Shown here: one piece after another, positions 1-5,967 of the stretch
Layout of the letters: each line of letters starts with the position of its first letter
Numbering within the stretch: the first letter of the stretch is position 1
IMG/VR virus record: IMGVR_UViG_2623620506_000002
Span: 1 to 5,967 of that record
DNA length: 5,967 nt
Direction: 5' to 3' (one strand)
DNA from: a virus
Taxonomy: Duplodnaviria > Heunggongvirae > Uroviricota > Caudoviricetes
Position numbers and translations under genes: made by a program
Notes under the pieces: model-generated
Database searches by the model: none
The model's input: only the letters and a program-made list of their open reading frames with translations
Told to the model about the DNA's origin: nothing

Positions 1-758
1 TCATAGTCGGCATACCACATGGGCACGCTGTAGCGGGCGGTTGCCAGTGCCTGCAGAGTGTCGAGATCAATTGCCTGCCCTGCGCTGTCTTTCGGGCGTT
101 CCGTGGTCTTCAGTGCGGACAGCGCCCCGGTTGCCACACGCGCCGGACTGTCAGCAATGGTGACGGCGCTGTTACACAGACGGCCGGCAAGAACGCCCGG
201 TTCAAATCCAAAAATTTCCGGAACCAGCATGATTTGCGGGGCGGCGATGCCTTCCTGTAGCGTGGTCAGTTCAGCAACGTAATCTGCCCAGGTTTTGCTG
301 CCGTTATTGGCGGCAATGGTCAGAATGAACCAGATGCGGCGCTGATATTTATTGATGATGGTCTGACGTAACGCCTGTATGGCGTTGATGTCATCCTTCG
401 TGCTGACCGGTTCGGTGATCACCACGCCTTCAACTGAAACAGTTTCCTGAGCCGCCAGTATGGCGTTCTGCCATACCTGGCAGGCTGGCGTCGCTTCTTT
501 GCCCCTGCCGGCTTCCGGCAGAACGGCAACATAGAAAAAGGCATTCTGTCCGGCATTGGTCAGCGCAGACCGAAGGAAGTTCTTCAGCGGGCTGGCGTTC
601 GTTCCCAGTAGCTCATCCAGATCACTGTTGGCATTAACCGGCAGAACCTTACCTTTGTTGTTTTGTGCATTGCCCACAAACAGCAGCGTATTTTCCACGC
701 CGTCCGGCGAGCTACTGAACGTGTTGTACTGTTCAATTGTGACAGATGGCCAGGTCAT
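1..758 (-). CDS. Putative contractile tail sheath-like structural protein, 5' portion only (252 codons in window; 3' end lies beyond the window start)
   Basis: Minus-strand ATG at 758-756 with AGGAGA Shine-Dalgarno (plus 765-770, complement) 6 nt upstream. Manual translation of the frame shows no stop down to position 3. It starts 19 nt after the stop of the gpS-like gene, consistent with one operon. The N-terminus (MTWPSVTIEQYNTF...LLFVGNAQ...VLPVNANSDLDELLG...AFFYVAVLPE) resembles the N-terminal pattern of myovirus and tailocin sheath proteins as I recall them; the function is not confirmed. Confidence 0.6.
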   Translation of the reverse strand, partial: MTWPSVTIEQYNTFSSSPDGVENTLLFVGNAQNNKGKVLPVNANSDLDELLGTNASPLKNFLRSALTNAGQNAFFYVAVLPEAGRGKEATPACQVWQNAILAAQETVSVEGVVITEPVSTKDDINAIQALRQTIINKYQRRIWFILTIAANNGSKTWADYVAELTTLQEGIAAPQIMLVPEIFGFEPGVLAGRLCNSAVTIADSPARVATGALSALKTTERPKDSAGQAIDLDTLQALATARYSVPMWYADY

Positions 759-777
759 AATTTGTCTCCTGATTTTG

Positions 778-1491
778 TTATCTCGTGCCGCCGTAATGCA
801 GGCTGCGCAGCTGCGCCTCCAGAATGCGGGCAAATTCAGCATTACTGGCTCCCAGAAATGCGCGGGAGGGGATTTTGATTTCCCATACACGTTTTTTCTG
901 CTCGCCTTTCAGAATGCTGATCACCAGTCCGGCCTGCGCCATACTCATGTTTTCCATAATCCATTTCATGGAAGGTTTTCTGCGCCCCCTGCGTCCGTTT
1001 TTTTTGCTGACTGCGCCGACGGGGGCGCGAAAGCCCAGAGAAAGAAGGCGTTCTGCCTGCCGTCGTGTGGCGGGACGAGGGCGCATGGCTTCGCTGTCCC
1101 GGCGTTTTGTGGCGCGGCCTTTGATGGTTGCGCCGTGCTGTTGCACCCACGCGACCGCCCCACCATGAGAGCCGGTGTTGTAATCCCCTTTTTTGAAGAA
1201 AAGGCAGACACTTTTCCCGCTGCCGTCAACCCTGATGGCCAGCAGTTTCGGCAGTCCCAGCAGCATTTTGTTTTTATACCTGCCGCTGGCTTTATCCGGT
1301 CTTTTTCGTGGTGCCCAGGCTGCCCCCTCCGGTGTTCGCTGTGCTTTCACATTGCGTCGTGCAGCCGGTATCAGGCCGTATTTCGCAATGCGAACCAGCA
1401 GCCTTCTGGCCTTTGCCGGCGGAAGTTCTGCCTCTCTGATGGCGCGACGAACCTGCCGGAGTTGTGACTCGTTAATCACGGGGCGCGTCAT
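778..1491 (-). CDS. Phage virion morphogenesis / tail completion protein (P2 gpS / Mu gpG family), atypically long at 237 aa
   Basis: 237-aa ORF with AGGTGA SD about 7 nt upstream of the ATG at 1491. Contains the motifs I associate with this family: TPEGAAWAP near the N-terminal third and IPSRAFLG near the C-terminus. The start overlaps the stop of the upstream gene as ATGA. Confidence 0.8.
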   Translation of the reverse strand: MTRPVINESQLRQVRRAIREAELPPAKARRLLVRIAKYGLIPAARRNVKAQRTPEGAAWAPRKRPDKASGRYKNKMLLGLPKLLAIRVDGSGKSVCLFFKKGDYNTGSHGGAVAWVQQHGATIKGRATKRRDSEAMRPRPATRRQAERLLSLGFRAPVGAVSKKNGRRGRRKPSMKWIMENMSMAQAGLVISILKGEQKKRVWEIKIPSRAFLGASNAEFARILEAQLRSLHYGGTR

Positions 1492-1961
1492 GGCATCACC
1501 TGGCAGTGAAGCTGATGCGCCTGAGCCACCCAGATTTCAGGCTTTTCCAGCTGGTAACGTTTCCCGCCTCTGGGGATGGGGCCGTTTTCGTCCTCAATCA
1601 GGGTGATGGGATCAACCAGCGGCAGACTGATTTCCAGCCATGCCACTTCATTTTCATCATCCACTTCGACGTCAACGGCTGGCGCATCCGGTGCCAGGCG
1701 CTGGCGCAGGTCGCCGCCGTTGTCTGCCAGCCAGGCTTCAACCAGAGAGAACACCAAATCCGGATTCAGTTTGCGGTAGGGCCATGCGTCCCATCGCAGA
1801 AAAGCCGTATATTTTCGAACCTGCGTACATAACTGCCCGTGCCCCAGCGACTTCGTGAACGGAACGAGCGTGATGTCATCCATGTCACTGGTGAACGGAA
1901 TGCGTGCGCGTGCCGGCAGATTGTTTTCAATGAATGCCGTCAGGCTGGCGAGTTGCGTCAT
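1488..1961 (-). CDS. Phage tail completion protein, P2 gpR-like
   Basis: 157-aa ORF with AAGGAA SD upstream of the ATG at 1961; its stop overlaps the start of the gpS-like gene (ATGA at 1488-1491). Size, position immediately upstream of the gpS-like gene and a central LVEAWLADNGGDL segment resembling P2 gpR (from memory) support the call. Confidence 0.65.
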   Translation of the reverse strand: MTQLASLTAFIENNLPARARIPFTSDMDDITLVPFTKSLGHGQLCTQVRKYTAFLRWDAWPYRKLNPDLVFSLVEAWLADNGGDLRQRLAPDAPAVDVEVDDENEVAWLEISLPLVDPITLIEDENGPIPRGGKRYQLEKPEIWVAQAHQLHCQVMP

Positions 1962-1970
1962 ACCATTTCC

Positions 1971-2465
1971 TTAATCAATCAGCGCGATGGATGCACGCGG
2001 TCGGCCCAGCAGCGCCCGCACCGCCATGGCCGCTTCAGCCAGCAACGTCCGGCGGCTTTCGCTGACTTCTGATGATGGCTGCGCCTCGCGCCGCCCCACG
2101 CTGGCAGATTCCGGCAAAAGATCGGCCTTTGCGCGGGCATACACAGCCTTGGTGTACAGTGCTGTAATGTGGTTCTGCATCCGTTCAGGTTGTGCATCCG
2201 TATTGCGCGGCTCTGGTTGCAACACGGTGTAACCCGGAATATCAGCGGCCCGGATGTGGCCCTGTTCCTGCCAGTATTCACGGCGTGCAGCCAGTTCAGT
2301 GTTAATCTCTGTTACCGCGCAAAGCAGCGCCGTCAGCACCGTTTCGTGTGACGTGACGGCGGGGATGCTGCGGCTCTTTTCAAAATCGCCGGCATCAATA
2401 TCCGGCCAGAATCCATCGTTCTGAATAATGGCCTGCTGATAGTGAATGCTTTTCCCGTCAAACAT
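1971..2465 (-). CDS. Phage head completion/stabilization protein, P2 gpL-like
   Basis: The frame is open from 2660, but the best start is the ATG at 2465 with GGAG 8 nt upstream, giving 164 aa. The FWPDID motif about 18 residues from the N-terminus and the size match P2 gpL as recalled. The upstream in-frame extension would overlap the gpM-like gene by 97 nt and has no good initiation context. Confidence 0.8.
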   Translation of the reverse strand: MFDGKSIHYQQAIIQNDGFWPDIDAGDFEKSRSIPAVTSHETVLTALLCAVTEINTELAARREYWQEQGHIRAADIPGYTVLQPEPRNTDAQPERMQNHITALYTKAVYARAKADLLPESASVGRREAQPSSEVSESRRTLLAEAAMAVRALLGRPRASIALID

Positions 2466-2563
2466 GCTCACTCCGGGGAAAGGCGGGCTGACCGGTTTCC
2501 GCAGTGTGCTGATGGCTTTTACCGGCACACCTCCACCGCGCCCGCCCGGTTGTTGGGAGTCGT

Positions 2564-3274
2564 TTACGTGCCCTGCAACGCGCGCAGTCTTGCGGCAATG
2601 CGCTGGCGCAGGGTTTTCACCTGAATTTTTGGATGCAGCCAGGCAGCCTGTTCCAGACACTGGTCGGCCTGTTGCAGTCTCTCCGGATCGTTAATTGCAC
2701 TGGCCAGCGGTTTACCGTCATCGCCGCGCAGCAGCAGGACGCCTGCAAAGCGCCAGTAGCGGGCAGCAAGGCGTTCATTCACGCGCCATTTGTCACGGAT
2801 TTTTTCAAACACCTGCTGAAAATATGGCGCGATACTGTTCCCACGTTCAGCTTCGGTTTCTGCCCATTCAAGAATGAAATGGACCACAAACGTTGGCAGC
2901 TCGCTTTTGAAGTTCTCCGGCGTCTTTTGCCCCTGCTCAATGGCAATGTCAGCCCACTGCAGCGCCATCTCAAACTGCCCGGTATCGAACAGCCAGATGA
3001 TGCAGTACACCAGAATGGGATTCTGATAGACGCGTTCCCCCTCCAGATAAGCCTGTGCGTGTGGCAGCCAGCGGGGCAGCAGCGTGTTCCGTTTGAATTC
3101 CAGCTTGTCAGACAGCAGCTCCATGTTGTGCAGTTGTCTGATGTCATTATCCAGTGCCATCAGCTTAATGTGCTGACTCTCTGTGCTGATGGCGCTCCCG
3201 TCCGTTCTGGTCATGAGCGCCGCACGGCGCTCATCCATCTGTCGGGCACGTTGTCGCTGCATTGGCGTTGGCAT
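2564..3274 (-). CDS. Phage terminase small (endonuclease) subunit, P2 gpM-like
   Basis: 236-aa ORF starting 17 nt after the capsid gene stop, with GGAG upstream. The N-terminus (MPTPMQRQRARQM) and internal LLPRWLP and LLRGDDG segments resemble P2 gpM as recalled, and the position after the capsid gene fits. Confidence 0.85.
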   Translation of the reverse strand: MPTPMQRQRARQMDERRAALMTRTDGSAISTESQHIKLMALDNDIRQLHNMELLSDKLEFKRNTLLPRWLPHAQAYLEGERVYQNPILVYCIIWLFDTGQFEMALQWADIAIEQGQKTPENFKSELPTFVVHFILEWAETEAERGNSIAPYFQQVFEKIRDKWRVNERLAARYWRFAGVLLLRGDDGKPLASAINDPERLQQADQCLEQAAWLHPKIQVKTLRQRIAARLRALQGT

Positions 3275-3291
3275 ACCGTGCGCTCCGTTTA

Positions 3292-4305
3292 TCAGGCGAT
3301 GGTGACCGCAGACTCATCCACGGCAGCATATAAATCCGGATCGCCCAGGGCGTACCCCTCGTAACGCCAGTATGAGTTTTCGAACTGTTTGCGATCGCCC
3401 ACATCTTCCGCTTTACGACGGCGGGAACCCTTCAGCGTCAGGATCTGCAGGTTTGGCAGCATGGTCACCACCATACGTTTGCCCGGCATAAACGGCGGAA
3501 TGATGGCCTTGCGGCCTGCAATGTTCTTCGTCAGCAACTGTGCGGCCACTTTTTCGGTAGGCTTGTCCTCTTTGTTGTAGAGGCGCAGCTCCTCGGCGGC
3601 CACAAGGTCAGCACCAACCAGCACGGTAAGGCGTGGATCGTTGTGATACTGCGCCGGGATGTAAGTGCGGATCAGATCGGACGCCATGGCATCCAGCCCC
3701 ACGTAATCGCCGCCGTCACCCAGGGTAACGGCGTCTGTCAGAATACGGGAGGTATTGCCTGGCTGTTCTCCCCACTTACGGGCGATTTCATGCCAGCCGA
3801 TGTTGACGTCTTCGCCGTTCGGGTGACTTTCCGGGTCAGAGTTTTCCGCTGCTGTTTTACCGTTAAAGCCAATGCGCAGCATATCCAGCGCAAAGTTGGT
3901 GACGGCGGCGGAGTTCATCAGGTTGAAAAATTCCTGCGGGCTGCCGGCATTCGCCCAGATGGCGAGTTGTTCCCAGGTGATCACGCAGCAGGAATCAGTT
4001 TCAACGAGTTTAAATTCGTTGCCTTTGATGCCCGAACCTTTAGCGAAACGACCGCTTTTCACGCGACCGGTGCGCAGTGTGGATTCGCCCACGGTGACGA
4101 CCTGCCCCTGCGGGTGCGGAACGTCCATGCAGGTGATGAAATTCAGAAACTCCGTGCTTTCCAGCAGGGCTTTACGCAGAGCAATACTGCGTGGCTCGGT
4201 CAGCGAAAAGAAACGATCGCTTGATTTCCCGCAGTCACTGAATGTTTTTTGCAGTTCGCTGATGTACTGATTAACCAGCTTTTGTGCTTCTGGTGTCATG
4301 TTCAT
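3292..4305 (-). CDS. Phage major capsid protein, P2 gpN family
   Basis: 337-aa ORF with GGAGAG SD 7 nt upstream of the ATG at 4305. Conserved blocks (GFNGKTAAENSD, IGWHEI, GGDYVGLDA, DPRLTVLVGADLVA) agree with the P2 gpN family as recalled. It lies directly downstream of the scaffold gene. Confidence 0.9.
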   Translation of the reverse strand: MNMTPEAQKLVNQYISELQKTFSDCGKSSDRFFSLTEPRSIALRKALLESTEFLNFITCMDVPHPQGQVVTVGESTLRTGRVKSGRFAKGSGIKGNEFKLVETDSCCVITWEQLAIWANAGSPQEFFNLMNSAAVTNFALDMLRIGFNGKTAAENSDPESHPNGEDVNIGWHEIARKWGEQPGNTSRILTDAVTLGDGGDYVGLDAMASDLIRTYIPAQYHNDPRLTVLVGADLVAAEELRLYNKEDKPTEKVAAQLLTKNIAGRKAIIPPFMPGKRMVVTMLPNLQILTLKGSRRRKAEDVGDRKQFENSYWRYEGYALGDPDLYAAVDESAVTIA

Positions 4306-4319
4306 TGAGTTCTCTCCGG

Positions 4320-5210
4320 TTACACCAGGTTAAAAGTTTCGCCACCGGCCGGATTGTTGCCCGGCAGCTTCGTGGCGTCCTTGCTGAGTTCAGCAAATGC
4401 GGTTTCCATACTGGTAACCTTCTCCGCGATGGCGTTCACTGTGGAGAACAGCTTTTCGCCCTGCTCGGTGGTCAGCGTGAAGGTTTTGTCGTCCTTGTTG
4501 TTCTGTTCTGCGTTGTCCTGCCCCTGATCGCCGGTGCTGCCTTCCGGCTTGTTATCACCGGTATCTTTCGGGGCATCCTTCGCGCTGAACTGCGCGACGT
4601 TTTCTTCCAGTTTGTCCAGGCGTTCGCCGGTTTTGTTGATAGCGTCCATCAACTGGCCGAACTGTTTTTCGTTCATATCGTTTTCCTGTTTGTTGCGTCC
4701 CACGGAGAAAAGGCCGGAAAAGAAACTGCGTTTGGCCTGCTCGTCGTCAGACTGCAGCGTGAAATTCAGTTCTTCTGCATTCCCCATGTGAATGGAATCT
4801 CCCTGCGAAAATTGCAGGCGGGTGGTGTTGATGCTGGCCGGTGTGTCAGTCACAGCGATACCGGATACAAAGAATTTGCCTGTTCCCAGGTAGTTTTCCT
4901 TTACCTCTATGGAGGTGAAAAGTTTTTGTCCAGCCTCGTTGGCTTCGGTCAGAAAGCGGTTGGGTATCAGGCGGGCTTTCAGCTGCACTTTATCACCGAC
5001 TTTTTCCGCCTTCAGTGCATCAACAAGACCATAGTTATTGGTGAAAGCACGCCAGCCGGCGCTGGCATGAAACGGCCAGAGCATGGCGGTGTGTTCGTCC
5101 GGGTTATAAACCTCGGCGGCATCCGTCAGCCACTTTGGATCAATTTCCCGACCGTCGATGGTGGGGCCTGAAGTGGCTACGACCACCCAGTCTGTTTTCA
5201 GTTTCGACAT
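4320..5210 (-). CDS. Phage capsid scaffolding protein, P2 gpO family
   Basis: 296-aa ORF. The N-terminus (MSKLKTDWVVVATSGPTIDGREI...VDALKAEKV...IAVTDTPAS) resembles P2 gpO as recalled, and the C-terminal half is a polar, acidic low-complexity segment typical of scaffolding proteins. It is the first gene of the minus-strand operon, divergent from the terminase ATPase gene. Confidence 0.9.
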   Translation of the reverse strand: MSKLKTDWVVVATSGPTIDGREIDPKWLTDAAEVYNPDEHTAMLWPFHASAGWRAFTNNYGLVDALKAEKVGDKVQLKARLIPNRFLTEANEAGQKLFTSIEVKENYLGTGKFFVSGIAVTDTPASINTTRLQFSQGDSIHMGNAEELNFTLQSDDEQAKRSFFSGLFSVGRNKQENDMNEKQFGQLMDAINKTGERLDKLEENVAQFSAKDAPKDTGDNKPEGSTGDQGQDNAEQNNKDDKTFTLTTEQGEKLFSTVNAIAEKVTSMETAFAELSKDATKLPGNNPAGGETFNLV

Positions 5211-5404
5211 CTGAATTAACCCGCTGATAAAAATTAAACTGGCGTTATTTAACGGAGAAATAAAAATGTCGTCATCTGATTAATTTCCGGTACTTTCGGA
5301 TATGCGTATATATCCGAAAAATACCGAAAAGCGATATTCGTTTTTAAAAAAGCCTTTGCTGAAAATGCATAAATTAAAATTGCATCAGCAGGTGAGGTTT
5401 ATTT
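5211..5404. promoter_or_regulatory. AT-rich divergent intergenic control region between the scaffold operon (minus) and the terminase ATPase operon (plus), presumed to carry the late promoters
   Basis: 194 bp that is visibly AT-rich against GC-rich flanking coding sequence, bounded by two divergent start codons. Contains a dyad-symmetric element and a candidate -10 hexamer TAAAAT at 5375-5380. No transcription start can be determined from sequence alone. Confidence 0.55.
5294..5319. repeat. Inverted repeat TTTCGGATAT-N6-ATATCCGAAA (perfect 10-bp arms); candidate regulator binding site
   Basis: Read directly from the sequence: 5294-5303 tttcggatat, spacer gcgtat, 5310-5319 atatccgaaa, which is the exact reverse complement of the left arm. 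Related TTCCGG (5285-5290) and CCGAAA (5324-5329) half-sites flank it. Confidence 0.6.
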
Positions 5405-5967
5405 ATGGCGTATTCTGATGAGGTGATTGCTGCTGCAAAATCGCTCTATCTGAAAAGACACACACCAAAAGAAATACAAAAGAAGCTCGGACTGAACAGC
5501 CCGCGAATTGTTTATTACTGGGCGACAAAGTTTGAGTGGTACACACAGCTTAATACTGAAGGCGTGGAAGATGTTATCGCCCGTCGTCTCGCTGTACTGG
5601 CGGAGCGTGATCATAAAACGCCGGAAGAGCACGATGAACTCGATCGCCTGATTGGTCATCACGTCAAACTGATGTCGGTCAGGAACAAGCACACGGAACG
5701 AATGGCCGAGATTGAACGAATGGGAGCGGATATTCCCCAGTCTGGTCGTTATGGAAAAGAAGAACGCGGAGAAAAAGGTGCAGGTAAGAAAGAGCGCCCC
5801 CGCAAAGCTAATGACGTTTCCGGACTGACTGCTGAAAGTTTTGAGCCGTTTACGAAAAAGTTGTTTGCTTATCAGTTGCATCTGCGTGAAAACAAATTCC
5901 GCCGTGTACGCAACCTGCTTAAATCCCGCCAGATTGGGGCGACGTATTACTTCGCGTTTGAGGCATT
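5405..5967 (+). CDS. Phage terminase ATPase (large) subunit, P2 gpP-like, N-terminal 187 codons (continues beyond window end)
   Basis: ATG at 5405 with GAGG SD about 9 nt upstream. Manual translation (MAYSDEVIAAAKSLYLKRHTPKEIQKKLGL...FRRVRNLLKSRQIGATYYFAFEA) shows no stop to the window end. The SRQIGATYYFA segment matches the conserved N-terminal region of P2-type terminase ATPase subunits as recalled, and the divergent placement relative to the scaffold gene is the P2 arrangement. It is absent from the ORF track only because it has no stop in the window. Confidence 0.85.
   Translation, partial: MAYSDEVIAAAKSLYLKRHTPKEIQKKLGLNSPRIVYYWATKFEWYTQLNTEGVEDVIARRLAVLAERDHKTPEEHDELDRLIGHHVKLMSVRNKHTERMAEIERMGADIPQSGRYGKEERGEKGAGKKERPRKANDVSGLTAESFEPFTKKLFAYQLHLRENKFRRVRNLLKSRQIGATYYFAFEA

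What the first reader, a model, noticed from the sequence alone, without database searches (positions are those of the whole stretch)
1..2465. Gene order departs from P2: head completion gene followed directly by R-like, S-like and sheath-like genes, with no X or lysis cassette
In P2 the gene after L is X, then the lysis cassette (holin, endolysin, lysA/B), then R and S, then baseplate and fibre genes, with the sheath gene much further on. Here the L-like gene stops at 1971 and the R-like gene starts at 1961 (overlapping ends), R and S overlap as ATGA, and 19 nt after S a sheath-like gene begins. The lysis module and gene X are therefore absent from this position and the sheath gene has been brought next to the tail completion genes. 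This suggests a mosaic or rearranged lineage pairing a P2-type head and packaging module with a differently organised tail module, with lysis genes located elsewhere in the element.
Basis: partly seen in the sequence, partly recalled or inferred. Interest (0 to 1): 0.5.

Follow-up and report, generated by a model that had tools for sequence, protein, structure and literature searches.

The report
Ordinary HP1-type P2-family prophage late operon

Summary
On the minus strand the window encodes gpO, gpN, gpM, gpL, a gpR-family protein, a gpS-family protein and the first 252 residues of a DUF2586 tail sheath. The start of the large terminase gene diverges on the plus strand. One detail is wrong: L and R do not overlap; a 9-nt spacer separates them.

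The order is not a departure. HP1 (sequenced 1996), K139, phiO18P, ESSI-2 and SI7, from five Peduoviridae genera, all show O-N-M-L-R-S-sheath-tube followed by the lysis genes, tail chaperone, tape measure and baseplate genes. A near-identical E. coli prophage (98% nt identity) has the same layout. So does a metagenome scaffold that encodes the identical S protein.

Head and tail proteins are both closer to HP1-type phages than to P2 (capsid 58% against 29%; sheath 55% against no match). This argues against a recent P2-head/foreign-tail mosaic. The ancient tail-module difference between the HP1 and P2 subgroups is already published.

The prophage lineage has no close isolated phage, but it is annotated in 42 complete E. 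coli genomes. Interest is low.

The parts
1..758 (-). 5' part (252 codons) of the tail sheath gene (DUF2586 family, the HP1 orf23 type), cut off by the end of the contig
   Evidence: The product matches PF10758 at E 1.3e-68 and phrog_907 'tail sheath' at E 2.4e-84. It is 46-55% identical to the sheaths of HP1, phiO18P, ESSI-2 and SI7. An AlphaFold model of the 97%-identical full-length protein P0001 matches solved contractile sheath proteins: the top 37 Foldseek hits are all sheaths, best 3hxl at E 2.6e-10.
778..1491 (-). gpS-family tail completion / Neck1 gene (237 aa), with an insertion of roughly 80 residues, rich in basic residues, relative to P2 gpS
   Evidence: The product matches PF05069 at E 1.5e-8 over residues 11-87 and phrog_26 at E 1.9e-24. 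P2 gpS finds it by tblastn at E 6e-6. In the alignment with HP1 orf22, ESSI-2, phiO18P, SI7 and P2 S, only the HP1-type proteins carry the insertion. Its ATG overlaps the R stop as ATGA.
1488..1961 (-). gpR-family tail terminator gene (157 aa)
   Evidence: The product matches PF06891 P2_Phage_GpR at E 8e-16, covering 1-137 of the protein and 1-130 of the 133-position profile, and phrog_65 'tail terminator' at E 3.8e-22. It is 41-45% identical to the ESSI-2 and SI7 homologues.
1971..2465 (-). gpL head completion / head-tail adaptor gene (164 aa)
   Evidence: The product matches PF05926 at E 2.9e-28 and phrog_71 at E 3e-36. RefSeq uses the same start in the 98%-identical prophage. The longer GTG-2660 ORF only reflects the mechanical ORF rule.
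2564..3274 (-). gpM small terminase subunit gene (236 aa)
   Evidence: The product matches PF05944 at E 1.2e-36 and phrog_74 at E 6.2e-65.
3292..4305 (-). gpN major capsid protein gene, P2 family (337 aa)
   Evidence: The product matches PF05125 at E 3.5e-83 and phrog_70 at E 6.8e-105. It is 58% identical to ESSI-2 and 29% to P2.
4320..5210 (-). gpO capsid scaffold / protease gene (296 aa)
   Evidence: The product matches PF05929 at E 2.1e-40 and phrog_73 at E 5.2e-66.
5211..5404 (.). AT-rich spacer between the divergent O and P operons, holding a perfect inverted repeat TTTCGGATAT-N6-ATATCCGAAA at 5294-5319 (candidate late-activator site; this role is inferred)
   Evidence: GC falls to 0.44 here and the inverted repeat is reported. 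A whole-locus scan finds one similar dyad per genome, always in the O/P spacer, in HP1, ESSI-2 and phiO18P, and none in P2 or SI7.
5405..5967 (+). 5' part (187 codons) of the gpP large terminase gene, cut off by the end of the contig
   Evidence: The frame is open from ATG 5405 to the window end. RefSeq annotates a terminase large subunit from the same position in L001. The contig's own gene call carries PF06056 Terminase_5 (L009).

Best explanation
The window is a complete 5,967-bp contig (LCVG01000082.1 of assembly GCA_001637625.1). It carries the first part of the late operon of an HP1-type member of the P2 family (Peduoviridae), which sits as a prophage in Escherichia coli.

As in P2, two divergent late operons start from an AT-rich spacer. 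One runs P(terL)-Q(portal). The other runs O-N-M-L: scaffold, capsid, small terminase and head completion.

In the HP1-type branch the second operon continues straight into the neck and tail genes. These are gpR (tail terminator) and gpS (tail completion, translationally coupled to R by an ATGA overlap), then the DUF2586 sheath and the HP1-orf24-type tube. Only then come holin and endolysin, followed by the tail chaperone, tape measure, baseplate and fibre genes.

Shown here: the gene identities, the order, the junctions, and collinearity with five described HP1-type phages. Inferred: that the genes form one transcript driven by an Ogr/Delta-like activator, and that the contig's own downstream genes match those of its 98%-identical relatives.
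For: - Gene identities come from the Pfam and PHROG searches.
- The junctions were read directly from the sequence.
- The window matches 42 of 5,426 complete E. coli genomes, and 41 of them cover at least 80% of it.
- The best match, E. coli EC42405 (98.1%), is a prophage of about 38 kb between raiA and pheL. Its late region runs Q, P | O, N, M, L, R, S, DUF2586 sheath, tube, holin, M15 endolysin, chaperone, DUF6890, tape measure, DUF2590, baseplate J, tail protein, fibre.
- A metagenome scaffold that encodes the identical S protein has the same order, and its tube gene hits PF10772 'Phage_HP1_Orf24'.
- HP1 (orf20-24, hol, lys), ESSI-2, phiO18P, SI7 and K139 show the same order. P2 has L-X-Y-K-lysA-lysB-R-S, with FI and FII about 8 kb further on.
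- Every late protein is closer to the best-matching HP1-type phage than to P2. Portal: 54% to HP1, 37% to P2. Large terminase: 58% to ESSI-2, 44% to P2. Capsid: 58% to ESSI-2, 29% to P2. Small terminase: 47% to ESSI-2 and SI7, 24% to P2. Sheath, tube, tape measure, J and I: 36-61% to HP1-type phages, no match to P2.
- The predicted sheath fold matches solved sheath proteins.
- The literature states that the six capsid genes keep the P2 order in HP1 phages while the tail genes generally show no similarity to P2 (PMC2771037). It also states that the tail module of the HP1 subgroup is a much older paralogue of the P2 one (PMC10612066).
Against: - Nothing contradicts this reading.
- The contig ends inside the sheath gene and inside terL, so the tube, lysis and baseplate genes of this exact genome were not seen. 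They are inferred from relatives.
- No isolated phage is close. The best nucleotide matches cover at most 16% of the window at 67-72% identity, so virion production by this lineage is unproven.
- A thin five-sequence profile of DUF2586 proteins did not detect P2 FI by hhalign. The sheath assignment therefore rests on the PHROG match, the fold match and published HHpred results.
Confidence: 0.95

Rival explanations
1. This is a recent mosaic. A P2-proper head and packaging module was recombined with a foreign, differently organised tail module, producing a new arrangement.
For: The capsid genes belong to P2-named Pfam families, while the sheath, tube, tape measure and baseplate proteins have no BLAST-level match in P2. 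The integrase, the C repressor and the fibre assembly protein are closest to P2, at 54%, 52% and 40%. So some local mosaicism does exist elsewhere in the prophage.
Against: The head proteins are themselves closer to HP1-type phages than to P2. The head-tail junction L-R-S-sheath is identical in five described genera. The pairing is therefore ancient and inherited rather than new. PMC10612066 places the tail-module split at the separation of the HP1 and P2 clades.
Confidence: 0.03
2. This is a decayed prophage in which a deletion removed X, the lysis cassette and the intervening genes, which brought the sheath gene next to R and S.
For: The element is known only as a prophage, and prophages often decay.
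Against: All seven ORFs are intact, with tight or overlapping junctions. The same order occurs in plaque-forming phages such as HP1 and K139. Holin and endolysin are present downstream in the relatives. A deletion in a P2-type genome could not create this order, because in P2 the sheath is a different protein family (FI).
Confidence: 0.01
3. The order is an assembly artefact: a chimeric short contig joins unrelated pieces.
For: The window is a whole contig of only 5,967 bp from a draft assembly.
Against: Forty-one complete E. coli chromosomes cover at least 80% of the window in a single place, 15 of them all or nearly all of it, at up to 98.1% identity.
Confidence: 0.01

Closest known systems
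Haemophilus phage HP1 / HP2 (Hpunavirus, Peduoviridae), the type of the 'HP1-like' subgroup
   Same: The late-gene order is identical: Q, P | O, N, M, orf20 (L), orf21 (R), orf22 (S), orf23 (sheath), orf24 (tube), hol, lys, and on to tape measure, baseplate and fibre. It has the same DUF2586 sheath (46% identity), tube (51%), long S protein and baseplate set.
   Different: Protein identities are only 28-57%. The R homologue is not detected by tblastn at E 1e-3. HP1 uses a cI/cox switch and a different endolysin, and its M and L genes overlap, whereas here a 98-nt spacer separates them. The host is Haemophilus.
Cronobacter phage ESSI-2 (Seongnamvirus), Salmonella phage SI7 (Irrigatiovirus) and Yersinia phage vB_YenM_324, the enterobacterial HP1-type Peduoviridae
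   Same: These are the closest isolated phages. Against ESSI-2 and SI7: capsid 47-58%, large terminase 55-58%, sheath 55%, M15 endolysin 77-80%, J 60-61%. ESSI-2 and SI7 have the same order throughout the late region.
   Different: Nucleotide similarity is patchy, covering at most 16% of the window at 67-72%, so this prophage lineage would fall outside those genera. It is larger (about 38 kb), has a P2-like integrase and C repressor, and carries ParM/StbB-like genes.
Enterobacteria phage P2 / 186 (Peduovirus, Eganvirus), the P2 subgroup
   Same: It has the same divergent Q-P / O-N-M-L capsid cluster and the same gpR and gpS families. An Ogr/Delta-type zinc-finger gene is present. The integrase, C repressor, holin Y and fibre assembly protein G have homologues here at 39-54% identity.
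   Different: P2 places X, Y, K, lysA and lysB between L and R, ends the O operon after S, and puts FI and FII in a separate F operon. Its sheath, tube, tape measure, V, W, J, I, U, D and X proteins give no significant match here.

Membership tests
HP1-type subgroup of Peduoviridae (late-gene layout) | Divergent capsid and packaging cluster, Q-P on one strand and O-N-M-L on the other, all from the P2-family protein families | tested here: met
   O, N, M, L and the start of P lie in the window. Q is seen next to P in L001 and L008.
HP1-type subgroup of Peduoviridae (late-gene layout) | L is followed directly by a gpR-family gene and a gpS-family gene, with no X or lysis genes between them | tested here: met
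   The junctions are 9 nt and -4 nt. The same holds in HP1, ESSI-2, phiO18P, SI7 and K139.
HP1-type subgroup of Peduoviridae (late-gene layout) | A DUF2586 (HP1 orf23-type) sheath gene directly follows S, and an HP1 orf24-type tube gene follows it | tested here: met
   The sheath gene starts 19 nt after S and matches PF10758 at E 1.3e-68, and its fold matches solved sheaths. The tube gene (PF10772 Phage_HP1_Orf24, phrog_1182) was seen only in relatives L001 and L008, because the contig ends.
HP1-type subgroup of Peduoviridae (late-gene layout) | The lysis cassette lies between the tube gene and the tail chaperone and tape measure genes | not testable with these tools
   The contig ends inside the sheath gene. 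The feature is met in the 98%-identical prophage L001 and in scaffold L008, which encodes the identical S protein.
HP1-type subgroup of Peduoviridae (late-gene layout) | Structural proteins are more similar to HP1-subgroup phages than to P2-subgroup phages, and the tail proteins have no BLAST-level match to P2 | tested here: met
   See the per-gene tblastn table and the reverse search with P2 proteins.
P2-type subgroup (Peduovirus layout) | The order L-X-holin-endolysin-lysA-lysB-R-S, with the FI/FII sheath and tube genes in a separate distal operon | tested here: not met
   No ORFs lie between L and R. P2 X, K, lysA, lysB, FI and FII give no significant match in the whole prophage L001.
Mu-type myovirus late region | Mu-type head genes (a Mu F-like protein, the Mu I protease, the Mu T capsid), with the gpS-family gene G placed before the protease gene (recalled from memory) | tested here: not met
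   The head genes here belong to the P2 families PF05929, PF05125, PF05944 and PF05926. The S-family gene follows L and R rather than preceding the scaffold gene. No Mu genome was fetched for direct comparison.

The most novel reading that the evidence does not exclude
The most novel reading left open is modest. This E. coli prophage lineage, present in 42 of 5,426 complete genomes, may be an undescribed genus-level member of the HP1-type Peduoviridae. It would combine an HP1-type virion module with a P2-like integrase and repressor and ParM/StbB-like partition genes. The conserved TTCGGA...TCCGAA dyad between its divergent late operons may be the unrecognised binding site of the late activator in HP1-type phages.
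Probability: 0.4. Interest if true: 0.15.

Novelty: already known. Interest (0 to 1): 0.07.

Why it matters
It matters little. The result removes a false lead. A gene order that looks aberrant against P2 alone is the textbook order of the sister subgroup typified by HP1, K139 and phiO18P. The practical lesson for the scan is to compare P2-family windows with both reference layouts, P2 and HP1, before flagging synteny differences. The only small residual value is taxonomic: an uncharacterised E. coli HP1-type prophage lineage, and a candidate late-promoter operator.

Tried and rejected
- Megablast of the window against 50,697 phage records found no match. The 'distant' mode gave only patchy matches, at most 16% coverage and all to HP1-type Peduoviridae.
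- phmmer of the sheath, S-like and R-like proteins against PDB sequences found nothing significant.
- hhalign of a five-sequence DUF2586 profile against P2 FI found nothing (probability 0.1%). BLASTP of the R-like protein against P2 gpR was marginal (E 0.059). These pairs are too divergent for such thin comparisons, so I used a structure prediction and a fold search for the sheath instead, and the full-length Pfam hit for R.
- An Rfam scan of the window gave no family at gathering score.
- I folded the 98-nt M-L spacer to look for an RNA element. The result was not better than shuffles (z -0.63), so I dropped it.
- The sigma-70 scan found no promoter-like site, and the terminator-like sites were not above the shuffle expectation (12 against 8.2 +/- 2.9). 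This gives no evidence for an operon boundary between L and the sheath gene.
- Esposito et al. 1996 (the HP1 genome paper, PMC145952) is not held in the library. The HP1 order was therefore taken from the GenBank record.
- A literature search for 'DUF2586' returned no listed paper that uses the term.
Full report
**What is in the window.** All the real genes but one lie on the minus strand.
- gpO scaffold/protease: 5210-4320
- gpN major capsid: 4305-3292
- gpM small terminase: 3274-2564
- gpL head completion: 2465-1971
- A 157-aa gpR-family protein: 1961-1488
- A 237-aa gpS-family protein: 1491-778
- The first 252 codons of a DUF2586 protein, starting at 758 and running off the window end

On the plus strand, after a 194-nt AT-rich spacer, the large terminase gene (gpP) starts at 5405 and runs off the other end. 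Pfam and PHROG searches support every assignment above the curated cut-offs. The long ORFs on the opposite strand (for example 556-1467 + and 4284-5171 +) are shadow ORFs of these genes.

**Check of the observation.** The coordinates are right. The R/S ATGA overlap and the 19-nt gap between S and the sheath gene are right. The parenthetical 'overlapping ends' for L and R is wrong. The L stop is TAA at 1973-1971 and the R start is ATG at 1961-1959, with GGAAATGGT between them. No room exists for X or lysis genes between L and the sheath gene.

**Is the DUF2586 protein really a sheath?** Sequence searches against solved structures found nothing, and a thin profile did not detect P2 FI. I therefore collected homologues and aligned 40 of them, with the 97%-identical full-length protein P0001 placed first. 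The predicted structure had mean pLDDT 73 and pTM 0.64. A Foldseek search against the PDB returned only contractile sheath proteins in its top 37 hits. These included the DSY3957 and Lin1278 prophage sheaths, the sheaths of phages 812, Milano, A-1(L), PhiTE and T4 (gp18), and those of PVC, diffocin and other contractile injection systems. The best hit had E 2.6e-10. TM-scores are modest, about 0.4, as expected for multi-domain proteins whose domains can sit at different angles. The assignment stands.

**Where the window comes from.** The window is an entire 5,967-bp contig, LCVG01000082.1 of assembly GCA_001637625.1 (L009). It matches 42 of 5,426 complete E. coli genomes, always on the chromosome, and 41 of them cover at least 80% of it. 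The best match is E. coli EC42405 at 98.1%. There it is part of a prophage of about 38 kb between raiA and pheL, which encodes an integrase, a P2 C-like repressor, a P2 A-like replication nickase and an Ogr/Delta zinc-finger protein. Its late region runs Q, P | O, N, M, L, R, S, sheath, tube, holin, M15 endolysin, tail chaperone, DUF6890, tape measure, DUF2590, baseplate J, tail protein, then fibre and fibre assembly, followed by three more baseplate-type genes. A 19.7-kb metagenome scaffold that encodes the identical S protein shows the same order, and its tube gene hits the Pfam family named Phage_HP1_Orf24.

**Is the order unusual?** It is not. A tblastn search with the sheath found 76 phage records, hosted by Vibrio, Escherichia, Pseudomonas, Pseudoalteromonas, Salmonella, Pasteurella, Aeromonas, Haemophilus, Cronobacter and Yersinia among others. 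I read the annotated maps of five of them, from five Peduoviridae genera: HP1, ESSI-2, phiO18P, SI7 and K139.
- All five show O-N-M-L, then the tail terminator (R), the tail completion/Neck1 protein (S), the sheath and the tube.
- After the tube gene come holin and endolysin, then the chaperone, tape measure, DUF2590, J-like and I-like genes, the fibre genes and three distal baseplate genes.
- K139 has one extra 53-aa ORF between S and the sheath gene.
- K139 and phiO18P have a small zinc-finger gene before the holin.

P2 has L-X-Y-K-lysA-lysB-(lysC)-R-S, then a terminator, with FI and FII about 8 kb downstream in a separate operon. The HP1 layout has been public since the HP1 genome was sequenced in 1996. 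Lavigne et al. 2009 (PMC2771037) split the P2 group into 'P2-like' and 'HP1-like' viruses. [quoted passage not shown] A 2023 analysis (PMC10612066) extends the HP1/P2 subgroup split to all Peduoviridae genera. It concludes that one of the two clades acquired a much older paralogue of the tail module.

**Test of the mosaic idea.** I ran tblastn with every late protein of the prophage against HP1, ESSI-2, phiO18P, SI7 and P2, and the reverse search with P2 proteins.

| Protein | Best HP1-type match | P2 |
|---|---|---|
| Portal (Q) | 54% (HP1) | 37% |
| Large terminase (P) | 58% (ESSI-2) | 44% |
| Capsid (N) | 58% (ESSI-2) | 29% |
| Small terminase (M) | 47% (ESSI-2, SI7) | 24% |
| Head completion (L) | 42% (ESSI-2, SI7) | 28% over 41% of its length |
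| Sheath, tube, tape measure, DUF2590, J, I | 36-67% across the four phages | no match |

The head and tail modules therefore have the same nearest relatives. This is not a P2-proper head joined recently to a foreign tail. Local mosaicism is visible only at the usual places. The integrase and C repressor are nearest to P2 (54% and 52%). The fibre assembly protein is nearest to P2 G (40%). A fibre fragment matches the C-terminal part of P2 H at 55% identity.

**How it most likely works.** The gene order follows the assembly pathway. Scaffold, capsid and small terminase build and fill the head, and gpL completes it. gpR (tail terminator) and gpS (tail completion/Neck1) form the head-proximal end of the tail. 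Sheath and tube polymerise on the baseplate.

The short or overlapping junctions (9, -4 and 19 nt) point to one transcript that starts in the O/P spacer, and to translational coupling of R and S. So does the lack of promoter or terminator signals above chance. This step is inferred. Late transcription is presumably activated by the Ogr/Delta-like protein encoded next to Q in the relatives. That step is also inferred, by analogy with P2.

**Things seen in passing.**
- The O/P spacer holds a perfect inverted repeat, TTTCGGATAT-N6-ATATCCGAAA, at 5294-5319. A scan of whole loci at up to 5 mismatches finds exactly one related dyad in each of HP1, ESSI-2 and phiO18P, always in the O/P spacer. It finds none in P2 or SI7. 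This is a candidate operator for the late activator.
- The S protein of HP1-type phages (227-237 aa) carries an insertion of about 80 residues, rich in basic residues, that P2 gpS (150 aa) lacks.
- No Rfam family matches the window, and the M-L spacer does not fold better than shuffled sequence.

**Verdict.** The element is an ordinary HP1-type Peduoviridae prophage. It has no close isolated phage, but it is already present and annotated in dozens of complete E. coli genomes. Interest is low.

Noticed in passing
window 5294-5319 (within the O/P spacer 5211-5404): A perfect 10-nt inverted repeat, TTTCGGATAT-N6-ATATCCGAAA, lies between the divergent O and P operons. A related TTCGGA...TCCGAA dyad is the only hit in the whole genomes of HP1, ESSI-2 and phiO18P, each time in the same spacer. 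P2 and SI7 have none. It may be the late-activator (Ogr/Delta-like) binding site of HP1-type phages.
   Followed up: partly
window 778-1491 (-), residues about 110-195 of the 237-aa S-like protein: The gpS-family protein carries an insertion of about 80 residues, rich in basic residues (conserved motif RQAKKLR.LGY...GKR..RKPS...I.ETMS.AQAGLLIRKLKG). HP1, ESSI-2, phiO18P and SI7 share it, and the 150-aa P2 gpS lacks it. Its function is unknown.
   Followed up: partly
window 1-5967: The window is a complete short contig (LCVG01000082.1, assembly GCA_001637625.1). Both ends cut genes, the sheath at one end and terL at the other. The contig probably broke at prophage sequence that is repeated or variable in that draft assembly.
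   Followed up: partly
window 2466-2563: A 98-nt non-coding spacer lies between M and L. A spacer of about 100-170 nt sits at the same place in P2, ESSI-2, SI7, K139 and phiO18P, but not in HP1, where M and L overlap. Its predicted RNA fold is not better than shuffled sequence (z -0.63).
   Followed up: partly
L001 28611-30562: The related EC42405 prophage carries ParM/StbA-like and Plasmid_stab_B-like partition genes and an Rrf2-family regulator between the replication gene and ogr. This is unusual cargo for an integrated P2-family prophage.
   Followed up: no
L001 9847-10836: A pseudogene annotated 'shikimate transporter' sits inside the tail-fibre region. The C-terminal part of P2 fibre protein H matches there at 55% identity over 134 aa, so the RefSeq name looks like a misannotation of a fibre-gene remnant.
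   Followed up: partly
L001 2278-5196: Near the raiA end of the L001 locus, beyond the last baseplate-type genes of the EC42405 prophage, lie an ATP-dependent nuclease gene, a YafO-family toxin gene and a neighbouring small gene. These may be defence or addiction cargo, comparable in position to old/tin of P2.
   Followed up: no
L008 6166-7186 and 10715-11720: In the metagenome scaffold that encodes the identical S protein, the O gene and the 5' part of the sheath gene are not called as full-length genes. Only an 81-aa and a 136-aa product are called. Frameshifts or assembly errors in that scaffold are the likely cause.
   Followed up: no

What the first reader, a model, noticed from the sequence alone, without database searches (positions are those of the whole stretch)
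958..1131. gpS-like virion morphogenesis protein carries an Arg/Lys-rich insert of about 60-70 residues containing an A8 homopolymer
Family members I know are about 150 aa; this ORF is 237 aa. The extra length lies mainly between the conserved HQ/HG block (around residue 119) and the IPSRAFLG motif (around residue 207): the segment ATIKGRATKRRDSEAMRPRPATRRQAERLLSLGFRAPVGAVSKKNGRRGRRKPSMKW is highly basic. The coding strand contains an A8 tract (plus-strand T8 at 998-1005, encoding KK-N), a potential slipped-strand or frameshift site. A basic insert could add nucleic-acid binding or an extra interaction surface. Several overlapping ORFs in other frames here reflect the same GC- and Arg-codon-rich composition.
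Basis: partly seen in the sequence, partly recalled or inferred. Interest (0 to 1): 0.45.

Follow-up and report, generated by a model that had tools for sequence, protein, structure and literature searches.

The report
HP1-type tail completion protein insert
The gene encodes the tail completion protein of an HP1/P2-like E. coli prophage, and its extra basic segment is a conserved, folded subdomain shared by the whole HP1-type branch of the family, while the A8 run in it is incidental.

Summary
ORF 778..1491 (-) is 237 aa, is very basic, and has a coding-strand A8 at 998-1005.

- **The insert is real.** Compared with P2 gpS (150 aa) and Mu gpG (156 aa) there is an extra segment of about 83 residues (121-203, window 883-1131) between the HQxG block and the IPxRxFLG motif.
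- **It is not peculiar to this gene.** Haemophilus HP1 orf22 and six other Peduoviridae genera have it in the same gene order. So do about 130 of the best 150 cluster representatives, which are 205-263 aa.
- **It is folded, not a disordered loop.** It carries conserved motifs (PATrrQAxxLxxLGF and WIxxNMsxaQAGLvI). AlphaFold2 predicts helix, basic beta-hairpin, helix, helix. Frame 0 is under purifying selection.
- **The A8 is chance.** About 0.72 are expected per window. In 24 close relatives it is A8 in 2, A7 in 18 and interrupted in 4, and every ORF is intact. No alternative frame is conserved.

By topological analogy with phage 80alpha gp51, which caps the DNA end inside the neck, the insert sits on the DNA-facing apex. 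Its likely role is extra contact with the genome end or neck channel, and this is inferred. The finding is ordinary for this lineage and modestly interesting.

The parts
778..1491 (-). Gene for the tail completion protein (TCP; gpS / Mu G / Neck1 family), HP1-type long form, 237 aa
   Evidence: ORF. PF05069 scores 35.1 bits against a cutoff of 24.3. phrog_26 'tail completion or Neck1 protein', E = 1.9e-24, with residues 6-231 mapping onto only 145 profile positions. RefSeq annotates the same CDS in E. coli prophages.
883..1131 (-). Inserted subdomain, residues 121-203. Absent from P2 gpS and Mu gpG, present in all HP1-type TCPs
   Evidence: Alignment A1. Net charge is +10 to +20 in all 44 long-form members. 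AF2 on the insert alone gives pLDDT 79-93 over residues 141-195. Variable sites by codon position are 14/8/38.
1030..1074 (-). First conserved motif and helix of the insert, PATRRQAERLLSLGF (residues 140-154)
   Evidence: Q145, A146 and L149 are invariant and L152 and G153 nearly invariant in A2. Helix 143-151 is predicted with pLDDT about 90.
970..1029 (-). Variable-length basic beta-hairpin or linker, RAPVGAVSKKNGRRGRRKPS (residues 155-174); 8 K+R, 0 D+E
   Evidence: Strands at 156-158 and 169-171 in the insert-only model. Length varies between lineages but it is always basic. Variable sites by codon position are 2/3/15.
998..1005 (-). A8 homopolymer (T8 on the + strand) encoding K163-K164-N165 at the hairpin tip. 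Incidental.
   Evidence: Relatives have A8 in 2, A7 in 18, AAAAAGA in 3 and AAGAAAA in 1, all with intact ORFs. Chance expectation is 0.72 per window.
904..969 (-). Second conserved motif and helix pair of the insert, MKWIMENMSMAQAGLVISILKG (residues 175-196)
   Evidence: I178, A187 and L194 are invariant and I191 nearly invariant. Helices 175-181 and 184-195 have pLDDT 86-92. Only 6 variable nucleotide sites among close relatives.
1132..1143 (-). Family core motif Q-Q-H-G (residues 117-120; HQxG in P2 and Mu) at the end of the short helix, just before the insert
   Evidence: G120 is invariant across long and short forms.
850..873 (-). Family core motif IPSRAFLG (residues 207-214), following the return strand after the insert
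   Evidence: R210 is invariant and G214 nearly invariant, including in P2 gpS and Mu G.
1488..1961 (-). Upstream gene: gpR-like tail terminator (157 aa). Its stop overlaps the TCP start (ATGA at 1488-1491).
   Evidence: PF06891 P2_Phage_GpR, E = 8e-16. phrog_65 tail terminator. Sequence.
1..758 (-). Downstream gene: N-terminal part of the HP1-type tail sheath (DUF2586). It starts 20 bases after the TCP stop.
   Evidence: phrog_907 tail sheath, E = 2.4e-84. RefSeq annotation. Same order as HP1 orf22-orf23.

Best explanation
[quoted passage not shown] The prophage combines P2-type head genes with an HP1-type tail module.

**The insert.** The 'insert' is the hallmark of the whole HP1-type branch of the gpS / Mu G family. 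It is an autonomous, strongly basic subdomain of about 83 residues. It consists of a helix (PATRRQAxxLxxLGF), a basic beta-hairpin of variable length, and a helix pair (WIxxNMsxaQAGLvIxxL). It is spliced into the loop between the short core helix ending in HQxG and the strand carrying IPxRxFLG.

**Likely mechanism (inferred).** In the one TCP seen in a virion, phage 80alpha gp51, a monomer sits in the neck lumen. The short helix and following loop cap the end of the packaged DNA, and a nearby basic surface leans on the adaptor ring. The opposite end holds the tape-measure N-termini. By topological equivalence, the HP1-type insert sits on that DNA- and head-facing apex. It most likely provides extra electrostatic contact with the genome end and/or the negatively charged neck channel, helping to plug and position the DNA after head-tail joining.

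**The A8.** The tract merely encodes Lys-Lys-Asn at the hairpin tip. It arose from a C-to-A (Thr-to-Asn) change in an A7 and has no recoding role.

**Shown versus inferred.** Shown here: family membership, delimitation of the insert, its conservation, selection, predicted fold, and the non-conservation of the A8 (confidence about 0.95). Inferred: the location at the apex and the partner (confidence about 0.4).
For: **Identity**
- PF05069 above its cutoff.
- phrog_26, with about 80 residues unaligned.
- Synteny of gpL-like, gpR-like, TCP and sheath identical to HP1 orf20-23 and to SI7, ESSI-2, phiO18P, phi3, VPUSM8 and C5a.

**Insert delimited** against P2 gpS and Mu G.

**Subfamily-wide**
- 70 phage records.
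- 351 representatives at E <= 1e-3; about 130 of the best 150 are 205-263 aa.
- 116 profile hits, mostly 213-251 aa.
- 43 of 44 long forms hit PF05069.

**Conserved motifs and charge**.

**Predicted fold**: full model pLDDT 80 with confident insert helices. The insert alone folds the same way, with pLDDT 79-93.

**Selection**: third-position excess in frame 0 across the insert, 14/8/38.

**A8 incidental**.

**Mechanistic analogy**
- In the 80alpha neck structure, TCP gp51 is a lumenal monomer. Y78 and F81 stack on the last base pair, R87 binds the 3' phosphate, a basic surface faces the DNA and adaptor, and lambda gpZ has an extra domain at the apex (PMC11661146; PDB 9mu2_P).
- Predicted folds of P2 gpS and Mu G superimpose on other TCPs (PMC11784142).
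- The order of secondary-structure elements in my model (bent long helix, beta-hairpin, short helix, Gly, [insert], C-terminal helix) matches the published description of gp51.
Against: - No sequence-level link between the gp51 family and this family could be shown. hhalign probability is about 0.1%, so the placement at the DNA-facing apex rests on topology and on published fold comparisons only.
- Foldseek found no solved structure resembling either the whole model or the insert, so no DNA-binding fold is demonstrated.
- There are no consistent Pfam hits for the insert. HTH_11 appears in 2 of 28 members at E = 0.035, which is chance level.
- The core of the protein is itself very basic, so charge alone does not single out the insert.
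- The insert co-varies with the tail-module type rather than with the shared P2-type head and adaptor. That fits a tail-side partner at least as well.
- No TCP has yet been located in any myophage. Mu gpG was not seen in the Mu virion structure.
Confidence: 0.55

Rival explanations
1. The insert is a tail-side adaptor. It binds a partner specific to the HP1-type tail module (tape-measure N-termini, tube lumen or gpR-like terminator), rather than the DNA end or adaptor ring.
For: - The long form occurs in 8 of 8 examined genomes with an HP1-type sheath immediately downstream.
- P2-type phages have homologous heads and a different tail gene arrangement, and they carry the short form.
- Tail tube lumens are negatively charged (Mu, PMC11915804), which would suit a basic module.
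- In 80alpha the TCP binds the tape measure directly.
Against: - In 80alpha the tape measure is bound by the TCP beta-hairpin and the two long helices, on a negatively charged face. That is the opposite end from the loop where this insert is spliced.
- The tape measure is itself basic there.
- There is no direct evidence either way for HP1-type phages.
Confidence: 0.3
2. The segment is a tolerated, largely passive basic spacer with no specific partner. It would be lineage baggage in an insertion-tolerant loop.
For: - The TCP family tolerates insertions in several loops. P88-like phages have an unrelated insertion of about 60 aa at another site, and lambda gpZ has an apex domain.
- The hairpin part varies in length and sequence.
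- Residues 121-140 have lower pLDDT and weaker codon-position bias, 9/4/9.
Against: - Two motifs are conserved down to about 25-30% overall identity across Enterobacteria, Vibrio, Pseudoalteromonas, Pasteurellaceae and Pseudomonas.
- The helices are confidently predicted.
- Purifying selection is strong in the helices and the hairpin.
- The positive charge is always retained.
Confidence: 0.1
3. The A8 tract is a functional recoding or phase-variation site. It would act through programmed -1/+1 frameshifting or slipped-strand switching, producing a truncated or alternative C-terminus.
For: - In this window the tract forms an in-frame A_AAA_AAC heptamer, read directly from the sequence.
- One database variant (P0018) changes frame at the tract.
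Against: - The heptamer and the A8 are absent from 22 of 24 close relatives, which have A7 or G-interrupted tracts, and all ORFs are intact.
- More distant homologues have different sequence here.
- The slipped products (174 aa, or 216-218 aa) lack the invariant R210/G214 motif and the C-terminal helix.
- Codon-position bias downstream supports frame 0 only, 9/3/24.
- The downstream RNA fold has z = -0.97.
- An A8 is expected by chance 0.72 times per window.
- P0018 carries at least three frameshifts and looks like an error-ridden or decayed copy.
Confidence: 0.02

Closest known systems
Haemophilus phage HP1 orf22, and homologues in K139/VPUSM8, phiO18P, phi3, ESSI-2, SI7 and C5a (Peduoviridae with an HP1-type tail module)
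   Same: - Same length class (218-235 aa).
- Same insertion with the same two motifs and a basic hairpin.
- Same gene order: adaptor, terminator, TCP, sheath.
   Different: Only 27-46% identical overall. The hairpin length differs and the N-terminal loop is shorter. None of them has been characterised functionally or structurally as far as I could find.
P2 gpS and Mu gpG (Pfam PF05069 Phage_tail_S; phrog_26)
   Same: - Same family.
- N-terminal helices.
- QxxPDGxxW, HQxG and PxRxFLG motifs and a C-terminal helix.
- Position next to the gpR-type terminator, as in P2.
   Different: P2 and Mu have about 13-20 residues where this protein has about 83-90. Mu G is acidic (pI 5.6), whereas this protein has pI 11.8. 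TIGR01635 scores below its cutoff here.
Staphylococcus phage 80alpha gp51 (HK97 gp10-like TCP; PDB 9mu2 chain P)
   Same: Same functional class. Same order of secondary-structure elements: bent long helix, beta-hairpin, short helix, loop, C-terminal helix. It is the only TCP located in a virion: a monomer in the neck lumen that caps the DNA end and holds the tape measure.
   Different: No detectable sequence homology. It is 115 aa and acidic overall, comes from a siphophage with headful packaging, and has no inserted subdomain.
Phage lambda gpZ (PF06763)
   Same: TCP of a cos phage, reported to carry an extra domain at the apex. It also contains an Arg/Lys run, SRRRRRKKGQRSS. It has been proposed to bind a DNA end (as cited).
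   Different: A different Pfam family. Its extra domain is described as beta, not helical. No alignable similarity to this insert was tested or found.

Membership tests
gpS / Mu G tail completion proteins (Pfam PF05069, phrog_26) | Profile match above the curated threshold | tested here: met
   PF05069 scores 35.1 bits against a cutoff of 24.3, but only over residues 11-87. phrog_26 E = 1.9e-24 over residues 6-231. 43 of 44 long-form relatives match PF05069.
gpS / Mu G tail completion proteins (NCBIfam TIGR01635 equivalog) | Score above the equivalog cutoff | tested here: not met
   25.5 bits against a cutoff of 37.65. The insert splits the domain. This explains why RefSeq names some copies 'hypothetical protein'.
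gpS / Mu G tail completion proteins | Conserved core motifs (QxxPDG, HQxG, PxRxFLG) in the same order | tested here: met
   Q51, P54, G56, G120 and R210 are invariant or nearly so in an alignment that includes P2 gpS and Mu G.
gpS / Mu G tail completion proteins | Gene position in the neck/tail cluster next to the tail terminator | tested here: met
   The gpR-like gene at 1488-1961 overlaps the TCP start, and the sheath gene follows. Same as P2 R-S and HP1 orf21-22.
gpS / Mu G tail completion proteins | TCP fold: two long helices plus a small beta-sheet | tested here: inconclusive
   The AF2 secondary-structure order fits. The best BFVD matches are virion morphogenesis / TCP models, but with TM only 0.38-0.54. 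No PDB match was found, and 9mu2_P was not retrieved.
gpS / Mu G tail completion proteins | Required for tail completion or head-tail joining; present in the virion | not testable with these tools
   Genetic and biochemical property. Known for P2 and Mu only from the literature summarised in PMC11784142.
HP1-type long TCP subfamily | Insertion of about 76-95 aa between HQxG and PxRxFLG, carrying the PATrxQAxxLxxLG and WIxxNMxxxQAGLxI motifs | tested here: met
   Alignments A1-A4.
HP1-type long TCP subfamily | Immediately followed by the HP1-type sheath (DUF2586 / phrog_907) | tested here: met
   The window and 7 phage genera.
Programmed ribosomal frameshift site | Slippery sequence conserved among relatives | tested here: not met
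   The A_AAA_AAC heptamer is present only with the A8, which is 2 of the 24 sequences compared (window included).
Programmed ribosomal frameshift site | Conserved alternative-frame product and a downstream stimulatory structure | tested here: not met
   Slipped products are truncated and lack core motifs. Only frame 0 shows third-position bias. Downstream RNA z = -0.97.
Phase-variable (contingency) homopolymer | Length polymorphism of the tract that switches the ORF on and off between strains | tested here: not met
   0 of 24 loci have an indel at the tract; variation is by substitution. Read-level data are not available.
Known DNA-binding folds (winged helix / HTH and similar) | Significant structural or profile similarity of the insert | tested here: not met
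   Foldseek against the PDB gives all E > 1. The PDB profile search found nothing. Pfam shows only scattered chance-level hits.

The most novel reading that the evidence does not exclude
The insert is a previously undescribed autonomous domain (helix, basic hairpin, helix-helix) with no relative among solved structures. In this reading it gives HP1-type myophages a dedicated DNA-end-binding, genome-plugging module on their lumenal tail completion protein. That would make it the first TCP with a separable DNA-binding domain, and a handle for locating TCPs in contractile-tailed phages.
Probability: 0.25. Interest if true: 0.5.

Novelty: new variant of a known kind. Interest (0 to 1): 0.27.

Why it matters
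Tail completion proteins are nearly universal in long-tailed phages. Only one has so far been located in a virion (80alpha, 2024-25), and none in a myophage.

Two practical points follow from recognising that the HP1-type branch carries a conserved, separately folding, highly basic subdomain at the apex that caps DNA in 80alpha.
- It gives structural groups a larger, distinctive mass to look for in asymmetric neck reconstructions.
- It gives a clean deletion or swap experiment on how the genome end is held and released.

There is also an annotation consequence. The insert breaks the Pfam and TIGRFAM models, so many copies are labelled 'hypothetical'.

For the genome scan itself the message is deflationary. 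The extra length is normal for this lineage, and the A8 is not a recoding or phase-variation signal.

Tried and rejected
- **Sequence link to 80alpha gp51.** hhalign of the long-form profile (A3), and of the mixed profile (A1), against gp51 alone and against a 23-member gp51 alignment gave no signal, with probability about 0.1%. The mapping to gp51 therefore stays topological.
- **Structure search, whole model.** Foldseek against the PDB gave only noise, E > 1.
- **Structure search, insert alone.** Foldseek against the PDB also gave only noise.
- **PDB sequence and profile searches** with A3 and A4 found nothing.
- **Pfam and PHROG scans of the insert alone** found nothing consistent.
- **Stand-alone copies of the insert.** The short hits in the representative search (P0110, P0121, P0145 and others) are C-terminal fragments of ordinary long TCPs, not independent domains.
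- **Genome-contig scan** returned only one locus, from E. albertii.
- **Literature.** I found no paper on HP1 or K139 orf22, and nothing useful under the Pfam name.
- **Frameshift and phase-variation reading of the A8.** Considered and rejected.
- **Mis-fused or mis-called ORF.** Rejected, because the same 237-aa CDS is intact in all 23 related DNA loci I read (two complete E. coli genomes, one E. albertii contig and 20 viral contigs); the region as a whole matches 42 complete E. coli genomes.

Full report
**1. Observation**

The window's minus strand carries an ORF at 778..1491 of 237 aa. It has 19 K+R against 3 D+E and a pI of about 12. The coding strand has A8 at 998-1005, spanning codons K163-K164-N165. 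The QQHG block ends at G120, and IPSRAFLG is residues 207-214. All of this is as described.

One A8 in a 5967-base window is not unusual. Dinucleotide-preserving shuffles give 0.72 on average, and 86 of 200 shuffles have at least one. The protein as a whole is extremely basic, at pI 11.8. The core outside the insert has 31 K+R against 10 D+E.

**2. Context**

The window matches 42 complete E. coli genomes at 90-98% identity, always chromosomal, as part of a prophage. The genes in the window are:
- a GPO scaffold protein, a P2-family major capsid protein, the gpM small terminase and a gpL-like head completion protein;
- a gpR-like tail terminator (1488-1961);
- the ORF in question;
- the start of a DUF2586 / phrog_907 tail sheath.

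RefSeq annotation of two such prophages shows the full element. It has a P2-type head and replication module and an HP1-type tail module: sheath, tube, holin, endolysin, chaperones, tape measure and baseplate. The order adaptor, terminator, this gene, sheath is exactly that of Haemophilus phage HP1 orf20-21-22-23. Salmonella SI7, Cronobacter ESSI-2, Aeromonas phiO18P, Pseudomonas phi3, Vibrio VPUSM8 (K139-like) and Pseudoalteromonas C5a have the same order. Together these are seven Peduoviridae genera. The stop of the gpR-like gene overlaps the start of this gene (ATGA at 1488-1491), which suggests coupled translation.

**3. Family and delimitation of the insert**

- Pfam PF05069 (Phage_tail_S) matches above its threshold, but only over residues 11-87.
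- The NCBIfam equivalog TIGR01635 scores below its cutoff.
- PHROG 26 ('tail completion or Neck1 protein') matches residues 6-231 onto only 145 profile positions.
- An alignment with P2 gpS (150 aa) and Mu gpG (156 aa) shows why. All HP1-type proteins carry about 76-95 extra residues between the invariant Gly of HQxG (G120 here) and the strand leading into PxRxFLG (R210 invariant).
- In this protein the insert is residues about 121-203, window 883-1131.

**4. Is it peculiar to this gene? No.**

- The close cluster P0001 (97% identical) holds 689 sequences. Full-length relatives of 228-251 aa reach down to 39% identity.
- tblastn finds the long form in 70 phage records from Vibrio, Escherichia, Pseudomonas, Pseudoalteromonas, Salmonella, Pasteurella, Aeromonas, Haemophilus, Cronobacter and Yersinia phages.
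- An exhaustive HMMER scan of 1.84 billion cluster representatives gives 351 hits at E <= 1e-3. About 130 of the best 150 are 205-263 aa and align end to end. The shorter ones are fragments.
- A profile search adds 116 members, mostly 213-251 aa.
- For comparison, the canonical short P2-type gpS occurs in 420 phage records.

The long form is therefore the standard version in one large branch of the family, known as a sequence since HP1 was sequenced. I found no paper that discusses it.

**5. Anatomy of the insert**

Across 13 to 44 diverse members the insert contains two conserved blocks:
- P-A-T-r-x-Q-A-x-x-L-x-x-L-G-F, with Q145, A146 and L149 invariant and L152 and G153 nearly so;
- W-I-x-x-N-M-x-x-x-Q-A-G-L-x-I-x-x-L, with I178, A187 and L194 invariant.

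Between them lies a segment of variable length that is always rich in Arg and Lys. The net charge of the insert is +10 to +20 in all 44 sequences examined.

AlphaFold2 with a 44-sequence alignment gives mean pLDDT 80. It predicts helices at 143-151, 175-181 and 184-195 with pLDDT about 86-91, flanked by strands 121-126 and 202-207. The insert predicted alone (28 sequences) adopts the same elements with pLDDT 79-93 over residues 141-195. In that model the basic segment forms a beta-hairpin, with strands at 156-158 and 169-171.

The insert therefore looks like a small autonomous subdomain (helix, basic hairpin, helix-helix), not a disordered loop. Only residues about 121-140 are poorly defined. 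The A8 encodes the tip of the hairpin.

**6. Selection**

Among 20 distinct DNA sequences from 24 closely related loci, variable sites by codon position in frame 0 are as follows.

| Region | Position 1 | Position 2 | Position 3 |
|---|---|---|---|
| Whole gene | 43 | 31 | 119 |
| Insert | 14 | 8 | 38 |
| Basic hairpin | 2 | 3 | 15 |
| Downstream of the tract | 9 | 3 | 24 |

The insert is under purifying selection in the annotated frame, and no second frame is constrained.

**7. The A8 tract**

In the 24 sequences compared (the window plus 23 related loci) the tract reads as follows:
- AAAAAAAAC in 2 (the window type, Asn165);
- AAAAAAACC in 18 (Thr);
- AAAAAGACC in 3;
- AAGAAAACA in 1.

Every ORF is intact at 237 aa. 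The window's A8 is thus a C-to-A substitution extending an A7, and synonymous G interruptions are tolerated.

A one-base slip would give products of 174 aa or 216-218 aa. Both lack the invariant R210/G214 motif and the C-terminal helix. The window's in-frame A_AAA_AAC heptamer is absent from the A7 relatives. The 88 nt downstream fold no better than shuffles, z = -0.97.

Four frameshifted database proteins exist (P0012, P0013, P0015, P0018). Three of them shift elsewhere. The one that shifts at the tract has at least three frameshifts, and so looks like sequencing error or decay.

Programmed frameshifting and phase variation are therefore rejected.

**8. What the insert probably does**

Until late 2024 the location of TCPs was unknown. 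P2 gpS and Mu gpG are predicted to share the fold of lambda gpZ, SPP1 gp16.1 and HK97 gp10. Loss of gpS blocks head-tail joining, whereas loss of Mu G or lambda Z gives poorly infectious virions (PMC11784142).

The 80alpha/SaPI1 neck structure then showed the following (PMC11661146; deposited as 9mu2_P):
- One gp51 monomer sits inside the neck lumen.
- A bent N-terminal helix, a beta-hairpin, a short helix and a C-terminal helix make up the fold.
- Y78 and F81 in the short helix region stack on the last base pair, and R87 just after it binds the 3' phosphate.
- A basic surface at the base of this loop leans on the adaptor ring.
- The hairpin and long helices grip the three tape-measure N-termini.
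- Lambda gpZ is noted to have an extra domain 'at its apex'.

My model has the same order of elements. The insert is spliced in directly after the short helix and its terminal Gly, which is the equivalent of gp51's G85-T86-R87.

I therefore infer that the HP1-type insert decorates the DNA- and head-facing apex of a lumenal plug. It would add positive surface for the genome end and/or the negatively charged neck channel.

This inference has clear limits:
- The gp51 and gpS families are not linked by sequence in my hands.
- No solved structure resembles the insert, and there is no Pfam domain for it.
- No TCP has been seen in a myophage. Mu gpG is not in the Mu virion model.
- The insert co-varies with tail type rather than head type, which keeps a tail-side partner (tape measure, tube lumen or terminator) as a serious rival.

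**9. Comparison and novelty**

The gene is a bona fide member of the gpS / Mu G family and of its HP1-type long subfamily. It is not new as a sequence, since RefSeq already holds near-identical proteins.

What appears undescribed is the recognition of the insertion as a conserved, separately folding basic subdomain at a functionally suggestive position. I rate it a new variant of a known kind, at subfamily level rather than for this locus, and of modest interest.

The length is not unusual for the lineage, and the A8 is not a slippery site.

**10. Side observations**

- The TCP family tolerates insertions at more than one loop. P88-like Xuanwuvirus proteins (211 aa) have an unrelated insertion of about 60 aa after the PRRRR motif.
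- A 244-aa Burkholderia phiX216 TCP appears among the structural neighbours.
- Lambda gpZ has its own Arg/Lys run.
- The reference K139 Orf22 (166 aa) is truncated by a frameshift inside the insert, compared with the 219-aa VPUSM8 protein.

Noticed in passing
L035:2489-3124 (Escherichia virus P88_4B11, Xuanwuvirus): This P2-type gpS homologue is 211 aa because of a different, unrelated insertion of about 60 aa in another loop (after the PRRRR motif that follows QxxPDG). The TCP scaffold therefore accepts insertions at more than one site.
   Followed up: partly
P0256 (Bacteriophage K139 Orf22, 166 aa) versus L010:1405-2064 (VPUSM8, 219 aa): The reference K139 protein diverges after PATREQAK into an unrelated tail and stops early. 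This looks like a frameshift, either a sequencing error or a real one, inside the insert. Relatives are full length.
   Followed up: partly
Only P0018, which has at least three shifts, changes frame at the A tract.
   Followed up: partly
window 778-1491, and RefSeq proteins WP_063082809.1 and WP_107183120.1 (L002, L001): Near-identical copies are named either 'hypothetical protein' or 'phage virion morphogenesis protein'. The insert pushes TIGR01635 below its cutoff (25.5 against 37.65), and HP1 orf22 hits no Pfam family at all.
   Followed up: yes
window 1488-1491: The stop codon of the gpR-like terminator gene overlaps the ATG of the TCP gene (ATGA), suggesting translational coupling of the two neck/tail completion proteins.
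   Followed up: no
window 5399-5881 (-): A 160-aa ORF with no family match lies antisense to the start of the large terminase gene, which begins near 5405 on the + strand in the annotated relatives. It is most likely spurious.
   Followed up: partly
H8, NZ_CM129038.1 4357384-4366063: One E. coli genome has an IS66-family element (tnpC) inserted within the region homologous to the window, splitting the match into two pieces.
   Followed up: no
L001:21284-22562: The same prophage carries ParM and a plasmid partitioning/stability gene next to the P2-type replication endonuclease. This hints that the element, or an ancestor, can be maintained as a plasmid.
   Followed up: no
L036:78-656 (lambda gpZ): Lambda's TCP contains a run SRRRRRKKGQRSSLKGGG, reminiscent of the basic hairpin here. 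Basic loops may be a recurrent feature of TCPs in cos phages.
   Followed up: no
BFVD K4NZQ8 (Burkholderia phage phiX216 tail completion protein, 244 aa): Another long TCP from a P2-like phage is the third-best structural neighbour (E = 3e-4). It was not found by tblastn with the window protein, so it may carry an independent insertion.
   Followed up: no

What the first reader, a model, noticed from the sequence alone, without database searches (positions are those of the whole stretch)
5285..5340. Helically phased array of TTYCGG / CCGAAA half-sites around the core dyad
Besides the core arms there are TTCCGG (5285-5290) 9 bp before the left arm start, CCGAAA (5324-5329) 10 bp after the right arm start, and a further degenerate copy gatattcg (5333-5340). 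That makes four or five half-sites at roughly one-helical-turn spacing, which suggests cooperative binding of more than one dimer rather than a chance palindrome.
Basis: seen in the sequence. Interest (0 to 1): 0.45.

Follow-up and report, generated by a model that had tools for sequence, protein, structure and literature searches.

The report
Shared activator site of phage late promoters
The phased half-sites are real: four 10-bp-spaced copies of TTCGGATA, deeply conserved, sit midway between the two divergent late (head and packaging) promoters of a P2-like prophage, most likely as the docking array for the phage's Ogr-type zinc-finger activator.

Summary
In register, TTCCGGTA (5285-5292), TTCGGATA (5295-5302), TATCCGAA (5311-5318) and ATACCGAA (5321-5328) lie at -20, -10, +10 and +20 from a symmetry centre at 5306/5307. 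That is two direct repeats facing two inverted ones, on one face of the helix.

The window is the late region of a P2-like prophage of E. coli / E. albertii. The array lies in the middle of the 194-bp gap between the capsid-scaffold gene (gpO-like, minus strand) and the large terminase gene (gpP-like, plus strand).

The same array occupies this position in HP1/K139-type phages of Vibrio, Aeromonas, Shewanella, Yersinia and Cronobacter, and in degenerate form in Haemophilus. Their gpO proteins are only 31-48% identical to the window's. The outer half-sites are conserved, not just the core.

-10-like hexamers start 55 bp from the centre on both sides. In two lineages that lack the outer half-sites, they start at 45 bp on both sides.

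P2 and 186 have one annotated shared Ogr/B site at the same place, but with a different sequence. I infer that an Ogr-family protein (PF04606), encoded after the portal gene, binds the array; no binding experiment exists.

Verdict: a new variant of a known kind, of moderate interest.

The parts
5285..5292 (+). Outer-left half-site TTCCGGTA, 6 of 8 matches to TTCGGATA, at -22..-15 from the symmetry centre
   Evidence: Sequence. Columns -22, -21, -20 and -18 are kept in 77-91% of 22 distant representatives. Outer-left is at least 4/5 in 61 of 66 motif-blind relatives.
5295..5302 (+). Inner-left half-site TTCGGATA; part of the 10-nt arm 5294-5303
   Evidence: Perfect inverted repeat I4. TTCGG is invariant in 14 of 14 representatives of the motif-blind sample.
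5303..5310 (.). 8-bp spacer; the symmetry centre lies between 5306 and 5307; the sequence is free to vary
   Evidence: The central bases vary even among close relatives: GCGTAT, GTGTAT, ACGCAT, GCGCAT, GCACAT, CGGGCA. Columns -4..+4 carry little information.
5311..5318 (+). Inner-right half-site TATCCGAA, the reverse complement of TTCGGATA
   Evidence: conserved in relatives.
5321..5328 (+). Outer-right half-site ATACCGAA; CCGAA lies at +18..+22
   Evidence: CCGAA is kept in 82-91% of 22 distant representatives. It is at least 4/5 in 55 of 66 motif-blind relatives.
5247..5252 (-). Predicted -10 hexamer of the leftward gpO-operon promoter: TTAAAT on the minus strand, at 55-60 bp from the centre. 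Predicted transcription start near 5240.
   Evidence: A TAnnnT-like hexamer starts at 55 on the left side in most lineages and in 64 of 66 motif-blind relatives. Inferred; no transcript data.
5270..5275 (-). Predicted -35-like element of the gpO promoter: ATGACG on the minus strand, 17-bp spacer to the -10
   Evidence: CA at -34/-33 (5273-5274), which reads TG on the minus strand, is kept in 91% and 95% of distant representatives. Inferred.
5361..5366 (+). Predicted -10 hexamer of the rightward terminase-operon promoter: GAAAAT at +55..+60. Predicted transcription start near 5373.
   Evidence: This hexamer is kept (GAAAAT, GAGAAT, AATAAT) even where the downstream leader is replaced. A -10-like hexamer starts at +55/56 in most lineages. 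In K139-, YenM324- and L031-type phages the terminase ATG lies exactly 7 nt after it. Inferred.
5337..5342 (+). Weak -35-like TTCGTT, 18-bp spacer to the -10.
   Evidence: TTCGT is kept only in part of the close relatives; others have AATCGTT. There is no conservation in distant relatives.
4320..5210 (-). GPO-family capsid scaffolding gene, first gene of the leftward late operon
   Evidence: ORF; RefSeq annotation of a 98% identical E. coli prophage.
5405..5967 (+). 5' part of the large terminase (gpP-like) gene, first gene of the rightward late operon. A Shine-Dalgarno sequence AGGTGAGG lies at 5390-5397.
   Evidence: Pfam PF06056 Terminase_5, E = 1.3e-10; annotation in L001.

Best explanation
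The element is the cis-regulatory core of the two divergent late promoters of a P2-like (HP1/K139-type) prophage. Four copies of an 8-bp unit (consensus TTCGGATA) are spaced exactly 10 bp apart, two pointing right and two pointing left, and form a symmetric array on one face of the helix.

I infer that the phage's Ogr/Delta-family zinc-finger protein occupies the array, probably one protomer per unit. That protein is encoded just after the portal gene in the rightward operon. The outermost protomer on each side would sit about 35 bp from the -10 hexamer, near -47. From there it would recruit RNA polymerase to both weak promoters at once: leftward for scaffold, capsid, small terminase and tail genes, and rightward for terminase, portal and ogr. 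This would follow the way P2 Ogr and 186 B act through the polymerase alpha subunit.

Shown: the array, its position, its conservation, the symmetric -10-like hexamers, and the shift of both hexamers where the outer sites are missing.

Inferred: the identity of the binding protein, the stoichiometry, activation rather than repression, and the exact transcription starts.
For: Position:
- The symmetry centre at 5306/5307 lies 97 and 98 bp from the two start codons.
- The locus is a P2-like prophage with GPO scaffold, P2-family capsid, gpM, terminase, portal and an ogr/Delta-like gene.
- That gene product matches PF04606 at 9.4e-13 and has the CX2CX22CX4C motif.

Conservation:
- An exact-core scan of IMG/VR placed 66 of 80 hits between divergent gpO-like and terminase-like genes. 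Protein identity to the window was 31-48% (gpO) and 40-68% (terminase) in the distant lineages.
- All 11 hits in species-representative genomes are in the same context: Shewanella, Aeromonas, Vibrio cholerae, E. albertii.
- In the motif-blind sample, 66 of 67 unique upstream regions carry the array.
- The array is present in K139, YenM324, ESSI-2 and phiO18P, and in degenerate form in HP1.

Promoter geometry:
- -10-like hexamers start 55 bp from the centre on both sides.
- In the two lineages without outer half-sites (L031/L057/L084, and L085), they start at 45 bp on both sides.
- In three lineages the terminase ATG lies exactly 7 nt after that hexamer. This fits leaderless mRNAs and fixes the start site there.

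Precedent:
- The GenBank records of P2 and 186 annotate a single shared activator site between the homologous divergent promoters. It is centred 55-56 bp from both mapped starts in P2.

Phage-encoded rather than host factor:
- The array follows phage lineage across hosts and is absent from P2 and 186, which also infect E. coli.

Candidate binder:
- An Ogr-like ORF with a well-conserved sequence was found in 40 of the fetched loci, nearly all of them array-bearing.

DNA site rather than RNA hairpin:
- The arms are conserved in sequence, and the variable columns show no compensatory pairing; position 19 pairs in only 27%.
Against: - No binding, footprint or transcript data exist for this phage group in what I could search.
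- The array sequence does not match the P2-type Ogr consensus TGT-N12-ACA, and no such site lies in the intergenic region.
- Only one array exists per genome, whereas P2 has four Ogr-dependent promoters. So the motif cannot be cross-validated on other late promoters within the same phage.
- Pseudomonas and Burkholderia phages have Ogr-like proteins 34-40% identical to this one, yet the two Pseudomonas phages I examined (phiCTX, phi3) lack the array. Protein family alone therefore does not predict the site.
- The link between array size and promoter offset rests on only two independent lineages.
- The simple sigma-70 scan found no promoter at its threshold. That is expected for activator-dependent promoters, but the -10 assignments remain predictions.
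Confidence: 0.72

Rival explanations
1. The array is an operator for a repressor, phage or host encoded. The repressor would keep both late promoters silent in the lysogen or early in infection by coating the inter-promoter region.
For: Symmetric multi-site arrays between divergent promoters are also typical of repressors. The left promoter has a recognisable -35 TG and a 17-bp spacer, so it might have basal activity that needs silencing.
Against: The half-sites lie upstream of both -35 positions, spanning about -45 to -89, and do not overlap the -35 or -10. The immunity and switch genes of these phages are mosaic and non-homologous, while the array is invariant; compare the different regulators in K139 and L001. 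The homologous position in P2 and 186 is an activator site. The promoter offset follows the outermost half-site at a fixed 35 bp, as expected for an upstream-bound (class I-type) activator.
Confidence: 0.1
2. The array is bound by another conserved phage protein rather than the Ogr-like factor. Candidates are the N-terminal helix-turn-helix domain of the large terminase (PF06056) or the small terminase gpM, acting in autoregulation or in a packaging-related role.
For: The terminase N-terminal domain is strongly conserved in all array-bearing phages and is encoded immediately next to the array. The 186 record notes a putative helix-turn-helix motif in the homologous protein.
Against: The 186 homologue is annotated with the same kind of helix-turn-helix motif, and I expect P2 gpP to carry the domain too (not scanned here). 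Yet P2 and 186 lack the array. In HP1 the array lies about 13.7 kb inside a linear genome record, so it does not coincide with the record's ends, where I expect the cos site. No terminase is known to me to act as a promoter-specific regulator.
Confidence: 0.08
3. A conserved host transcription factor of Gammaproteobacteria binds the array, tying late gene expression to host physiology.
For: Direct repeats at 10-bp spacing resemble sites of response regulators of the OmpR/PhoB type. The hosts are all Gammaproteobacteria.
Against: All 11 occurrences of the 34-nt pattern in 185,579 species genomes are in P2-like prophages and none in host promoters. P2 and 186 in the same host lack it. The unit does not match any host factor consensus I could recall; that is memory, not a test.
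Confidence: 0.05
4. The palindrome acts as an RNA or DNA hairpin, for example an attenuator, a processing site or a cruciform, rather than as a protein-binding site.
For: Either strand would fold well as RNA: -18.3 and -23 kcal/mol, z = -4.2 and -6.2.
Against: Any palindrome folds this way. The arms are conserved in sequence, not merely in complementarity. Variable columns pair at about the random level, 27-50% Watson-Crick. No terminator-like site and no Rfam match was found. The element lies upstream of both predicted transcription starts.
Confidence: 0.03

Closest known systems
Shared Ogr-dependent activator site of the divergent P2 late promoters pP and pO (GenBank AF063097, feature 3057-3087)
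   Same: One site lies between the homologous divergent operons (terminase/portal versus scaffold/capsid). It is symmetric about the midpoint of the two start sites. An Ogr-family zinc-finger gene is in the same genome. The inner dyad can be written GGA-N12-TCC, the same 18-bp geometry as TGT-N12-ACA. Lineages with only two half-sites would place the centre near -56, like P2's -55/-56.
   Different: The recognition sequence is TTCGGATA-N8-TATCCGAA, not TGT-N12-ACA. There are four half-sites instead of two. The predicted centre is about -66.5, one helical turn further out. There is one array per genome instead of four late promoters. The ogr-like gene follows the portal gene instead of lying near int.
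B-protein binding site of coliphage 186 between p12 and pV (NC_001317, protein_bind 3798-3817)
   Same: It is annotated as a single site that activates both divergent promoters of the terminase and scaffold operons.
   Different: The sequence differs (GTTGTGTGGGCGGTTGTCCA). It is 20 bp long against about 44 bp here, and has no phased outer repeats.
Intergenic region orf16/orf17 of Vibrio phage K139 (AF125163) and its zinc-finger protein Orf13
   Same: K139 carries the same array (gTTCGGgtgaaTTCGGATAT-N6-ATATCCGAAattggCGGAA) between the same genes. It also has a homologous Ogr-like protein, 46% identical.
   Different: The K139 record annotates only putative sigma-70 hexamers there, some lying inside the half-sites, and no activator site. 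The terminase mRNA appears leaderless in K139 but has a 32-nt leader with a Shine-Dalgarno sequence in the window.
P4 delta protein, a covalent tandem of two Ogr-like domains, acting at P2/P4 late promoters (Julien and Calendar 1995, as cited in PMC3931495)
   Same: It is a precedent for more than two Ogr-type domains engaging one late promoter region.
   Different: In P4 the multiplicity is in the protein; here it is in the DNA array. This comparison rests on my knowledge of the literature and was not tested here.

Membership tests
Ogr/Delta/B-dependent late promoters of P2-like phages | Located upstream of the late morphogenetic operons, here the divergent P (terminase) and O (scaffold) operons | tested here: met
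   The array lies between the gpO-like gene (4320-5210, minus strand) and the terminase gene (from 5405, plus strand). The position is the same as the annotated sites in P2 and 186.
Ogr/Delta/B-dependent late promoters of P2-like phages | An Ogr/Delta-family zinc-finger activator (PF04606, CX2CX22CX4C) is encoded by the same element | tested here: met
   L001 28285-28542 matches PF04606 at E = 9.4e-13 and has the motif. Homologues were found in 40 of the fetched loci, nearly all array-bearing.
Ogr/Delta/B-dependent late promoters of P2-like phages | A region of dyad symmetry with consensus TGT-N12-ACA | tested here: not met
   There is no TGT-N12-ACA in 5211-5404, and the ten copies in the prophage locus are at chance level. 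The dyad here is TTCGGATA-N8-TATCCGAA. Only the 18-bp geometry (GGA-N12-TCC) is comparable.
Ogr/Delta/B-dependent late promoters of P2-like phages | The dyad is centred near -55 from the transcription start | tested here: inconclusive
   No start sites are mapped. From the conserved -10-like hexamers, the centre would be about -66.5 in four-site lineages, including the window, and about -56.5 in two-site lineages.
Ogr/Delta/B-dependent late promoters of P2-like phages | Poor or absent -35 element, with transcription dependent on the activator and on the RNA polymerase alpha subunit | not testable with these tools
   The simple sigma-70 scan finds no promoter. The rightward promoter has only TTCGTT at the -35 position; the leftward one has ATGACG. 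Dependence on the activator needs an experiment.
Ogr/Delta/B-dependent late promoters of P2-like phages | The same activator motif recurs at every late promoter of the phage (four in P2) | tested here: not met
   There is only one array in L001 and one in K139. The late genes of K139 form one long cluster ending at terminator T39, so a single divergent promoter pair may be enough.
Intrinsic terminator or structured RNA | A stem followed by a T-run, or covarying base pairs | tested here: not met
   No terminator-like site, no Rfam match above noise, and no compensatory changes.

The most novel reading that the evidence does not exclude
Ogr-type zinc-finger activators of the HP1/K139 branch recognise a 10-bp repeating unit (TTCGGATA) as single protomers and assemble head-to-tail and head-to-head into an expandable bidirectional array of two, four or five units. 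Promoters co-evolve so that the -10 stays about 35 bp from the outermost unit. A whole helical turn, with a leaderless start codon attached, is therefore gained or lost together with a repeat. Because ogr lies in the rightward operon, the array would also close a positive feedback loop that commits the phage to late expression.
Probability: 0.3. Interest if true: 0.6.

Novelty: new variant of a known kind. Interest (0 to 1): 0.45.

Why it matters
Late-gene activation in P2-like phages is a textbook case of a small zinc-finger activator working through the polymerase alpha subunit. The known site (TGT-N12-ACA) comes from the P2/186/P4 branch.

This element gives a precise, testable candidate site for the large HP1/K139/phiO18P branch, which is common as prophages in Vibrio, Aeromonas, Shewanella, Haemophilus and enterobacteria. 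It shows that the site differs in both sequence and number of half-sites.

Three practical uses follow:
- It predicts the late promoters in these prophages and can correct annotations, such as the phiO18P scaffold start and the K139 promoter hexamers.
- It offers a natural series of two-, four- and five-unit arrays for studying how activator multiplicity and promoter distance co-vary.
- It provides a compact bidirectional, activator-dependent promoter cassette.

Tried and rejected
- Megablast of the whole window against the phage collection found nothing. The context came from E. coli genomes instead.
- No second copy of the array, and no pairs of half-sites, turned up at other intergenic gaps of the prophage or in K139. 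The motif could not be cross-checked on other late promoters.
- TGT-N12-ACA is absent from the intergenic region and at chance level in the locus.
- The simple sigma-70 and terminator scan found nothing.
- Full-text searches for the 8-mers gave only unrelated primer hits. Searches on Ogr, late promoters, K139 and HP1 found no description of this array. The K139 genome paper is not held, so I cannot exclude that it mentions the repeat.
- The K139 record's putative promoter hexamers were checked and look unconvincing; for example, TTTCGG is given as a -10.
- I compared Ogr-like proteins of two-site and four-site lineages for a length or C-terminal difference and found none. No Ogr-like ORF was found in the fetched part of L085.
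- The RNA hairpin reading was rejected.
- The ParM/ParR centromere, Rrf2 and MarR regulators of the prophage were set aside. Those genes are not shared by K139 and other array-bearing phages.

Full report
**1. What is in the sequence**

- TTCCGG lies at 5285-5290.
- The perfect 10-nt arms are TTTCGGATAT (5294-5303) and ATATCCGAAA (5310-5319), separated by 6 nt.
- CCGAAA lies at 5324-5329 and gatattcg at 5333-5340.

Read in register as 8-mers, the four units are TTCCGGTA (5285-5292), TTCGGATA (5295-5302), TATCCGAA (5311-5318) and ATACCGAA (5321-5328). Their centres lie at -20, -10, +10 and +20 from a symmetry centre between 5306 and 5307. The spacing is therefore exactly 10 bp on both sides. 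Two direct repeats face two inverted ones, and all four lie on one face of the helix.

Four TTYCGG/CCGRAA sites within 45 bp never appeared in 5000 first-order Markov simulations of the window; the largest cluster was three, in 76 runs. The full dyad is unique in the 46-kb prophage locus.

**2. Context**

The window is 95-98% identical to prophages in 41 complete E. coli genomes. Over the 150-bp region compared, it is identical to an Escherichia albertii contig.

In the annotated copy (L001) the prophage lies between raiA and pheA. Its late region has a P2-family head module: GPO scaffold, P2-family major capsid, gpM small terminase and head completion protein. Tail genes follow on the same strand. 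On the other strand come the large terminase, the portal and an ogr/Delta-like zinc-finger gene.

In window coordinates, the scaffold gene is 4320-5210 on the minus strand. The terminase gene starts at 5405 on the plus strand and matches PF06056.

The array sits in the middle of the 194-bp divergent intergenic region, 97 and 98 bp from the two start codons.

**3. Conservation**

I used three samples.

*Close relatives found through the scaffold protein* (60-100% identity):
- The inner arms are invariant, while the spacer changes freely.
- The bases between inner and outer units also change.
- The outer units are kept with few exceptions.

*An exact scan of IMG/VR for TTCGGATA-N8-TATCCGAA*:
- It returned 80 loci, and 66 lie between divergent scaffold-like and terminase-like genes.
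- In the distant lineages the proteins are only 31-48% (scaffold) and 40-68% (terminase) identical to the window's.
- I anchored 22 representatives, less than 75% identical over 200 nt, on the dyad centre.
- The outer-right CCGAA (+18..+22) is kept in 82-91% of them.
- The outer-left TTCnG (-22..-18) is kept in 77-91%. The search pattern imposed neither.

*A motif-blind sample retrieved through the terminase N-terminal domain*:
- 66 of 67 unique upstream regions carry the array.
- 60 of them have at most 2 mismatches in the 16 core positions.
- Outer-right is at least 4/5 in 55 of 66, and outer-left in 61 of 66.

A 34-nt pattern (core plus one outer CCGAA) hit 11 places in species-representative genomes. 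All are in the same gene context, in Shewanella, Aeromonas, Vibrio cholerae and E. albertii.

Among named phages:
- K139 has a perfect array.
- YenM324, ESSI-2 and phiO18P have slightly degenerate ones.
- SW3 and F108 have more degenerate ones.
- HP1 has five phased GGATA-containing units, three on the left and two on the right.
- P2, 186, phiCTX and Pseudomonas phage phi3 lack the array.

That criterion is not fulfilled.

The fifth copy fails:
- It is out of register with the 10-bp repeat.
- It changes to GATAATCG in close relatives.
- It carries little information in distant ones.
- It overlaps a lineage-specific -35-like TTCGTT.

**4. Promoter geometry**

Outside the array, the anchored alignments show three conserved features.
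- A TAnnnT-like hexamer lies at +55..+60 on the plus strand. In the window this is GAAAAT, 5361-5366.
- A mirror-image hexamer lies at 55-60 on the minus strand. In the window this is TTAAAT, 5252-5247.
- CA at -34/-33 (5273-5274) is kept in 91% and 95%. On the minus strand it is the TG of a -35-like ATGACG, 17 bp from the left -10.

The best -10-like hexamer starts at 55 or 56 on both sides in nearly all lineages. This predicts starts near 5373 (plus strand) and 5240 (minus strand), with leaders of about 32 and 30 nt. The array centre would then lie near -66.5 from both starts, and the outer units near -47.

Two observations support these assignments.
- In K139-type, YenM324/ESSI-2/SW3-type and L031-type phages, the conserved terminase start codon (MAY.../MAKY...) lies exactly 7 nt after this hexamer. 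That is what a leaderless mRNA requires, and the start cannot lie further downstream.
- The two lineages that lack recognisable outer units (L031/L057/L084, and L085) have their best hexamers at 45 on both sides. The distance from the outermost unit to the -10 stays at 35 bp.

Counting each side of each sequence, units with at least 4/5 matches go with a hexamer at 55 in 83 of 84 cases. Units with at most 3/5 matches go with a hexamer at 45 in 9 of 14. The exceptions, L046 and L080, keep the TATCC part of the unit. Only two independent lineages carry the two-unit form, so this coupling is suggestive rather than proven.

**5. What it most likely is**

The GenBank records of P2 and 186 each annotate a single shared activator site between the homologous divergent promoters.
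- In P2 the site is 3057-3087, with mapped starts at 3016 and 3127. Its centre is 55-56 bp from both.
- In 186 the B-protein site is 3798-3817, between p12 and pV.

The window's prophage encodes an 85-aa PF04606 protein with the CX2CX22CX4C motif. Homologues were found in 40 of the fetched loci, nearly all of them array-bearing. They are well conserved: MRVxCxxCG...KTNR...ADLYCxC...CGHTFV...SHTLSPSA. K139 Orf13 is one of them.

The best explanation is that the array is the positional and functional counterpart of the P2/186 Ogr/B site. It has a different recognition sequence, twice as many half-sites, and promoters displaced by one helical turn.

The inner dyad can be written GGA-N12-TCC, the same 18-bp geometry as TGT-N12-ACA. 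The two-unit lineages would place their centre near -56, as in P2.

The array follows phage lineage across hosts and is missing from P2 and 186 in E. coli. This points to a phage-encoded factor rather than a host factor.

The binding protein, its stoichiometry and the direction of regulation are all inferred.

**6. Rivals**

- *Repressor operator.* The sites lie upstream of both -35 positions, and the immunity regions of these phages are mosaic while the array is invariant. This reading is unlikely.
- *Terminase helix-turn-helix domain or gpM as the binder.* The 186 homologue carries a similar motif, yet 186 and P2 have no array. In HP1 the array lies far from the ends of the linear genome record. 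This reading is disfavoured.
- *RNA hairpin.* The arms are conserved in sequence. Variable columns pair at about the random level. No terminator or Rfam family fits. This reading is rejected.
- *Chance palindrome.* The statistics and the conservation exclude it.

**7. Membership and novelty**

For the family of Ogr-dependent P2 late promoters:
- The context and activator-gene criteria are met.
- The consensus-sequence criterion (TGT-N12-ACA) is tested and not met.
- The -55 position is inconclusive; I predict about -66 here.
- Recurrence at several late promoters is not met, since there is one array per genome.

I therefore describe the element as working like the P2/186 shared activator site, but as a distinct variant.

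I found no description of this array in the searchable literature. The K139 record annotates only putative sigma-70 hexamers in the region. The K139 genome paper itself was not available.

The finding is a solid and useful regulatory motif for a widespread prophage group. It adds an interesting case of array expansion coupled to promoter displacement, but it is not a new kind of system.

Noticed in passing
L038/L108 (K139 type), L110 (YenM324), L109 (ESSI-2), L124 (SW3), L031/L057/L084: The conserved terminase start codon lies exactly 7 nt after the -10-like hexamer, at +68 from the centre, or +57 in two-unit lineages. The terminase mRNA is therefore probably leaderless in these phages. The window's lineage instead has a leader of about 32 nt with a Shine-Dalgarno sequence (5390-5397).
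   Followed up: partly
L111 (phiO18P, DQ674738) locus 1098-1122 and the gpO CDS start at 1109: The annotated start codon of the phiO18P scaffold gene lies inside the array (TTCGGATCCATC|AGGAAATCCGAA). The start is probably mis-annotated and the true one lies further downstream.
   Followed up: partly
L112 (K139, AF125163) 15488-15562: The record's putative P16/P17 hexamers fall on or next to the half-sites and do not resemble sigma-70 hexamers; for example, TTTCGG is given as the -10. The coordinates may have shifted between record versions.
   Followed up: partly
Relatives L006, L008, L010-L012 and L014 (= L058, L062, L063, L089), aligned to window 5343-5404: An alternative terminase leader replaces the window's leader from just after the array. 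It is up to 36 bp longer and contains a tandem 10-bp repeat, TTACGGAACG TTACGGAACG, followed by AACCGGAAAAAG. The -10-like AATAAT stays at +55. The function of this second repeat is unknown.
   Followed up: no
L107 (HP1) 1026-1079; L129 (F108) intergenic 3697-3900: HP1 has five phased units: TTTGGATA, GTAGGATA and GGCGGATA on the left, TATCCGAA and TATCCAAA on the right. F108 keeps three phased CGGnTAT units on one side only. The number and symmetry of units vary in the Pasteurellaceae phages.
   Followed up: partly
L001 28285-28542, just downstream of window-homologous region: The ogr-like gene follows the portal gene after a 66-bp gap on the same strand as the terminase operon. It may therefore be co-transcribed from the promoter it is proposed to activate, which would give positive feedback. 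In P2, ogr lies elsewhere (near int).
   Followed up: no
window, whole length: TTYCGG is over-represented across the whole window: 18 matches against 8.15 expected, with 0 of 200 shuffles reaching 18. Most copies lie inside coding sequence, so this is probably a codon or dipeptide effect.
   Followed up: no
window 5223-5233 (CTGATAAAAAT) in the predicted gpO leader: This stretch is almost invariant among relatives down to 60% scaffold identity. It may be a leader or translation-initiation element of the scaffold gene.
   Followed up: no
L001 28611-30562: Next to the late region, this P2-like prophage carries an Rrf2-family regulator and a ParM / plasmid-partition pair. That is unusual cargo for an integrated P2-like phage.
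   Followed up: no
window 5399-5881 minus strand; 4284-5171 plus strand: Long ORFs lie antisense to the terminase and scaffold genes (160 and 295 aa). They are unannotated in RefSeq copies and are most likely spurious.
   Followed up: no

What the first reader, a model, noticed from the sequence alone, without database searches (positions are those of the whole stretch)
5211..5404. No canonical P2 Ogr/Delta-type TGT-N12-ACA dyad in the late control region
P2 late promoters are characterised by a TGT-N12-ACA dyad centred near -55 that is recognised by the Ogr/Delta zinc-finger activators. In this region the only TGT is at 5267-5269 and there is no ACA at all on the plus strand, so no TGT-N12-ACA site is possible. 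With P2-type structural genes and a different dyad (TTTCGGATAT-N6-ATATCCGAAA), the element may use a late activator of different specificity, or a different regulatory logic, from P2.
Basis: partly seen in the sequence, partly recalled or inferred. Interest (0 to 1): 0.45.

Follow-up and report, generated by a model that had tools for sequence, protein, structure and literature searches.

The report
K139-type late-promoter activator site
The gap between the head-scaffold and terminase genes of this P2-family prophage lacks the classical P2 activator motif and instead has a conserved four-part TTCGG repeat array, shared with Vibrio phage K139 and dozens of relatives, that is most likely the docking site for the phage's own distant Ogr-type zinc-finger activator.

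Summary
Window 5211-5404 has one TGT, no ACA, and a perfect dyad TTTCGGATAT-N6-ATATCCGAAA at 5294-5319. But lacking a strict TGT-N12-ACA says little: chance predicts 0.06 copies here, and none of P2's own annotated activator sites matches that pattern.

The region is the divergent gpO/gpP control region of an Escherichia prophage with P2-type head genes and a K139/ESSI-2-type tail. In all 22 close relatives with enough flank, an Ogr/Delta zinc-finger gene (PF04606, CX2CX22CX4C) follows the portal gene, so the activator family matches P2's.

The dyad sits midway between the two genes, where P2 has its single shared pO/pP activator site. Vibrio phage K139 carries the same dyad. In viral contigs, 66 of 80 exact matches lie between gpO and gpP homologues; with one outer half-site added to the pattern, 11 of 11 genomic matches do. 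Outer half-sites follow in 10-bp register. Conserved -10-like hexamers lie about 55-60 bp to each side.

My best reading is one bidirectional late control region bound by a K139-type Ogr homologue with a different DNA specificity, centred near -66 rather than -55. Binding and start sites are inferred, not shown. This is a new variant of a known kind, of modest interest.

The parts
5211..5404 (.). Divergent gpO/gpP intergenic region, the late control region. It is AT-rich (32% GC).
   Evidence: ORFs and annotation of a 98%-identical E. coli prophage; Pfam hits for GPO and terminase; composition.
5294..5319 (.). Inner dyad TTTCGGATAT-N6-ATATCCGAAA, centre 5306/5307. It is the proposed core binding site of the Ogr-family activator.
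   Evidence: The centre is 96.5 nt from the O start and 98.5 nt from the P start. K139 has the same dyad. Among 8 distinct close relatives, 0 of 20 arm positions vary against 4 of 6 spacer positions. Exact matches lie between gpO and gpP in 66 of 80 viral contigs; 11 of 11 genome matches to the pattern with one outer half-site added do too.
5284..5293 (.). Left outer half-site-like repeat TTTCCGGTAC, 10 bp upstream of the inner left arm. It is imperfect: TTCCGG where most relatives have TTCGG.
   Evidence: Columns -22, -21 and -18 are conserved in 18-19 of 22 sequence clusters, although the search pattern did not select them.
5320..5329 (.). Right outer half-site AATACCGAAA, with CCGAA in exact 10-bp register with the inner right arm.
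   Evidence: Columns +18 to +22 (CCGAA) are conserved in 17-19 of 22 clusters. The same feature recurs in the raw matches.
5270..5275 (-). Predicted -35 hexamer of pO (ATGACG on the minus strand).
   Evidence: The plus-strand CA at -34/-33 from the dyad centre, which is T2G3 of the hexamer, is conserved in 20-21 of 22 clusters. This is a prediction. K139's depositors annotated a putative P17 promoter within 2 nt of the equivalent place.
5247..5252 (-). Predicted -10 hexamer of pO (TTAAAT on the minus strand, 17-bp spacer). The predicted start is near 5240.
   Evidence: The A at -60, which is T6 of the hexamer, is conserved in 18 of 22 clusters. This is a prediction. No full sigma-70 consensus match was found.
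5361..5366 (+). Predicted -10 hexamer of pP (GAAAAT), with no good -35. The predicted start is near 5373.
   Evidence: The a.aat consensus at +56 to +60 holds in 16 of 22 clusters and mirrors the pO -10. This is a prediction.
4320..5210 (-). gpO capsid scaffold gene, first gene of the leftward late unit.
   Evidence: Pfam PF05929, E 2e-40; annotation.
5405..5967 (+). 5' part of the gpP large terminase gene, first gene of the rightward unit P-Q-ogr. The ogr-like gene lies about 2.9 kb beyond the window's end.
   Evidence: Pfam Terminase_5/6N/6C on the full-length homologue; portal and ogr/Delta-like genes lie downstream in L001.

Best explanation
Window 5211-5404 is the bidirectional late control region of a P2-family (Peduoviridae) prophage of the K139/ESSI-2/phiO18P type. 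An array of four half-sites spans 5284-5329. It has an inner perfect dyad TTCGGATAT-N6-ATATCCGAA and one further TTCGG-like repeat 10 bp outside each arm. I propose that the phage's own Ogr/Delta-family zinc-finger protein binds this array; its gene follows the portal gene, outside the window. Bound there, the protein would activate two divergent sigma-70 promoters that have recognisable -10 hexamers but weak -35 hexamers. pO drives the head, lysis and tail genes leftward. pP drives terminase, portal and probably ogr rightward. The logic matches P2, where one shared activator site serves pO and pP. Three things differ: the recognised sequence, the four-part layout, and the predicted position of the centre (about -66/-67 for both promoters, against -55/-56 in P2).

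Shown here: the sequence features, their conservation and exclusive context, and the presence of the Ogr-family gene in relatives. Inferred: binding by that protein, activation, and the transcription start sites.
For: 1. Position. The dyad centre is 96.5 nt from the O start and 98.5 nt from the P start. P2's record annotates a single 'activator binding site; pO, pP promoters' midway between the two start sites, 55-56 nt from each.

2. Activator. In 22 of 22 close relatives with enough flank, an 85-aa protein is encoded after the portal gene. It matches Pfam Ogr_Delta at E 9e-13 over the whole model (48.3 bits, cutoff 26.3) and has CX2CX22CX4C.

3. Conservation. K139 has aTTCGGATAT-N6-ATATCCGAAa in the same gap, although its terminase is only 54% identical. 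Of 80 exact TTCGGATA-N8-TATCCGAA matches in viral contigs, 63 lie between divergent gpO and gpP homologues and 3 more are cut by contig ends. All 11 genome matches to a longer pattern are in that context, in Shewanella, Aeromonas, Vibrio cholerae and Escherichia albertii. The site occurs once per complete phage genome.

4. Footprint. In close relatives the inner arms are invariant at all 20 positions, while 4 of 6 spacer positions and 15 of 47 flank positions vary. Across 22 clusters, the outer half-sites and the -35/-10-like columns are conserved at fixed distances.

5. Shared regulators. Of 20 K139 non-structural proteins, only the zinc finger, Rep and integrase have homologues in this prophage. 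The immunity regulators differ.

6. Clade-level co-variation. Relatives with more divergent Ogr homologues carry variant half-sites (TTCGGTTA, TTAGGATAA). Relatives in which tblastn found no window-like Ogr homologue carry unrelated central sequence elements.

7. No canonical sigma-70 promoter is found in the region, as expected for activator-dependent promoters.
Against: No binding, activation or transcript data exist for this element or, as far as I could find, for K139. The Ogr gene is not inside the window, and its presence in this exact element is inferred from relatives. The protein gives no significant BLASTP alignment to P2 Ogr and is 19% identical in the multiple alignment, so carrying function over from P2 rests on the Pfam match. 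The link between Ogr type and dyad type follows phylogeny and is not independent evidence. The predicted -10 and -35 hexamers are weak. K139's depositors placed pP (P16) differently, inside the dyad. The left outer half-site in the window is irregular (TTCCGG). A single site for about 19 kb of late genes differs from P2's four promoters, and internal promoters of another kind cannot be excluded.
Confidence: 0.75

Rival explanations
1. The dyad is the operator of a host transcription factor, either a global or metabolic regulator common to Escherichia, Vibrio, Aeromonas and Shewanella. That factor would couple late gene expression to host physiology.
For: Dyads with 6-bp spacers are typical of many host regulators. 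The site is conserved across several gamma-proteobacterial hosts.
Against: All 11 matches to the extended pattern in 185,579 species genomes lie between phage gpO and gpP genes, and none lies in a host promoter. The 14 non-phage-context matches in viral contigs are in unrelated contexts; by my own rough estimate of the collection's size, that is about the number chance would give. Half-site variants track phage clades rather than hosts. I recall no matching E. coli regulator motif, but I did not run a motif database.
Confidence: 0.06
2. Another phage protein binds the dyad instead of the Ogr homologue. It could be the immunity repressor or Cox keeping late genes silent, or Rep or Int, or an unrecognised small protein.
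For: Rep and integrase are also shared between K139 and this prophage. This prophage carries further regulators (Rrf2, MarR, HTH proteins).
Against: The immunity, Cox and CII proteins of K139 have no homologue in this prophage, yet the dyad is identical. No homologue of the Rrf2 or MarR genes is annotated in K139. In P2, Rep acts at an origin inside its own gene and Int binds attP arms, not the head-gene control region. The site's position matches P2's Ogr site.
Confidence: 0.08
3. The palindrome works as a nucleic-acid structure without a dedicated protein: a cruciform, an RNA hairpin or terminator separating the two units, or a packaging or replication signal.
For: As single-stranded DNA, 5280-5333 folds at -12.4 kcal/mol, z = -3.96.
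Against: There is no T-run and no terminator-like site, and no Rfam match. If the predicted promoters are right, the dyad lies upstream of both starts and is not transcribed. Some relatives have imperfect arms, such as ESSI-2 with TTCGGATAT against TTCGGGAAA. The outer repeats are direct rather than inverted with respect to the adjacent inner arms, which fits protein binding better than a stem. The cos sites are annotated elsewhere in P2 and phiO18P.
Confidence: 0.03
4. The dyad is a chance palindrome in AT-rich DNA, and the late promoters are constitutive or are controlled elsewhere.
For: A perfect inverted repeat of at least 10 bp arises in 1.2% of simulated regions.
Against: The dyad is conserved at the same place in phages whose terminases are 40-60% identical. 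Its arms are invariant while its spacer varies.
Confidence: 0.01

Closest known systems
Phage P2 pO/pP late control region with the Ogr activator (also 186 B, P4 Delta, PSP3 Pag)
   Same: The head genes O and P diverge in the same way, and a single dyad lies midway between them. A small C4 zinc-finger activator of Pfam family Ogr_Delta is encoded by the phage. The promoters lack a good -35.
   Different: The recognised sequence is unrelated: TTCGGATAT-N6-ATATCCGAA with outer repeats, against TGT-N12-(A/C)CA. The predicted centre is about -66/-67 rather than -55/-56. The genome has one site rather than three annotated sites serving four promoters. The ogr gene follows the portal gene instead of lying next to attP. 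The protein has a C-terminal extension, gives no BLASTP alignment to P2 Ogr, and is 19% identical in the multiple alignment.
Vibrio cholerae phage K139 (Longwoodvirus), orf16/orf17 intergenic region and zinc-finger Orf13
   Same: The inner dyad is identical (TTCGGATAT-N6-ATATCCGAA), the outer TTCGG-like repeats are present, and the location and gene order are the same. Orf13 is 46% identical to the activator candidate here.
   Different: The host and the immunity module differ. The pP side is shorter, and its predicted -10 lies just before the gpP ATG. The K139 record annotates only putative sigma-70 promoters there and no activator site. The K139 paper (Kapfhammer et al. 2002) could not be read here.
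Cronobacter phage ESSI-2 (Seongnamvirus), Salmonella phage SI7 (Irrigatiovirus) and Aeromonas phage phiO18P
   Same: Genome architecture is the same: P2-type head, DUF2586 sheath tail, and ogr after the portal gene. Their Ogr homologues are 41-52% identical, and a TTCGG-type dyad lies in the O/P gap.
   Different: The half-sites vary. ESSI-2 has one degenerate arm. phiO18P has TTCGGATCC/AAATCCGAA. SI7 has no TTCGGATA-type match; it may carry the TTCGGTTA variant seen in related viral contigs, which I did not read directly.
Ralstonia phages phiRSA1 and phiRSY1, and Stenotrophomonas phage Smp131
   Same: These are published cases in which a P2-family phage with an Ogr homologue has putative late-promoter dyads that depart from, or only resemble, the P2 consensus. 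One example is TGTTGT-N13-ACAACA (PMC5694545, PMC3931495).
   Different: Those motifs still contain TGT/ACA and occur at about four promoters per genome. The motif here has no TGT/ACA and occurs once.

Membership tests
P2-type Ogr/Delta-dependent late promoter (TGT-N12-ACA class) | A partial dyad of TGT-N12-ACA type upstream of the promoter | tested here: not met
   There is one TGT, no ACA, and no TGT-N11-13-ACA or TGT-N12-CCA in 5211-5404. As a control, P2's own annotated sites are only near-matches.
P2-type Ogr/Delta-dependent late promoter (TGT-N12-ACA class) | Activator site centred near -55 from the transcription start | tested here: inconclusive
   No start sites have been mapped. Conserved -10-like hexamers predict a centre near -66/-67 for both promoters, against -55/-56 from P2's annotated starts.
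P2-type Ogr/Delta-dependent late promoter (TGT-N12-ACA class) | One site shared by the divergent pO and pP promoters between genes O and P | tested here: met
   The dyad centre is 96.5 and 98.5 nt from the two start codons, and the layout matches the P2 annotation.
P2-type Ogr/Delta-dependent late promoter (TGT-N12-ACA class) | Transcription depends on the phage activator and on the RNA polymerase alpha subunit | not testable with these tools
   This needs reporter assays, in vitro transcription, or rpoA mutants.
Ogr/Delta zinc-finger activator family (Pfam PF04606) | Match to the family model above Pfam's gathering score | tested here: met
   48.3 bits against a cutoff of 26.3, E 9.4e-13, model positions 1-47 of 47. 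The gene is in L001 at 28285-28542 and in 22 of 22 close relatives with flank. It is not inside the window.
Ogr/Delta zinc-finger activator family (Pfam PF04606) | Four cysteines spaced CX2CX22CX4C | tested here: met
   C8, C11, C34 and C39. They are invariant in the alignment with K139, HP1-type and P2 proteins.
Ogr/Delta zinc-finger activator family (Pfam PF04606) | Direct pairwise similarity to P2 Ogr | tested here: not met
   BLASTP finds no alignment at E <= 100, and identity is 19% in the multiple alignment. This is a distant subfamily with a C-terminal extension.
K139/ESSI-2-type late control region (defined in this report) | TTCGGATA-N8-TATCCGAA between divergent gpO and gpP genes, once per genome | tested here: met
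K139/ESSI-2-type late control region (defined in this report) | Outer TTCGG/CCGAA repeats in 10-bp register on both sides | tested here: met
   The right side has CCGAA exactly in register (5325-5329). The left side reads TTCCGG, which is one base irregular.
   No such product appears in the RefSeq annotation of the 98%-identical prophage. I ran no dedicated HMM search of all its ORFs.

The most novel reading that the evidence does not exclude
K139-type Ogr homologues form an orthogonal activator/operator pair. They would read a four-half-site TTCGG array centred one helical turn further upstream than the P2 site, and one such array would drive the whole late programme in both directions. The array shares nothing with TGT-N12-ACA, so P2 Ogr and P4-type satellite Delta proteins could not switch on this phage's late genes, and the reverse would also hold. 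That would insulate the phage from P2 co-prophages and from P4-like satellites in the same Escherichia host.
Probability: 0.3. Interest if true: 0.5.

Novelty: new variant of a known kind. Interest (0 to 1): 0.35.

Why it matters
If confirmed, this gives the Ogr/Delta family a second, well-defined recognition code, with 22 sequence clusters (47 distinct sequences) of natural variant sites already in hand. The family is a classic bacterial zinc-finger activator family for which the sequence search found no solved structure. It would also show that a large branch of P2-family phages runs its whole late programme from one bidirectional site. In practice the motif marks the late control region in K139/ESSI-2/phiO18P-like prophages of Vibrio, Aeromonas, Shewanella and Escherichia. 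It predicts which helper phages P4-type satellites can or cannot trans-activate. It also offers an orthogonal activator/promoter pair for engineering. Nothing here overturns current understanding.

Tried and rejected
- Megablast of the window against the phage collection gave no match. Relatives were reached through E. coli genomes and protein-level searches instead.
- The sigma-70 consensus scan found nothing in 5150-5450 or upstream of ogr. The promoter elements were therefore inferred from conservation at fixed distances.
- I looked for a second copy of the dyad or any TGT-N12-ACA in the other late intergenic gaps of the full prophage and found none. The other gaps are short or GC-rich.
- I looked for the motif outside phage head-gene context, such as in satellites or host genes. 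The longer pattern gave none in genome contigs. In viral contigs the non-phage matches are in unrelated contexts and about as many as my rough size estimate predicts by chance.
- Literature. The Kapfhammer 2002 K139 paper and the Esposito 1996 HP1 paper are not held. One broad search was swamped by heterochromatin protein HP1. A search for the motif text found only unrelated primer sequences. The PV94 paper does not discuss promoters. I therefore cannot exclude that the K139 dyad was noted in print.
- A PDB sequence search with the activator gave only marginal RPB9/TFIIS zinc-ribbon hits (E 0.2-0.6) and was not used.
- The Rrf2 regulator next to ogr was rejected as the dyad's partner because no homologue is annotated in K139, which has the identical dyad.

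Full report
**What is in the window.** The window holds, on the minus strand, P2-family genes for a virion morphogenesis (gpS-like) protein, tail completion gpR, head completion gpL, small terminase gpM, major capsid gpN and scaffold gpO (4320-5210). On the plus strand, from 5405, it holds the start of the large terminase gpP. The finding's interval 5211-5404 is therefore the divergent O/P intergenic region. It is 32% GC, against 55% for the window.

The window has no near match among deposited phages. It is 95-98% identical to a prophage in 41 complete E. coli genomes. Its control region is identical to one in Escherichia albertii NBRC 107761, with gpO 100% and gpP 98.8% identical.

The full prophage (L001) has a P2-type head module, a tail with a DUF2586 sheath like K139, ESSI-2 and phiO18P, a gpA-type replication gene and a P2 C-type immunity region. 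After the portal gene it carries a gene annotated as an ogr/Delta-like zinc finger.

**Checking the observation.** TGT occurs only at 5267, and there is no ACA. The only TGT-N12-ACA in the window is at 3386, inside the capsid gene. The perfect dyad TTTCGGATAT-N6-ATATCCGAAA lies at 5294-5319.

Two controls limit what the absence means. First, only 0.06 copies of TGT-N12-ACA are expected in 194 nt of this composition, so finding none is the chance outcome. Second, none of P2's own three annotated activator sites matches the strict pattern. pO/pP and pF read TGT-N12-CCA, and pV reads TGT-N11-ACA. Even so, the region here also lacks any such near-match, so there really is no P2-type site.

Taken alone, the dyad is only moderately unlikely: 1.2% of Markov-simulated regions contain a perfect inverted repeat of at least 10 bp.

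**The activator.** The gene after the portal gene (L001 28285-28542) encodes an 85-aa protein. It matches Pfam Ogr_Delta over the entire model (E 9.4e-13, 48.3 bits, cutoff 26.3) and has the family's CX2CX22CX4C spacing. All 22 close relatives (gpP at least 90% identical) that have enough downstream sequence encode it.

It is a distant member of the family. BLASTP finds no alignment to P2 Ogr, and identity is 19% in a multiple alignment. The four cysteines, a tyrosine and a threonine are nevertheless invariant, and there is a C-terminal extension that P2 Ogr lacks. Its nearest phage relatives are in Salmonella SI7/SW3 (52%), Cronobacter ESSI-2 (48%), Yersinia vB_YenM_324 (46%), Aeromonas phiO18P (41%) and Vibrio K139 Orf13 (46%).

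So the element does encode an Ogr homologue.

**Position of the dyad.** The centre (5306/5307) is 96.5 nt from the O start codon and 98.5 nt from the P start codon. The P2 record annotates one 'activator binding site; pO, pP promoters' at 3057-3087. It lies between the P transcription start (3016) and the O start (3127), 55-56 nt from each. The dyad here occupies the equivalent place.

**Conservation.** I fetched 75 loci encoding terminase relatives, 36-100% identical, and read their O/P gaps. Relatives down to about 54% terminase identity all carry a TTCGG-type dyad with the same 6-bp spacer. Variants include TTCGGATAA, TTCGGTTAT and TTAGGATAA. More distant groups carry other central sequence elements; Burkholderia-type loci, for example, have CGTAGAGAC-N2-GTCTCTACG.

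K139 itself has aTTCGGATAT-ggggtt-ATATCCGAAa in its orf16/orf17 gap. That is the same inner dyad as the window, in a Vibrio phage whose terminase is 54% identical.

An exact-pattern scan of 2.9 million viral contigs for TTCGGATA-N8-TATCCGAA returned 80 stretches. Of these, 63 lie between divergent gpO and gpP homologues and 3 more are cut by a contig end. The other 14 are in unrelated contexts. By my own rough estimate of the collection's size, that is about the number chance would give.

A longer pattern that adds one outer half-site was run against one genome for each of 185,579 species. It gave 11 hits, in Shewanella, Aeromonas, Vibrio cholerae and E. albertii. All 11 are in the O/P gap, one of them cut by the locus edge.

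In complete genomes (this prophage, K139, ESSI-2, phiO18P) the site occurs once.

**Fine structure.** I aligned 47 distinct control regions on the dyad centre, forming 22 clusters below 80% identity. The following columns are conserved although the search pattern did not select them:
- ATA/TAT next to the TTCGG/CCGAA pentamers, in 20-22 of 22 clusters.
- A second TTCGG-like element exactly 10 bp outside each arm, in 17-19 of 22.
- CA at -34/-33 on the O side, in 20-21 of 22.
- A at -60, in 18 of 22.
- a.aat at +56 to +60, in 16 of 22.

Read on the transcribed strands, these columns correspond to:
- a -35 hexamer (ATGACG, window 5275 to 5270) and a -10 hexamer (TTAAAT, 5252 to 5247, 17-bp spacer) for pO;
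- a mirror-image -10 (GAAAAT, 5361-5366) for pP, with no good -35.

K139's depositors independently annotated a putative promoter for the O operon within 2 nt of the equivalent position. The predicted starts, near 5240 and 5373, put the array centre at about -66/-67 for both promoters. That is roughly one helical turn further upstream than in P2. These are predictions, and the simple sigma-70 scan finds no consensus promoter.

Among eight distinct close relatives, the 20 inner-arm positions never vary. By contrast, 4 of 6 spacer positions, 7 of 20 outer-arm positions and 15 of 47 flank positions do vary. That is the signature of a protein-contacted dyad with a non-contacted spacer.

**Which protein binds.** Of 20 K139 non-structural proteins, only three have a homologue in this prophage: the zinc finger Orf13, Rep and integrase. 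The repressor, Cox and CII do not, and no homologue of this prophage's Rrf2 and MarR regulators is annotated in K139. Two phages that share an identical dyad at the same place therefore share only one transcription-factor-like protein, the Ogr homologue.

A host factor is unlikely, because the extended motif is found only in this phage context. A purely structural role is unlikely for four reasons. Some relatives have imperfect arms. The outer repeats are direct rather than inverted with respect to the adjacent inner arms. There is no terminator-like feature or Rfam match. And the site lies upstream of both predicted starts.

**Conclusion on mechanism.** The most likely reading (about 0.75) is that 5284-5329 is the single, bidirectional binding array for a K139-type Ogr-family activator. 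This activator would switch on pO, which drives the head, lysis and tail genes (all co-directional with small gaps), and pP, which drives terminase, portal and probably ogr itself, ending at the hairpin after ogr. The logic is P2's. The DNA code, the four-half-site layout, the predicted distance to the promoters and the use of one site per genome are different. Binding, activation and start sites are inferred and have not been shown.

**Comparison with what is known, and novelty.** Published genome papers describe P2-family phages with Ogr homologues and TGT/ACA-containing dyads, such as TGTTGT-N13-ACAACA in phiRSY1 and phiRSA1 and TGT-N12-ACA-like sites in Smp131 (PMC5694545, PMC3931495). A later paper notes that K139's ogr homologue sits after the portal gene and may imply different timing (PMC8537503). 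I found no description of the TTCGG array in the held literature. However, the K139 and HP1 genome papers could not be read.

I file this as a new variant of a known kind: a member of the Ogr/Delta-dependent late-promoter systems by activator family and architecture, but not a member of the TGT-N12-ACA class. Interest is modest. A specialist would not be surprised that a distant Ogr homologue reads a different sequence. The motif is clean, widespread and immediately testable, and it may explain insulation from P2 Ogr and P4 Delta cross-activation.

Noticed in passing
window 5330-5404 (compare L008-L015, L019, L022): The P-proximal half of the control region is mosaic. Relatives whose terminase is 98-99% identical have either this 194-bp version or 220-230-bp versions. 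The longer versions have an unrelated right half containing direct repeats TTACGGAACG TTACGGAACG AACCG. The dyad and the O-proximal half stay the same.
   Followed up: partly
L079 (P2) 3057-3087, 10239-10266, 17555-17583: None of P2's three annotated activator binding sites matches the textbook TGT-N12-ACA exactly. Two read TGT-N12-CCA and one reads TGT-N11-ACA, so a strict pattern search would miss the late promoters of P2 itself.
   Followed up: yes
L080 (K139) 16838-16852; also L088, L114, L140: In K139-like and some other relatives the conserved pP -10 hexamer (TATGAT, CATAAT) ends about 6-7 nt before the gpP ATG. This suggests a leaderless or near-leaderless terminase mRNA. The window, by contrast, has a roughly 32-nt leader with an AGGTGAGG ribosome-binding site.
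   Followed up: no
L042-L055; L060-L066; L068-L078 (O/P gaps): More distant terminase relatives carry other conserved elements at the same central position. The Burkholderia-type loci have the perfect palindrome CGTAGAGAC-N2-GTCTCTACG. The Pasteurellaceae/HP1-type loci have TTAGTATC-N22-TTGAAAC, which looks like back-to-back promoter elements rather than a dyad. A third group has TTCTATAT...ATATAGAA-type dyads. Host assignments here are my guesses from sequence composition and Ogr type.
   Followed up: partly
window 5368-5377 and 5398-5407: An AT-rich inverted repeat, CATAAATTAA / TTTATTTATG (90% complementary, 20 nt apart), lies in the predicted gpP leader. Its right arm includes the gpP start codon, so it could affect translation initiation.
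   Followed up: no
L001 28611-30562 (outside the window): Immediately after ogr this prophage carries an Rrf2-family regulator, a small hypothetical gene and a ParM-type partition pair. These are unusual cargo for an integrated P2-family prophage. A long GC-rich hairpin between ogr and the Rrf2 gene looks like a bidirectional terminator.
   Followed up: no
L001 38248-38265 (outside the window): The only intergenic TGT-N12-ACA of the whole prophage (TGTATAAACATTAATACA) lies in the early/immunity switch region, between the divergent HTH repressor gene and the early operon. It is probably an operator or a chance match, not a late promoter.
   Followed up: no
window 2466-2563: A 98-bp GC-rich non-coding gap separates gpM and gpL, with no promoter-like or dyad feature. 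P2 has a gap of almost the same length (99 bp) at the same junction.
   Followed up: no
L001 9320-11358 (outside the window): The tail-fibre region of the reference prophage contains pseudogene fragments: a partial 'shikimate transporter' and a truncated tail-collar fibre gene. One other E. coli copy (H8) is interrupted by an IS66 element, so some copies are decaying.
   Followed up: no
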